Of a stretch of 64,000 bases of DNA, positions 1 through 64,000 are shown piece after piece; the stretch's first letter is position 1; every line of letters begins with the position of its first letter. The notes under the pieces were generated by a model. That model did not search any database and had not been told where the DNA came from. It worked only from the letters and a program-made list of their open reading frames with translations. Both the position numbers and the translations under genes were made by a program. This stretch comes from Phycisphaerae bacterium. GTDB lineage: Bacteria; Planctomycetota; Phycisphaerae; JAAYCJ01. Location of the stretch: NCBI GenBank assembly GCA_041658725.1, contig JBAZZQ010000003.1, positions 22,903 through 86,902 of the forward strand, in the 5' to 3' direction.

Positions 1-100
1 GTTTCGAATTATACAATACTTAGATCGTTTTGTCTATTGATGATAAAGACGTTTGGTGGCAGAATGAAAAGATAGTCCTAAAATCTGGAGGAAGGTTATT

Positions 101-1318
101 ATGGTGATAAATGAACGGGATGTGGTGCGGGAGCTAGCAAGGAAGGTCGCGGAAATCGCACTAGGTTCTGAAAATACGGCAATCCAAAAGCGATGGCGGG
201 ATGTTAATGCACTGCGAAAGCCCGATAGGGCACCTGTTTACTGTAGGCCGGTCGGTTGCTGGAGAGAAATTATCCCGCCCGATACGCTGGTATGTCAGGA
301 TCCATGGCTGCGAGGTTGGGAATATGAATTCCGACAACTCATCCACAAACATGACATAGATGATGATACCCCCGTGGATCCTTACTTTACGGTTTCTGCC
401 CGGTTTGATATCGATCCCTCCAATCAATGGGGAGTGGAGATCAACCGACATCAGTCTCAATCGGCAGATGGGGCTTGGGGGTACGATCCCCCTCTTAAAA
501 CCGAATCGGATTTTGGAAAGTTGCAGATGCCCGTCTATCGATTCAACGAGTCTGCCAGCCAAATACTTCTCGATCGCACGAAGGTTTTGCTTGAAGATAT
601 TTTGCCGGTCAGGCTTCAGGTTGGCCCCGGCTATGACAGTGCCACCCTGGGCACCGCTGCAGCAGACCTTCGCGGCCTGGAACAGATGATGATGGACATG
701 ATGGATCAACCGACGCTGATGCATCAGTTGATGGCCCATCTGCAACAGGCCCGTCTTCGCCTGCTCGATGCCTGGGAAGCCACGGGAATTTTAACTCCCA
801 ACACTATCGGTCCTATGCTTTGCAGCGATCCTGTCGGCGATGTGCCGTCAACGGGACGCTACACCTTGAAAAATTGCTGGTGTGCGGGCAATTCCCAAGA
901 GTTCGATCAGGTCTCGCCGGCGATGTGGGAAGAGTTTTGTTTGAACTACCAAAAACCCATTTTTGAGCGGTTCGGGCTAGTTTGTTATGGCTGCTGCGAA
1001 AATCTGACGAAAAAGATCGATGGGGTTTTGACGATTCCTAATCTTCGAATAATTGTCTGCAGCGCATGGACAAACATGGATGTGGTCCTGGATCGCACCG
1101 GAGTCAATTATTGCATCATGTGGCGGCAAAAGGCCGGCGATGTTGTTTTTCCGGATGATCCCAGTACCTTACGATACGCTCTGGAGGAAGGCGCCCGACG
1201 ACTGCAAGGGCGAAGATATCAAATTGTGCTGCGGGAACTGCAGACCCTCTGTGGCCATACGGATCGTCTGCATGTCTGGACAAAGCTCGCGAAAGAGGTG
1301 GCGGCCAAGTACCAGTAA
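101..1318 (+). CDS. hypothetical protein (possibly URO-D/MtaA-like fold; function unknown), first gene of glycan-utilisation locus
   Basis: 405-aa ORF with GGAGGA RBS 9 nt upstream of ATG. Contains Cys-rich segment CYGCCENL...DGV that loosely resembles the URO-D-family core. No firm motif. Confidence 0.5.
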   Translation: MVINERDVVRELARKVAEIALGSENTAIQKRWRDVNALRKPDRAPVYCRPVGCWREIIPPDTLVCQDPWLRGWEYEFRQLIHKHDIDDDTPVDPYFTVSARFDIDPSNQWGVEINRHQSQSADGAWGYDPPLKTESDFGKLQMPVYRFNESASQILLDRTKVLLEDILPVRLQVGPGYDSATLGTAAADLRGLEQMMMDMMDQPTLMHQLMAHLQQARLRLLDAWEATGILTPNTIGPMLCSDPVGDVPSTGRYTLKNCWCAGNSQEFDQVSPAMWEEFCLNYQKPIFERFGLVCYGCCENLTKKIDGVLTIPNLRIIVCSAWTNMDVVLDRTGVNYCIMWRQKAGDVVFPDDPSTLRYALEEGARRLQGRRYQIVLRELQTLCGHTDRLHVWTKLAKEVAAKYQ

Positions 1319-1338
1319 AATATGAAGGATGCACGTTA

Positions 1339-3366
1339 ATGGATAATTGGATGAACAAACTAAAAATGGATATTCAAGCCGTCCACGTCGTCTTCAAGAG
1401 TCATTTGGACGTGGGGTTTACTAACTATGCACGGAAGGTGGTGCACGATTACCTGTTTAGATATATTCCGGGGGCGATTCACGTGGCTCGTGAGCTCCGC
1501 GAGTCGGGCCGGTCTGAGCGGCTCATCTGGACGACGGGTTCGTGGCTGATATACCATTACCTGGAAAAGGAATCGAAAACCAACAAGGACCTGTTGGTGC
1601 AGGCCATTATCGATGGCGATATTACTTGGCATGGACTGCCCTTTACGACGCACAGCGAACTGATGGATGAGAACTTGTTCCGTCATGGCTTAGGTTTGTC
1701 CAAAATTCTCGATCAGCGGTTCGGCAAAACAACGATTGCCGGAAAGATGACGGATGTGCCGGGTCATACACGGTCCATCGTTCCCTTACTGGCCGAGGCG
1801 GGAATTCAATTCCTGCACATTGGGATCAATCCGGCATCTACGCCTCCAGGCGTACCACCGGTATTTGTCTGGCGAGACCCTTCGGGCCGGGAATTAGTCG
1901 TCATGTACCACAAGGGTGCTTACGGTGATCTAATGACGGTGCCGGCAATGCCAGAGGCCGTGTTTTTCGCCCATGCCGGAGACAACCACGGTCCTCAGTC
2001 AATTCATGACGTCACCGCGACCTACGACGCGCTTCGTCGGCAATTTCCATCGGCCAAAATTTCGGCCTCCACCTTGGATGCCTTTGCCCAAAAGCTTCTG
2101 GTGATCAAAGACAAACTCCCGGTGGTAAACAAAGAGATTGGCGACACCTGGATCCATGGGATTGGAAGCGATCCGGGCAAAGTAAGACGGTTCCGCGAAC
2201 TTCTTCGATTACGGAACGTATGGCTGGCGAAAGGACGGGCAGAGGAATTCAGGGAGGAATTCAAAAGTTTCAGCGACGCATTGCTTTTAATTCCCGAACA
2301 TACCTGGGGCATGGATATAAAGACTCATTTAGCGGACTTTGCCCACTACTCCAACGAACAATTCCGCCGGGTCATGAAACTCGAGAAGTTTAAAAAAATT
2401 GAAGCTTCCTGGGCCGAGCAGCGGGGATATTTAACTCAAGCGGTAAGCGCGCTCCGGCATACGCCGATGATGTCCGAAGTTAATAAGGCTTTCAAAACCT
2501 TGACGCCCGTCTGCCATCGTTCCAGGGAATTTGAACGAGTCCGGCAAGCGGATACGCTGTTTGAAACGGACCGATTTGTCGTTCGATTCCATCCCATCAC
2601 CGGCGAGATGGTCTATTTAAAGCTTCGCGATCACGGGCAGGTGTGGGCTGCCTCGCGCCGACGGCTGGGTCTATTCTGGTATGAAAACTTTTGCCAAGCG
2701 GATTATGATCGGTTTGTGGCCCAGTACCTGCGGCACCTTGAAAAGCACAGAGGTTGGGCCATTCCCGATTTTACCAAACCGGGCATCGGAAGAGTGGTCC
2801 GCTCCCATCGACGTTGGCAAAGCCAGTCATGCCTTCTATGGACCCGGAAAACCACCACCGGATTGGACTTTCTGCTGGAACTGCGGATGCCAGCCCATTG
2901 CGTCCAACACTTGGGTTGCCCTGGAAAAGTTCTGCTGGAAATCCGTCTGTGCGATGAGCGGACGAGCATTGCCTATAAGCTTCAAACATTTGAAAAAAAC
3001 GCCTGTCGACTTCCGGAGGCAATGTGGCTGTCTTTTTGTCCCTGTACCTCCGCCCGCGGGGCCTGGACTTTGAATAAAATGAACCGGCAGATTTCTCCTC
3101 TGGAAGTAATCCGAAATGGGAACCGAAAACTGCACGCGATTTCTGATTATGCGGTCTATACTGATCGAGAGAATACCTTCCGCATGGAAACGCTGGATGC
3201 GCCTTTGGTGGCCCCGGGGCAACCTTCTCTATTGGACTTCAACAATCGCCAGCCGAACCTGCAAAAAGGAATCCACTTCAATTTATATAACAACGTCTGG
3301 GGAACGAATTTTCCCATGTGGTATAGTGACGATACTTTGTTCCGATTTGAAATCACATTTGTTTGA
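1339..3366 (+). CDS. GH38-family-like glycoside hydrolase (alpha-mannosidase-like N-terminal domain)
   Basis: N-terminal motif VHVVFKSHLDVGFT (HxxxxSHxDxG[FW]) and the later WHG...HSELMDE segment resemble the GH38/GH57 catalytic-domain signature. 675 aa. Confidence 0.45.
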   Translation: MDNWMNKLKMDIQAVHVVFKSHLDVGFTNYARKVVHDYLFRYIPGAIHVARELRESGRSERLIWTTGSWLIYHYLEKESKTNKDLLVQAIIDGDITWHGLPFTTHSELMDENLFRHGLGLSKILDQRFGKTTIAGKMTDVPGHTRSIVPLLAEAGIQFLHIGINPASTPPGVPPVFVWRDPSGRELVVMYHKGAYGDLMTVPAMPEAVFFAHAGDNHGPQSIHDVTATYDALRRQFPSAKISASTLDAFAQKLLVIKDKLPVVNKEIGDTWIHGIGSDPGKVRRFRELLRLRNVWLAKGRAEEFREEFKSFSDALLLIPEHTWGMDIKTHLADFAHYSNEQFRRVMKLEKFKKIEASWAEQRGYLTQAVSALRHTPMMSEVNKAFKTLTPVCHRSREFERVRQADTLFETDRFVVRFHPITGEMVYLKLRDHGQVWAASRRRLGLFWYENFCQADYDRFVAQYLRHLEKHRGWAIPDFTKPGIGRVVRSHRRWQSQSCLLWTRKTTTGLDFLLELRMPAHCVQHLGCPGKVLLEIRLCDERTSIAYKLQTFEKNACRLPEAMWLSFCPCTSARGAWTLNKMNRQISPLEVIRNGNRKLHAISDYAVYTDRENTFRMETLDAPLVAPGQPSLLDFNNRQPNLQKGIHFNLYNNVWGTNFPMWYSDDTLFRFEITFV

Positions 3367-3390
3367 GATTTTCGTTTGGGATGACCGATT

Positions 3391-4473
3391 ATGAAAAATA
3401 TGCGAAAAATTGACGACATCGTGCAAAGATACAAAACATTTTACTCCTCCGATCAAGGGGCGTTGATGGTCTTGACGGACGTTGCAGCCGGGGCAGAAGA
3501 TCTTCCGGAGGATATCCCGCTAAATCGGCTGGACTGGAAAGACGAGGCCGCGATCCGGAGATATGCCCGGAGTCATCTAAATAGAATCCGCGAGTCCTGG
3601 AAACGACAGCCGTTCCTGGATGATGATCGGATATTGTCCTTTCAAAACCTTGCCGGAACCGGGGCAATTGCTGCGGCCTTTGTGAAGGACCCGGTGGTTC
3701 ATCACGAAGAGGATACCAATTATCTTGAGCCGCCCATTAAGGATTGGAACGATGGCGTTGATCGGATCGGCTTCGATCCCCGCAATCTGTATTACCAGGC
3801 GCAAATGGTCATGTTGCGGACCTACATTGAGGACTGGGACGGCAACTATGGAATCCTGCCTTTCACGCACTTTGACCCTTTCGATTTGGCCAACCAATTT
3901 CGAGGCAATAGTATTTTCTATGATCTTCAGGATGAAGCGGAGAATCTGCATGCCCTTCTGAGGCGCAATACGACATGCATCCTTCAACTCGAGCAGCACA
4001 TGCGGGAGAATTATATTCGAGGGTATGATCTCGAAGGTATTTGCCTTGGTCTGTGGTGTCCGGCGGGAAACTACCTCTCTTGCGATATCGGCGACATGGT
4101 TAGTCGCTCGGCTCTTGAGGAATTCGGTCGGCCCTATTTTGACTCCATTGTTTCAGAATGGGGTGGGGCTTTTCTTCACCATCATGAACTGGGACTCCAT
4201 CAGATTGACGTCTGGTCCGAAAGTCCCAAGCTGTCCGTTCAATTTTTGAATCGGGATCCCAATACAAAACACCTGGCACAAGCTCGGATAATCGATGAAG
4301 CAATTATTGCCTCAACCTTTCGTGTGCCTATTGCGTTCATTGCAGACTATGATGAGTTTATGACCGGCGCGGATTCCTGGTCAAAAGGGAAATTTGTCGT
4401 TCATGTAATCTGCGAATCCCCCGAACAAGCACGTATGGCGGTGAGGAAAGCTCGCTCATTGCGCGGATTCTGA
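3391..4473 (+). CDS. hypothetical protein
   Basis: 360-aa ORF co-directional with the upstream genes. No recognisable catalytic motif. Confidence 0.5.
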   Translation: MKNMRKIDDIVQRYKTFYSSDQGALMVLTDVAAGAEDLPEDIPLNRLDWKDEAAIRRYARSHLNRIRESWKRQPFLDDDRILSFQNLAGTGAIAAAFVKDPVVHHEEDTNYLEPPIKDWNDGVDRIGFDPRNLYYQAQMVMLRTYIEDWDGNYGILPFTHFDPFDLANQFRGNSIFYDLQDEAENLHALLRRNTTCILQLEQHMRENYIRGYDLEGICLGLWCPAGNYLSCDIGDMVSRSALEEFGRPYFDSIVSEWGGAFLHHHELGLHQIDVWSESPKLSVQFLNRDPNTKHLAQARIIDEAIIASTFRVPIAFIADYDEFMTGADSWSKGKFVVHVICESPEQARMAVRKARSLRGF

Positions 4474-4509
4474 AAACGAGGGCGTAAGTCCAGTCAAAAG
4501 GGATAAGCA

Positions 4510-6507
4510 TTAAGCTGGACCCTCCTTAATGAGATTATGTCTAAAAATCTTCCGCAGGGCCAGGGCTGCCGGTTTGGGACGGCCATGAAAATCGACGATG
4601 GAAGTATTGGCCGAACAAGGATAACAATCGTGTCCCATCCAGATGATCACGCCGCCGCACTTCGGGAACCGGTCCTTGCAGGCCCTGACCGCAATGGTCA
4701 AGGCGTTTGCCTGCCGCTGCTGACTCCAGGCGACATACTCCGCCAGATCTTTCGGTTCACGTTCCTTTTCCTCCACAAACACGGGCCATTCGATCCACCA
4801 GGGGAGCGGACGCCGCCATAGGGGATTTTCCGCGCTCGCGGGAAAGGCCGGCAGATCGCCTTTAAAGTATTCAATGATGTCCACCGGACTGGCTCCGGGG
4901 GCACCGAGTTCGGACCGAAAGAGGGCATCGTCATTCTTCCAATATCGTATCCATTTGTCGTCCACTCGTCCTTCCACCTTCCACGGCCCGTGGACATCCC
5001 AATGCACGTTTTTGCCAAAATCCTCTTCCACACCCGAGGTTCGCGGCCCGGAGGGCGAACCCGAGAGGCATCGCCGTCCCGGGTCCAGTTCCGAAACGAT
5101 TTTCTTGAATCTCCGCAACAAGGGGTGGCTAAAATCGACGGGTTTGTTGCTTCCCACCTTGTTCCCGCTCTGATCGCCCAACAGTTCGTTGCCTCCGCAC
5201 CACAGGAAAAGCGAGGGATGATGCTGCCGGCGGACGATAAATGACCGGGCAATTTCCGAAAGTTCGGCGATGCTCTTTTTGTCTTCCGGCGGCCAGTTGT
5301 CTGCGCCCGACGAGGAGAGCGGAAATTCCTGCCAGACCAGGAATCCCATCTGGTCGCACATTGAATAAAAGACTTCCCGTTCCAGAATTCCTCCGCCCCA
5401 TACGCGAAGGACATTCACTCCCAAATCGCGATACACCTCCAGCCGTTTACGATAATCATCAGGGGTCACCTCGGCAAAATTCGCCAGAATGGGAACCCAA
5501 TTGATCCCCTGCAGAAAAATCGGCTTACCGTTGACCACGCAGAGCCACGGGTCGGCATTTTTCGGGGCGTCTTCACACCGCTTCCATTCGATTTGCCGGA
5601 ATCCCACCGGCCGGGCGACGGCGTCGTTCTCGGTTCCTTCTTTATCCAACAGTCGGCAATGCAGTGTATAGAGAGGCCGATTACCCTGACCGTTGGGCCA
5701 CCAGAGTTCGATCGGCAAATCCGTCCACGTTACACCCGCCGCCAATTCGGAACCGTTCACATCCTGTGTCTTTAGAATTCTTCCATCCTGCTCCAGCGAC
5801 AACCGAACTACCGCGTCCGCTTCTCCCAGGACCGAGCCTGCCATCCAAGCCTCGCCGGTTCTTGTTCGGTAATTGGTTGTGGTGGTGCAACGGAATTCCT
5901 TGATCTCCCATCCACGGCTGGCCTTCAGAAAGATTGAGTCCCAGATCCCGATCTGCACCAGCCGGCCCACCCAGTCCCACAGGTAATTGAATCGCACTTT
6001 CCATTCCGTCATCTGCGAAGTGAATCCGAATTGCCCCAGCCACCGCGGCGGACAGTCGAACACGATCTGCAGAAAATTCTTTTCCTTGGCCAAATGCGGG
6101 ATCAGGGCAAAGGTGTGCGGCACGTGAGAGCCTTTGAAGGTTCCCACTTCTTTGCCGTTGATAAGGACCCACCCGGAATAATCCAGTCCCCGGCAGACCA
6201 TATACAAGGCCGTGCCGTCTTGGATCCATTCATCGGGGATCACGGCCTCGTACATCCAGTGCCGGTTTTCCACCCACTCGCACTTGCGGGCATTCAACCC
6301 TTGGTTCCAGTCCGGAATAATACCTTTTTCCCGTAACGACCACTGCACCGATCCTGGAACCTTGGCTGTAATAGCTGGAACTTCCGGTATTTGCGATAAA
6401 GTCATATCCGGCCGTTGTTCCAGTCGCCAGATATGCGGAATCCAACCCGTCAATTTCCATTCCAGCTTTGATAAATCATAATAGTGTATTTTTCGCAATT
6501 GATCCAT
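4510..6507 (-). CDS. GH2 glycoside hydrolase, beta-mannosidase-like
   Basis: 665 aa. Motif WWPNGQGNRPLY matches the beta-mannosidase WWPxGxGxQPLY signature. AAAGGA RBS. Confidence 0.7.
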   Translation of the reverse strand: MDQLRKIHYYDLSKLEWKLTGWIPHIWRLEQRPDMTLSQIPEVPAITAKVPGSVQWSLREKGIIPDWNQGLNARKCEWVENRHWMYEAVIPDEWIQDGTALYMVCRGLDYSGWVLINGKEVGTFKGSHVPHTFALIPHLAKEKNFLQIVFDCPPRWLGQFGFTSQMTEWKVRFNYLWDWVGRLVQIGIWDSIFLKASRGWEIKEFRCTTTTNYRTRTGEAWMAGSVLGEADAVVRLSLEQDGRILKTQDVNGSELAAGVTWTDLPIELWWPNGQGNRPLYTLHCRLLDKEGTENDAVARPVGFRQIEWKRCEDAPKNADPWLCVVNGKPIFLQGINWVPILANFAEVTPDDYRKRLEVYRDLGVNVLRVWGGGILEREVFYSMCDQMGFLVWQEFPLSSSGADNWPPEDKKSIAELSEIARSFIVRRQHHPSLFLWCGGNELLGDQSGNKVGSNKPVDFSHPLLRRFKKIVSELDPGRRCLSGSPSGPRTSGVEEDFGKNVHWDVHGPWKVEGRVDDKWIRYWKNDDALFRSELGAPGASPVDIIEYFKGDLPAFPASAENPLWRRPLPWWIEWPVFVEEKEREPKDLAEYVAWSQQRQANALTIAVRACKDRFPKCGGVIIWMGHDCYPCSANTSIVDFHGRPKPAALALRKIFRHNLIKEGPA

Positions 6508-6554
6508 TGTGATCCTTTCTCAGAAACCGCCTTCAAAATAAGTAGATTTCAATG

Positions 6555-8615
6555 CTAAACCCGTCGGCATAATTTGATGGATAGGGGATCTCCCCCCATT
6601 TCTTCAAATAAAACGAGGGTATTGTGGTCGTTAAGCCAGTCGGCCGGCACATGATAATACCGTTGCGTGGGCTTACCAGTCCCGATATCCTGTATCCCTT
6701 GTTGTTTGAGCCGCTCCGGGGTCTGGCCAACGGCAGGGGCCAGCCAGTAGCGGCACAGGCATCGGCCGTTAAGCCAAACCAAACCTTTGTTCATTCCCTG
6801 AAGGTCCAGAGTCCATGGGCCTAGGCCCTTTGGCCGATCGAATAGGGTCCGCCACCAACTCAGGGGCTTACTACGACCAGCCTTCTTCTTCCAAGGGACC
6901 AGGTCTCCCGCCTCCTCAAACACCCGCCATCGCTCGCCCGCCAAGCCCGGCTGAATTTGCCACGGACCGCCGATCGGGAGATCCTTCCACGTTACTTTTC
7001 CCCACAACCCTTTGCGTTCATTGACCATATTTTCCCCGCCGATCAGCCAATCTCCTTTGATCAGGCCCAACCCGCAGCATAGCAGCGATAACTCATGGGT
7101 TCCTGCTTTCAGGTTCAAAGGGAAGGACTGCGTGAAATTCGGCCCTGACATAGGACCACGCTCTTCAACCAAAGGGTTTGCCGTCCAGGCCACCAGTTTC
7201 TCATCCACGTAGACATAAACAAAATCCGCCACGCCCGTCAGGCGTAATTCCCCGGCCCCCGCATGGTGCGGAGACACCGCGAAGTTCGTCGAATACCGGC
7301 AATAATCGGTCTTGTCGAGGGTGAAGGTCAATTGCTCCACGGGTACATTAACCGTAATGACCGGGGCAGAATTCTTTTTCAGTTCCCTCCATTGGGTAAA
7401 GGCGGAGAATGTTTTTTTCAAGGGCTTCATTTTTCTCCGTACCGTCGAATCGGTGGAAATCTCGGCTGTATTCATAAGGACCTTCCCATCGGCTAGGAGG
7501 ATCACCGATTGTCCCGCCAGCAAATACTTGTTTTCTCGGTACTCCACTTTCGCTGGCGCACAATCGTCGTTGCACAGGAAGATCAGCGGTTCATAGTCGT
7601 AGGCGACCTGCTGGGGCCCGAAAACCTTCGGCTGCGGCGGGTCGCGGCGGAGCAACTCATCCGAAAATTTCCAAAGGATATGGTGCAGTCGGGACAAGTG
7701 ATTATACTTCGTCGTGACCAATCCGTATTCATCGAGGGGGGCATCAGAATCGTAACTTGTCGTCTGCAGGAACATTGCCTCACGGCCAAAATTCGTCCCC
7801 CCATGCCACATGTAATAATTGTTGCCGGTTCCTCCCCCGGCAAAAAATCTCGCGGCGGCGTAAGCCGTGTTTTCCGCAGAGCGAACATGATGCGGATATC
7901 CATAGGTGTCGTACCATGCCTGCCAGTTTTCCGACCATACTGCCGGCTGGTCCGGATGCTCCATAAAATGTTTTTCGAGCAGCCGATGACCAAACCAATC
8001 GTTGATGGTCTCGATCGCTCCGGGCATTCCCCCAAGGCACATTACCCAGGGTACTCCCAGGTTCTGAGCCAAGCCCAGATTAATCGCCCAGGTCAAATAT
8101 TTTTGCCCTTCTTGCCCGTACTGGCTTGCGATGAGGGCATATTCATTTTCAATTTGGGCGAGGATGATTGGCCCGCCATTGGGGGCAAATTCTGGCCGAA
8201 GGTAATCGCAGAGAAACCGAACCCACTGGGCCATCTCCCGTTTGAACGGCTCGTTATTTGTTCGCATCTGAATCCCAGGCTCGTCCCGCAGCCAGGAAGG
8301 AAATCCCCCATAATTCGTCTCCGCGCAGATAAAAGGTCCGATCCGCAGGATCACGTGCAACTCGCGCTCCTGGGCCAGTCGGCAGAAATATTTCAAGTCC
8401 AGCCGGTCGGAGAAATCATACACCCTGCGCTGTTGTTCATGAAGATTCCAGAAGACATACGTCTCAATGGCGTTTAACCCCGCCTTCCGGCTAAGATCCA
8501 TCAGCCTCGGCCACATTTCCCGGCTGCTCCGGGGATAGTGGATCGCCCCGCTCAAGAGCAACGTCCGTTTTCCGTTGATCGTCACTGCTCGGTGATCGTA
8601 ACTGACTGCGGTCAT
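6555..8615 (-). CDS. GH35 beta-galactosidase
   Basis: 686 aa. Carries GH35 hallmarks GPFICAETNYGGFPSWL and the acid/base motif IILAQIENEY. Confidence 0.9.
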   Translation of the reverse strand: MTAVSYDHRAVTINGKRTLLLSGAIHYPRSSREMWPRLMDLSRKAGLNAIETYVFWNLHEQQRRVYDFSDRLDLKYFCRLAQERELHVILRIGPFICAETNYGGFPSWLRDEPGIQMRTNNEPFKREMAQWVRFLCDYLRPEFAPNGGPIILAQIENEYALIASQYGQEGQKYLTWAINLGLAQNLGVPWVMCLGGMPGAIETINDWFGHRLLEKHFMEHPDQPAVWSENWQAWYDTYGYPHHVRSAENTAYAAARFFAGGGTGNNYYMWHGGTNFGREAMFLQTTSYDSDAPLDEYGLVTTKYNHLSRLHHILWKFSDELLRRDPPQPKVFGPQQVAYDYEPLIFLCNDDCAPAKVEYRENKYLLAGQSVILLADGKVLMNTAEISTDSTVRRKMKPLKKTFSAFTQWRELKKNSAPVITVNVPVEQLTFTLDKTDYCRYSTNFAVSPHHAGAGELRLTGVADFVYVYVDEKLVAWTANPLVEERGPMSGPNFTQSFPLNLKAGTHELSLLCCGLGLIKGDWLIGGENMVNERKGLWGKVTWKDLPIGGPWQIQPGLAGERWRVFEEAGDLVPWKKKAGRSKPLSWWRTLFDRPKGLGPWTLDLQGMNKGLVWLNGRCLCRYWLAPAVGQTPERLKQQGIQDIGTGKPTQRYYHVPADWLNDHNTLVLFEEMGGDPLSIKLCRRV

Positions 8616-8851
8616 TAAATGTCCTTTTCTGCAACTTGCATAACCAAGACTGGTTTATCCATTTGAAGGCGATCGTAGCGTATCGATCCACTGCTTCAAA
8701 TAATCAACAGTTAGAAAACAAGCATCTTCCATCTATCGTCAAACACAGACGAGATGCCTTGATCAAATTCTTGCCGAAAAGCCTCTTTAAAAAAATGGGA
8801 GGCTCTAAATATAATACTTGACTATTGATGTAAAATCAATTACAATACCAG

Positions 8852-8876
8852 TGTAACGTTCAGGTAAACGTTACAC
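8852..8876. promoter_or_regulatory. Imperfect palindrome GTAACGTTCA-GG-TAAACGTTAC, candidate LacI-family operator
   Basis: 10-bp inverted repeat (9/10 match) around an AACGTT core, about 20 bp upstream of the lacI-remnant start. The same element recurs upstream of the intact lacI. Confidence 0.4.
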
Positions 8877-8895
8877 TTAAAATGTAATATTTCAC

Positions 8896-9286
8896 GATGA
8901 AGAAGAGATCTTTTGCAACAATTCGGGACATGGCGTCGATGTCCGGGCGAATGGCCGTCCCGGGTGATCGACTGAAAGTGCGTGGATTTTCCAATTGATA
9001 TCCCCACGGCCCCGAATTGCTTCAAGAAACGGTTCTCGCACCCAGAGATATGGGAGGCCTTGGGTCCGAGCCTTGGTCCACGGCATCTGTCTGTTACAGC
9101 ACCTTGACCGCTCTGGAGCCATACGCCCCTGCTAGCGCAAGGGCATCGAGGTTCAGAAGGTTTTTGCCATGGTGGCCTTTGACGAGCTTTGGGAGCGGGC
9201 GGAAATCGCGTATCTGGCAAGGCCGTTCCAGCAAGATTCTACCGCTCCGATTGAATGTCCGGGAATCCATTTTCAAAATGCTCTAA
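8896..9286 (+). pseudogene. LacI-family regulator pseudogene (internally deleted, frameshifted copy of the 13968-15008 gene)
   Basis: The first ~13 codons (MKKRSFATIRDMA) match the intact lacI N-terminus, and homology resumes at the C-terminal third (VCYSTLTALE...ILPLRLNVRESIFKML). The copy has multiple deletions and frame changes and is about 390 bp versus 1041 bp. Confidence 0.75.
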
Positions 9287-9305
9287 CGAGATTTCAGTTT
9301 CAATT

Positions 9306-9330
9306 CCTCCGGGTTGTGTTGACCCGGAGG
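9306..9330 (+). promoter_or_regulatory. Stem-loop CCTCCGGGT-N7-ACCCGGAGG in the leader of gene 9366
   Basis: Perfect 9-bp inverted repeat. It lies 36 nt upstream of the ATG and is not followed by a U-tract, so it is a leader structure or operator rather than a canonical terminator. Confidence 0.3.
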
Positions 9331-9365
9331 GGTTGAAACAAAATGTGTAACTAGGGAGTACGAAA

Positions 9366-12300
9366 ATGAAAAAGGTGGTTCTGTGTCTGATCGGTCTTGG
9401 GATGGCGTTGACATTCCCAACGCTTGCGGCGGCAACGCCGCCCGCCCTGATCTTTGGGGCGGATTACAACTACAGCGGGATAGTCAAGGCCAACGAAAGC
9501 ATCACGGGGAATACGAACGTCCGCGCCCTTGGGAGCGGCTCGGAAGATTCCTTCGGTTTTTCTTTTCAGATCGCCGACGGGAAGTGGGGCGGCGGGATGG
9601 AGGTGCTTCCGGAGCAATACAGCAGCCGCGTCCGCTATGATGTTCCAGACAATTTCAGCACCAGCAACGGAATGGTGGAAGTCTGGTTCAAGATGACGGG
9701 AACAAACAACAGCGATACCTACCTGATCGACCTGGGAGGCGGAAATTATCTGAAGTGGGAGGTTTCGAGTTTGGACCTGGTGGCGGTGCTGGCGGGGGCG
9801 ACGGTGCGGTACCATGTCGGAAGTATCGACGATAACGCCTGGCACCACGCGGCCATGTCCTGGGGCGACGGCGGCCACTGGAAAACCGGCAAACGGCTGT
9901 GGTTCGACGGCTATGAACGGGCGTGGAACACCGGCCATACGACCGCCTTGAGCGGGGTGACGCACATCGGCGTGGGCGCGCCGAGCTATGGTGGGGTCAC
10001 GGCGATTATCTACGATGAACTGCATGTCTACGATGTTGGCTACAACGATTTGGTGTACTTTGCTCCGAACCAAGGCGAGCCGGGATACTACGGTGAGGTG
10101 GAGCCTCTGGCCACGCCCTATGCAAACCCGCCCGCCCTGATCTTTGGGGCGGATTACAACTACAGCGGGGTGATCAATGCCAACATGAGCATTAATGGAA
10201 GCACCCTGCTCCGTCCTGATGGCTCGGGGGAAGAGGATTCTTTCGGCGATCTGACCTCGGAGGCCACCGGATACGGCAAGTGGGGCGGCGGACTCCGAAT
10301 GGGGCCCAGCAACTGGAACAGCCGCGCCCGCTATGATGTTCCCGACAATTTCAGCACCGCCAATGGGATGGCGGAGGTCTGGTTCAAGATGATGGGGAAC
10401 AATGACAGCGATACCAACCTGATCGATCTTGGAGGTGGGAACTTTTTACGCTGGGAGGCCTCGAGCGGAGATTTGGTGGCCGTATTGGCGGGGGCAACGT
10501 TGCGATACAACGTCGGACAAATTGACAACGATACGTGGCACCACGCGGCCATGTCCTGGGGCGATGGCGGCCACTGGAAAACCGGCAAACGACTGTGGTT
10601 CGATGGCTATGAGCGGGCGTGGAATACCGGCCATACCACCGCCCTGAGCGGCATATCGCATGTCGGTGTGGGCGCGATTAGCTACGGCGGGAACACAGTC
10701 ATTATGTTTGATGAACTGCATGTTTACGATAGCGGCTACAACGATCTGGTGTACTGGTCTCCGAACCAGGGCGAGCCGGGATACTACGCGGAGGTTGGAC
10801 CCTTGATACCGCTTACGTATTCCATCAACACCGCCGCAGGTACACCCTTTAGTCCGGGCGTCCGAGGCCACCATCCTGAATGCATCGGGGTCCATCGCGG
10901 TGAATACACCACAGGAATTCCGAAGCTGTTGCCGGTTTCCGACGGCACGTTCCTGCGGGGCCTAGCGGCGGGCTTGAAGGCCGAAACCTACGACTGGCGC
11001 AACCGCTTTGAGTATGGCGTGCCGGCCAACGGGCTGGGTCAGCCGACGATCGAGTTTCTGCGATACCAGCGGGACCGGAATTCCAGCATGATCAATACCG
11101 TCAACACCCGGGGCCTGACGCGGCAGGTGGGACAAACGTGCGAGTATTATGATACGCGTCTGTCCACGCTGGTGAGCCTGGCGACCGACTGGGTGCGGTA
11201 CACCAACCACATCGTGCAGACGTACCGGCTGGGTGATACGATTTCCGACCCGAGAGATGCGGGCATTGTCAACTCCCTTTCCTGGAAAACACAAGGGGAT
11301 ACGTCCGATCAATTCGAGCCACTGCTTTTCCCCCAGGAAGCCGCAGTGCCCAAAGTGACGTATTGGGAGATCGGCAACGAACCGTCGATGAACTTGTCGG
11401 CAACTAATTCCTACACCCTGACCCCTGCTCAATTTCATGATCGGTACGCGGCGATCGCGGCGGCGATGAAGGCCGAAGACCCGACCATCAAGGTCGGCCC
11501 CAGTGACCTACCGGGTGGCGATTACATCAATGCGGTCGTGTCGGATCTCAGTTTGCCCGTGGACGTTGTCTATTACCACACGGTCTTCCGGGGCAACCTT
11601 GGGACAACCAATGTGGACGACATTATATCCCTTCTGAACGGTATCTACTGGGATGAAAGGAGCGTTATGGACCCGATTGTCGCCATCATTGCCGCCAGCG
11701 GACGTGATCCCGCGACCATTCCCCTGGCGATTACGGAATGGAACCCGGACTATGCCTATATGGATGCCCCTTCGATCGGACGCATGGCGCAAGCTCTGGG
11801 ATGCATGCAGGCGGTCTTCAGTTTTGCTCGGATGGGGATATTCGATGCCAATTACCTCAAGTGGCCGGCGGATACCCGGGACGGCATGGAGTACCCGGTT
11901 TACAAGGCTTGGCAGGTCCTCAACGACCACATGGGCGACACATTGGTTGACTTCTGGAACGAAGCGTGTTTCCAACTTTATACCACGAAAGATAACGCGA
12001 CGGGCCAAGTGGCGGTCTGGGGCCTGAACTTCAGCAATACCACCGACAAGACCATGCAGATATCCCTTGACCAACTCCCGCCAGGAGCGACCAATGTCAC
12101 ATGGAAGCATCTGGGGGCACTTTCCGGTCTCTCCACATTATTGACCGGGAATATTTCTGCGTACGATGCGGGTGGCCCTCAGGTGAATGTGGATTGGAAG
12201 ACTTGGGATTTAAGCGGCATCTCGACCTCAAGCCTGACGTTCCATGTTCCCCGCGCGAGCATGTGCGTGCTACTAGTCGGTTCACCGTCATTGAAGGTCA

Positions 12301-13463
12301 GCCCGCAGACCCAGACGGTCTTCTGGCCGGCCGCGCAATTCAACATCACCGTGAACAATTCCGGGGCTGGAACCCTGGATTGGACTGCCGCAGTCATCTC
12401 CGGAGCGAGCTGGCTTTCCATTGGCACGACCAGCGGGACCGACCACGGGACAATTACCGTCAGCGCCGATGAAAACTCCACCGCTGCCGCCCGAACGGGA
12501 ATCATCCGTGTAACGTCCGGTGCCGTATCCAAAGACGTGACGGTGGTGCAATCCACCATGCCGCCGACTTCGAACATCACTTCGCCGCTCCAGGACAATA
12601 CGTCCACCGCTCCGGCTACTATTGCCATCACGGATAATGCCACCGATAGCAACGGCACGATCAACAAGGTGGAATTCTACAACAACGACGTCTTGCTGGG
12701 CACAGATAACAACAGTTCCGGCGGATGGACCTACAGTTGGGCGAACGTGGCGGCCAGCGGCGACCATGGAATCAGTCTGACCGCGAAAGCCTACGATAAC
12801 GACAACATGAGTACGACGTCCAACCCAGTCACCATTACCGTCACTGACAGTGCCCTCAAGTGTTATTGGAAGCTCGACAATACGAGTGGCACTACGGCGG
12901 TCGACTCATCGGGCATCGGCAACGTCGGCACCACGTACAACAGCCCAAGTTGGGTGACGGGAAAGATAAGCAACTGCCTATCTTTTGATGGTTCCAACGA
13001 TTACGTCCAGAAAACCAGTGCTTCGAGTCTGCCGGCCGCCAACGCCAACCAGACCGAGTGTTTCTGGTTCTATGTCTCAAGTAACCCTTCAGCCAAGAAG
13101 ACCGCTCTGGCTGTTACGGGCAGTTCCTCAGCCGTCAATATCGGGTTTGTGAGTAGTAGCGGGATGAAGTTCGGAGTGTGGAAGTATAACAACACCGTCC
13201 TGGTCAAGGCCGCCATGCCCGCGGCCGGGGCCTGGCATCATGCTGCCTACACAAAGAGCGGCAGCACCAACACCTTGTACATCGACGGTTCTCCGGTAAA
13301 TACCTCCACCACGAGCACCAATACGGCGTCGGCGACGACAATCAACGCCGGACGTACTGCCAGCGGCGCGTACTATTGGCCTGGTAAATTGGATGAAATC
13401 CGCATCTATAACCGAGCTTTGTCGGCGACGGAAATTGCCGCCTTGGCGCAAGGCAAACAATAG
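9366..13463 (+). CDS. Secreted multidomain glycoside hydrolase: signal peptide, 2x LamG-like modules, GH-A clan (GH39/GH30-like) TIM-barrel domain, BACON-like domain, Ig-like domain, C-terminal Laminin_G_3 domain
   Basis: - 1365 aa with a signal peptide (MKKVVLCLIGLGMALTFPTLAAA).
- Two ~220-aa repeats carrying WHHAAMSWGD, KRLWFDG and YDELHVYD (LamG-like).
- GH-A clan acid/base motif YWEIGNEPS and nucleophile motif LAITEWNPDY.
- BACON-like segment SWLSIGTTSGTDHGTITVSADENSTAAARTGIIRV...VTVVQ.
- C-terminal LamG signature LDEIRIYNRALSATEI. Confidence 0.85.
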   Translation: MKKVVLCLIGLGMALTFPTLAAATPPALIFGADYNYSGIVKANESITGNTNVRALGSGSEDSFGFSFQIADGKWGGGMEVLPEQYSSRVRYDVPDNFSTSNGMVEVWFKMTGTNNSDTYLIDLGGGNYLKWEVSSLDLVAVLAGATVRYHVGSIDDNAWHHAAMSWGDGGHWKTGKRLWFDGYERAWNTGHTTALSGVTHIGVGAPSYGGVTAIIYDELHVYDVGYNDLVYFAPNQGEPGYYGEVEPLATPYANPPALIFGADYNYSGVINANMSINGSTLLRPDGSGEEDSFGDLTSEATGYGKWGGGLRMGPSNWNSRARYDVPDNFSTANGMAEVWFKMMGNNDSDTNLIDLGGGNFLRWEASSGDLVAVLAGATLRYNVGQIDNDTWHHAAMSWGDGGHWKTGKRLWFDGYERAWNTGHTTALSGISHVGVGAISYGGNTVIMFDELHVYDSGYNDLVYWSPNQGEPGYYAEVGPLIPLTYSINTAAGTPFSPGVRGHHPECIGVHRGEYTTGIPKLLPVSDGTFLRGLAAGLKAETYDWRNRFEYGVPANGLGQPTIEFLRYQRDRNSSMINTVNTRGLTRQVGQTCEYYDTRLSTLVSLATDWVRYTNHIVQTYRLGDTISDPRDAGIVNSLSWKTQGDTSDQFEPLLFPQEAAVPKVTYWEIGNEPSMNLSATNSYTLTPAQFHDRYAAIAAAMKAEDPTIKVGPSDLPGGDYINAVVSDLSLPVDVVYYHTVFRGNLGTTNVDDIISLLNGIYWDERSVMDPIVAIIAASGRDPATIPLAITEWNPDYAYMDAPSIGRMAQALGCMQAVFSFARMGIFDANYLKWPADTRDGMEYPVYKAWQVLNDHMGDTLVDFWNEACFQLYTTKDNATGQVAVWGLNFSNTTDKTMQISLDQLPPGATNVTWKHLGALSGLSTLLTGNISAYDAGGPQVNVDWKTWDLSGISTSSLTFHVPRASMCVLLVGSPSLKVSPQTQTVFWPAAQFNITVNNSGAGTLDWTAAVISGASWLSIGTTSGTDHGTITVSADENSTAAARTGIIRVTSGAVSKDVTVVQSTMPPTSNITSPLQDNTSTAPATIAITDNATDSNGTINKVEFYNNDVLLGTDNNSSGGWTYSWANVAASGDHGISLTAKAYDNDNMSTTSNPVTITVTDSALKCYWKLDNTSGTTAVDSSGIGNVGTTYNSPSWVTGKISNCLSFDGSNDYVQKTSASSLPAANANQTECFWFYVSSNPSAKKTALAVTGSSSAVNIGFVSSSGMKFGVWKYNNTVLVKAAMPAAGAWHHAAYTKSGSTNTLYIDGSPVNTSTTSTNTASATTINAGRTASGAYYWPGKLDEIRIYNRALSATEIAALAQGKQ

Positions 13464-13707
13464 AACGGACCAATACTGTTCATGCTTATAAGTAGGCAAT
13501 CAGCAGTGTAGCCGAAACTAAGCAAGACGATCAAAACGGTGGGTCGAAAGACCTGCCGTTTTCTTATTCCAAGATCGATTTGACCATCGTTCAAATTCTG
13601 GGACTTAAAAGCGCGTAAAGACTTTGCATTAGACGTGAGTTGTTTAAAATGCCATCTCTCAAAATTGTACTGATAATATATTGTCATTAATATGCTTAAA
13701 AAAATCT

Positions 13708-13841
13708 CGTAACCGTTCAGGCCACCTTCCGTCATTGCGAGCGCAGCGAAGCAATCTCGTAATGACGCCGGTTAATGAAGGAACGAGATTGCTTCGTCGC
13801 TGCGCTCCTCGCAATGACCACGAGGTGGTCTGAACGGATAC
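13708..13841. mobile_element. MITE-like element (~134 bp) with imperfect terminal inverted repeats and a 7-bp flanking direct repeat
   Basis: TIR-L CGTAACCGTTCAGGCCACC and TIR-R GGTGGTCTGAACGGATAC match at 16 of 18 positions as reverse complements. The interior is a further long imperfect palindrome (GTCATTGCGAGCGCAGCGAAGCAATCTCGT / ACGAGATTGCTTCG..CTCGCAATGAC). AAAATCT lies immediately outside both ends. Confidence 0.45.
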
Positions 13842-13922
13842 AAAATCTTATGCCCCAAAAAAAAGGAATATTCGAAAAATTAAGGGCTTGACTTTTATCG
13901 CAAAAGAAATTATATTGGATAG

Positions 13923-13946
13923 TGTAACGTTCAGGTGAACGTTATA
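13923..13946. promoter_or_regulatory. Imperfect palindrome GTAACGTTCA-GG-TGAACGTTAT, candidate LacI autoregulatory operator
   Basis: 10-bp inverted repeat (9/10 match) located 22 bp upstream of the lacI ATG. It is a paralog of the 8852-8876 element. Confidence 0.4.
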
Positions 13947-13967
13947 TTGTAAAGGTAATGTTCCACC

Positions 13968-15008
13968 ATGAAGAAAAGTTCTTTCGCGACAATTCGGGAC
14001 GTAGCGGCGGCGGCTGGGGTGTCCATGACCACAGTGTCAGACATCATTACGGGGCGATCTGATCGGTTTAAGGAAGAGACATTAATGCGGGTCCGCAAGA
14101 CGGCGGAAAAGCTCAGTTACCGGCCCCATCTGGGGGCTTCGGCGATGCGAAGCCAACGGTTCAATACCATCGGTCTGATCCTTTCGCAGTCACCGTTTTA
14201 CGAGGCCAAATTAGTTGAGGGCGTGGATGAAGTCGCTCATGCCCGGGAACTCGGGCTCATGCTGGTTCACATCGGCCCTGCGGAAGAGGATTTGCCGAGC
14301 TTGGTTACCCACAACCAGGTGGATGGGTTGATCGTGGACTGGACCTCTCCGAAGAAGATCGGAGTGGCAATTGAGAACTATCGTATTCCCGCCGTCTGGG
14401 TCAACAACGATCAGCATGCCCCGGAGAACTGCATCTGGCCGGACGACGAGGCGGGCGGGCGAATGGCCACGGAACATCTGATTGCTCTTGGTCATCGGCG
14501 AATCGCATTTTTGCGAGTTCCCCAGGCCATGCACCCTAGTCAGGAATTTCGATTGAAGGGTTATTGCCAAGCGTTGACCGAGGCGGGTTTGGAGCCCCGG
14601 GTGATCGACTGCGAGTGCTTGGATTTTCCCTTGGATATACCCACGGATCCGAATTGCTTTAAGAACCGGTTCTCACACCCGGAGATATGGGCGGACATGG
14701 AAACGGGATCCTGGCCCACGGCGTTTGTCTGTTACAGCACCTTGACCGCCCTGGAGCTATACGCCGCCTGCCAGCGTAAGGGCGTCGAGGTCCAGAAAGC
14801 CTTCGCCGTGGTGTCCTGTGACGAGCTTTTGGAGCGGGTGGAAATCGCGTATCCCGCCATCACCACCGTGGTGGTGGACCATGCCCTGATGGGGCGTCTG
14901 GCCGTGGACATGCTCTGCGAACGGATCGAAAACAATGGCAAGGCCGTTCCCAGCAAGATACTGCCGCTCCGATTAAATGTCCGGGAGTCCAGTTTCAAAA
15001 TGCCCTAA
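13968..15008 (+). CDS. LacI-family transcriptional regulator
   Basis: 346 aa. N-terminal HTH reads ATIRDVAAAAGVSMTTVSDII, followed by a periplasmic-binding-protein-like sugar-binding fold. Confidence 0.9.
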   Translation: MKKSSFATIRDVAAAAGVSMTTVSDIITGRSDRFKEETLMRVRKTAEKLSYRPHLGASAMRSQRFNTIGLILSQSPFYEAKLVEGVDEVAHARELGLMLVHIGPAEEDLPSLVTHNQVDGLIVDWTSPKKIGVAIENYRIPAVWVNNDQHAPENCIWPDDEAGGRMATEHLIALGHRRIAFLRVPQAMHPSQEFRLKGYCQALTEAGLEPRVIDCECLDFPLDIPTDPNCFKNRFSHPEIWADMETGSWPTAFVCYSTLTALELYAACQRKGVEVQKAFAVVSCDELLERVEIAYPAITTVVVDHALMGRLAVDMLCERIENNGKAVPSKILPLRLNVRESSFKMP

Positions 15009-15087
15009 CGAGATTTTAGTTTCAAATTCGCCGGGTTGTGTTGATCCGGAGGGGTTGAAACAAAATGTATAACAAAGGAGTACGAAA

Positions 15088-15912
15088 ATGAAAAGTGTGG
15101 TATTGGGTCTGATCGGTCTTGGGATGGTGTTGATATTCCCGACGCTTGTAGCGGCAACGCCGGACTACCTGGTCTTTGGGGCGGATTACAACTACAGCGG
15201 GGTGGTCAACGCCAACGAAAGCATTACGGGAAGCACGGTGATCCGTCCGCAGGGATTAACTGACGGCGATTCCTTTGGAACGATCACTCAGGTCGCGGGT
15301 GGGAAATACGGCGGAGGGATGTTGGTGGCACCCAACGAGAATAATCAGCGAACCCGGTATGATGTGCCCAGCGGGTTCAGCACCAGCAACGGGATGGCGG
15401 AAGTCTGGTTTAAACTCGAATCGGCCGATAAGATTACTCTGCTCGATCTGGGTGGGGACAACCTTGTGCGGTGGGACCCCGGCAACGGCAACCTGAACAC
15501 CTATTTGGGTTCGGCTGGCCTGTACTGGTACGCGGGGAATATCGCCGACGGCAATTGGCACCACCTGGCCGTGAGTTGGGGCGACTCAGCCAATTGGAAG
15601 AAAGGTAAACGGGTGTGGTTCGACGGTGCGAACGTGGCTTGGAACGATGGCGATTACTCTCTCTTGAACCCAACTTCTTATATCGGCACCCAGGAAGCAA
15701 ATGCTGCCGGGGGCGGGAACGTTTATTTTGATGAACTCCATGTCTATGGTCCAGGCTGGCAGAACCTCGTGTACTTTGCTCCGGGCCAAGTCGCGCCGGG
15801 TTACGTCGGCGAAATCACCGGGTTGGCCGCGGCCGTACCCGAGCCGGCAACCTTGATTTTATTGATGTCGGGATTAGTCGGTTTCATCGTCCGCAGACGA
15901 ACCATCGCATAA
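15088..15912 (+). CDS. Secreted LamG-like module protein with PEP-CTERM sorting signal
   Basis: 274 aa. Has a signal peptide and one copy of the ADYNYSGVVNANESITGS...WHHLAVSWGD...KRVWFDG...FDELHVYG module. C-terminus is VPEPATLILLMSGLVGFIVRRRTIA (PEP motif, TM helix, basic tail). AGGAG RBS. Confidence 0.85.
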   Translation: MKSVVLGLIGLGMVLIFPTLVAATPDYLVFGADYNYSGVVNANESITGSTVIRPQGLTDGDSFGTITQVAGGKYGGGMLVAPNENNQRTRYDVPSGFSTSNGMAEVWFKLESADKITLLDLGGDNLVRWDPGNGNLNTYLGSAGLYWYAGNIADGNWHHLAVSWGDSANWKKGKRVWFDGANVAWNDGDYSLLNPTSYIGTQEANAAGGGNVYFDELHVYGPGWQNLVYFAPGQVAPGYVGEITGLAAAVPEPATLILLMSGLVGFIVRRRTIA

Positions 15913-16040
15913 GCTAAAAACGATTTATCAGCCGGACCGCCTTCGCAAGCGATCCGGCTCTTTGAGGCACGTGTCCCAGATCGGTCCGAGGTTGTCGCCT
16001 CGGCGAAGCAAGGTATATAATTACATAAAGGAGAATCAAG

Positions 16041-19000
16041 ATGGGTACGAGAAAAATTGGTTATGGAGTGATGTTGGTGTCCTTGTCGATCATTCTTGCC
16101 CACACGGCGGTTTCGCAAGCAACGCCGGATTATCTAATCTTTGGGGCCGATTACAACTACAGCGGGGTGGTCAATGCCAATGAAAGTATTACTGGAAGCA
16201 CTGAACTCCGGCCGGAGGGCTCGGGGGGAGGAGACTCCCAAGGTACGATAACCCAGGTCACCGGGGGAAAATACGGAGGGGGTATGTTGGTGGCCGCCAT
16301 GGGGAATGATCAGCGGACGCGGTATAGTCTGCCCAGTGGGTACGACGCTTACAACGGGATGGTGGAAGTCTGGTTTAAAACGTCTAATGCGGACGATAAG
16401 CTTACCCTGCTCGTTGTGGGTGAGGACAACCTTGTGCGCTGGGATCCAAGCACTGGCAACCTGACTGCCTACCTAGGCTCGGCCGGCATGACCTGGTACG
16501 CGGGGAATATCGCCGACGGTAATTGGCACCACGTGGCCTTGAGTTGGGGTGATTCCGCCAATTGGAAGAAAGGCAAACGGCTGTGGTTTGACGGTGCAAA
16601 CGTGGCGTGGAGCGATACGAACTACTCCGTCATGAACCCGGCTACTTATCTCGGTACTCAAGAAGGAAATGCCGCCGGTGGCAATGGAGACGTTTATTTT
16701 GATGAGCTGCATCTCTATGGTCCAGGCTGGCAGAACCTTGTGTATAACTTGGGCGGAGCGCCGGGTTATTTCGGCGAAGTCGGTCCGTTGGCCGAGGCCC
16801 TCCCGGGAACAACCCCGGTGGGTATGGTCTTTGGCGCCGATTACAATTCCGCCGGGATCATCAATGCCAATACGAGCTCAACGGCCAGCAAGAACGTCCG
16901 TGCCCCTGGGAGCGGACCGGAAGATTCCTACGGTCTTTCTTTCCAGCTTGCCGACGGGAAATGGGGCGGCGGGATGAAGGTGCTGCCGGACCAAAGCAAC
17001 AGCCGCGTCCGCTATGATGTTCCAAGCGGTTTCAGCTCCGACAACGGGATGGTGGAAGTCTGGTTCAAGATGACGGGAACCAACAACAGTGACACCAACC
17101 TGATCGACCTGGGGGGCGGGAATTTCCTGCGGTGGGAGGTTTCCAGCGGAGACCTGGTGGCGGCGATGGGGGCGGCGGTAGTGCGATACAACGTCGGGCG
17201 AATCGACGACAATACCTGGCACCATGCGGCCATCTCCTGGGGTGCAGGCGGCACATGGAAACGGGGTAAACGACTGTGGTTTGATGGTGCGAACCGAAAT
17301 TGGAACGATGGCGACTTCACCCCCTTGAGCGGCGTGACGCATATCGGCATAGGTGCGCCAGGCTATGGCGGCGGGGATACGGCAATTATTTACGATGAGC
17401 TTCATGTCTATGACGTTCGCTACAATGACTTGGTGTACTTGGCTCCGAGCCAAGGCGAGCCTGGATACTCCGCGACGATTGGTCCCTTGTTTCCGGCTCT
17501 TGCCACCCCAACCACGGTCTATACCATCAACACCGCCGGGGGCACGTCCTTTAGTCCGGGCGTCCGAGGTCACCATCCCGAATGTGTCGGTGTCCATCGC
17601 GGGGAATACCTCCGGGGCATTCCGAAGGTCCTGGCGGTCTCGGACGGTACGTTCCTGAGGGGTCTGGCGGCCGGGATGAAGGCCGAGACCTACGATTGGC
17701 GAAACCGGTTTGAATATGGTGTGCCCGCGAACGGACTGGGCCAACCGACGATTGATTTCCTGCGTTATCAACGGGATCGAAACTCCACGATGATCAACAC
17801 CGTCAACACCCGGGGCTTGACGCGGCAGTCGGGAACGACCTGCGAATATTACGACACGAACATTACTACCTTAACGAACCTGGCCGCTGATTGGGTTCGC
17901 TACACTAACCACATCGTGCCGACGTATCGGCTGGGCAATACGATCACCGACCCGAGAGACGCGGGGATTCTCAACTCCCTTTCCTGGAAGACGGAGGGTG
18001 ATACGGCGGATCAATTTGAACCCCTGCTTTTCGCCCAGGAAAGCGCGGTCCCCAAAGTCATGTACTGGGAGATCGGAAATGAACCATCCTCGAACTTGTC
18101 GGCGACCAATTCCTATGTGTTGACCCCGGCCCAATATCGGGCTCGGTATCAGGCAATCACGGCGGCGATGAAGGCCGAAGATACGACCATCAAAGTCGGT
18201 CCGAGCGACGTGACGGCCGGAACTTACATTGACGAGGTCGTGTCGGATTCTTCTTTGCCGGTGGACATCGTTTATTATCACGCGACCTTTAGCGGCGATC
18301 TCGGGTCGCTTACCGATTCAAGTCAAATTCAAAACTTCTTGAACAACATCTATAGCGGTCAGCAGAGCCTCAAGAATGGGATTACGTCGATCATTTCCGC
18401 CAGCGGGCGAGACCCTGCAACCATTCCTCTGGCGATTACGGAATGGAACCCGAACTATTCATTGGCGGATACCCCTTCTGTCGGACGCATGTCGCACGCT
18501 CTGGGGTGCATGGAGACGGTGTTCAGCTTTGCCCGGCTGGGAATCTTCGATGCCAATTACCTCAAGTACCCGGCGGATTGCCGGGACGGGATGGAGTACC
18601 CGGTCTATAAGGCTTGGCAGGCTCTCAACGACCACATGGGCGATGTTCTGGTGGACGTCCATACCGAAACCGATTTCCGGATGTACACGACGAAAAACAG
18701 CGCGACGGGCCAGGTGGCGGTCTGGGGCTTGAATTTCAGTGACGCCAACGACAAGACCATGCAAATTACCCTCGACCAACTACCACAAGGTGTTACCAAT
18801 GCCACGTGGATGCGTTTGGGCGCCCTCTCCGGGACCAGCACGTTGCTGAGCGGAAATATATCTTGGTACGATGGCGGCCCTCAAGTGGACGTGGACTGGC
18901 GGACGTGGGACGTGAGCGGCATCTCGACTTCGAGCCTGACGTTCCAGGTTCCCCGCGCGAGCATGTGCGTACTGGTGGTGGGAACCTCGTCGCTAAAGGT

Positions 19001-19430
19001 TTCCCCGCAGACGCAAACTGTTTTCTGGCCCGCCACCTCGTTTGCGGTGACGGTTGGGAATACCGGAGGCGGTGCCCTAAGCTGGACGGCCCAGGTAATT
19101 TCTGGAACAGACTGGCTTTCCATTAACGTGGCCAGTGGGACCGATCACGGGACGATTCTCGTGACCGCCGCACAAAACTCCTCCGCTGCCCGAACGGGAA
19201 TCATCCGCGTGACGTCCGGTTCCGTATCCAAAGACGTTACGGTGGTGCAGGGCGGGCCCGTGACCATCCCCGGAGATGTCAACGGGGACGGCGTGGTCAA
19301 TGCGGACGATCTGTCGATCGTGCTGACGAATATGGATTCCAAGCCTCCGACGGATGCCCGTGCGGACTTGGATCAGGACGGTGAAGTCACATCGTCCGAC
19401 CTGGCGATCGTGCTGGCAAATATGCCATAA
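16041..19430 (+). CDS. Secreted multidomain glycoside hydrolase paralog: 2x LamG-like modules, GH-A clan domain, BACON-like domain, C-terminal type-I dockerin
   Basis: 1129 aa. The GH core is about 75% identical to gene 9366 (YWEIGNEPSSNLS, LAITEWNPNYS). C-terminal dockerin repeats are DVNGDGVVNADDLSIVL and DLDQDGEVTSSDLAIVL. Confidence 0.85.
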   Translation: MGTRKIGYGVMLVSLSIILAHTAVSQATPDYLIFGADYNYSGVVNANESITGSTELRPEGSGGGDSQGTITQVTGGKYGGGMLVAAMGNDQRTRYSLPSGYDAYNGMVEVWFKTSNADDKLTLLVVGEDNLVRWDPSTGNLTAYLGSAGMTWYAGNIADGNWHHVALSWGDSANWKKGKRLWFDGANVAWSDTNYSVMNPATYLGTQEGNAAGGNGDVYFDELHLYGPGWQNLVYNLGGAPGYFGEVGPLAEALPGTTPVGMVFGADYNSAGIINANTSSTASKNVRAPGSGPEDSYGLSFQLADGKWGGGMKVLPDQSNSRVRYDVPSGFSSDNGMVEVWFKMTGTNNSDTNLIDLGGGNFLRWEVSSGDLVAAMGAAVVRYNVGRIDDNTWHHAAISWGAGGTWKRGKRLWFDGANRNWNDGDFTPLSGVTHIGIGAPGYGGGDTAIIYDELHVYDVRYNDLVYLAPSQGEPGYSATIGPLFPALATPTTVYTINTAGGTSFSPGVRGHHPECVGVHRGEYLRGIPKVLAVSDGTFLRGLAAGMKAETYDWRNRFEYGVPANGLGQPTIDFLRYQRDRNSTMINTVNTRGLTRQSGTTCEYYDTNITTLTNLAADWVRYTNHIVPTYRLGNTITDPRDAGILNSLSWKTEGDTADQFEPLLFAQESAVPKVMYWEIGNEPSSNLSATNSYVLTPAQYRARYQAITAAMKAEDTTIKVGPSDVTAGTYIDEVVSDSSLPVDIVYYHATFSGDLGSLTDSSQIQNFLNNIYSGQQSLKNGITSIISASGRDPATIPLAITEWNPNYSLADTPSVGRMSHALGCMETVFSFARLGIFDANYLKYPADCRDGMEYPVYKAWQALNDHMGDVLVDVHTETDFRMYTTKNSATGQVAVWGLNFSDANDKTMQITLDQLPQGVTNATWMRLGALSGTSTLLSGNISWYDGGPQVDVDWRTWDVSGISTSSLTFQVPRASMCVLVVGTSSLKVSPQTQTVFWPATSFAVTVGNTGGGALSWTAQVISGTDWLSINVASGTDHGTILVTAAQNSSAARTGIIRVTSGSVSKDVTVVQGGPVTIPGDVNGDGVVNADDLSIVLTNMDSKPPTDARADLDQDGEVTSSDLAIVLANMP

Positions 19431-19591
19431 GAAAGTGTACAATAGAACGACATATAGGAAGAAAATGTGTTCCCTACGGAACCCGTAGTACATAAATGCC
19501 CTTTCAGGGCTGTGGCGGTCCGCCTGACCGTGGACCGCTGCAATCGAAGAAGTAGTCGAGTAGGCAAGTAAAAAAAGTAGGAAGAAAAACC

Positions 19592-20362
19592 ATGGAGGTT
19601 GCTTTGAATCCAAAATCGAAAATTCAAAATCCCATACACGGTTTTACCCTTATTGAACTCCTGGTCGTGGTGGCAATCATCGCGGTGCTGATCTCGATTT
19701 TGCTTCCGGCGCTGAGCCAGGCAAGGGAGACGGCCCGCGCAGTATCCTGTTCCAGCAACCTGCATCAAATGGGGCTTGGGTTTATGATGTATGCGTCCGA
19801 CTACCAGGAGAAATTCCCTCCCTATGCGACCAGCAGCAATTGGGGGCGGTTTGCCTGGAAAATCGAGTGGTGGCCAAGTAACTCGTGCACAGGGCCACGG
19901 GTCCTGGCGGAAAAGAATTACATCGATCACAGCGGAGGGCTTTACGCGTGCGCCGCGGCCAAGCATCCCAGCGGGGCGGCTTACTATCGATGGTCTTCCT
20001 GGATGTTGGACGCCGAGCCGCCCGGAGCTATGGATTATGCGTACCTGGGAAACAATTATTTTTTGTCCGACTATGGCCGGGGATATGCCTATTCGCCCGC
20101 GGGATTAAATTCCCGATTCTACTTGACGAAGATCGAAAGCGCTGATGTCACCGGGTTTCCCTTGATGCAGGACTGGGCCTCCGATTATTGGTATACGTGG
20201 AACGAGTCCCCCCAGAACATTACCTGGCACCAGAAAAAGATGAACGTTCTCATCGTAGACGGCCATGTGACCACCGTCAATTACATGGACAACCGCCATT
20301 GGGCCACGTATACGGGATTTTGTTTCAACGGCTCCGGGCTGGGGTACGCCTACCAACCGTAA
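19592..20362 (+). CDS. DUF1559 / H-X9-DG domain protein with prepilin-type N-terminal cleavage/methylation domain (pseudopilin-like)
   Basis: N-terminal [31 protein letters not shown]-terminal [15 protein letters not shown] fits the H-X9-DG pattern. 256 aa. Confidence 0.85.
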
Positions 20363-20386
20363 GGCGGTGTCCGCTTTTTATTATCC
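20363..20386 (+). terminator. Possible weak rho-independent terminator (GGCGG-tgt-CCGC + TTTTTATTAT)
   Basis: Short GC stem followed by a T-tract directly after the DUF1559 stop codon. The stem is only 4-5 bp. Confidence 0.3.
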
Positions 20387-20398
20387 TGAAAGGTTTCC

Positions 20399-23300
20399 AT
20401 GCCGACAAAAACGATGAATTGGATCGTGTTGTTTTTTTTTCTTTCGCTTCTCGCTCGGTCTGTCGCGGCAGATGAGCCAAGCCCCGGGCCGTATCACCTG
20501 ATCTTTGGCATCGGCCTGCATGACGAAGGGGCCTTCACCCCCGTCGGTCAATCCGACGGCATGACGTTCATTGTCGAGCTGCGGTGCGATAACGAAACAA
20601 AAGAGATCTTTCGCCGTCACCGGCCCAAGGAGAACCATGCCCCGGAATATTTCTCGGCGGATATGTCACCGTGGGCGGGACGAACGATCCGGCTGCGGTT
20701 CATCGCCGATCCGGGGCCGAACCACAATGCCGCCTACGATTGGGGCGTTTGGATCGAACCGCGAATCGTCCGCGGGGTTGTACCCCCCAAGTGGTGGGAA
20801 CGGAAAAACCTGTTTCAAAGCGACAAACTTCGGGTCATCTTCGATGCCGTCGACTCTTATGAAAAGGCAACCCTCGGAGTTGGAGATAAAATCGGCTTGC
20901 GGGCAGGAGCTCAATTTAATCCCTGTTCCGTTCCGATCGGTTGGGGACTTCTTGGGTTTGCGGAAAAGTATAGCGGAAAGAAAAAAGTCCGCGGTATCCT
21001 GCACGAACCGGCATGGGATAACGAAGCCACCCTGAGTTGGGCACAATACACGTTGGTCCTGAACCTGGCGGGAACGCTCGTGAGTTCCGACACCGGCTCG
21101 AACACTAAGCGGATGGACACCTCGCAAGCGGCCCGAGCCGTTCGCCGACTTGACGAGGCCGCAACTCTGGGAAAAGAGTTGGATGCCCTGATCGCCCGGG
21201 GCCGGCGCCAGGGGTTGCAGATGCGGATGCCTCGGGTGACCGCGGCTGTGCTCAAGGTCTTTGTTCCGCGGCTCCGTGAGGATTTGGACGGGATTGCCTG
21301 GTACTGCGGACCGAATTTCCCCGGTTGGTTTTACAATAAAGGTACTCCGCCGGGATACGTCACGGTCAAAGTCAAAATGGCGGAAAAATCGCCCAAGGAC
21401 ATCTATCCCCCGGCTTTCATCGAGGAACGAAAACAGCGGGGAATCCTGCTCGCTCCCTACTTGGTGCAGACCGCGGGTCGTGCCCTGGCCGAGGCCCGCG
21501 AAATCCTCGCCCATCCCGAGGCGGATGTCAAGTTTCCCGAATATGATATGGGGAAATTGAAAATTCGCGACGGCTATTTCTATGACGGCGATCAACCCGC
21601 TCTCCTGACGGGTCTTTACACCAATCGGGACGTTAAACAAGACTATGACGCCATCTCGGAGATGGGGATATGCTTTACCCAGCCCGAGCGGTTGAACGTG
21701 TTTACCACCCTCGTTGGAGAGCAAGAAACCAGTCGAGGCTTCATCGATTCCTTTGTAGTTCGGGATACCCTGGAACCCGCTGGAAAGGCCAACATCGGTT
21801 GCCTCTTTGACCTGGGCTTACATTACCTGCCGGAGTGGGCGTATAAGAAATATCCCGACCTGACCAATCCGGGTTCGGACCACAATCACTACGCCCCTTA
21901 TCTGGTGACGTCGAAGGGCTTCCGCGACGTTGTCCGATGGTACCTGGACCAACTCGTTCCCACGACGGCCAAGTTTCCCATGACTCTGGGCTACGAGATG
22001 GGCAATCAGCCCTTCCTGAATCCCTGGTCGCCGGCGGTAATCCGTCAATTCCAAGATTGGGCGAAAATGGAATACAAGACGATCGATGCCGCCAACCAAC
22101 AATGGCTCAGTACCTTTACGTCCTTCTCCCAAGTTCAACCCGATAAGAATTTCCGGTTGATCCAGCCGGTGGGTCTGCGTTACGATTGGGTGAAATTCCA
22201 ACATCGGATCACCGGGGAATGGTACCGCTGGCTGAAGGCCGAATTGAACAAACACGATCCCCACGGCTGGGTGGAAGTCCAGCCGGCGGGCAACTTTTTT
22301 GATCCGCAGAAGTTTCCCGGCCACGATGCCCATCGCGTCGCCATCGACGAAGTTGACCTCTACCGAAATATTACGGATATCAGCGGGATCGACGCCTGCA
22401 CGTGGTTCTGGGGCCGGTTGGTCTACGACCAGGGCGGACAGTTTTACGACCTGCTGCGTTCGATCGCCCCGGCCAAGCCAATCGTTAATTTTGAGTACGG
22501 CCTGAGTACCTACAATTCCAAGACAATCTGGGACCCGGCCTACATCCGTGGGTCGTTGTGGTACAGTTATCTCCACGGAATGGGTGGCTGCACGACATGG
22601 ATATGGACCCTCGCGGAAGAACGCGATGAAACCCAAACCAATACCCTGGCCCGGTGGCCTGACAGGATCGAAACCTTCGGACGAACGGCCTTGGAACTCC
22701 GCCGCCACGCCCGGGCGATTGCGGCCTTCGGACGACCCTCGTCCGAGGTGGCCATGCTGTATCCGGCCCCCGCCCGGTGGTTCGCGGGAACAGGGCCGAG
22801 CGACTATTTTGAACAAGCCCGTGCCATGTGGAACGCCGCGTCCTTCCTCGATACTTCATTTGATTTTATCACCGATGAACAAATTACCGAAGGCCGATTG
22901 ACCCGCTATAAAATCCTGCTCATTCCATCGTCACCATACATGCAGGACGGCAGTTATCGGCATATTCAGAAATTTGTCCATCAGGGCGGAATTCTTCTCA
23001 CCAACGGCGGGTTGGGCTTCGACGCTTATGGCCATTCGCGTGAGACGGAGGATTTCCTGGGTTCCGCCCGGAATGCGGACCACTATGCCGTGGCCAGGGA
23101 AGCCGGAAAGAAATTCGGGCGCGGGATAGTGTATAACGTCCTTCCTACCTCGGCCGGAGCGTATGGTCTCCTGTTCCGGAGAATTTATGACCAAGCGGGG
23201 ATATCACGCCCGGTCCGTGTGAAAATGCAAACTGGATTGCCCAATTGGACAATCGAGGCCCGAACGGTAAAGGAAACGGATCGGGCTAACCAATATCTTT

Positions 23301-23470
23301 TTTATTGCTTCAACCTTGGAAACCGGGCAGAACAGATATTGATAACACTCCAGAAGGGTATGGTCATAGCGGGAAGGGACTTGATTTCGAACCGAAAATT
23401 TGAACCTGTGATTACGTTGAATCCTCTGGAAATTTGCATGTGGCGGTTTGTGAAATCGGATACAAAATGA
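20399..23470 (+). CDS. Secreted GH42-like glycoside hydrolase with ~330-aa N-terminal extension
   Basis: - 1023 aa with a signal peptide.
- TLGYEMGNQPF...FQDWAKMEYKTIDAANQQW resembles the GH42 acid/base region (xNEYG...W.kkYgtldaLN.aW).
- YKILLIPSSPYMQDGSYRHIQKFVHQGGILLT resembles the GH42 middle (trimerisation, GATase-like) domain. Confidence 0.5.
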   Translation: MPTKTMNWIVLFFFLSLLARSVAADEPSPGPYHLIFGIGLHDEGAFTPVGQSDGMTFIVELRCDNETKEIFRRHRPKENHAPEYFSADMSPWAGRTIRLRFIADPGPNHNAAYDWGVWIEPRIVRGVVPPKWWERKNLFQSDKLRVIFDAVDSYEKATLGVGDKIGLRAGAQFNPCSVPIGWGLLGFAEKYSGKKKVRGILHEPAWDNEATLSWAQYTLVLNLAGTLVSSDTGSNTKRMDTSQAARAVRRLDEAATLGKELDALIARGRRQGLQMRMPRVTAAVLKVFVPRLREDLDGIAWYCGPNFPGWFYNKGTPPGYVTVKVKMAEKSPKDIYPPAFIEERKQRGILLAPYLVQTAGRALAEAREILAHPEADVKFPEYDMGKLKIRDGYFYDGDQPALLTGLYTNRDVKQDYDAISEMGICFTQPERLNVFTTLVGEQETSRGFIDSFVVRDTLEPAGKANIGCLFDLGLHYLPEWAYKKYPDLTNPGSDHNHYAPYLVTSKGFRDVVRWYLDQLVPTTAKFPMTLGYEMGNQPFLNPWSPAVIRQFQDWAKMEYKTIDAANQQWLSTFTSFSQVQPDKNFRLIQPVGLRYDWVKFQHRITGEWYRWLKAELNKHDPHGWVEVQPAGNFFDPQKFPGHDAHRVAIDEVDLYRNITDISGIDACTWFWGRLVYDQGGQFYDLLRSIAPAKPIVNFEYGLSTYNSKTIWDPAYIRGSLWYSYLHGMGGCTTWIWTLAEERDETQTNTLARWPDRIETFGRTALELRRHARAIAAFGRPSSEVAMLYPAPARWFAGTGPSDYFEQARAMWNAASFLDTSFDFITDEQITEGRLTRYKILLIPSSPYMQDGSYRHIQKFVHQGGILLTNGGLGFDAYGHSRETEDFLGSARNADHYAVAREAGKKFGRGIVYNVLPTSAGAYGLLFRRIYDQAGISRPVRVKMQTGLPNWTIEARTVKETDRANQYLFYCFNLGNRAEQILITLQKGMVIAGRDLISNRKFEPVITLNPLEICMWRFVKSDTK

Positions 23471-23626
23471 CCACCATCAACGGGGGTTAGAGAAAATTTG
23501 AAACCTCTCCATAAGAGTCGGTGAGTATAATGAAGGTAGCAGGCGATAAGCAGTCGGTAATTTTGTTAGGATCGGCAATTGAATCGGCAGAGTGAAGTTC
23601 ATACATATCCCTTTGGTAAACCGGCA

Positions 23627-26593
23627 ATGCGACCCAGACGTTATGGGAAGGTCACCGGTTGGATAGGTCTTGTTTTTCTTATTGTCGGGAGCCCAAATCA
23701 ATTCGGTGTCCAGGCGGAACCGGTAACCCTCCATTTATGGAACATTCCTCCCAAAAGTTCAACCCAGCCCCTGGAGATCGCCCGGCGGCGGACGTTTGAC
23801 GCTTTCTGCCGACTACATCCCGAGATCAAGGTCCAAGCCATGGTCCCCATGAAGATCGAGGGACCGGCCGCGGAAGGCAATGAATTTCTGGCCGTGGCCG
23901 GGGGCGTGGCCCCGGATGTCTTTTACCTCTTTGGCCGAAAGATCGGAGATTATTACAGTCAAGGCTTTCTGGAACCCCTGGATTCCTATCTGGCCGGTTA
24001 CGTCAAGGCGACGGGAAGGCCTTACGTCGGGATCAATGCTCCCTCCCCGGTCTGGGAACTTTGTCCGATCAACCATCGGATTTATTCTGTACCTTACCTG
24101 TACTACTCCATGGCCCTGATGGCTCGAAAGGACCTGTTTGCTCGAGCGGGAGTGCCGTTAAAACCCTTGGCAGACTGGGAGGAACTTTATACGACGGCCC
24201 GGCGGCTGACCTGGCTGCCGGACAAAGAGCCGGACGCCAAGCCGGGGGATAAAGGCGTGTACGGCCTGCATTTTCGGACGGGGGTCTATGCGGGTTGGCA
24301 CATGCTCCAGTACATCTGGAGTTCTGGGAGCGAGGTCGTCCGGTCCTATTTTCCTCGACCGGAGGGAACGCTTGTCGAGGTCCCTCCCCCGCCCGTTGAC
24401 TATCGGCAGTGGGGGATCGCGATCAGTGATGCCAATCGCTATTACCCAAAACTCCTGGAACTGGAGGCCCGCCTTCGGGCCCTGAAAGTGCCATCCGATT
24501 ACGGTATGACCGATCTGACGTGGCGGCTCGATGTGGATAACCCGCAAGGGGCGGCGGTCCTGGCCTTCATCCGGCGATTGGTCCATACGCCCTGGCTTCG
24601 CTGCGCCAAGGACCACCCGAACCGTGAATTCGACCTGACTCCTAAGATGCAAACGACCCGGCTCGCCCGGTGCCCGATCTGCCGGACAGAGGTGGATATT
24701 TCCCGGCCCGATGGCCGACGGCGAGTGTATACCGGCGTGGTGTCCGATGACGACGGAACCAACACCCGAAACCTCCGTATCGAGTTCGCGATGAAGATCG
24801 GGGTGCTGGAAGAGGTATCCGATCCCTTGGAGGTAACTACCCTGGCACCTCTGCCGTTTCCGAGCCGGACCCGGGACATTCCGCGGGCCGCCTTCATTGC
24901 CGGGCACTACCTGGCGATCAATGCCACTCAGAAAGACCCACGGGTCAAGGAGGCGGCCTGGAAGTACATCGACTTCATGACCGGTCCTGAGGCCCAGCGG
25001 ATTCGGGTGGAGACCTACGTCGATTACGGCCTGGCGGAATTCATCCGTCCGGCCAACCTCCAAGCTCTTGGCTATGAGGTGGAATTAAATCGAATCCCCA
25101 AGTCTCGACTGGTCCTATGGGATGAACTCGAACGCCACGCCCGCGTCGAACCTTACTGCCGGGGCTTTCAGCACGTGATGACCCGGGAACTAGGAATGAC
25201 CATTGATGGAATCCTCGGGGACAAACCTGATTCCCTTGGCGTGTTTCATCGCGATCCCCAGATCCTGCTGGCCGAGACTTGCCGCCGGGTCAATACGATG
25301 ATTCTGGGTGAAATGCCGAAAGAGGTTCTGCACCGGCGGGAAAGGATCGGCTGGCTGATCGGGGTCGTCGTCCTCGGCTTGCTGGGTTTGGGAACCTATG
25401 GCACGATCCGCTTCGCCGTCCGGATGCATCAGAAGGCCGCCGATCTGGAGGGCCTGGGAGTCCGGGGCAAGACCGGACGGCGGACGTTGGCTATCCTCAT
25501 CTTTCTGACCCCTGCGATTGGAACCATTCTCTTGTGGGGATACTATCCCTTGATCCGGGGGACGATCATGGCCTTTCAGGACTTCAAGATCCTCGGCGGC
25601 TCCCGGTTTGTCGGTCTCCGCAACTTCGTCGAAACCGCTAGCAGTCCGGAATTCTGGCGATACATGCTCCAGACGTTTGAGTTTCTCGGATTGAACTTGG
25701 CCATGGGATTCTTTGCCCCCATCGCTCTGGCCATCTTTCTGACCGAGGTGCCCCGGGGAAAAATCCTCTTTCGCACGATCTATTATCTCCCGGCGGTCAC
25801 CACGGGAATCGTGACATTGTTCCTGTGGAAACAATTGCTCTACGATCCGGCGCCTACGGGATTGATTAACGGCATTATCCTGTCTTTTAACGATCTTTCC
25901 CCTATATGGATGATCTTCCTAAAGGGATTACTCGTCGTTTTCCTGGTCTGCCTGATTCTGGGAAATGTGCGGTTGGGACTTAGTCGCGATGTTTCACTTT
26001 GGGGACGAATCATTCCGATGGTTATCGCCCTGGTGGGAACGATTTATTTTTTTTGGCGAGTGATTGAAATCTTGAGGGGTGGATCGCCGATGGCCCTGGC
26101 CCGGTGGTTTGCCGCTTCCTGGGCCTTCCGGCCGCAGGAGTTCCTGAAGGACCCGCACTTGGCCATGATTTGGATCATCATCCCGATGATCTGGGCGGGG
26201 GTGGGTCCCGGGTGCTTGATCTATCTGGCGGCCCTGAAGGGTATTCCCGAGGAGCAGTACGAGGCGGCCGATTTGGACGGCGCGGGAATTTGGTCGAAGA
26301 TCACGAACGTGGTCTTTCCGAATCTCTCCGCCCTGATCTTGATCAATTTTGTGGGGGCGGTCATCGGGGCCATGCAATCATCGTCCAATATTTTTGTGAT
26401 GACCGGGGGCGGGCCGGAGGATGTGACCATGACCGTGGGGTTATCGGTCTGGTTCAACGCTTACATGTTCTTGAACTTCGGCTTGGCCACCGCCCAGGCC
26501 TGGGTTCTTGGAGCCTTGCTCATCGGGTTTACCTTATACCAACTGCGTCTGCTTAACAGGATGCAATTTCGCACCACAAGTGCCAGGAGATAA
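23627..26593 (+). CDS. Fused ABC sugar transporter: family-1 solute-binding protein domain fused to MalF/UgpA-type permease
   Basis: An N-terminal TM anchor and a ~540-aa SBP-like domain are followed by a six-TM permease carrying the EAA loop YEAADLDGAGIWSKITNVVFP and YYLPAVTTGIVTLFLWKQL. 1004 aa from the ORF start at 23579; the in-frame ATG at 23627 (MRPRR...) is an equally plausible start. Confidence 0.8.
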   Translation: MRPRRYGKVTGWIGLVFLIVGSPNQFGVQAEPVTLHLWNIPPKSSTQPLEIARRRTFDAFCRLHPEIKVQAMVPMKIEGPAAEGNEFLAVAGGVAPDVFYLFGRKIGDYYSQGFLEPLDSYLAGYVKATGRPYVGINAPSPVWELCPINHRIYSVPYLYYSMALMARKDLFARAGVPLKPLADWEELYTTARRLTWLPDKEPDAKPGDKGVYGLHFRTGVYAGWHMLQYIWSSGSEVVRSYFPRPEGTLVEVPPPPVDYRQWGIAISDANRYYPKLLELEARLRALKVPSDYGMTDLTWRLDVDNPQGAAVLAFIRRLVHTPWLRCAKDHPNREFDLTPKMQTTRLARCPICRTEVDISRPDGRRRVYTGVVSDDDGTNTRNLRIEFAMKIGVLEEVSDPLEVTTLAPLPFPSRTRDIPRAAFIAGHYLAINATQKDPRVKEAAWKYIDFMTGPEAQRIRVETYVDYGLAEFIRPANLQALGYEVELNRIPKSRLVLWDELERHARVEPYCRGFQHVMTRELGMTIDGILGDKPDSLGVFHRDPQILLAETCRRVNTMILGEMPKEVLHRRERIGWLIGVVVLGLLGLGTYGTIRFAVRMHQKAADLEGLGVRGKTGRRTLAILIFLTPAIGTILLWGYYPLIRGTIMAFQDFKILGGSRFVGLRNFVETASSPEFWRYMLQTFEFLGLNLAMGFFAPIALAIFLTEVPRGKILFRTIYYLPAVTTGIVTLFLWKQLLYDPAPTGLINGIILSFNDLSPIWMIFLKGLLVVFLVCLILGNVRLGLSRDVSLWGRIIPMVIALVGTIYFFWRVIEILRGGSPMALARWFAASWAFRPQEFLKDPHLAMIWIIIPMIWAGVGPGCLIYLAALKGIPEEQYEAADLDGAGIWSKITNVVFPNLSALILINFVGAVIGAMQSSSNIFVMTGGGPEDVTMTVGLSVWFNAYMFLNFGLATAQAWVLGALLIGFTLYQLRLLNRMQFRTTSARR

Positions 26594-26597
26594 GTCC

Positions 26598-28616
26598 ATG
26601 CCGGTCATCCCCGTGGTGGGGCGAAAATCGTTCGGAATGCGAATGCTCATCGGGGCGGTATACGCCCTGCTGGCCCTGGGGGCGGTGACCATGATTTATC
26701 CCTTTGGCTTGATGCTCGCGACCGCGACTACCGGGAACGCGGACTGGGAGCAGTTTCGAATGATCCCCAGATACTGGACCGATATGGCCGAACAATTCCG
26801 AAAGTACATCATCGATAAGAACACCCTCGATGTCCTGGCTTTCGACTTTGAGCAGGAGCACTGGTTTACAGTCCGGGACGTGGAGACTCGGGATTTTCGG
26901 GACCTGATGACGCGGCCCGCAAGGGTGTGCCACGCCATCGATGCCGATTATGCCGATTTCATGGCCGGGATCGATCCTGACTTAAAGCAACTTCATTTTG
27001 TTGACTACGGGGACCTTCAATACAGCGTGCTCTCCCTTCGCCCGGAATATTTCCGGTGGTTGACAGCCAAGTACGGGCAGATCGATCGACTGAATGTCTT
27101 GTATGACGACACGGCGGAAACGTGGGAGGATTTCGGACTGCCCCGAGGCTACAATGGGGCTTGGGAGGCCCGACCCCTCTCGGCCCGGAACCGGGATTGG
27201 CGTGAGTTTGTTGTGACCCGCCCGTACGCCAAACAGAGGCTGGTTTCCTTGGATTACCTGGTCTTTGCCGCCCTGCGGGCCGATTACAACAACGTGCAGG
27301 TCCTCAATAAGACGGTAGGAACCTCTTTTAAGCGGCTTTTGGATGTTCGATGGACGGTGCTTTCGAAATTTGAATGGGGCCGGGACCTCCAACGAAAGAT
27401 TCTCCGACGGGATATTCCCTTGGCGCAGATTCGCCTGAGAACGTTGGCCCGTCCCGCGTTCGAAACGTTTGGCCATCGCCTGTTTCCCGGAAAACGGGTT
27501 GCCTTTACGCCCAACGCTCCGCAGGACGAGGAAGCCCGCGGCATCTGGATGCACTTTGTCCGGTCGGACGACTGCAAGTTAGAGTTCATTGATCCTGTGG
27601 ACCCGGCGGTTCTCTGGCGGCAATTTCTGGAAAAACGTTATGGAAACGTGCGGGATATCAACACTGCTCACGGGACCGCCTATGTTGCGGCTGATCAGGT
27701 TCGCTTGCCTTCGACTGTGATTGATTGGGGCGCTTTCCGTAACAATCGGGTGGACATCGTCAAAAAATTCCTGCTCGGCAATTTTCAGATGGTGCTGAAT
27801 TTTGTGCTCCTCCATGGGCGGGCTCTCTTAAATACGCTGATTCTTATCCTGCTGACCCTTTGCGGGACGCTGACGATAAATCCCTTGGCCGCGTATGTCC
27901 TGAGCCGGTTCCGGCTGCGGTACGCTCATCATATCCTGGTCTTTCTCCTGGCCACGATGGCCTTTCCCGCCGAGGTCATCATGATCCCCGGCTTCTTGAT
28001 GGTAAAACAGTTCCCCCTGGGAATCCTGATCCTGGGCGGGGCGGCCGGATTGATGTTTTTCCTGGTTCGGTCGCTTCTGGGGATTCGTTTGCCGCTTTTT
28101 TGGAGCGTGCTGGTCGGAGGAATTCTTTCGCTGGCCGCGGGATGGTACCTGCCCCCGGTCGCGGCCCGGATGATGGGCCGGCCGGACCTGAACGTCAGCC
28201 TGATGAACACCTTCTGGGCCTTGGTCTTACCCGGCCTCGCCAGCGGCTACTCAATCTTTTTGTTGAAAGGGTTCTTCGACTCTCTGCCCCCCGAGCTCTA
28301 CGAGGCGGCCATGCTGGACGGGGCTTCCGAGACTCGAATGTTCCTGATGATTACCCTGCCCCTGTGCAAACCGGTCCTGGCCGTCATTGCCCTTGGGGCC
28401 TTCACGGCCGCCTACGGCTCGTTTATGTTCGCCTTCCTGACCTGCCAGGACCCCAAAATGTGGACGCTGATGGTCTTTTTGTACCAGTTTCAGCAACAGT
28501 ATTCGGTACCTTTGGTGATGGCCTCGCTGGTCGTCGCCGCCGTGCCTACCCTGCTGGTCTTTATTTTTGCCCAGAATATTATCCTGCGCGGAATTGTTAT
28601 TCCAACGTTTAAATAG
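26598..28616 (+). CDS. ABC sugar permease (MalG/UgpE-type) with ~370-aa extracytoplasmic insertion after TM1
   Basis: AGGAGA RBS 7 nt before the ATG at 26598. TM1 is followed by a long soluble segment, then a canonical permease core with the EAA motif YEAAMLDGASETRMFLMITLP. Confidence 0.8.
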   Translation: MPVIPVVGRKSFGMRMLIGAVYALLALGAVTMIYPFGLMLATATTGNADWEQFRMIPRYWTDMAEQFRKYIIDKNTLDVLAFDFEQEHWFTVRDVETRDFRDLMTRPARVCHAIDADYADFMAGIDPDLKQLHFVDYGDLQYSVLSLRPEYFRWLTAKYGQIDRLNVLYDDTAETWEDFGLPRGYNGAWEARPLSARNRDWREFVVTRPYAKQRLVSLDYLVFAALRADYNNVQVLNKTVGTSFKRLLDVRWTVLSKFEWGRDLQRKILRRDIPLAQIRLRTLARPAFETFGHRLFPGKRVAFTPNAPQDEEARGIWMHFVRSDDCKLEFIDPVDPAVLWRQFLEKRYGNVRDINTAHGTAYVAADQVRLPSTVIDWGAFRNNRVDIVKKFLLGNFQMVLNFVLLHGRALLNTLILILLTLCGTLTINPLAAYVLSRFRLRYAHHILVFLLATMAFPAEVIMIPGFLMVKQFPLGILILGGAAGLMFFLVRSLLGIRLPLFWSVLVGGILSLAAGWYLPPVAARMMGRPDLNVSLMNTFWALVLPGLASGYSIFLLKGFFDSLPPELYEAAMLDGASETRMFLMITLPLCKPVLAVIALGAFTAAYGSFMFAFLTCQDPKMWTLMVFLYQFQQQYSVPLVMASLVVAAVPTLLVFIFAQNIILRGIVIPTFK

Positions 28617-28628
28617 AGGTGTGTCATT

Positions 28629-30512
28629 ATGATAAACGCGACCGATTTTCAATTCAAAGGTGCCTGGTGGCATTCGCCGTCGATCCTGGAGCCCATGCCC
28701 GGACCGTGGGCTGGATATGAGATATTTGGCCTGGACGTGGTGGAGGCCTGGAAGCGAATCCTCGACTGGCACAAGAACCACGGCATGGACGGGATTATCA
28801 CGCAGATATCGTCGCATTTTAAGGACCGGACCCTCATGGGCTGGGGCTTTCAATACGTCCTGGACTTTGACCGCCATCCCGAGGCCCGGACGTTCGGCCT
28901 GGAATTTGTTCGACGCAATCGCCGGCGAATGGAGCAAATTCTGGAGCACGCCGATAAACTTGGGGTGAAAATGTACATCCACCATTACAATTTCATGGCC
29001 CCGAAAACCTTCGTAGAGGCCCACCCCGCGATTCACGCCAAGTGGAAGATCATCACCAACCAGGCCCTGAACGTCTACATGGCCAACAGCCGGGCGATAT
29101 GCGACCGGATCGGCACGCTTTACGGAAACCTATGCTGGCGGGAACCGGTGTACCAGGAGTTCATGAAGGATCTGTGGGATGAACTTTTTGCCAAGTTTCC
29201 CTCTCTGGCGGGCGTGCTGACCACTCCGGGCGAAAACCAGTATTGCCTGTGTCCCGATTGCACGCGGGGAGCGCGGTCGTATGAGGGAAGCGAGCTGCTG
29301 CGGGCTCGGAATGCAAACGCCAACGAATTCATCGGCCATTTCTGCGGCACGTTTCGGGAAGCCATGGCGAAAAATGGCAAGCAAGGGATATTCCGGCTTT
29401 GGGGCGTCAAACGCTCCGCCGACGAGCGGATCGACACCTCGATATACCCCCGCGATATTCCCTACATGATCAAATACCACTGGTTCGACAATGTCGATGC
29501 CGGCCCCGACCCCTTGATCGCCGATTGGATTGGCCGCGGGTTCCGGGTCTGGGTTTCGCACGATCTTTGGGGCGAGAACGCGGGGCCGGTAGCCTGGAAT
29601 CGTCCGGCGTACATCCGCCGGTTCGTAGACGAGTGCCGCCGGTTGGGTGTCGAGGGCATCGTCAGCCATCAGAACAACGACTGGGGCACTGCGGGCATTC
29701 CCGGTTGGGTCCAGGGGCTGAACCTCAAATCTTATTGCCGGTGCCTGGCCGGTTCGCCGGATTCGGATACGGATTGGATCGAGAAGGAATATCTTCGCAA
29801 ATTCGGTCCCGTCGGACCCCGTATCCAAGCCGCCATCGAGCAATACAGCGACTTCGTCTTCAATATCACCAAGCTCGTTATAATTGGAGGCGAGGGCTAT
29901 ACCTTTGGTTTACCGCACCCGCTGTATCCGGGGGTGGGTCGGATCGGTAATCGCGTGGATGACTGGGTGCGAGGCGACTTGGGTGAAATTGCTGACTACA
30001 TCGAATACGCACGAGCCCACGGCTGGCCGGACGACCTGTTTAGAACATTGTATATGGCAGATCGCGATCCCTTCCGGCGACTGGAGCGCATGCGGGACTC
30101 CGCCGCCCGAGCCGTCGAAGAGCTAGACAAGATCAAGGATGAGGCACCTTCGGAGTCGCTGGGAGAGTACGAGTGGATTACCACCAGCGCCCGCCTCTGC
30201 CTGCACCAGGCGCAGGAGTATTGGCATCTATGCCGGGTCGCCGTTTTACGCGCCGCATGGATCGGGGAAACCCGGCCCACCGTGCGAGGCGAGTTGGCAC
30301 AGCGGGTCTTGGAGGAAATGGAACAGGCCCTGGCTGCCGTGCATCGGATCCGCGAGGACCTCTTGGAGCTTCAAACCGCCTCAATGGACTTCGCCCGGAT
30401 TCTTCGTTGCCGATTTCCCATTGCCAACGATGGGGATCGCATGTTTTACCTGCCTTCGAGAGAAAACGAGTATGAGCAACTGAAACGGGAAATGAAGGGT
30501 AGCGATGTTTAA
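28629..30512 (+). CDS. hypothetical protein (putative carbohydrate-active enzyme by context)
   Basis: 627-aa ORF with an AGAGGTG RBS. No firm family motif recognised. Confidence 0.5.
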   Translation: MINATDFQFKGAWWHSPSILEPMPGPWAGYEIFGLDVVEAWKRILDWHKNHGMDGIITQISSHFKDRTLMGWGFQYVLDFDRHPEARTFGLEFVRRNRRRMEQILEHADKLGVKMYIHHYNFMAPKTFVEAHPAIHAKWKIITNQALNVYMANSRAICDRIGTLYGNLCWREPVYQEFMKDLWDELFAKFPSLAGVLTTPGENQYCLCPDCTRGARSYEGSELLRARNANANEFIGHFCGTFREAMAKNGKQGIFRLWGVKRSADERIDTSIYPRDIPYMIKYHWFDNVDAGPDPLIADWIGRGFRVWVSHDLWGENAGPVAWNRPAYIRRFVDECRRLGVEGIVSHQNNDWGTAGIPGWVQGLNLKSYCRCLAGSPDSDTDWIEKEYLRKFGPVGPRIQAAIEQYSDFVFNITKLVIIGGEGYTFGLPHPLYPGVGRIGNRVDDWVRGDLGEIADYIEYARAHGWPDDLFRTLYMADRDPFRRLERMRDSAARAVEELDKIKDEAPSESLGEYEWITTSARLCLHQAQEYWHLCRVAVLRAAWIGETRPTVRGELAQRVLEEMEQALAAVHRIREDLLELQTASMDFARILRCRFPIANDGDRMFYLPSRENEYEQLKREMKGSDV

Positions 30513-30527
30513 GCCGAAAGGAGTTCT

Positions 30528-32000
30528 ATGGATAATCTGAGGCCGCAAATGTCACGGTTGCCCCAGGTGATATGCGAAAAACATCCGGAATGGGTGACCC
30601 TTTTCAATACGGCATGGCGAATGGGTTTTGAGAACCTGGAATATCCGGCTCAGCCGGGATGGAAGCCGCAGCTCACCTGCATGCCCGGCCGTGGGTGCCT
30701 CTGGCAGTGGGATTCGTGCTTCATGACCCTCTTTGCCCGCTATTCCAATGGGCAGCTTCCTGGGATGAACAACCTCGACAACCTCTACCGGTTGCAGCGG
30801 GACGATGGCTTTATGGCCATGGCCTATGAAATGGACTCGGGCCGACCGGCCTACGGTGAGCGGATCAACCCGCCGCTCTTTGCCTGGGCCGAGTGGGAAT
30901 ACTTTCGCGTAACGGGCGATGCCTCGCGCTTTGAGTCGGTGCTGCCACGCCTCGTGCGGTATTTCGACTGGATCAAGACAAACCGTACCCGTGCCAGTGG
31001 CCTGTACTGGTTCGAGGACAGCGGATCGAGCGGGATGGACAACTCGCCGCGCAGCGGGTGGTTGTCCGAAAAGTTGAACGGCAGCGATGTCTGCTTTATT
31101 GATTTGGCCTGCCAGCAAGCCTTGAGTGCGACGTATATTCAAAAAATAGCCCAATACATGGATCAAGCAGGGTTGGTGGATCGGTTTGGCCAGGAGCATG
31201 ATGCCTTGCGCCAATTGATCAATGGCTACCACTGGAGCGAGAAGGTGGGCCTGTATTTCGATCTGTTCAGCCGCGACTGGAAGGACGCACGGCACAATTT
31301 CCTCAACCACAAGACGCTGGCATCGTTTTGGCCTCTGATCAGCAAGGTGGCCAATGAAGGGCAGGTCGGCCGGTTAATGGAGCATCTGGTGAACCCCAAT
31401 GAGTTCTGGACTCCGCATCCCTTGCCGACGCTGTCGAAGGACGATCCAAATTACGACCCACTGGGCGGCTATTGGCTGGGGGGTGTATGGGCTCCGACCA
31501 ATTACATGGTTGCCGCGGGTTTGAAGAAGTTTCAGAAGCACGACTTGGCCCGGGAGATTGCCGTTCGCCACTTAAACGCCATGGTCGAGGTGATGCGAAG
31601 CGAAACCTATGACAGCATCTGGGAGTGCTATTCTCCCGAGTACCCGCGGCCGGGAACCGACGGGTACGGGCACGGAGCGCTGGTTCGTTCAGATTTTGTG
31701 GGATGGACCGGGCTTGGACCAATCGCGATGCTGATTGAGCACATCTTCGGATTTGATTTCGACGCCAAAGAAAACCGTATTACCTGGGTGATCGGAACGG
31801 AAGGCGTCCACGGTGTGGAAAATCTGACGTTTAATCATAAAACACTTTCCTGCCTTTGCCATGGTAAAAACCCGTCGACCGGCAAGGTCCGCATTTGCGT
31901 GGAATCCTCAGGCGATATAAAACTCGTTTTGATGATCCTTGGCAAGTGCATTCAACACTCATTTTCCCTGAAGTCGGGAAAACATGATTTAGTTTTTTAA
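30528..32000 (+). CDS. (alpha/alpha)6-barrel glycoside hydrolase, GH63/GH37-like
   Basis: Motifs WQWDSCF and GGYWLGGVWAPTNYMVAAGL are typical of six-hairpin glycosidases (glucosidase I, trehalase-like). AAGGAG RBS. Confidence 0.5.
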   Translation: MDNLRPQMSRLPQVICEKHPEWVTLFNTAWRMGFENLEYPAQPGWKPQLTCMPGRGCLWQWDSCFMTLFARYSNGQLPGMNNLDNLYRLQRDDGFMAMAYEMDSGRPAYGERINPPLFAWAEWEYFRVTGDASRFESVLPRLVRYFDWIKTNRTRASGLYWFEDSGSSGMDNSPRSGWLSEKLNGSDVCFIDLACQQALSATYIQKIAQYMDQAGLVDRFGQEHDALRQLINGYHWSEKVGLYFDLFSRDWKDARHNFLNHKTLASFWPLISKVANEGQVGRLMEHLVNPNEFWTPHPLPTLSKDDPNYDPLGGYWLGGVWAPTNYMVAAGLKKFQKHDLAREIAVRHLNAMVEVMRSETYDSIWECYSPEYPRPGTDGYGHGALVRSDFVGWTGLGPIAMLIEHIFGFDFDAKENRITWVIGTEGVHGVENLTFNHKTLSCLCHGKNPSTGKVRICVESSGDIKLVLMILGKCIQHSFSLKSGKHDLVF

Positions 32001-32016
32001 ATTTGGAGAAAAACAA

Positions 32017-33096
32017 ATGACACATGGATTAGCGTTGATTGGATGTGGGCACATGGCCAGAATCCACTGCGACCAGGTTTCCCGGCTGGATAATCTCCGC
32101 ATGGTGTGCGCGATCGATCTGGACCTAGATCGCGCCCGACAGTTTCAAACCAATTATGGATTTGAGCGGGTGACCAGTGATTACCGCACTGAACTGGCCA
32201 AGAAGGACTTCGACATCGTCCTGGTCTGTTCCTACTGGCAAAATCGGTTCGAGATTATCCGCGACTGCTTTGCGGCCGGCAAGCACGTTCTGGCGGAAAA
32301 GCCCTTGAGCCTGTATCTGGATGAAATCGATACCCTGACCACGACGGCCAAAGCCCAAGGCCTCAAGCTTCGCGTGGGATTCATGGAACGTTTCCGCCCC
32401 ATGATCCACAAGATTTCCGAGCTGCTAAAGTCGGGTGCGATCGGCAAACCCCTCGTCTACAGTTTCGTGCACCACCAGGCCCCCCGAGCCAGTGGTTTGA
32501 AGAGCGGCTGGGATTACTACAAACGGTTAATGTGCGGAGGGGTCACCCCGAACGTCGACTGCGGGATCCACAAATGCGATATGACTCGCCTGTGGGCCGG
32601 ATGCGAAGCGGTCAGTGTATTTTCCGCAGGACAAAAGCTGGCTCCCGATTCTCCTGCCAATAACTTCAGCCATTCGGTCTACACCCTGGCCGACGGTTCG
32701 ATCTTGACACTCGAAGACTGCTTTTCCAACAACACCGAACCCTTCATCCACATGACGATCCTCGGCGACCGCGGCCGAATCGAATTTGAATACGCCGGCA
32801 ACCACCTCCGTGCCACCCCCACCTCCGAAGAAGACTGCATTCGTGTCTGGCACGGCGACACCGGCTGTACGGAAACGTTTCATACCCCATTACGGCAAAA
32901 ACCGGTCGGGCCCCAGATGGAAGAATTCATCCGCGAGATCGAGGCGAACGCGGATATGGAATGGCATTACCAGAACGTCCGCCAGGCGACGGAGATGGTC
33001 ATCGGATCGGTCTTGTCCGAGCAACAGGAGAACCTTGTTCGTTTTCCCCTGTCGCCGGAGGACTTGAAGGCGGCCAAAATGTTCTTAACAAAATAG
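32017..33096 (+). CDS. Gfo/Idh/MocA family NAD(P)-dependent oxidoreductase
   Basis: N-terminal Rossmann motif LALIGCGHMARIH and the EKPLSL motif. Confidence 0.85.
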   Translation: MTHGLALIGCGHMARIHCDQVSRLDNLRMVCAIDLDLDRARQFQTNYGFERVTSDYRTELAKKDFDIVLVCSYWQNRFEIIRDCFAAGKHVLAEKPLSLYLDEIDTLTTTAKAQGLKLRVGFMERFRPMIHKISELLKSGAIGKPLVYSFVHHQAPRASGLKSGWDYYKRLMCGGVTPNVDCGIHKCDMTRLWAGCEAVSVFSAGQKLAPDSPANNFSHSVYTLADGSILTLEDCFSNNTEPFIHMTILGDRGRIEFEYAGNHLRATPTSEEDCIRVWHGDTGCTETFHTPLRQKPVGPQMEEFIREIEANADMEWHYQNVRQATEMVIGSVLSEQQENLVRFPLSPEDLKAAKMFLTK

Positions 33097-33131
33097 GAGG
33101 CCTGCGGACATTAAAAGAAGAAGGTATTTCT

Positions 33132-34079
33132 GTGAAACTTCAAAATTATGAAATCGAGTCCCTGCGGATTCGGCGTGAGTTCCGTGCGATCAAAGCAAAA
33201 TCACCTGAAAAGTTCGAGCGGCGACTGAACCTTTCCTGGAGCAATTGGGGTTTTGGTCGCGAATTTCTTGCCACATCTGCCCAGCGCTTGCAAAACAACA
33301 ATATTCGGTACGTAGAACTACAGGGAAATCATTACGGTGCTGATCTTGGATACCCAGTAAAAGATACGCTTGCAGTCTTGTCGGATCACAACCTGCAGGT
33401 GGCGGGTATATGCGGAATGTTTTCGGCGGAAACCGACTTATCAAGCCCCAGCGGCGTGGTACGCCAACGGGCAGTTGACTACTTGAAGCGCACCTTGGAG
33501 TTCGCCTCCAGTGTGAAAGCTGGATATGTCCTGGTCGTTCCCGGGGCGGTAGGACGGCCTCAACCGTACGACGAAAGTGAGCTTGAGCGTTCCGCGGAAA
33601 CTCTCCGACTGGTTGCGGATTACTTTGTGCGGCATAAAGTATTTGTCGCCGTGGAACCTATCCGATCGGCCGAGGTCAGTTTTTGCCACACCATTGCCGA
33701 TGCTCATCGGTATATCGCCGCCGTGGACCACCCCGGTGTGCAACATATCAACGCAGATGTTTACCACATGCAGACTGAGGAAAGCCATATCGGATCAGCC
33801 ATCTTGCGGGCTGGTGAGCAGTTGATCAACTTGCATCTTGCTGACTCCAACCGCGGTGCTTTGGGCGATGGCTCACTGGACATTGACACCATAATTATGG
33901 CACTTTACCTTATTGGGTATAACCGTCCTGGTTGTTATATAACACCGGAACCGTTGGGACCTGGGGGTGATCCTTATCCATCCATGCATGGCAGGCACGA
34001 TCCGGTTGCTCTGGATCGATTGGTACATCAAACGGTCCGTTACTTTCGGGAACGTGAAGAGGAGGTTCTTTTCCTGTGA
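33132..34079 (+). CDS. Sugar phosphate isomerase/epimerase (xylose isomerase-like TIM barrel)
   Basis: HLADSNRGALGDGSLDID metal-binding motif. No ATG follows the upstream stop, so the start is inferred as GTG at 33132; the longer ORF from 32961 overlaps the oxidoreductase gene. Confidence 0.7.
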   Translation: MKLQNYEIESLRIRREFRAIKAKSPEKFERRLNLSWSNWGFGREFLATSAQRLQNNNIRYVELQGNHYGADLGYPVKDTLAVLSDHNLQVAGICGMFSAETDLSSPSGVVRQRAVDYLKRTLEFASSVKAGYVLVVPGAVGRPQPYDESELERSAETLRLVADYFVRHKVFVAVEPIRSAEVSFCHTIADAHRYIAAVDHPGVQHINADVYHMQTEESHIGSAILRAGEQLINLHLADSNRGALGDGSLDIDTIIMALYLIGYNRPGCYITPEPLGPGGDPYPSMHGRHDPVALDRLVHQTVRYFREREEEVLFL

Positions 34080-34258
34080 CCGCGACAGCCTTCCACCGTG
34101 GACCTTCTTGCCATTCTGGTGCCGGAACACTCCATATGGGTTGTAAGGGTTGACTGGAGGGGTTGGAAAATACGCGGCTTGCAAAGTTTTACCGAAGGTT
34201 AAAATCTCAAAAAGGCAAATGGCCTTAAAATGTTTAAGAGAATACGAAAGGAGCATCC

Positions 34259-35386
34259 GTGGCGCAGGTATTATTGGAAAAAGTGTCGAAGGTTTATCCC
34301 GGCGGCATCAAGGCCGTGCGGGACGTGGACCTGTCGATTCAGGATTCGGAATTCGTGGTTCTGGTCGGGCCTTCCGGCTGCGGCAAGACCACGACGCTGC
34401 GAATGATTGCGGGCCTGGAAGAAATCTCCGGCGGGTCGATCAAGATCGGCGATCATGTGGTCAATGACGTGCCGCCGAAGGATCGCGACATCGCGATGGT
34501 GTTTCAGAATTACGCGCTGTACCCGCACATGACGGTGTACAAGAACATGGCCTTTGGCCTCAAGCTCCGGCGAATGCCCAAGGACCAGATTCACGAGCGG
34601 GTGATGGGCGCAGCGAAGATTCTGGGCATCGATCAGCTTCTGGACCGCAAGCCCAAGGCACTCTCGGGCGGGCAGCGCCAGCGGGTGGCCGTCGGCCGGG
34701 CAATCGTGCGTCAGCCGAAGGCGTTTCTGTTCGACGAGCCCCTCAGCAACCTGGACGCCAAGATGCGGGTGGAGACGCGGGCGGAACTTAAAAAACTGCA
34801 CCGGCGACTCAAGACCACGACGGTATATGTCACCCACGATCAGGAAGAGGCGATGACGCTGGGCGACCGGGTGGTGGTGATGAAGGACGGCGAGATTCAG
34901 CAGGTGGAGCATCCGCTGAAGATTTACGACCGACCGGTGAACCGATTTGTGGCGGGCTTTTTAGGAACACCGCCGATGAACTTTTTCACCGGGATGATCC
35001 GGTACCGCAACGACGGCGTGTATTTTGAGTACGGCAGCGACTCGATCCGGCTGGCGGATCGCTGGAAGGATCGATTGAGCAAGTATAAAGATATGGAAAT
35101 GGTATTGGGCGTACGGCCCGAAAATTTCAGTCCGCAGTCCGAAGGCAAGGTGGCCGGCAGGGATAATGCGATGAAGATGAAGATTGAAGTGGTGGAACCG
35201 CTGGGCGACAAGATGGACGTGTACATGGCGATGAAGGCGCATCCGCATATCGTTTGCCGCGTGGATTCGCACGCGGGATTGAAGGAAGGTCAGGAAGTCA
35301 CCTTAGCCATCGATATTCAGCAGGTCCACGTCTTCGAGCCCGGAGAAAAAGGAATTAATGTAACACAAGAACTAAACAACATGTAA
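34259..35386 (+). CDS. ABC transporter ATP-binding protein, MalK/MsmK/UgpC-type (sugar import ATPase)
   Basis: Walker [13 protein letters not shown] signature [15 protein letters not shown], and a C-terminal MalK-like regulatory domain. GTG start with an AAGGAG RBS. Confidence 0.9.
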
Positions 35387-36286
35387 TTGGGGATAACTAC
35401 AGCACTCACAAACACCCTTTGCGATCAATTGGCTGCTGTGCCGTAAAATCTTTCGGACTGATGTTTTTAATTTTCGATCTTCCCCGCCAGTTGATGCAGA
35501 CCGTTCTCGAACCAGCTCGATGGCATGAGGAATGGGACGTGGATATAAAGGTAATAGTGTGCTGTAAATCAAATTCACGAATTGGGGCTTAGAAAGTATT
35601 CACTCAATCACCAAGGGAGATTGTTTTCTGTGACATCCGTCTTCGGAGCATGAGTCTGGAAGGAATCTGTTCTTTACCTAATGTCGATTGATTTTGTGGC
35701 CTGCCATGTCAGGAGTGCTGGTTTGAAAAGCTTTCGCTCTTGTGCAAGTTTGATTGCCGAAAGCTTTAACAGACCAAACCCAGCAAGTGTTGAGGGGTCC
35801 GGACCAAGATATCATCTGCGATTCGAAGGGCCATAGCTTTACTGTGCTGGCCGGTGAGGTTTTTTTCGGCCAGGACGCCGGCGAAAAGTCTTCGGACCAG
35901 AATTGCCTTGGCGTAGGTCTATTCGGCACAATAAGCGTCGGAAAAAAAGCCGATTTGTTTGTTCATTGATATCATGTCCAGCCGTTCGTGCATCGTCGGC
36001 TGGATAAAGGTGGGGAAAAAGCTGTGCCACCAGTAGCCGGCGAGGGAAAAATCCGAGTAAATAACTCTTGCCCTAACGATCAATGTCCGGCAAAATGGAG
36101 ACAAAGATTATTTGGGGTTTTTCGGTTGGCCAGTAATGATGTAAAAATGGGTTCCGGTTATCCTATCGTGTGCGTGCTTCCGATAATGGCTCAATGGGTA
36201 GAAAACTGGTTAGTTGGAAGCATACTCTCGAACAAAAATGGGCTACGATGCGTTTTGGCGAAATAAAGGTTGAAACCAACGGATAG

Positions 36287-36559
36287 CAGCATATAGTTGA
36301 AGTTAAGGTCTACCTAAACGATATCGACCCGAATGCGGTTCGAGTGGAGCTTTTTGCGGATGGGATGAATGGCGGTAGTCCGGTACGGCAGGAGATGAAG
36401 CGAGGCGGACAACTGGTGGGCGCGGTCAGAGGTTACATCTACAGCGTAACGGTATCGGCGATCCGGCCTGCGACAGACTATACGGCGAGGGTGATACCGA
36501 CCTACGATAGTGTTGCGGTTCCTCTGGAAGCCGCTCAAATACTGTGGCAGCCCCGGTAA
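36287..36559 (+). pseudogene. Gene fragment resembling the C-terminus of an alpha-glucan phosphorylase (low confidence)
   Basis: A short ORF, VEVKVYLNDIDPNAVRVELFADG..., with no plausible N-terminus, sitting in a low-coding-density patch. Confidence 0.2.
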
Positions 36560-36617
36560 CTTGACTCGTAAACCTATCAACGAGGCCAAAACGATACAGC
36601 ATACGGCAAAGGCATAA

Positions 36618-36914
36618 ATGGAAATTTCAAAGAATACACTGAACGCATCTCAACACCCAGGTAACCACTCTGGCGGAAACGGTGCGCATTATTCGGTTCA
36701 ACTGTTGGAAAAGGCGCGTGCCGACACCGATATCCTCACGTCCGTGATCATCGTCGCAGTCGGCGCCTGGCTGACAATTTCACCCCTGGCGAAAACGCTC
36801 GGGTTTGTCTCACTCCCTCCGCTGTACTGGCTGTTTCTGGCCATCATGCTGCTGGGCTATGCGATTCTGACCCAGGGGGTGAAGATTTGGTTTATTCGCA
36901 GGTTTGGCGAGTGA
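36618..36914 (+). pseudogene. P-type cation ATPase C-terminal fragment
   Basis: LPPLYWLFLAIMLLGYAILTQGVKIWFIRRFGE* matches the last TM helix and basic tail of P-type ATPases. The other ~800 aa are absent. Confidence 0.4.
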
Positions 36915-36990
36915 TGGCAGAGGCTTGCTCTGGCTGCCAGGCTAAAGGTGGAACGGCCGAACAGACCAAGGTCTGAATAAGAAAGGCGAG

Positions 36991-39219
36991 ATGAAAATGT
37001 TCGAAGATATTGTAGAAACCGCACGTGAACCCCTCTTGGTGTTGGATTCAGACCTGAGGGTTCTCTTAGCCAACCGCAGCTTTTATGATTCATTCAAGGT
37101 AACATCGGAGGAAACAATAGGGAAGCTTATCTATGACCTGGGAAACCGACAATGGGATATTCCCAAGCTTCGGACGTTGCTTGAAGAGATTCTTCCCAAA
37201 GATAACAAGTTCGATGACTATGAAGTTGAACATATATTTTCCAGCATCGGGCACAAGATAATGCTGCTTAATGCCCGCCGGATCACTCAAAAGGAAATTG
37301 GTTCTCAGATGATCCTCCTGGCCATCGAGGACATCACCGAGCGCAAGGACATCGAAGCCGGTCTGGAAAGAACCCGCAAAGAACTGGAAGTGATCAAGAA
37401 ATCCGCGGATGAGTCCCTCGAATACGCCGAGAGCATCATCAACACCGTGCGTGAACCCTTGATCTCTCTGAATCAAGATTTAAGAGTAGTATCCGCCAGC
37501 CGCTCCTTCTATGAAGTCTTTAAGGTAAACCCTGAAGAGACTGTGGGACAGCTTATTTATGACCTGGGCAATAAACAGTGGGACATCCCCAAGCTGCGAG
37601 AACTGCTGGAAACCATCCTGCCCCAAAAGGCAACCTTTGACAACTACGAGGTTGAGCACGATTTCGCCGACATTGGCAAGCGCATCATGCTTTTAAATGC
37701 CCGGCAGATCCAAAGAGGGTCGGAAAAAGAGCGGATCATTCTTCTGGCCATCGAGGATATCACTGAGCAAACGAGACTGCAAAGAGAATTGGCAGAACGA
37801 ACACGGGACGCCGAAGCCGCCAACCGCGCCAAGAGCGCCTTTCTGGCGAACATGTCGCATGAAATCCGTACGCCGATGACTGCGATTTTGGGGTTCTCCC
37901 AACTGATGCAGCGCGATCCGGCAGCGACCCCTGAGCAGATGAAGCATCTGGATGTCATCAATCGCAGCGGCGAGCACCTGCTGACGATCATCAATGATAT
38001 CCTCGAGATATCAAAGATTGAGGCCGGGCGCACGACCTTGAACCCGACGACCTTCGATTTGCATGCGCTCGTCAATGACTTGGAGACGATCTTCCGCGTC
38101 CACACCGACGCGAAGAAACTACACTTGATTGTGGAGCACATCGACGAGATGCCTTGCTACGTCGTGTCCGACGAAGCTAAGGTGCGACAGATGCTCAGTA
38201 ACCTGCTAGGCAATGCGGTAAAGTTCACTCAGACAGGCGGCATTGCACTACGGGTCCGCACAAGCCCCGGGGAAGCCGCTGGATTGCGTCTTGTGGCCGA
38301 AGTGGAGGATACGGGCCAAGGCATTTCCGAAAAGGACATCGCCGGACTGTTCCAGCGCTTTGAACAAACCGAGAGCGGTCAGAAGATTCGAACGGGAACG
38401 GGGCTTGGCTTGGCCATTAGTCGTGGATTTGCGCGTCTGATGGGAGGGGATATCACGGTCAGCAGCCAGGAAGGTAAAGGCAGTATCTTCCATGTCGAGA
38501 TCGGCTTGAGTGCTGGGGACGTTGCCGGCGTGGCGAAGAATGCCGCTGACTCCCGCCGTGTAGTGGGGATCAAACCCGGGCAGCCTAAGTACCGGGTGCT
38601 GATTGCCGACGACAACAAAGAAAACCGCGATCTGCTCGCCCAGACGCTCGGTCCCGTTGGGTTCGAACTCCGCCAGGCAAATGACGGCGAGGAGGCTATC
38701 CGAGAGTTTCAGGCGTGGCAACCGGACATCATTCTGATGGACCTGCGCATGCCTGTGATTGACGGTCGTGAGGCGACGCGGCGCATCAAGTCCAGCCCCA
38801 AGGGCAAAGAGACATCAGTTGTTGTTTTGACGGCAAGTTCTTTCGAGGATGGTCGCCGGGACATGACCGCCGCCGGCGCAAATGGATACATCCGCAAGCC
38901 GTTCCGGGAGCCGGAGCTATTTGAAACCATCGCTCGTTGCCTTGGCGTCGAATATGTTTACGCGGAAGAGGCCGCCGGCTCATTGCCGCGGCCATCGGCG
39001 GCAACGGCCACCTTGTCTGCTGAGGCGCTGTCCCGCTTGCCAAAGGATCTGATTCAGGGCATTCGAGATACAGCTTCCGGCGCAAACCTGAAGCTGCTAC
39101 TTACGTTGATCAGCCAGTTGGAAACTCATGACCCCCAGGCGGCCGAAGGATTGCGGGAGTTGGCCAATCATTATGATTACGAGGCCATCCTGCGCGTTTT
39201 TTCAGGAGGCCCAGCATGA
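36991..39219 (+). CDS. Hybrid sensor histidine kinase (2x PAS, HisKA, HATPase_c, REC, C-terminal Hpt-like)
   Basis: Duplicated PAS-like segments (YDLGN.QWDIPKLR). H-box MSHEIRTPMTAILGF. HATPase N/G boxes. REC domain VLIADDNKENRDLL...DIILMDLRMPVIDG. Confidence 0.9.
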   Translation: MKMFEDIVETAREPLLVLDSDLRVLLANRSFYDSFKVTSEETIGKLIYDLGNRQWDIPKLRTLLEEILPKDNKFDDYEVEHIFSSIGHKIMLLNARRITQKEIGSQMILLAIEDITERKDIEAGLERTRKELEVIKKSADESLEYAESIINTVREPLISLNQDLRVVSASRSFYEVFKVNPEETVGQLIYDLGNKQWDIPKLRELLETILPQKATFDNYEVEHDFADIGKRIMLLNARQIQRGSEKERIILLAIEDITEQTRLQRELAERTRDAEAANRAKSAFLANMSHEIRTPMTAILGFSQLMQRDPAATPEQMKHLDVINRSGEHLLTIINDILEISKIEAGRTTLNPTTFDLHALVNDLETIFRVHTDAKKLHLIVEHIDEMPCYVVSDEAKVRQMLSNLLGNAVKFTQTGGIALRVRTSPGEAAGLRLVAEVEDTGQGISEKDIAGLFQRFEQTESGQKIRTGTGLGLAISRGFARLMGGDITVSSQEGKGSIFHVEIGLSAGDVAGVAKNAADSRRVVGIKPGQPKYRVLIADDNKENRDLLAQTLGPVGFELRQANDGEEAIREFQAWQPDIILMDLRMPVIDGREATRRIKSSPKGKETSVVVLTASSFEDGRRDMTAAGANGYIRKPFREPELFETIARCLGVEYVYAEEAAGSLPRPSAATATLSAEALSRLPKDLIQGIRDTASGANLKLLLTLISQLETHDPQAAEGLRELANHYDYEAILRVFSGGPA

Positions 39220-40394
39220 ACCGGGACGTCACGATCGGACAGAAACCCGCCAGCATTCTCATTGTGGATGACGTGGCGGCGAACCTTCAGGTGCTCACCG
39301 GGATGCTCGATGAAAGGGGCTATCTGACGAGACCCGTCACTAGCGGGAAAATGGCACTGCTGGCGGCACAAAATGATCCGCCCGACCTGGTTCTGCTTGA
39401 TATCACCATGCCGGAGATGGATGGGTACGAGGTCTGTGAGCGCATGAAGGCGAACGAGAAGTTGAAGGACATCCCCGTGATCTTCATCAGTGCCCTGCAT
39501 GAAACCCTGGACAAGGTCAAGGGCTTCAGCGTCGGTGGGCTGGACTACGTGACCAAGCCCTTCCAGTTCGAGGAAGTCCATGCGCGCGTCGAGACCCACT
39601 TGAAACTGCGGCGTCTGCAGCTCCAATTGGAGGAGCAGAACCGCCTCCTGCTGGAAAGCCGGCAAGCACTGCGGCTCCAACTGTCGCAAGCAGCAGACTA
39701 CGTCCTGTCCCTCATCCCCCCGCCGATACGCGAAGGGAGCATCCGTACGGACTGGAGGCTTATACCCTCCTTTCAATTGGGTGGCGACTCGCTCGGCTAT
39801 CATTGGATCGACAAGGACCACTTTGCAATGTATCTGCTTGATGTCTGCGGCCATGGCGTCGGCCCGGCGCTGCTGTCGGTATCGGCGCTCGACATGTTTC
39901 GATCCCAGTCTCTCCCGGACACTGATTTCCGAATGCCGGCGCAGGTGCTTCGGGCGATCAACCGGGCCTTCCCGATGGAGAAGCACAATGGTCTCTACTT
40001 CACGGCATGGTACGGCGTGTTCAACACGGCCACCCGCGAACTACGGTACGCAGGCGGCGGTCATCCGCCGGCCCTCATCCTGAACGCCGATGGACACGCC
40101 GCGACTGTGCCTGTGTCAGGTCTACTGTTGGGTTGTGATCCTAACGCGGTTTATGAGGACTCCGTTCTTAAGGCCAATTCTACCGCTGAGCTTTGCGTCT
40201 TCTCCGACGGCTGTTATGAAGTTCGGCGGCCTGATGGCAAGATGTGGAGCCACGAGGAGTTTAAGTCTCTTCTCATTAAGACCCTCGCCAATGGCGTGTC
40301 CGATCTGGACGCCCTCTACTGCCACGTCCGCAATATCTGCGGTAGAGAGGTGCTTGAAGATGATTTCTCGATCCTCAAAGTATCATTTACGTAG
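39216..40394 (+). CDS. Response regulator with PP2C/SpoIIE-type phosphatase output domain (RsbU-like)
   Basis: REC domain ILIVDDVAANL...LVLLDITMPEMDGYEV. PP2C motif LLDVCGHGVGPALLSVSA. Overlaps the kinase stop by 4 nt. Confidence 0.85.
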   Translation: MNRDVTIGQKPASILIVDDVAANLQVLTGMLDERGYLTRPVTSGKMALLAAQNDPPDLVLLDITMPEMDGYEVCERMKANEKLKDIPVIFISALHETLDKVKGFSVGGLDYVTKPFQFEEVHARVETHLKLRRLQLQLEEQNRLLLESRQALRLQLSQAADYVLSLIPPPIREGSIRTDWRLIPSFQLGGDSLGYHWIDKDHFAMYLLDVCGHGVGPALLSVSALDMFRSQSLPDTDFRMPAQVLRAINRAFPMEKHNGLYFTAWYGVFNTATRELRYAGGGHPPALILNADGHAATVPVSGLLLGCDPNAVYEDSVLKANSTAELCVFSDGCYEVRRPDGKMWSHEEFKSLLIKTLANGVSDLDALYCHVRNICGREVLEDDFSILKVSFT

Positions 40395-40406
40395 AAGGGA
40401 GTTGAT

Positions 40407-41882
40407 ATGACGAATACAGACGACAGACAACACCGCTCGATCCTGCAAAGAATTGCCCATTGGGCGATGCTTGAACGAGGACTTGTTCCGGATTTTCCGC
40501 TACAGGCGCTCGCCGAGCTTGACGGAATCCACGAGTCGGCGACGCAAACTGACGAACCGACGCGCGATCTGAGGGCCTTTCTCTGGTGCTCCATCGACAA
40601 CGATGATTCGCGTGATCTGGACCAGCTTACCTTTGCTGAAGCCATGCCCAGCGGGGCCGTCAAAATCCTTGTCGCTATTGCCGACGTTGACGCGGTCGTC
40701 AAGAAGCGATCGGCGATTGACGATCATGCGCGGCAAAACACCACCTCCGTCTATACGGTGGCCGAGACGTTTCCGATGCTGCCCGAGAAACTCTCCACGG
40801 ATATTACCTCTCTCAACTATGAATCAGACCGCCTGGCCATCGTCGTTGAAATGGTTTTCGCCGGCGATGGGTCACTTCAAAGTTCGGACCTCTATCAAGC
40901 GACGGTCCGTAATCGTGCAAAGCTTACCTACAACGGCGTTGCCGCCTGGCTCGATGGAAATGGCCCGATGCCGCAAGGGATCAGCCTGGTCAAAGGCCTC
41001 GACGAGAACCTTCGGCTTCAGGACCGCGCGGCCCAGAAACTCAAAACACTTCGGCACCTGCAGGGCGCGCTTGACCTGGAAACAATCGAGGCACGTCCGA
41101 TCTTTGACGGAGATGAGCTTAAGGACCTGGAAGCCGACAAAAAGAACAGGGCCAAGGACATTATTGAGGACTTTATGATCGCCGCCAACGGAGTTACCGC
41201 ACGATATCTCGCGTCGAAAAAGTTCCCGTCGCTGCGGCGAGTGGTCCGCACACCCAAACGCTGGGACCGGATTATCGAGATTGCCGCGGGGCGGGGTTCA
41301 ACTTTGCCCAAAGAACCCGACGCAAAGGCACTGGAGCAGTTCCTGGTATCGGCGAAAGCCGCTGATCCTCTCCGCTTTCCCGATCTGTCGCTTAGCGTCA
41401 TCAAACTCCTGGGCGCCGGTGAATACGTCGTCGAACTTCCGGGCGGCAGCGTCGGCGGGCACTTCGGTCTGGCGGTCAAGGACTATGCTCACTCCACTGC
41501 CCCGAACCGCCGATACCCCGATCTGATTACCCAGCGGTTGCTAAAAGCCGCCGCGGCGGGACGGCCCGTGCCCTACGAGAATGACGAATTGGAATCGCTC
41601 GCCAAGCACTGCACCGAAGCGGAAGACGCTGCGAAAAAAGTTGAACGGCAGGTCACGAAATCCGCAGCCGCACTTCTGCTGGAAGCAAGGATCGGGGAAC
41701 AATACGATGCCATCGTTACCGGCGCATCTGACAAAGGCACGTGGGTTCGTCTTTTGCATCCTCCCATTGAAGGACGGCTGGAGAGCAGTTTTGACGGAAT
41801 GGACGTCGGCCATCGGCTCCGCGTCCAACTGATCCGCACGGATGTGGAGCGTGGATATATCGACTTTAAGAGAGTGGAGTAA
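40407..41882 (+). CDS. RNase II/R family 3'-5' exoribonuclease (RNB domain + C-terminal S1, no N-terminal CSDs)
   Basis: RNB motif CSIDNDDSRDLDQ and a C-terminal S1-like GTWVRLLHPPIEGRL. 491 aa. Confidence 0.75.
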   Translation: MTNTDDRQHRSILQRIAHWAMLERGLVPDFPLQALAELDGIHESATQTDEPTRDLRAFLWCSIDNDDSRDLDQLTFAEAMPSGAVKILVAIADVDAVVKKRSAIDDHARQNTTSVYTVAETFPMLPEKLSTDITSLNYESDRLAIVVEMVFAGDGSLQSSDLYQATVRNRAKLTYNGVAAWLDGNGPMPQGISLVKGLDENLRLQDRAAQKLKTLRHLQGALDLETIEARPIFDGDELKDLEADKKNRAKDIIEDFMIAANGVTARYLASKKFPSLRRVVRTPKRWDRIIEIAAGRGSTLPKEPDAKALEQFLVSAKAADPLRFPDLSLSVIKLLGAGEYVVELPGGSVGGHFGLAVKDYAHSTAPNRRYPDLITQRLLKAAAAGRPVPYENDELESLAKHCTEAEDAAKKVERQVTKSAAALLLEARIGEQYDAIVTGASDKGTWVRLLHPPIEGRLESSFDGMDVGHRLRVQLIRTDVERGYIDFKRVE

Positions 41883-42066
41883 AGAGAGGCGGATGGATAA
41901 GTTGGTGTTCGCTGGTGGCATCGGATAAAATGTCTACACGACCCGCGTCATTCGAACGGACGAAGAACGCATGATAGGGAAGACGGTTTGCAGCGTTCTC
42001 GGTCCCCAGGGTGGAAAGGAAATGTGCTATGAATACGAAGAGGACTAACCTCCGGGACAGATCGCA

Positions 42067-43530
42067 ATGATGATGGCCGTTGCTAATCTGGTGCAAGACC
42101 TCTGGCAGATCGCTGCTATCGGACTTATGTTGCTTCTCTCGGTGTTGGCGACTGGGCACGCGGTTCTCATGAAGCGTGATTCTCGCTCCGCTATCGCGTG
42201 GGTGGGTTTCGTTTGGCTAGTGCCCCTGGTCGGGGCTGTCCTATACTTCATCTTGGGAGTGAATCGCATTCGCCATAAGGCCGCCCTGCTGCGAAGGAAC
42301 CTTGAGCGGTACCGAGCACAAGCCTCACAACCCGAATGTCGGCCGGAAGAGTTGAAGAGTCATCTGCCGGATCACGGAGAGAATCTGGAGATGCTGGCTC
42401 GGGTCGTTGGGGGTGTGGTAGATCGCCCCTTGCTGCCGGGCAATCGAATCGATCCGTTGGTGAACGGAGATGAAGCCTATCCGGCCATGCTGGAAGCGAT
42501 CCAGCACGCATGCAAGACAGTCTCTTTGATGACCTATATCTTTGATCGGGACGAGGTCGGGATAGCCTTTGCGCATGCGCTTGGCGAGGCTGCTCGCCGG
42601 GGCGTGGAAGTGCGAGTGCTGATTGACGCAATGGGGACTTGGTATTCCTGGCCCACCATTCTCCACACGCTGCAACGAGAGGGGGTGAAGTGTGCACGGT
42701 TTCTCCCGCCTTTTGCTTTGCGGCATATGATGTCGGTCAACATGCGCACACACCGGAAGATACTGGTGGCGGATGGGCGTGTAGGATTTACCGGCGGCAT
42801 GAATATTCGAGTGGGACACTGTATTCAACGCCAACCGCCAAACCCGGTACAGGACATCCATTTCCGAGTGAAGGGTCCTGTGGTGACCCAACTGCAAGAA
42901 GTGTTCACCGATGATTGGCTGTTCACGACCGGCGAAGCTTTGCGTGGCGATTCGTGGTTTCCAGAAACCGAAAGGGAGGGGCAGGTGTTAGCACGAGGCG
43001 TGACCGATGGTCCGGATGAGAATTTCGAGAAGCTTCTTTGGACGCTGTTGGGAGCGATCTCGATTGCCCGCTATTCAGTCCGGATCATGACACCCTATTT
43101 TCTGCCCGACCCTGCCGTGGTATCCGCCCTGAATCTGGCATCAATGAGGGGTGTGCAGGTTGACATTATTTTACCCTCATGGAGTAACCTGCCGTTCGTC
43201 TTGTGGGCCTCCCGGGCGATGTGGTGGAAAGTACTTCAGCATGGATGCCGGATTTGGCTAACCCCGCCCCCATTCGATCACTCAAAACTCATGCTGGTGG
43301 ATGGTTGCTGGGTGCTGCTGGGATCGGCCAACTGGGATCCGCGAAGCTTACGCCTTAACTTCGAGTTCAACCTGGAATGTTACGACACCGAACTCGCCCA
43401 GCGGCTCGATCAGTGGGTCGAGACGAAACGAAATGTCGCCCATCGTGTAACAATGGAGGAGATAGATGGCCGCTCACTGCCCGCTCGCCTGCGTGATGGC
43501 ATTGCGAGATTGCTGACGCCGTACTTGTAA
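42067..43530 (+). CDS. cls: Cardiolipin synthase (PLD superfamily, two HKD motifs)
   Basis: N-terminal TM helices. HKD1 is HRKILVADGRVGFTGGMNI; HKD2 is HSKLMLVDGCWVLLGSANWDPRS. Confidence 0.85.
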   Translation: MMMAVANLVQDLWQIAAIGLMLLLSVLATGHAVLMKRDSRSAIAWVGFVWLVPLVGAVLYFILGVNRIRHKAALLRRNLERYRAQASQPECRPEELKSHLPDHGENLEMLARVVGGVVDRPLLPGNRIDPLVNGDEAYPAMLEAIQHACKTVSLMTYIFDRDEVGIAFAHALGEAARRGVEVRVLIDAMGTWYSWPTILHTLQREGVKCARFLPPFALRHMMSVNMRTHRKILVADGRVGFTGGMNIRVGHCIQRQPPNPVQDIHFRVKGPVVTQLQEVFTDDWLFTTGEALRGDSWFPETEREGQVLARGVTDGPDENFEKLLWTLLGAISIARYSVRIMTPYFLPDPAVVSALNLASMRGVQVDIILPSWSNLPFVLWASRAMWWKVLQHGCRIWLTPPPFDHSKLMLVDGCWVLLGSANWDPRSLRLNFEFNLECYDTELAQRLDQWVETKRNVAHRVTMEEIDGRSLPARLRDGIARLLTPYL

Positions 43531-44075
43531 TAGGGGACTTATACGGAACATGATTAATTAATGCGCTCAGCGAATATACATATGCCAACAATCGAGTTTG
43601 TCATGTTGAGCGAAGCGAAACATCTGGCCTTAAAATTCAATCAACGCCAGATACTTCGTTGCGCACAAAATGGCCGAGCGCATTAACTAAACATGTTACG
43701 TATTATCCTCCAGATAGGAAAGGTTAGGTATCAGGGAATCGGCCCACTTGAGTTCAAACAGAATTGCACCGGCTGCGTGCTGCTGATTGCGGTTGCCGGC
43801 GGAATGTTCTTGCCGTGGCGGAATTTTAAAAATATAACGGTTCAAAAATGATCTTTGTGACGGAGAGTATCACTTATGTTTTCTTCCTTGGCTGCAGCCG
43901 GTTCTTTTTTAAAGGTTCCCAAAAATCACGTTGGGTATTTCGGGGCATGTTTGGGCATGTAGAAGATCGCGATCAAATTCAACTCTGTAGTGGATTTTTC
44001 AATACATCTCGTATATTTTTAAAATAGCTGGTGTTTTTCCAGCTAGGAGCGTGGGTTTGGAATTCAGGGGAAGAC

Positions 44076-44564
44076 ATGAAAAGATTGGTGCTTGTCAAAC
44101 TCGTGGTCAGCATTATCGGGTGTCAACTCGCTGGTTACTTGGGTTCACTTGTCACTCGACCAGCCATCTCGACTTGGTATGCCTCACTGAAGAAACCTTC
44201 TTATGGTCCTCCGGATTCAGTATTCGGACCGGTTTGGATCTCGCTGTACTTACTAATGGGAATCGCGGTCTTTCTGGTCTGGCGCCAAACGTTAGCCCGT
44301 TCAGGAGTAAAGGCGGCCCTTTTATTTTTCGTGATCCAGTTGATTCTAAATGCCATCTGGCCGTTCCTGTTTTTTGGCTTACGATCCCCCTTGCTAGGTT
44401 TGGCCGATATTCTTCTTCTGTGGCTCGCTATTGTACTTACGATCATTTTATTTTACCGGGTTGCGACACCCGCCGCACTCTTACTGATTCCTTATATCCT
44501 CTGGGTCAGTTTCGCCGCCGTCCTGAATTTCGGAATCTGGCGTCTTAATCCGGGATCGTTATGA
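44076..44564 (+). CDS. tspO: TspO/MBR family tryptophan-rich sensory protein
   Basis: WYASLKKPSYGPPDSVFGPVWISLYLLMG and a five-TM profile. The start is taken at the ATG at 44076 (MKRLVLV). Confidence 0.85.
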   Translation: MKRLVLVKLVVSIIGCQLAGYLGSLVTRPAISTWYASLKKPSYGPPDSVFGPVWISLYLLMGIAVFLVWRQTLARSGVKAALLFFVIQLILNAIWPFLFFGLRSPLLGLADILLLWLAIVLTIILFYRVATPAALLLIPYILWVSFAAVLNFGIWRLNPGSL

Positions 44565-45898
44565 TCAATGCCAAAAGAATCATGATTGTCAAACAAAGTG
44601 AGAGAATTTCCGGACCGATTGTTTACTGGATGAGTCGGGATCAGCGAACCCAGGACAATTGGGCCCTTCTGCATTCTCAATCTTTGGCATTGGAGAGGAA
44701 CGCATCCCTGGCGGTGGTGTTCTGCCTGGTTCCCGCCTTCCTGAACGCCTCGTTTCGTTCATATAGTTTTATGATCAAGGGTCTTGGGGAAGTCGAAAGA
44801 AAACTGGCTAAAAAAGGCATCCCTTTTTTTCTGATAACAGGTCTGCCGGAGAAAGTCCTTCCGCTGTGGATCAGGAGAATTCGAGCATCCCTTTTGGTCA
44901 CTGATTTTGATCCCCTGCGGATCAAGCGTGAATGGCAAAAATCTGTCGCGGACCAAATCGATATTCCCCTGCATGTGATTGACGCTCACAATATCGTTCC
45001 CAGCTGGACAGCCTCATCCAAGCAGGAATACGCTGCCTACACGATCCGCCCGAAAATCCATCGGGCACTGCCTGAATTTCTGGAGGATTTTCCGAGACTA
45101 AAGAAACATCCTTTCCCCTGGCCGGAGAAGGTGTCCGCTGTTCCGTGGGAAGAATCTGTAAAATGGCTGAAAGTGGACCGAAAGGTCGAGGAGGTCGCAT
45201 GGCTGACGCCGGGTGAAAAAGCTGCCCATCGAAAGCTTAAATTCTTCCTGGAAAACAAGCTTTCTGCCTATGACCAGGAGCGGAACTACCCTGTGAAAGA
45301 TGGTCAATCCAACCTGTCCCCCTATCTGCACTTTGGGCAGATTTCCGCCCAGCGGGTGGCCTGGGAGGTGGTTCGTTCGGCGGTCCCCGTTGCCGCGAAG
45401 GAAACCTTTCTTGAGGAATTGATCGTTCGCCGGGAACTCGCGGATAATTTTTGCTTTTACAATCCTGATTACGACCGGTTCGACGGGTTTCCCACATGGG
45501 CCCAAGCTACCTTGAATGCCCATCGGCGGGACCGGCGCCCTTACCTGTATTCGTTGGAGCAACTCGAACAGGCCAGGACCCATGATGATCTCTGGAACGC
45601 CGCGCAGATACAAATGATGCGGACGGGTAAGATGCACGGCTTTATGCGGATGTACTGGGCAAAGAAAATTATGGAATGGACGGCCTTGCCCCACGAAGCT
45701 CTTCGCATCGCCATTTATCTAAATGACAAATACGAACTCGACGGCCGAGATCCGAATGGGTATACGGGGATCGCGTGGTCGATTGGCGGGGTACACGACC
45801 GGGCCTGGCCCGAACGGTCCATTTTCGGCAAAATTCGATATATGAGCTATAATGGGTGTAAATCGAAATTCGACATCAAGTTCTATATTACCCAATAA
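44561..45898 (+). CDS. phr: Deoxyribodipyrimidine photolyase, class II CPD type
   Basis: N-terminal ISGPIVYWMSRDQRTQDNWAL. C-terminal FAD-binding region FDGFPTWAQ...MHGFMRMYWAKKI. Its start overlaps the tspO stop (ATGA). Confidence 0.85.
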   Translation: MINAKRIMIVKQSERISGPIVYWMSRDQRTQDNWALLHSQSLALERNASLAVVFCLVPAFLNASFRSYSFMIKGLGEVERKLAKKGIPFFLITGLPEKVLPLWIRRIRASLLVTDFDPLRIKREWQKSVADQIDIPLHVIDAHNIVPSWTASSKQEYAAYTIRPKIHRALPEFLEDFPRLKKHPFPWPEKVSAVPWEESVKWLKVDRKVEEVAWLTPGEKAAHRKLKFFLENKLSAYDQERNYPVKDGQSNLSPYLHFGQISAQRVAWEVVRSAVPVAAKETFLEELIVRRELADNFCFYNPDYDRFDGFPTWAQATLNAHRRDRRPYLYSLEQLEQARTHDDLWNAAQIQMMRTGKMHGFMRMYWAKKIMEWTALPHEALRIAIYLNDKYELDGRDPNGYTGIAWSIGGVHDRAWPERSIFGKIRYMSYNGCKSKFDIKFYITQ

Positions 45899-45900
45899 AC

Positions 45901-46218
45901 CGTCTGAAGGAACAACTGGACCTGTTCGCCGGCCGAACCAGCAGCCATTACTTCCTCAACAACCAGTTCCGTCTCCTGCTGGCCGGAGCAGCCTATATCC
46001 TCACCGAAACTCTCCACCGCGTCGGCCTCAAAGGAACGATCCTTGAAAACGCCCAGGCCGGCACGATCCGAACGAAACTCCTGAAGATCGGCGCTCTGGT
46101 CAAATCCAGCGTCAGGCGCGTGGTCTTCCACCTGGCCGGCGGATTTCCGCTTCAAAGCCTCTTTCGTCAAATCGTTGCCCGCCTGACCCTGCCGGCGCCC
46201 GTCTTTTCCTCGGGATAA
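45901..46218 (+). pseudogene. IS4/IS1380-like DDE transposase C-terminal fragment
   Basis: 105-aa reading frame DLFAGRTSSHYFLNNQFRLLLAGAAYIL...IRTKLLKIGALVKSSVRRVVFHLAGGFP, the conserved C-terminal signature of IS4-superfamily transposases. It has no start and no catalytic core, and begins 3 nt after the photolyase stop. Confidence 0.65.
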
Positions 46219-46495
46219 CCCCGCCACAATCCGGTTTCCGTTTGGTGGTAAGGGGGTGGTGTGCCCGGGCAGACCGGTTTAGACCCGATCTTCGTAAAAT
46301 TCTCCGTCAGTTCCGCCCGCCGATGCTATTCCGAGAACGTATGAAAAATGCGGGTTAAGAAAACAGCCGCCAAACCGAAAGCAGCCAAGAAGGCCTGCAA
46401 GACCTGCAAGTAACCCGGCAATGGATTAGCCAAGTTGTAGAAAAGAGGGAAGGCGCCCCGCCACGGCGGTGCCTTTCCTCTTTTCGTTTTGTTGT

Positions 46496-47287
46496 CTATC
46501 CTTCCACTACCTCGATATTGTCCATATCCCCCAGCACCCCGTTGGCCAGTGTCAGATATTCAATCTTTCGGGGATCATGGCCCAGCAGCGCACTTCCTAC
46601 CGCATCTACCGCCACGGGATCGAAACTCCCGAGGATCAATCCCAAGTTCTTTGCCGCACCCGAAAGGTGCATCCCGGTCAGGGCCACCACCGCATCCACC
46701 AGGCAAAGGTCAGGCCGCTTGTACCAGCAGACATCCACCACTGATTTGTGGGTCGATGGCGAATGTAGCTTCGATTTGTTCCAGGAGCCCTGGTAGTACG
46801 GGGTCGGTGCAAGGCCGAACATGTTTTTCATAGCGATGGTTGTTTGAGTAAAGCTGTGGTCCTTGAGGACCGGAACGGAAATAAGGAATGCCTCACGGGC
46901 AATCTCCGGCAGATAGAATTCCTTGAGCTGCAAGCTATCCTGCCGTTGGAGTTTGATTGCCGGTTCTTCATTAAAGTCAATCAGCCGTAACCCGTGCCTT
47001 CGGGCCAGATCGGTATAACCATTGGCGGCAAAGGTGTCTTTCGTTTTCCCGCTCCCGCTGCCTTCGCCGATTGCAATCTCGGCCCGACTGTGCGCCCGGC
47101 AATAGTGATAAATCGCCTCAACCGCCGCCACCGGGGTGGTCACTGGCGGAGGAGAGCCGTTGGTCAAATTGGGCTTGAGGATGATCAGGCCCTGACCGGG
47201 CAATCTCGCGCTCGCCCCGATTAAATCCAGTGCCTTTGACACCGCCGTTGAGTAATCGTCAAACTTGACTTTGGCCACGGTACTCAT
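46496..47287 (-). CDS. DUF362 domain protein
   Basis: MSTVAKVKFDDYSTAVSKALDLIGA...LIILKPNL matches the DUF362 N-terminal region. The start codon overlaps the stop of the upstream DUF123 gene (ATGA). Confidence 0.55.
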   Translation of the reverse strand: MSTVAKVKFDDYSTAVSKALDLIGASARLPGQGLIILKPNLTNGSPPPVTTPVAAVEAIYHYCRAHSRAEIAIGEGSGSGKTKDTFAANGYTDLARRHGLRLIDFNEEPAIKLQRQDSLQLKEFYLPEIAREAFLISVPVLKDHSFTQTTIAMKNMFGLAPTPYYQGSWNKSKLHSPSTHKSVVDVCWYKRPDLCLVDAVVALTGMHLSGAAKNLGLILGSFDPVAVDAVGSALLGHDPRKIEYLTLANGVLGDMDNIEVVEG

Positions 47288-47646
47288 ATCGGAAAGTCTC
47301 TCGTATAAAAAAGATGGCTGCCACAATGACAATCCGAGGCCCCGAATCCGGGTACCGGGGTGAATCTTTGGACCACTTCTCTGGCCAGCCGGCATTCCCG
47401 GTTCTTGGATCCGGACATCGTAATTGCCCCGACCATTCTTGCCCGGACGGAAAGATAATCAATGTGCCATCTCAGGGGTTTCTTCTTTCGGCCGTGTCGT
47501 TCAATCCGGGCAGTGAGATTCCGTTGGGCACTTCCCACGTACCCGTAGAATCCCTGCGGAAAATCCATCCGTCCCCGTGCCCCCACCCTGATGGATTGAG
47601 ATTTGGGCAAATAAAAGACCGCAATGTAAACCCCGCTATCGATCAT
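47284..47646 (-). CDS. GIY-YIG-like DUF123 family protein (putative nuclease fold)
   Basis: 120 aa. GVYIAVFYL...GFYGYVGSAQRNLTARIERH fits GIY-(10-11)-YVGS..L..R..H. It also carries the DUF123-typical WHIDYL and a CHCG Cys/His cluster. Confidence 0.5.
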   Translation of the reverse strand: MIDSGVYIAVFYLPKSQSIRVGARGRMDFPQGFYGYVGSAQRNLTARIERHGRKKKPLRWHIDYLSVRARMVGAITMSGSKNRECRLAREVVQRFTPVPGFGASDCHCGSHLFYTRDFPI

Positions 47647-47692
47647 TTTCCTTAACCAGTTACCAGACTCATCAGTTCCTCAATATAGCGGT

Positions 47693-48445
47693 CTACCTCG
47701 GATATACGTTTGCCACTTCAATGATCCGCCATTTGCCATGGACGCGCCCCAGTGAACAACTGATCTCCCATCCCTGCTTGATCAATTTAGTTGCCGCCGT
47801 TGGTACCGAAATGGGCCCGTAGGATGGTTTTTTTCCGCTCATGAATGATTCCAGCCACAGCTTTCCAGACTCAATTTTTTCCACCGTGAAGTGGTCGAAT
47901 TCCAGATAATCCTCGTCGGCAAATTTGTTTGGGTCGAAAGCAAAGTCGCCGACGGCATTATGAAGAATTTGGGCGGCCCGTTCGGCCTTCGGCAAGTCGC
48001 GAGCAGCTACAGCCCCTTCATCGGCACCTTTCTGGGATTCCTCCTCGGAGATATATCCCTTCGCGGCGAGCCACTTCGACAGCTTTTTTGTGGCCGTGCC
48101 CGCCGCTCGTTTCAGGTCCGCCCCGGCCATCACCTTGCGGATCATGAAATACCCAAGAAACATGCCCAGGTTTTCCACGATCTTGTCGGGACCGTAAAGC
48201 TGGCAGAACTCCCGGTGCTCCCCGCCCTTGGCGTTGTAGTATTTGTCAAAAAAGGCCGATTCGGCCTTGGACAGGCTCTCGTAGCCATATCCATTCAAAT
48301 GATTCCGAAGCAGATTAATCACACTCTTGTACTGCGACAGCGTCTTGGACTTCAATCGCTCACGCTGTTCGGCAAGGAACTCGTCAAAGACCTGATCAAT
48401 GGTCGGGTTGGCAATCTGCGGCATCCGAATTATTCTCTCGGCCAT
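47693..48445 (-). CDS. hypothetical protein (250 aa), island cargo
   Basis: Clean ORF co-oriented with its neighbours, 25 nt downstream of the pRiA4b-like gene. No recognisable motif. Confidence 0.55.
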   Translation of the reverse strand: MAERIIRMPQIANPTIDQVFDEFLAEQRERLKSKTLSQYKSVINLLRNHLNGYGYESLSKAESAFFDKYYNAKGGEHREFCQLYGPDKIVENLGMFLGYFMIRKVMAGADLKRAAGTATKKLSKWLAAKGYISEEESQKGADEGAVAARDLPKAERAAQILHNAVGDFAFDPNKFADEDYLEFDHFTVEKIESGKLWLESFMSGKKPSYGPISVPTAATKLIKQGWEISCSLGRVHGKWRIIEVANVYPR

Positions 48446-48469
48446 AGTGTGTCCTCGTCTTTCAGAAAA

Positions 48470-48994
48470 TTACTGCTCGTTATCCGAATCGGCGTATTGC
48501 GGCGGGCTCTTGCCGACGCGCTTGGTCACTTTCGGGTACGTTCCGAGCGGAGCCTGGTCCGCGATTGCCACGACGTTGATCTGATGCCACCAGTCGTCCC
48601 CGAAATCGAACCAGTAACCAAAGGCCTCGTCAACCTTCAGTCCCAGCGAGCCAATGGCAGTCCTGGTCACATCACCAGCAGATTTACGGGTTCCCTGTCC
48701 AGTATTCTCGGACGCACCACAGTTCGTATACCGACGGGCTTTCGGATCCATCGGGCCCTTGCCGCCGATCTGGAACTCATACATGTGCTCATCTTCACGC
48801 TCGAAGGCGCCGAAAATGGCATAGTGCAGGTCTTCGAGCGTCTGGTCGCCGCGAATCTGGATGGTCCGGGAGATGACTTTGTTCTTCTTGGCGAACTTCT
48901 CCGTCATTGGCCCGCTGATGATGGATACGTCCAGCGTGAAAAGCCGATCATCCTTCATCACCCAACCACCGGCTCGACTGCGTTGTTTGGCCAC
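48470..48994 (-). CDS. pRiA4b ORF-3-like family protein
   Basis: 174 aa. The C-terminal motif FGYWFDFGDDWWHQINVV matches the YxFDFGDxWxHxI signature of the plasmid pRiA4b ORF-3-like family. Confidence 0.6.
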   Translation of the reverse strand: MAKQRSRAGGWVMKDDRLFTLDVSIISGPMTEKFAKKNKVISRTIQIRGDQTLEDLHYAIFGAFEREDEHMYEFQIGGKGPMDPKARRYTNCGASENTGQGTRKSAGDVTRTAIGSLGLKVDEAFGYWFDFGDDWWHQINVVAIADQAPLGTYPKVTKRVGKSPPQYADSDNEQ

Positions 48995-49099
48995 GTTTTT
49001 GCTCCTTCCGCCGTACCCGCGTCAAAGTTCTTGTCATAGAATAATCCGACTGGCTGAGAATGTCCACGTTTCGTTGCCAAATCTGTTCATTCTCTTGAC

Positions 49100-49345
49100 A
49101 CAACACCACTAACATCGGTAACCGTTCAGACCATCAATGGGCCTGAACGGTTACCGAAATTCAGCTTTCATGACCTTCGAATATCCTGCATTACCAACTG
49201 GGCAAGGCATCTACCCGTTCACGTAGTCCAAAAGCTGGCCGGTCATAGCGACATCAAAACGACACAGCAGTATTACCTCTGCGTACAGGAAGACGATCTT
49301 GAAAAGGCAAGGCGAGTTCAATCTGAGATTCTGGAAACGACTCCG
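49100..49345 (+). pseudogene. Tyrosine recombinase (phage-type integrase) C-terminal fragment
   Basis: The reading frame encodes ...FHDLRISCITNWARHLPVHVVQKLAGHSDIKTTQQYYLCV..., i.e. box II (HDLR) through the catalytic Tyr motif (LAGHSDIKTTQQYY). The ~300 aa N-terminal to this are absent. It faces the 3' end of tRNA-Asp. Confidence 0.7.
49116..49156. repeat. Perfect 14-bp inverted repeat CGGTAACCGTTCAG-N13-CTGAACGGTTACCG (TIR-like palindromic unit)
   Basis: Read directly from the sequence. The arm is nearly identical to the TIRs of the MITE-like element at 13708-13841, and it sits exactly where integrase homology begins. Confidence 0.6.
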
Positions 49346-49448
49346 ACTGACCAAAAACTGACCAACTCCAGGCAAAATAGGCATTCTGAGGTAAAACGAA
49401 ATGAAAGATCAAGCACCTAAGTCCTTGATCCTTCATCACTTCCTTCAA

Positions 49449-49522
<74 letters not shown>

Positions 49523-49620
49523 GGTTATTTTCAACTCCTTATTACTAAACAATTTCCTACCGATTGTCAAGCGTACACATTAAAATTACAAAAAAACTTC
49601 TTAGATAACGAAATAGGAAA

Positions 49621-51015
49621 ATGAAAAAAAATAATATAAGTTACGAATCTCCCGTCCTGGTCGGAATGATCAGCCTGGGATGCCCCAAAAATCTGGTGGA
49701 AAGCGAAACGCTGCTCGCTCAATTGGCACAGGCCGGATTTGTGGTGACCGGAGATTACCCGCAAGCCGATGTCCTGATCGTCAATACCTGCGGATTTCTG
49801 CGGTCCGCTCAAGTCGAGTCGGCTGAGGTGATTGATGAACTTGCGGAGTATAAATTCCCACGCGGCCGGTGCCGATGCCTTGTTGTGATGGGATGCTGGC
49901 CACAGATCGCCGGTAAGGAAATTCTCGGGCGGTGGAAAACCGTCGATGCGGTGGTGGGCGTTAATGACCGCGGGCGAATCGGTCAGATCATCATGGAAAA
50001 AATGGCGGGCGAAAAAAAACGAATTACGCTGGTGGACAGCAAATGTCTGCCGTTGGCGGGCGAAGGGGAACGGCTGCGGCTGACACCCAGGCACTGGTGT
50101 TACTTGCGGATCAGCGAAGGATGTTCCCAACGATGCTCCTTTTGCAGCATTCCATCCATTCGCGGAACTTACCGCAGCAAACCTGTATCGGCCATTGTCG
50201 ATGAAGCAAAAATCATGATCGCCGACGGGGTTAAAGAAATCATCCTCATCGGCCAGGAAACGACCAACTACGGCAACGATCTTGGTGAAAAAAACGGTTT
50301 ATCAAAACTTCTTGCCCGACTAAATAAGCTTTCCGGGATCGATTGGATCAGACTTATGTATACCTATCCCGCCAATTTCACCGACGCCACCATCCGGGCG
50401 ATTGCCGATTTGGAGCATGTCGTTAAATATGTCGATATCCCCTTGCAGCATATCAATGACCGGATTTTAAAACGAATGGGCCGACGGATCGACCGGGCGA
50501 CAACGGAAAAACTTCTGGAAAAGCTTTTACGGCAAATTCCCGATCTGGCCATTCGCACGACGCTGATTGTGGGTTTTCCCGGTGAGACGGACAAAGAATT
50601 TCAGGAACTCTTCGACTTCGTTCGGGATTTCGAATTCGATGCCCTCGGCGCGTTTGCCTATTCACCGGAACCTGGAACTCGGGCGGCTTATTTATCTGGT
50701 CAGGTCCCGGAACAAATAAGACTCCAGCGGCTTGACCGGTTGATGAAACTTCAGCGCCGGATTGCTTACGCCAAGGCTCGGCAGTTCATCGGGCGGAAAT
50801 TTGATGTTTACATCGAACCGACACCACCTGCGAAAAAAATGCTGGCGGCTCGTGGTAGCCGGCAAGCCCCCCAGGTCGATCCTGTAACTCTGATTCGGCG
50901 GCAGGGGCTTTTGGCAAAATATGCTACACCGGGGATGAAACTGACGGTACAATGCACTGCGTCGCGTGGGTACGATTTAATAGCACGGCTGGACAAGCCA
51001 GCCGTGGCACATTAG
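49621..51015 (+). CDS. rimO: Radical-SAM methylthiotransferase, RimO-like (ribosomal protein S12 methylthiotransferase)
   Basis: MTTase N-domain SLGCPKNLVESE, radical SAM CSQRCSFCSIP, and a C-terminal TRAM-like region. 464 aa. Confidence 0.75.
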   Translation: MKKNNISYESPVLVGMISLGCPKNLVESETLLAQLAQAGFVVTGDYPQADVLIVNTCGFLRSAQVESAEVIDELAEYKFPRGRCRCLVVMGCWPQIAGKEILGRWKTVDAVVGVNDRGRIGQIIMEKMAGEKKRITLVDSKCLPLAGEGERLRLTPRHWCYLRISEGCSQRCSFCSIPSIRGTYRSKPVSAIVDEAKIMIADGVKEIILIGQETTNYGNDLGEKNGLSKLLARLNKLSGIDWIRLMYTYPANFTDATIRAIADLEHVVKYVDIPLQHINDRILKRMGRRIDRATTEKLLEKLLRQIPDLAIRTTLIVGFPGETDKEFQELFDFVRDFEFDALGAFAYSPEPGTRAAYLSGQVPEQIRLQRLDRLMKLQRRIAYAKARQFIGRKFDVYIEPTPPAKKMLAARGSRQAPQVDPVTLIRRQGLLAKYATPGMKLTVQCTASRGYDLIARLDKPAVAH

Positions 51016-51024
51016 AGTATTTTT

Positions 51025-51663
51025 ATGAACCTCAAAATAAATACATTACTGACGCCGAACAATTTGACCCTTGCCCGGCTAGGGCTTTCCGCGGGTTTCT
51101 TCGTGGTCGTTGCCAACTGCAAACCCGGTGGCGAGGGGCATTGGCTGTTCGATCTGGCGATTGTGGTTTTTGTCCTGGCCGCCCTTTCTGATATGGTGGA
51201 TGGATATCTGGCTCGGCGGTACGGGATGGAGACCAGCATCGGACGGATGCTCGATCCGTTCGTCGATAAAGTGATGATCTGCGGTTCGTTTATTTTTTTC
51301 CTCGGAGCCAATTTTGTGGTGGATGGTAAAAACGTAACCGATGTTGCCCCGTGGATCGTTACCGTCGTGGCGGCCAGAGAACTTCTGGTAACCACGCTTC
51401 GCGGTCACAGCGAATCGAAGGGGCAGGCCTTTCCCGCGTCCGTGGCCGGTAAGGTAAAAATGTTTTTGCAGTCTGTAACGGTGGTGGTGGTCCTTTTCAC
51501 GGTGGGTCATTACGGCAAGGAACCGTCGGCCGGAAACGTTCGATTGATTTTCCTGTGGGTTATGGTTATCACCACCCTCGTCTCGATGGTCGGGTACATT
51601 TTGAAATATTTTTCGCTCAATAGAAGTCCGAATATTCCAGAGTCGGGAACTACGAATGATTAA
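51025..51663 (+). CDS. pgsA: CDP-alcohol phosphatidyltransferase (phosphatidylglycerophosphate synthase-like)
   Basis: TPNNLTLARL...DMVDGYLARRYGMETSIGRMLDPFVDKV matches the D-G-x2-A-R...G...D...D motif. Confidence 0.75.
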   Translation: MNLKINTLLTPNNLTLARLGLSAGFFVVVANCKPGGEGHWLFDLAIVVFVLAALSDMVDGYLARRYGMETSIGRMLDPFVDKVMICGSFIFFLGANFVVDGKNVTDVAPWIVTVVAARELLVTTLRGHSESKGQAFPASVAGKVKMFLQSVTVVVVLFTVGHYGKEPSAGNVRLIFLWVMVITTLVSMVGYILKYFSLNRSPNIPESGTTND

Positions 51664-52156
51664 AAAATTACTGGTCAGCTTCCTGGGTTCAGGTTATCTG
51701 CCCGCCGTTCCGGGTACCTGGGGTTCCCTGGCCGCCGCCGTTATTTATTTGCTCCTCGCCAACTCGCGTTTAGGCAAGTCGCATCCAACGCTCTGGATCG
51801 TTACCGCCGGGTTGACTGTTTTGGCAACGGTAATCGGAATCGCCCTGGGCAAATGGGCTACGCGACACTACCATTCCGAAGATCCGAAACCGTTCGTTCT
51901 GGACGAAGTGGCGGGTATGTGGCTGTCGTTGCTGGTTATTCCCTTCGACAATCGCGGAGCCTTATTTCTAATGGTGGCCGTTCAATTCATCCTATTTCGG
52001 TTGTTTGACATTATCAAGCCCACGCCTGCCCGCCAGGCGGAGGATTTACCCTTCGGCTGGGGGATCGTGATCGACGACCTGGTAGCCGGAGTGTATGCCA
52101 ACATCTGCGGGCAAATCATTTTTTGCCTTATTCTACCTCGTCTAGCCCACGGATAA
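51656..52156 (+). CDS. pgpA: Phosphatidylglycerophosphatase A
   Basis: LGSGYLPAVPGTWGSLAA is the PgpA signature. Its start overlaps the pgsA end. Confidence 0.8.
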   Translation: MIKKLLVSFLGSGYLPAVPGTWGSLAAAVIYLLLANSRLGKSHPTLWIVTAGLTVLATVIGIALGKWATRHYHSEDPKPFVLDEVAGMWLSLLVIPFDNRGALFLMVAVQFILFRLFDIIKPTPARQAEDLPFGWGIVIDDLVAGVYANICGQIIFCLILPRLAHG

Positions 52157-52355
52157 GATTTTTTCTATCTAGTTTCTGTTGCGGAAAGGGGTGAAAAATA
52201 TTTTTCCCGTTTCCGTCGATTCAAGTTTCATCCCATTTCATCGGTATTCCTTTTCGGCACGCTCATTTTCCCTAAAAAGTCCCATCAAAACGCCCGCTTC
52301 GCGCAGACCTTCTCCCGCAACGTCCCCGCAAATCGTACCGACGCTACTCGGATCG

Positions 52356-52802
52356 TCAAAGCCGAGTCAGCAAAACCAGATTGTGGCAGAATACGGCCAG
52401 CTCGATACTTGCCGCATAGTGCTTAAATCTCTTCAAAAGACACTTTCCCAGCTTAAACGCCTGTTTTAAGACCGAGATGCTCCCCTCGCAGCCGGACCGG
52501 AACCGCTGGTCCTCCTTGAACGCCTCGGTGTTTTCCCGGGTGATTTCTCCGGCCGTTCGCCGACCCTTCTTGCACATCGACACCGTCGGCATCGTTTCTT
52601 CCAATTCCCGAATCTGTTCCATGTTCCGGTAAAAGCCTTTGTCCGTCGCTAAAACCTTCGGACCAGCGCCGAAGACCTTTTCATGGGCCTGGAGAGTCGG
52701 CGCGAGAAGCTCTTTGTCCTCCTGGCGGTGCGGAAGAACTTCGTAATGATGGATGGGTTTCTTCCGCCACCTCCGCAATTTTATCCTCCCGCCCGTGATC
52801 AA
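52356..52802 (-). pseudogene. IS5/IS1182-like DDE transposase C-terminal fragment
   Basis: TDKGFY (the third acidic-residue region) and the C-terminal CEGSISVLKQAFKLGKCLLKRFKHYAASIELAVFCHNLVLL are typical of IS5-group transposases. Only ~150 aa remain. Confidence 0.5.
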
Positions 52803-53028
52803 ACCAGCTAGTACTTTCCCCTATACAAAAAATAGGGTTTTCCCCAATTGCGGAATTATTTTTTTCAGGATATTCTATTAAAAGATAAGAAGTTAGTTGG
52901 CTTGTCATTACGAATGAAGGAGTTGAGAAATGCGGCAGGGAGAGGGGATGTATCCAGCCGCGCGGTGGTTGTGCTGAACAAAAAAGCTTGAGGGGGAGCC
53001 GGGGGTGAGCACAGCCAAACCAACAAAA

Positions 53029-53085
53029 AGGCCGAGAGGATAAATCGCAGGGGTGCAGATTATCCTCCGGCCTTGTTTGTTTTTA
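53029..53085. terminator. Candidate bidirectional rho-independent terminator (AGGCCGAGAGGATAA ... TTATCCTCCGGCCT flanked by T-rich tracts on both strands)
   Basis: 13-14-bp stem read from the sequence, with TTGTTTGTTTTTAC downstream on the plus strand and TTTTTGTTGGTTTG downstream on the minus strand. Confidence 0.35.
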
Positions 53086-53764
53086 CTTTTCAATTATACT
53101 ATATCCCTTAGATCAGTTTAGCAAGGGACGCGTATGAAAGAATTCAAAGGGATTAGTCGTATCCGAAATATATTGCATAGCTTGATAATTGGTATGCTTG
53201 CCACTTTTACAATGGCTTTTGTAGCATATTATCTACTGCCAAAAGATGATATTACAAAAATAATAAATATGCTAAGACAAATCACGACACCTCAAGTTAT
53301 CATCAAATCATAACACATCTTTCACGGTGAGGTTGGATATGACGAACCGGAAAAAAGTTTTTCTGTGGTTAATCTCGATTACGATTGCCTTGCTCATCGG
53401 TGCGATCTGTTTATTGGTCTGCATAGGTTACAGATACGTGTATGACGATTATTCACAACGAAGGGCGTTTGATGCCCGGATATGGACCAAGCGTGAGGCG
53501 GTGGAGAAATCTCCTTCCCTCGACTGCGAATGGTTGATGATTTGTTGAAAAACCGAAATTTCGTCGGCGACACACGACCGGAAGTCATCGCCGTATTGGG
53601 AGAGCCCGAAAAGACGGGTTACTTTAAAAGTTATGACTTGGTTTATTGGCTGGGACCAGAGCGAGGATTTATGGGGATCGACTCGGAGTGGCTTATCATG
53701 AAACTAAACTCAGAAAAAAGAGTTTCTGAGTGCCGAATTGCCAGCGACTAGCCAAGTGTATCCG

Positions 53765-55216
53765 CTACTCAAGGCCATAATCTTGCCACTTTGTATTGAT
53801 CAGTTTGATAATATCATCCGGCATTTTTAATTTTTCCGGCCAGGGGCGGTGGTGTCCTTCGGTGGGGAGTTTTCGGGTGGCGTCGATTCCCATTTTTGAA
53901 CCGGCACCGCATTCCGGGCTGGCGTGATCGAGGATATCGAGCGGACCTTCGACGGTAAACGTATCGCGGCGGGGATCGACGTTGGCGGCGATATGGAACA
54001 TGACATCTTCGAGGTTGTGGATGTTTACGTCGGCGTCGACGATTACGATGAATTTTGAGAGCATCATCTGGCCAAGACCCCACAGGGCGCAGATTACTTT
54101 TCTGGCTTGGTGGGGATAGGTTTTGTCGATGGAAACTACCAGCCAGTTGTGAAATACCCCGAAGGCGGGCAGGTGGTAGTCTACGATTTCCGGCTGCATT
54201 ACTTTTATCAGCGGTAGGAAGATTCGTTCCGTGGCCCAGCCGAGAAAGGTGTCTTCCATTGGCGGCAGGCCGACGATCATGGTCTGATAGATCGGATCAC
54301 GGCGATGGGTGATGCACGTGATTTCGAAAATGGGAAATTCCTGGGCTGGACTGTAAAAGCCGGTATGATCGCCGAACGGTCCTTCAATCCGCAGTTGATT
54401 CGGATCGACAAATCCTTCAAGAACTATTTCCGCGGTGGCGGGAACTTCCAGATCGACGGTTTGACACTTGACCATTTCTACCGGTTGCGAACGCAGGAAT
54501 CCGGCGAACATCATTTCATCGATGGCTGCGGGGAGTGGGGAGCTTGCGGCGTAAGTAATAACGGGATCGGTCCCGATGACGATGGCGACGGGCATCTTTT
54601 GCCCCTGGCGGGCATATTCCCGCAGAATAACCGCACCGTCGTGAAACGGATGAATGTGCATGCCGGTGTGTCTGTCGTCATAAACCTGCAAACGATAAAT
54701 TCCCGTATTTCGCTGACCGGTAACCGGATGCCGGGCGATGGTCAGACCCAACGTAATATATTTCCCGCCGTCGTCAGGCCAGCATTTTAAAATCGGCAGA
54801 TCATTTAAGGAAAATTTATCCTTACAAACAATCTCCTGGCAAGGTCCGGATCGAACTTCACGGGGCGGGAAGCCAGCGATCTGCATCAGTTGCGGAATTT
54901 TTTTCAGTTTGGCCATCAAACCCACCGGGATGTCCGGTTGAATCAGTTCTTCGATTCGGGAAGTAATTTCGGTATATTCCTTTACGCCTAACGCCAGTTT
55001 CATTCGTTGGTCCGATCCGAATAAATTGATGGCGACGGGCATCGAGGAATGTTTGACGTTTTCAAATAAAAGCGCCGGCCCGGATTGTTTGACGACACGA
55101 TCTACAATGGCGGTAATTTCCAATTCGGGATCGACCGTGGTTTTGATTCGTTTCAGCATCGCGCCGGATTCTATCGCCGAAAGAAACTCACGCAAATCGT
55201 TATAAGGAAAACTCAT
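53765..55216 (-). CDS. ubiD: UbiD-family decarboxylase (prenylated-FMN-dependent; menaquinone/ubiquinone-type)
   Basis: N-terminus MSFPYNDLREFLSAIESGAMLKRIKTTVDPELEITAIVDRV is typical of UbiD. 483 aa. Confidence 0.8.
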   Translation of the reverse strand: MSFPYNDLREFLSAIESGAMLKRIKTTVDPELEITAIVDRVVKQSGPALLFENVKHSSMPVAINLFGSDQRMKLALGVKEYTEITSRIEELIQPDIPVGLMAKLKKIPQLMQIAGFPPREVRSGPCQEIVCKDKFSLNDLPILKCWPDDGGKYITLGLTIARHPVTGQRNTGIYRLQVYDDRHTGMHIHPFHDGAVILREYARQGQKMPVAIVIGTDPVITYAASSPLPAAIDEMMFAGFLRSQPVEMVKCQTVDLEVPATAEIVLEGFVDPNQLRIEGPFGDHTGFYSPAQEFPIFEITCITHRRDPIYQTMIVGLPPMEDTFLGWATERIFLPLIKVMQPEIVDYHLPAFGVFHNWLVVSIDKTYPHQARKVICALWGLGQMMLSKFIVIVDADVNIHNLEDVMFHIAANVDPRRDTFTVEGPLDILDHASPECGAGSKMGIDATRKLPTEGHHRPWPEKLKMPDDIIKLINTKWQDYGLE

Positions 55217-55233
55217 GGGTTAAAAACTCCTCT

Positions 55234-58200
55234 TTACCGGCGTTTATTCAAATGGCTCAACAATAAACGATAGGCCCCGGTTATGGCATTATTTTTCACA
55301 AAAACACGGTAAGCCAGTTCATGGGGGGGCACATATTTGATGACTTGATTCTCCATCTTTCCCTTGACGATCAAACCCGTCGTGGTAAACATGGGAATTC
55401 GCCCCTGACCGACGGAACTCCAATATTCGCTTTCATACCGGGCCAACAAATCCACACCGATTTCATATTCAATTCGTCCACCGGGCAGGGAATTACCTTC
55501 AATATAAATATTCCACGGCTGGCCTAAAAAGATCATATTGTTATGAACAACACCACTGGCTCGTTTGGAAAACCAATTATGCATCCGGGTAAATGAATAA
55601 CGGGTAAGATTCAATCCCGGAAAGATATTGGTTATCCATTCCGGCGCCGCTCGGCCTTCGAGATATCCATCGACGAAAACCATTTTTCCATCGCCCACCG
55701 GATAATTAGGAGCGGTTTGGGGCGTGGTAAACATTTTTCCGGTGGTATTATCTTCCATAATAGAGATGGTCCCGGTGACATAAAGACCGGGAAAAAAGTT
55801 TTCGACGATTGGTTTAAAGGCAGTGGTTGCTCTGATTTCATCAATCGAGCTGCCAAGAACCATCGATGGATTTTCATGAGTCAGGTCCGCCGTAAACTTC
55901 CCGCTGATGGTTCCACCGGAAACCATACTCCAGAATTTCAAATCTCCGGTCACCGGATTTTGCGGTTCGCTTTTTCCAATATCAAGCTGGAACAGAAAAC
56001 TCGATAATTGATTTAAAATCCCGGACCGAGGATCAACCACATCCATCGAATCCGCCCGCATTGAGACCAGCAGATTGGATTTTTCCGCAATCTTGCGAAG
56101 CGGCTGCAATTTCTTCATCAGTTCCTGCTGCCTTAACAAATCGGTCTGCGTTGTGGGCATGGGTGGGACAGAGGATACCGTAGAAGGAAAAAACTCGTCT
56201 GCCGTCGTTTGAAGCATGGTTTTTAATTGTTCCACATCGGTGTATTTTGTGGTAATTCCAACCGTGCCGTTTAGTCCGCCATGAGCAAACAAGGTCTGCC
56301 AATCGGCCTGTAGGTTCGATCTACCCGCCGACATTTCAAATTTGTCGCAGGAGCAATAATCACCGGAGAAATGAATTAATCCGTTGAGCATAACCGGCTG
56401 TTTGGCGAGTTGGGCGCTCGCCTGATCGAACTTTACAAACGACGGTCCAAAACGATCCTTCTGGTTTTCCTTTTCCAGAGTCAACCTGGCCGAAACCTGG
56501 CCGCCGGTGCGATGCCGTGAAGCAATTCCGGAAATACCCGACAATTCGGAAAGGTCCACCGGGTCCAGGTTTAACTGGACCATCCCATCATTTAGTTTCA
56601 TCTGTTTGTCATTGGACCAGTAAATACGGGCATTTCCGCGACCCGCACATTTGATCGGTCCCAATTGAAAACGAATCGCATCGACCAGACAATAATATAT
56701 CCTGGGATCGCGGGCATCGGTCCAGGCATCCAGATTCAAGTCGAAAACACCGGAAATCCCCAGTGGTTTATTGAGTATATTTTTATAAATAACGCCAAGA
56801 TTATCCAATCGGCTGCTGATATGAGTTTCAAGATGATTATTTTTTACTATGGTCTGCACATCAAAATCGGTCCAGCCGGAAAGGCCGTACTTCTGAATGA
56901 GTTGCTCCAGAGATGGATTAATCGCAAAAAGACTGTTGTCGGCGGCTATTCGGCCGGAAACATCAAAATCGAGTTTTTCAATCGGTCCGGTCCGCCAAGC
57001 CAGCCACGGCTCGACCCCCAGCATTTTTAACCATTTACTACCGGAAACGTTGCGAATTTTAAAAGACCCCTGATCTTTCAGCTTCAGAAAACTTTGTCCG
57101 AATCTGGATTCCAAGGCAGAGATTTTAAACGTCGGACCTTCGCCGTCTTCGGGCCTTGGTAAAGTCAAACCGCCTGTAAAAGTAGCGGGAATACCGGGAA
57201 GTTTTAATTCCCGGCCATCGAAGACAATTCCGGAATCTGTGCTGTCGATCTTCCACTGGATACTGTCGCCGGATGAATCGCTTGACCAATTACAACTGGC
57301 GGTCAGCTTGCCGTCGGCGTTGACGTGGTTGTGCAGCAATTTGGATAATCCGGGAAAGGCCGCAATGGTCTTATTGAGATCGCCGATTTGGATTTCGTAA
57401 CGCCCGGAAATTTGGTCCCCCTTTTCCCCGCCCGTTGATGTCCGCGTCACCGCCAATTGGGAAACCAGGTCCTGCCATTTCAAAACACCGTCCAACGCAT
57501 GACGCCGATGATCGGAATTAAATTTATAGTCCAAAGACCCAAACAGAGGAATCCCTGACGATTTATAAAAGACTTCCGGAAAATCAATCCTGGTGTTATC
57601 TGCCCCCACTTCCGTGTGCAGCCGAACCTGCCGGGGCGTCCAGCCGCTATCGGTCAACGCTAATTGAACGGCGCTCGACATTTTCATATCCGCATCGCCG
57701 CCAAACCGTTTGGCCCAACCCGTTTGTTTTAATTTCGGAGAGAGAGAAATCAAGTTTTCCAATCCATGAATGTCACCGGATAGATCACTGACAAAATCAA
57801 GCAGGAAGCGGCTGTTTTGATCCTTCGAAAACGCCCAGACGAGTTTGGCAGGTTTTCGATTCGCGATTTGGCCCCGGCCGCATTTGCCGGTGAAATTACA
57901 CCACATCTGCGGCTGATCAGACCGCTCAGGCCAGAAAGTTTGCAAGAAAAATTCCGCTTTTTGCCCGATGGGTTTTACGAACCAGTCTTTGTACGATAAC
58001 GAAGTCTCACTGGCCAGTTCCAATTTCACATCGGTTCGACCGATGTCTTCCTGTCCGTTGTATTCGATGCGAAAGGAAACCGGACCCGCCAGATTTACCG
58101 TCGAGAAAATGGATTTTAACGGTCGAATGTTGTCACCGACTTTTTCGATTTTGGATGTCTCGGCGATCATTTCGATCTGCCCCAGCCGGCGAATACTGTC

Positions 58201-59613
58201 AAGCCACGAAACCAGATCGTCCGCCGGACGCAATCCGGGAAGCTGACCTGAACCATGAACATTCAGGTTGGCAAAATTAAACTCAAACCGATCGACGGTC
58301 ATCCACGGCCAACTGGATTGCTCGGCCCGAAGGTCAAGCGACCAGTTGAAAGGCACACCAGCGGATTTGGAAAGAAATTCCGACTGCCCGATGTCCACCG
58401 CGTCAGCCTTGACTGACGCCTTCAACTGATACGCCGGCGCCTTGGCGTTCCATTTGAAATCGAATCGGCAGGGACCGGAGATTTTACTTTGCGGACCCAG
58501 ATAATTTTGCGCAGCCGGCAAAAGCAGTAACACCGACGACCCGTCAAACCCACCGGAGACGTTCGCCTCATTCATACTGAGTCCCGTATCGTCAATCCGG
58601 GCCAAAATCGTGCTTCGGACCTCCAGGGCGGAACTATTGATTTGAAGCTTTTCCAGCGAGAGGTTGCCCGTCACCGGATCATGGCTCCCGGTCGTTACCA
58701 GCCGCAATGGATCGATGCGCGTCGATTTTACCGCCCCACGCCTCTGAATTTCCAGCCCGCGAAACGTAGTATCTAATTGCCAGTTAAAATGCAAATCGGG
58801 AAATATTTTAAATATTAACGACCCGCCGCTTAACCCCTGCAATTTTGTCAAATCAAAGGCTTCGACTTTCTCCAGCCGAAGGGCGCCCAGGTTCACATCT
58901 TTCCAGACGCTCTTGATCGTACCGGCGAAACATTTTTGATCGTTTTGCTGGATAATTTGCATTTGACCATTAGCGGAAAAACTCCCTGCCTGGATCATCG
59001 GCGAAGTTTTGTCCGCACAATAATCCAGCCGGGCATCACCGGAAAAAGTCAGGGTTTGCTTTTGTGCCTCCACGACCAGCGTCGAGGGGAAAATGATATT
59101 ATTTTTATATCCATCGGGCCAATTTAACCGAATCGCCAAATCGGAAATTTCTACCCGGCGGATTGGGAAATTGGGTGGATTCGTATTTCCGTTAAAAATG
59201 GAAAACAAAGGAATTTCCGATCCCTGAGCCAGTTCCACCGTTACCCCATCCAGTTTGACACCAGTAAGCTGCCGCCCAAATAAAAAACGGATCGGCTCAA
59301 ACGGAATCCGAATCAGGTTTATATGAAGACTGGAATCGTTTTGTTTCGTCTTTAAATCCAGACCGCCCAACTCAAATCCCGATAGCCAGCCAAAATGAAC
59401 ATGCTCCACCCGAACTACGCTTTGGGTCTGCCCAGCCAGCCTATCGAGCAGAAGTTGCCTGACCTTATTTTCCGGAATGAGCGTAGGGCCAAGAATCCCC
59501 AAAATAATCACTATCGCCAAAACGGAAAGCACAACACGCAAAACTTTCCTGCGGCGACGAGATCGAGAAATTCCCTGACCACTGCCATTTTCCAGCCTTC
59601 GGATCATAAGCAA
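55234..59613 (-). CDS. AsmA/TamB-like giant envelope protein (N-terminal TM anchor, 1459 aa)
   Basis: N-terminal basic segment plus a TM helix, followed by a long beta-rich sequence. Overall it resembles AsmA-like/DUF490 proteins. Confidence 0.5.
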   Translation of the reverse strand: MLMIRRLENGSGQGISRSRRRRKVLRVVLSVLAIVIILGILGPTLIPENKVRQLLLDRLAGQTQSVVRVEHVHFGWLSGFELGGLDLKTKQNDSSLHINLIRIPFEPIRFLFGRQLTGVKLDGVTVELAQGSEIPLFSIFNGNTNPPNFPIRRVEISDLAIRLNWPDGYKNNIIFPSTLVVEAQKQTLTFSGDARLDYCADKTSPMIQAGSFSANGQMQIIQQNDQKCFAGTIKSVWKDVNLGALRLEKVEAFDLTKLQGLSGGSLIFKIFPDLHFNWQLDTTFRGLEIQRRGAVKSTRIDPLRLVTTGSHDPVTGNLSLEKLQINSSALEVRSTILARIDDTGLSMNEANVSGGFDGSSVLLLLPAAQNYLGPQSKISGPCRFDFKWNAKAPAYQLKASVKADAVDIGQSEFLSKSAGVPFNWSLDLRAEQSSWPWMTVDRFEFNFANLNVHGSGQLPGLRPADDLVSWLDSIRRLGQIEMIAETSKIEKVGDNIRPLKSIFSTVNLAGPVSFRIEYNGQEDIGRTDVKLELASETSLSYKDWFVKPIGQKAEFFLQTFWPERSDQPQMWCNFTGKCGRGQIANRKPAKLVWAFSKDQNSRFLLDFVSDLSGDIHGLENLISLSPKLKQTGWAKRFGGDADMKMSSAVQLALTDSGWTPRQVRLHTEVGADNTRIDFPEVFYKSSGIPLFGSLDYKFNSDHRRHALDGVLKWQDLVSQLAVTRTSTGGEKGDQISGRYEIQIGDLNKTIAAFPGLSKLLHNHVNADGKLTASCNWSSDSSGDSIQWKIDSTDSGIVFDGRELKLPGIPATFTGGLTLPRPEDGEGPTFKISALESRFGQSFLKLKDQGSFKIRNVSGSKWLKMLGVEPWLAWRTGPIEKLDFDVSGRIAADNSLFAINPSLEQLIQKYGLSGWTDFDVQTIVKNNHLETHISSRLDNLGVIYKNILNKPLGISGVFDLNLDAWTDARDPRIYYCLVDAIRFQLGPIKCAGRGNARIYWSNDKQMKLNDGMVQLNLDPVDLSELSGISGIASRHRTGGQVSARLTLEKENQKDRFGPSFVKFDQASAQLAKQPVMLNGLIHFSGDYCSCDKFEMSAGRSNLQADWQTLFAHGGLNGTVGITTKYTDVEQLKTMLQTTADEFFPSTVSSVPPMPTTQTDLLRQQELMKKLQPLRKIAEKSNLLVSMRADSMDVVDPRSGILNQLSSFLFQLDIGKSEPQNPVTGDLKFWSMVSGGTISGKFTADLTHENPSMVLGSSIDEIRATTAFKPIVENFFPGLYVTGTISIMEDNTTGKMFTTPQTAPNYPVGDGKMVFVDGYLEGRAAPEWITNIFPGLNLTRYSFTRMHNWFSKRASGVVHNNMIFLGQPWNIYIEGNSLPGGRIEYEIGVDLLARYESEYWSSVGQGRIPMFTTTGLIVKGKMENQVIKYVPPHELAYRVFVKNNAITGAYRLLLSHLNKRR

Positions 59614-59844
59614 TAGATTGTATTAACCCCCGATGTATTTCTCAAGGTTTTCCCCCGCTGATAACGCGTTTCTCGCGCTTCGCGGGTTGGACATTCAGCG
59701 TTCGTCATTCGACATTTTCTTTTCTGGAAAATCCCCACACCGGATTTGACATTTCATTTGATTGTCATTACCCCAACCGAAGAGGAAATTTGTCATCCAC
59801 AACATTTGACAATATCTCGTGGATTGTTCATACTTACTTGTACG

Positions 59845-60450
59845 ATGGATAAACCAAAATTGATTTTAGCTTCAGCTTCACCTCGACGGCGAGGGCTTTT
59901 ACAAGAGGCCGGATATCGATTTGAGGTTATTCCGTCCAATGCTGACGAAGAACAACTTATTGAAGAAACGGTATCCCCCAGACAGGTCGCCGAAAAGTTG
60001 GCTTACCACAAAGCCAAAGACGTGGCGGATCGTTTATCAAATTCTGCCGTGGTCCTTGGGGCTGACACCATTGTGGTTTGCGAAAATCAGATACTCGGTA
60101 AAGCCCGCGATTCCGATCATGCTCGGCAAATGCTTTATATGCTCTCCCGGACGCATCATTGTGTGATAACAGGAGTAGCCCTGGTGGAAACGGGCACAAG
60201 TCGGCAATTAACAGATTCGGAAATATCCTGGGTCACCATGCGCCCGATGAGTGAACAGGAGATCGACGATTATATCGCCAGCGGCTCCTGGCAAGACAAA
60301 GCCGGCAGTTATGCCGTTCAGGAGGGCGCGGATAAGTTCATCGTCCGTATCGACGGCAGTTACACAAATGTAGTGGGTCTGCCGATGGATCTGGTCGGGC
60401 GGATGTTGAAACCATTCAGAATCGAAAGTGAGAGAAGGACAGAAACTTGA
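59845..60450 (+). CDS. maf: Maf-like nucleoside triphosphate pyrophosphatase
   Basis: KLILASASPRRRGLLQEAGYRFEVIPSNADE. The start is taken at the ATG at 59845. Confidence 0.85.
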   Translation: MDKPKLILASASPRRRGLLQEAGYRFEVIPSNADEEQLIEETVSPRQVAEKLAYHKAKDVADRLSNSAVVLGADTIVVCENQILGKARDSDHARQMLYMLSRTHHCVITGVALVETGTSRQLTDSEISWVTMRPMSEQEIDDYIASGSWQDKAGSYAVQEGADKFIVRIDGSYTNVVGLPMDLVGRMLKPFRIESERRTET

Positions 60451-61211
60451 AACTACCTAAAATTGTCGCGCACCGCGGAATAAGCAGTTTATGGCCTGAA
60501 AATAGTTTGATCGCTTTTCAAAAGGCGATAGAGCTGGGCGCCGATAGTGTCGAGTGCGATGTGCGTCGGACACTGGATGGAAAACTGGTGGTTATACATG
60601 ACCCGATGATTGATCGAACGACCACCGGAACGGGTCTGGTTTGTCGGATGACGCTCGATCAGATTCGGCAATACCCGTTGACCATGCCTGACGGGCAGGA
60701 GGGGAGTCGAATCTGTAAAGATCAGAAGACTCCGACTTTTGATGAATTTCTGGACCTGCTAGGACCAGCCGGAGTGGAATTGCGGATCGAGATTAAAGAA
60801 GCAGGTTTTGAAAAAAGTCTGGTTGAAAAAATTACGGATCATCATTTACAGGAACGGGCGACCTTGATTTCATTTTTACCGACAGCCCTCAGTATGGTCA
60901 AGCAAACGAATCAGTCCATCAAAACCTCTTTACTGACGCACCAATTTACTAATGTCCAATATAATCCGATACGGCATTTTCTGAATGGGGTGGATATTGA
61001 ATTTGGTTCGGAACTGAATTTGGATATGTATAATCAGGCCCGTCGGGATGGCTTAACGTTGGATTTCTGGACGATAGATGACCTGGACCCGTTTCGCCAA
61101 GCCCTGAAGTGGGAACCGGATTACGTAACCAGTAATTTCCCCCAGCGATTGATGAAAGAATTGGGGCGGACCGTGCCGGATTGGGCGACGGAGCCTGGTG
61201 TTAGAAGTTAA
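60447..61211 (+). CDS. Glycerophosphodiester phosphodiesterase
   Basis: IVAHRGISSLWPENSLIAFQKAIELGADSVECDVRRTLDGKLVVIHD is the GDPD catalytic motif. Overlaps the maf stop. Confidence 0.85.
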   Translation: MKLPKIVAHRGISSLWPENSLIAFQKAIELGADSVECDVRRTLDGKLVVIHDPMIDRTTTGTGLVCRMTLDQIRQYPLTMPDGQEGSRICKDQKTPTFDEFLDLLGPAGVELRIEIKEAGFEKSLVEKITDHHLQERATLISFLPTALSMVKQTNQSIKTSLLTHQFTNVQYNPIRHFLNGVDIEFGSELNLDMYNQARRDGLTLDFWTIDDLDPFRQALKWEPDYVTSNFPQRLMKELGRTVPDWATEPGVRS

Positions 61212-61287
61212 TGATTGACAAAACTCATCGAATTTACCCCCATCTGCCGATTATAATTACCATAGTGTAAACCTCTACGGAGATAAT

Positions 61288-63069
61288 ATGCCCAGAGAAA
61301 AAGGGATACGAAATATATTCGCGCAAATCGTCCTGGCGGCAATCCCGATCGTGTTGCTGGCTTTGGCGGGGCGTGTCGTATACATCAACTTGAAACTGGC
61401 TAACACCCAGAAACTACTGGAACGAGCCGATCATCAGCAGCAGGCATTTATACCTTTGCCCGCCGTTCGTGGAAAAATTTACGACCGACGAGGACGAATC
61501 CTGGCGGGTACAAAAATCGTTCCTTCCCTCTTTGCCGATCCCGCCCTCAACGACGATAAAATCTTAACCGCGGACGTGGTGGGGCAGCAGTTATCTATCA
61601 GCAAAGAATTAATTATTGATAAACTTAACAAAGACCCTTCGTCTCACTTTGTTTGGCTGGCGCGCGGTATCAGTGCTGACGACGCGGATGGTTTTTCAAA
61701 AGAAATTTGCAAAAAATTGGGATTGGGCATTTTTTACGAGCCGAAACGGATTTATACATCCGGAACGCTGGCAGGGCATGTTCTTGGATCTGTGAATATT
61801 GATGGTTGGGGCCAGGAAGGAGTTGAACTTTATGACAATAAAACACTCGCTGGGCAGGATGGGTATGAGCATTACATCCGCGATGCGGCTCGACGAAAAA
61901 TATGGCTTATAAACTCTCAATGCAGGTCGCCGGTTAATGGACAAAATATCATTCTTAGCATTGATTCGGTTGTGCAGCAATTCACACAGAAAATTTTGGG
62001 TGCGACCTGTGAGCAATACCGTGCCGAATCGGGTGTTGCGGTTGTGATGGACCCTCGGACCGGTGAAATTTTGGCTTTGGCAAGCTGGCCTGAAGTTGAT
62101 CCTGGCAATTTCGGTAATACCCCGCCCGATAAGCGTCGGAATCGAGTTTTGACTGATCCGTATGAACCCGGAAGTATTTTTAAACCGTTTATCGCCTCGC
62201 ATGCCCTGGAAGATGGCGTTGTAAAAATGGAGGATACCTTTTTTTGCGAAAATGGAGCCTATACCGTAGGCCGTCGCACGCTGCATGACGCTCATAAAAT
62301 GGGAACGCTGACGTTTCCGGAGGTCGTGATTCTTTCCAGCAACATCGGGATGGCCAAGATCGGTCAGCGGATGGGAAATGCGCGGCTTAACCATGCGGTG
62401 CGGTCTTTTGGATTTGGCAGAAAGACGGGAATCGATCTTCCGGGTGAGGATTATGGATTGGTCTGGCCGGCGGCCCGATGGACGAGTTTTAGTACGTGCA
62501 GCATTCCCATGGGTCAGGAAATCGCCGCCACGTCTTTGCAACTGGTGACGGCGTTTGCCGCCATAGCCAATCATGGAACACTGCTTCGCCCAAGACTGCT
62601 TCTTGCCGCCATTGACGAACGCGGCCAAGTGACCAAAGAACGGACAAAACCCGAGGTGGTCAACCAAGCCATTAAACCCGAAATTGCCAAAATTATGGTC
62701 GAACAGATTTTGCGCGGGGTCTGTGCGATTGGCACGGGCAAGAAAGCGGATATCCCCGGTTACCAGGTCTTCGGAAAAACCGGTACCGCTCAGATTGCCA
62801 AGTCGTCCGGAAAAGGAAAAGGGCATTTCGAGGAAAATGCGTATGTCGCCAGTTTCATGGGCGGAGCCCCGGCGAGTAATCCGCAGGTGGTCGTGATTGT
62901 CAGCATTCGTCGGCCTGATAAAAAAATCGGTCATTACGGCGGGACTGTGTCGGCTCCGGCGGTGAAGGAAATATTGCAGTCATATTTTGATTATGAGCAA
63001 ATCCCACCGGTGGAAGCGGTGGACAATATGACAAAAAAAGCGGAAGAAAAAGGGGATTTTGGATTTTAG
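61288..63069 (+). CDS. ftsI: Penicillin-binding protein, class B transpeptidase (FtsI/PBP2-like)
   Basis: N-terminal TM helix, SXXK (GSIFKPF), SSN and KTGTA motifs. It is immediately upstream of murE. Confidence 0.8.
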   Translation: MPREKGIRNIFAQIVLAAIPIVLLALAGRVVYINLKLANTQKLLERADHQQQAFIPLPAVRGKIYDRRGRILAGTKIVPSLFADPALNDDKILTADVVGQQLSISKELIIDKLNKDPSSHFVWLARGISADDADGFSKEICKKLGLGIFYEPKRIYTSGTLAGHVLGSVNIDGWGQEGVELYDNKTLAGQDGYEHYIRDAARRKIWLINSQCRSPVNGQNIILSIDSVVQQFTQKILGATCEQYRAESGVAVVMDPRTGEILALASWPEVDPGNFGNTPPDKRRNRVLTDPYEPGSIFKPFIASHALEDGVVKMEDTFFCENGAYTVGRRTLHDAHKMGTLTFPEVVILSSNIGMAKIGQRMGNARLNHAVRSFGFGRKTGIDLPGEDYGLVWPAARWTSFSTCSIPMGQEIAATSLQLVTAFAAIANHGTLLRPRLLLAAIDERGQVTKERTKPEVVNQAIKPEIAKIMVEQILRGVCAIGTGKKADIPGYQVFGKTGTAQIAKSSGKGKGHFEENAYVASFMGGAPASNPQVVVIVSIRRPDKKIGHYGGTVSAPAVKEILQSYFDYEQIPPVEAVDNMTKKAEEKGDFGF

Positions 63070-63113
63070 ATTAAAGAGCCGCGACCGTAAGGGAGCGGGT
63101 ATGGAGTTGGGTG

Positions 63114-64000
63114 ATGTTGGCCAGAGAGTTGATTCTTAGGGCTTTGAATTTGTCCATGCCCACAGGCGTGGAAGATTTCGATGTTACCGGTATAACCGCA
63201 GATTCACGACAGGTGCAACCCGGTTATATTTTTGTCGCCGTGGCGGGTACAAAATTTGACGGAGCAAATTTCGCCTGCCAGGCAGTGGAAAAAGGGGCAA
63301 GGCTTGTCATCAGTCATCGCAAAATTGAAAATCTACCCCTGATCGTAGCGGAAAAGGTCAATCTGGCTCTGGCGAAAATGGCTTGGGCGTATTATGGAAT
63401 CGACGAACTGCAAACTCAAGGAAAACTATCCCTGCATGGGGTAACCGGGACGAATGGAAAAACCACGTTTTGTTACATTTTTCAATATCTGGCCAATCAG
63501 TTCGGACGTAAATGCGCCCGATTTGGCACGATCGAGTATGATTTAATCTCCAAACGGCATGAAGCCTCGCATACGACCCCCGACACAATGCAGTTGGCAA
63601 GTTTGATCCGGCAGGCTTACGACAATGGCGCCGACAGTATCGTCATGGAAGTTTCCAGCCATGCCCTGGATCAAGGCCGGGCGGCGGGATTGAAATTTTC
63701 CACCGCCGCTTTTACCAATCTGACCGGCGATCATCTGGATTATCACGGAACGATGGAAAATTATCTTTCCGCGAAATTGCTATTATTTAAATCGCTGCCC
63801 GCTGACGGGTCGGCCATCGTGAACATTGACGATCCTGCCGCCAAAAAAGTTTTACAGGCATGTTCGTGCAAAAAAATCAGCTATGGAATTGATAGCAATG
63901 ATGCGGACCTGGCGGCGAAGAATTTGGAATTAACCGCCGCAGGAACGAAAGGGACCATTCAATTTCATGGCCAATCGGTTCCGTTCAGTTCCCCCTACAT
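63114..64000 (+). CDS. murE: UDP-N-acetylmuramoyl-L-alanyl-D-glutamate--2,6-diaminopimelate ligase (MurE), 3'-truncated by window end
   Basis: GITADSRQVQPGYIFVAVAGTKFDG...GVTGTNGKTT (P-loop)...DNGADSIVMEVSSHAL. GGAG RBS. The open frame runs to position 64000. Confidence 0.8.
   Translation, partial: MLARELILRALNLSMPTGVEDFDVTGITADSRQVQPGYIFVAVAGTKFDGANFACQAVEKGARLVISHRKIENLPLIVAEKVNLALAKMAWAYYGIDELQTQGKLSLHGVTGTNGKTTFCYIFQYLANQFGRKCARFGTIEYDLISKRHEASHTTPDTMQLASLIRQAYDNGADSIVMEVSSHALDQGRAAGLKFSTAAFTNLTGDHLDYHGTMENYLSAKLLLFKSLPADGSAIVNIDDPAAKKVLQACSCKKISYGIDSNDADLAAKNLELTAAGTKGTIQFHGQSVPFSSPY

Follow-up and report, generated by a model that had tools for sequence, protein, structure and literature searches.

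In the MalFGK2 structure, TM3 and TM4 of MalF correspond to TM1 and TM2 of MalG. Outside the maltose/CUT1 class, OpuA and GlnPQ, which belong to other ABC importer families, are homodimeric SBP-TMD fusions, and to our knowledge neither these two nor the Bdellovibrio MalE-MalF importer has been reported to carry a large accessory domain on its second TMD. The P2 loop of MalF in the maltose transporter of E. coli lies between TM3 and TM4 and is regarded as an extended periplasmic domain unique to that transporter, most type I importers having none; P2 and the P1 loop of MalG interact with MalE's N-lobe over the whole of the catalytic cycle, and P1 cross-links to this lobe as well (PMC6906923). 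The affinity of MalF P2 for MalE corresponds to a Kd of 7-22 uM (PMC6906923). Bdellovibrio MalE-MalF, in which the SBP is fused to a TMD, is of the maltose/CUT1 class (PMC6906923).

The locus described here lies in a 64,000-nucleotide stretch of a Phycisphaerae bacterium contig, the whole of which is referred to as the window, and encodes a 672-aa MalG/AlgM2-type ABC importer permease (26598-28616 of the + strand, stop codon included) as the second permease in a compact string of genes. It is preceded in the string, in this order, by genes for a LacI regulator, a PEP-CTERM lectin-like protein, a BACON/dockerin protein, a DUF1559 pilin-like protein, a GH42-like enzyme and an SBP-TM-permease fusion, and is followed by those for an unknown 627-aa protein, which matched nothing in Pfam or the PDB and so offered no hint of the substrate, a GH63/MGH1-like hydrolase, a GFO/IDH/MocA oxidoreductase, a xylose-isomerase-like TIM-barrel protein and a MalK-type ATPase. 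The importer genes and the main parts of the permease are as follows.

23579-26593, + strand: partner subunit, a fusion of about 1004 aa consisting of a signal/anchor, an SBP domain, a TM helix and a MalF/UgpA-type permease
26598-28616, + strand: whole gene of the MalG/AlgM2-type permease with periplasmic domain, 672 aa
26631-26726, + strand: TM1, aa 12-43, running from N-in to out, placed by hydropathy and an AF2 helix at 12-43, with a basic N-terminus (R9, K10, R15)
26727-27797, + strand: periplasmic domain, aa 44-400, predicted alpha/beta tandem-repeat fold (pLDDT 92.2 and pTM 0.90 when modelled alone), conserved in the family
27798-28613, + strand: conserved TMD core, aa 401-672, comprising TM2-TM6 of the MalG fold
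28008-28172, + strand: additional helical hairpin of hydrophobic character, aa 471-525, inserted into the periplasmic loop between TM3 and TM4 and restricted to certain clades
28302-28361, + strand: EAA coupling motif EAAMLDGASETRMFLMITLP, aa 569-588, read from the translation
34259-35386, + strand: MalK-type ATPase (ABC_tran, OB_MalK and TOBE) at the end of the gene string, the presumed energiser

A MalG-type permease with a large periplasmic insert

The open frame extends from 26508 to 28616 on the + strand, and the ORF list places an ATG at 26598. This ATG is preceded by AGGAG 8 nt upstream and by the stop codon of the upstream gene (26593) at a 4-nt distance; the same 672-aa product was returned by an independent gene call on a public contig, and an identical NCBI protein is named 'MAG: carbohydrate ABC transporter permease [Phycisphaerae bacterium]' (P0001). 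Across 55 aligned homologues the N-terminus MPxIxxVGRKS is kept, with M1, G8 and R9 each in at least 90%. Because the N-terminus is conserved, a ribosome-binding site and the 4-nt gap precede the ATG and the independent gene call is identical, the start at 26598 is not mis-called, which disposes of a caveat attached to the insert in the initial annotation. The unusual length of the permease and an alternative upstream TTG at 26508 could otherwise be read as signs of a wrong start, of a fused ORF or of a chimeric assembly; permeases bearing the insert, however, are seen in hundreds of independent assemblies, and together with the evidence on the start this has already refuted an artefact, the probability of which we regard as negligible.

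The sole Pfam match of the protein is BPD_transp_1 at aa 437-661 (30.7 bits versus a cut-off of 26.4), and profile matches were obtained to AlgM2 (1.8e-18), MalG (9.6e-17) and SugB. The motif EAAMLDGASETRMFLMITLP fits the EAA-X3-G-X9-I-X-LP pattern, and its E569, G575 and A576 are invariant in the 55 aligned homologues. With a predicted MalG-like six-helix fold, the BPD_transp_1 domain and the EAA motif in the protein, and a MalF/UgpA-type TMD, an SBP and a MalK-type ATPase encoded alongside it, the 672-aa protein is a bona fide CUT1 MalG/UgpE-type importer TMD of the type I ABC importer fold. The initial assignment as a MalG/UgpE-type permease of more than twice the usual size is therefore borne out by profile, EAA and Pfam evidence. 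The scores against the NCBIfam equivalogs fell far under the cut-offs for both MalG (NF008231, 61.6 versus 261 bits) and UgpE (NF008210, 59.3 versus 297 bits), with matches covering just the C-terminal ~120-140 aa, so the permease is an orthologue of neither. Its closest known counterparts are E. coli MalG and two structural relatives of MalG, AlgM2 of the Sphingomonas alginate importer and SugB of the mycobacterial trehalose importer, from which it differs in length (672 aa versus ~280-300 aa) and in having an additional TM hairpin that separates TM3 from TM4; furthermore, where AlgM2 and MalG have a P1 loop of ~25-50 aa, this permease has a 357-aa domain.

Hydropathy and the AF2 model agree on the order of TM1 (aa ~12-43), a soluble segment (aa 44 to ~400) and the permease core (aa 437-661). 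An insert of ~370 aa between TM1 and the conserved core had been proposed at the outset; the soluble insert itself stands, at a somewhat smaller size of ~355-360 aa. The basic N-terminus and the basic TM2-TM3 loop place it on the periplasmic side, and structure prediction of the insert returned a confident fold, with a pLDDT of ~95 for the domain within the full-length model (~92-95 over the two models), so that the segment is extracytoplasmic and folded as first annotated, and neither cytoplasmic nor disordered. The repeat-domain feature is thus real and conserved and, as far as the models tell, well folded. The domain model is mostly helical and has just four short strands (aa 130-132, 213-215, 278-280 and 331-333), which probably pair into one small sheet, since hydrogen bonding is required for a strand to be assigned by DSSP. 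When the domain model was queried against the PDB by Foldseek, no match under E=2 was obtained, and neither lectins nor CBMs were found to resemble it structurally in the PDB; the repeat domain as a whole is without a solved structural relative.

The insertion site, between TM1 (aa 12-43) and TM2 (aa ~403-437) on the periplasmic side, is the position of the MalG P1 loop. Like the insert, MalF P2 (residues 91-276 of E. coli MalF) is a large folded periplasmic domain at a topologically equivalent position of the core, whereas P2 is Ig-like and borne by MalF and the insert is a predicted alpha/beta tandem-repeat domain borne by the MalG-type subunit; an Ig-like beta fold was not found in the insert. 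The analogy with P2 drawn in the initial annotation hence holds for topology and fails for homology, that is, the insert is positionally like MalF P2 but is not a member of that kind.

Tandem repeats and their relation to glycoside hydrolases

The domain is built of a half-repeat and four tandem repeats of ~60-85 aa. Each unit comprises a helix (W..F), a short strand, a second helix (Y..WL..KY), a third helix (LN..YGT) and an 'F..v.lP' tail. The family alignment was cut at each repeat boundary, and profile-profile comparison of the pieces with hhalign gave pairwise probabilities of 97.6-99.4% among R1-R4. The segments of the domain, with their hhalign results and the matches of a repeat HMM, are listed below.

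26727-26906, + strand: N-terminal segment, aa 44-103, a half-repeat (hairpin half only) in distant homologues, with a weak hhalign match to R4 (58%)
26907-27173, + strand: repeat 1, aa 104-192, hhalign 97.6-98.9% to R2-R4, HMM match at aa 150-182
27174-27368, + strand: repeat 2, aa 193-257, hhalign 97.9-99.3%, HMM match at aa 199-251
27369-27518, + strand: repeat 3, aa 258-307, degenerate, hhalign 97.6-99.4% at the profile level, alignment columns 330-360
27519-27713, + strand: repeat 4, aa 308-372, the best conserved, with the GH42-like hairpin WRQFLEKRYGNVRDINTAHGTAY
27714-27797, + strand: connecting helices, aa 373-400, leading into TM2, with N395 invariant and V399 in 95%

In the N-terminal segment the repeat HMM matched aa 64-99 of the distant homologues P0089 and P0109. 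R3 has lost its LN..YG hairpin in the clade of the window permease and keeps it in distant homologues. Over 267 family members the repeat HMM counted 2-7 copies per protein, and the long variants of the family (765-979 aa) have additional repeats.

A sequence profile search of the PDB aligned ~40 residues with GH42 enzymes, GH14 beta-amylase, GH50 agarases and others, and many homologues of the permease have a Pfam GH42 match. These GH42 matches recur several times per protein, are copies of one ~40-60-residue segment (profile positions ~114-212 of 376) and correspond to the hairpin half of the repeat at profile positions ~153-212, on which the ~40 residues aligned in the PDB search fall too; the repeat HMM in turn matches the neighbouring GH42-like enzyme at aa 541-581. 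Resemblance of this kind could suggest a relic or still active glycosidase, i.e. a GH42-derived catalytic module within the permease by which hydrolysis is coupled to uptake. However, what matches is one short segment repeated, with no barrel: a full (beta/alpha)8 catalytic domain of GH42 was not found above the Pfam threshold, and the window permease itself scores 19 bits, below the 21-bit GH42 threshold. As for the catalytic acid/base and nucleophile glutamates, no Glu of the insert is conserved at 80% or more, and D49 and D117, the only acidic residues of the insert that reach this level, are neither of them at a predicted strand end. Membership in GH42 was accordingly rejected, and a glycosidase is very improbable.

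What the repeat resembles in GH42 beta-galactosidases, and likewise in GH14 beta-amylase and GH50 agarase, is the helix hairpin after strand 4, which we take to be a helical element on the barrel exterior and not a sugar subsite. It differs from the hairpin of these enzymes in that four to five tandem copies form a domain of their own, devoid of (beta/alpha)8 barrel and catalytic residues. The domain is an array of a GH-A-type strand-helix-hairpin unit, not a glycosidase.

Family distribution and the SBP-fused partner

A word-indexed search with the full protein yielded 328 relatives, the full-length matches being 600-680 aa long. With the full-length alignment as query, at least 540 relatives were detected among 185,579 species genomes (one genome per species), in Phycisphaerae and other Planctomycetota, Lentisphaerota/Victivallales, Kiritimatiellia, Verrucomicrobiota, Armatimonadota, Omnitrophota, Sumerlaeota and Firestonebacteria; single MAGs of Gemmatimonadaceae, Actinomycetota and Chlamydiae also had one, and the gene pair was found in one Spirochaetes MAG as well. 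Cultured carriers include Victivallis vadensis and Planctomycetes bacterium syqfu. Homologous insertions, anticipated in other PVC genomes, are thus present there and well beyond the PVC phyla. When an insert-only profile was run exhaustively with HMMER, 802 clusters at 50% identity were obtained, 354 of them at E<=1e-10 and the other ~450 at E between 1e-10 and 1e-3. Among the best 150 of the 802 clusters, nearly all insert matches begin at residue ~44-46 of 600-700-aa proteins, so that, for strong matches only, the domain is essentially confined to the permease architecture. All 55 aligned homologues carry the insert (347-408 aa), as do all 70 paired loci (319-530 aa). Relative to the window protein, median identity is 26% in the insert and 68% in the TMD, hence the insert evolves much faster.

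In public annotation the family passes as an ordinary 'carbohydrate ABC transporter permease', no description of the family or the domain was found in the searchable literature, and a 2026 review of bacterial glycoside transporters makes no mention of fusions, of a P2 or periplasmic loop, of Planctomycetes or of Verrucomicrobia. SBP-TMD fusions as such are known already.

The product of 23579-26593 has SBP_bac_1 at aa 73-252, a TM helix at aa 589-614 and BPD_transp_1 at aa 812-983, so that a single polypeptide links an SBP to a TMD through a TM helix, as in SBD-fused importers, and its permease part is of the MalF/SugA/AlgM1 type. The partner subunit shares the SBP-TMD fusion with Bdellovibrio MalE-MalF, OpuA and GlnPQ, by which the SBP:transporter ratio is fixed at 1:1. 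A fusion ORF of SBP and TMD lies directly upstream of the insert-bearing permease in the window and in ~70 of the 75 informative loci. One SBP that had appeared unfused (locus L079) is actually a fusion with a frameshift inside TM1. In three loci of Armatimonadaceae/Fimbriimonadia (L027, L069 and L071) no SBP-permease fusion adjoins the insert-bearing permease, and downstream of one fusion from Fimbriimonadaceae (L088), which lies on a short contig, there is no gene for a permease; in these lineages the pairing is presumed. Insert-bearing permeases of Armatimonadaceae/Fimbriimonadia that stand without an adjoining fusion count against a docking role of the domain.

In locus L087 a more distant SBP-permease fusion of 749 aa is paired with an ordinary 278-aa permease, which ruled out that a fused SBP always requires the insert domain. 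A fused SBP thus has no need of such a domain, another observation that counts against docking. Whereas the insert is predictive of a fused SBP, the converse does not hold. The neighbouring glycosidase families vary between loci (GH94, GH20 and GH42), and the permease module is therefore generic and not dedicated to a single substrate.

Possible roles of the periplasmic domain

The importer would consist of the 672-aa permease and the upstream subunit, whose SBP domain is covalently fused through an extra TM helix, and would be energised by the MalK-like ATPase. The periplasmic domain is predicted to sit over the TMD dimer, where MalG P1 and MalF P2 touch MalE in E. coli, and it may serve as a docking cradle by which the tethered SBP domain is positioned above the translocation pore in the course of the ATP cycle. 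Because the insert replaces the P1 loop and has a near-obligate fused-SBP partner, the docking cradle is the best-supported of the readings. By analogy with the maltose system, we put the chances at about even that this is a MalG-type CUT1 subunit whose P1-replacing repeat domain docks the tethered SBP domain, the contact with the SBP and the part in the cycle being what we infer.

Sequence divergence across the loci was compared as well. In 67 non-redundant loci pairs, the divergence of the insert correlated best with that of the SBP domain (Spearman 0.785, versus 0.695 with its own TMD), and after controlling for both TMDs the partial correlation was 0.54 for insert and SBP versus 0.19 for insert and TMD1, in a mirror-tree-type correlation in which the sequence pairs are not independent. 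The result is no more than suggestive of a coupling between insert and SBP, and could equally arise if both diverged under a common substrate, or simply because both are soluble domains that evolve fast. The conserved residues of the insert are mostly P, aromatic, N and G, that is, structural, and no interface is discernible among them. Contact of the domain with the fused SBP or a large glycan, as put forward in the initial annotation, has at most indirect support, from the near-obligate synteny with an SBP-fused partner and from this correlation.

The same fast divergence of the insert (26% versus 68% in the TMD), along with the varying neighbour GHs, also fits substrate-specific adaptation, and this leads to the main rival of docking, in which the repeat array binds oligo- or polysaccharide like a tandem CBM and concentrates or threads the chains to the SBP or the pore. 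The repeat number, which varies between 2 and 7 much as it does in arrays of CBMs, would suit such glycan capture and hand-over, as would the polysaccharide-utilisation-type operon (LacI, BACON/dockerin, GH42-like and GH63/MGH1-like genes) and a repeat motif common to GH42, GH14, GH50, GH167 and the GH42-like enzyme next door. Yet the GH42 segment in question is presumably an exterior helix of the barrel and not a place where sugar is bound, the conserved positions of the insert look structural and form no conserved polar or aromatic platform, no Pfam CBM family was matched even at E<=10, and the structural search found neither a lectin nor a CBM. Glycan capture is therefore unlikely, though it is the main rival to docking.

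A somewhat less likely proposal joins elements of both: a new accessory domain, arisen by serial duplication of the strand-helix-hairpin unit of clan GH-A TIM barrels into a four-to-five-unit array, would form with the tethered SBP a pre-assembled two-component receptor, the repeats of which engage long glycans and feed them to the SBP and the pore.

The domain might instead act on neither SBP nor substrate and be a scaffold or spacer of the envelope, which anchors the transporter to peptidoglycan, to periplasmic glycosidases such as the GH42-like enzyme, or to an outer-membrane uptake machine. The family occurs almost only in diderms with unusual envelopes (PVC, Armatimonadota, Omnitrophota and Sumerlaeota), the predicted size of the domain would allow it to project well into the periplasm, and the motif common to the co-encoded GH42-like enzyme would fit here too. 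Against such an anchor, no third partner gene is conserved across the loci, where neighbours vary and the SBP-fused permease is the only invariant one, and Pfam detected no peptidoglycan-binding or known interaction motif; we consider it doubtful, and more so than the two glycan-binding proposals.

As to what the docking reading and its rivals bear on, the insert adds to MalF P2 another, unrelated domain of much greater size at the equivalent position; it is borne by the opposite subunit, is found in hundreds of family members and is coupled to a binding domain that is covalently tethered. It thereby offers a natural comparison for the roles of accessory domains in SBP docking, substrate hand-over and allosteric coupling. 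Current annotation treats these proteins as ordinary permeases and gives spurious GH42 matches for the insert, which a dedicated domain model would correct. The family bears on sugar uptake in poorly studied glycan degraders, namely Phycisphaerae, Lentisphaerota, Kiritimatiellia, Verrucomicrobiota and Armatimonadota, and, if the two-component receptor were true, it would constitute a distinct ABC importer subclass for oligosaccharide uptake in PVC, Armatimonadota and allied phyla.

Periplasmic loops of the two permeases

Besides the repeat domain between TM1 and TM2, the insert-bearing permease (window 26598-28616) carries a second addition to its core, and its partner, the SBP-TM-permease fusion encoded directly upstream (window 23579-26593), carries one at the corresponding place:

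window 28008-28172, + strand, extra hydrophobic helical hairpin in the insert-bearing permease (aa 471-525), within the periplasmic TM3-TM4 loop of the core
window ~25892-26074, + strand, extra hydrophobic helical hairpin in the partner (aa ~772-832), within the periplasmic TM3-TM4 loop of the core

A comparison of 70 paired loci revealed all four combinations of presence and absence of the two hairpins, with both being present at the window locus. Across these loci, the TM3-TM4 loop measured 61-67 aa with the hairpin versus 5 aa without it in the insert-bearing permease, and 120-134 aa versus 52-74 aa in the partner.

The next periplasmic loop of the insert-bearing permease corresponds in position to the P3 'scoop loop' of MalG:

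window 28437-28505, + strand, TM5-TM6 periplasmic loop (aa 614-636), CQDPKMWTLMVFLYQFQ

This loop, shorter than that of AlgM2, ranks among the best-conserved regions of the family, and Q617, M621, W622, T623, M625 and V626 were invariant in 55 sequences.

The partner fusion and neighbouring genes

At ~546 aa, the SBP region of the partner exceeds the usual size; a cluster of Cys and His residues within it (C..DH ... CPIC) is a possible metal site. A public gene call for the partner starts 87 codons later and yields a 917-aa form that would be without the signal/anchor; homologues with lengths of 1000-1029 aa speak for the long form. At one homologous locus, L079 (3641-6429; CP087563, Planctomycetes bacterium syqfu), separate ORFs seem to encode the two halves, SBP and permease. 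The permease half reads on upstream across TM1 in a different frame; the split is thus a frameshift within a fusion gene, namely a sequencing error or a pseudogene.

Two other genes lie nearby:

window 28629-30512, 627-aa ORF directly downstream of the insert-bearing permease, in the same operon
window 19592-20362, DUF1559 protein (Pfam name SBP_bac_10), shortly before the GH42-like gene, within the same string of genes

The 627-aa product has no Pfam family, no sequence match among PDB chains and no obvious signal peptide; it could be an uncharacterised enzyme that processes glycosides in the cytoplasm. The DUF1559 product bears an N-terminal methylation motif of the prepilin type.

Expanded inserts and loci departing from the pairing

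Four family members (P0138, P0177, P0189 and P0235; 892-979 aa) have enlarged inserts in which five to seven copies of the repeat are detectable. In Armatimonadaceae/Fimbriimonadia, no SBP-permease fusion adjoins the insert-bearing permease at three loci (L027:1485-3925, L069:5366-7845 and L071:3514-5238); a conserved soluble ORF of ~200 aa, without a Pfam match, overlaps the permease start at L027 and L069. The Fimbriimonadaceae fusion L088:1969-4374 has no permease gene downstream within its short contig. At L087:5001-8083, a distant 749-aa SBP-permease fusion pairs with an ordinary 278-aa permease, beside a GH3 enzyme and a protein of the glycoamylase family (PF10091); sugar importers with a fused SBP thus also occur without the periplasmic repeat domain.
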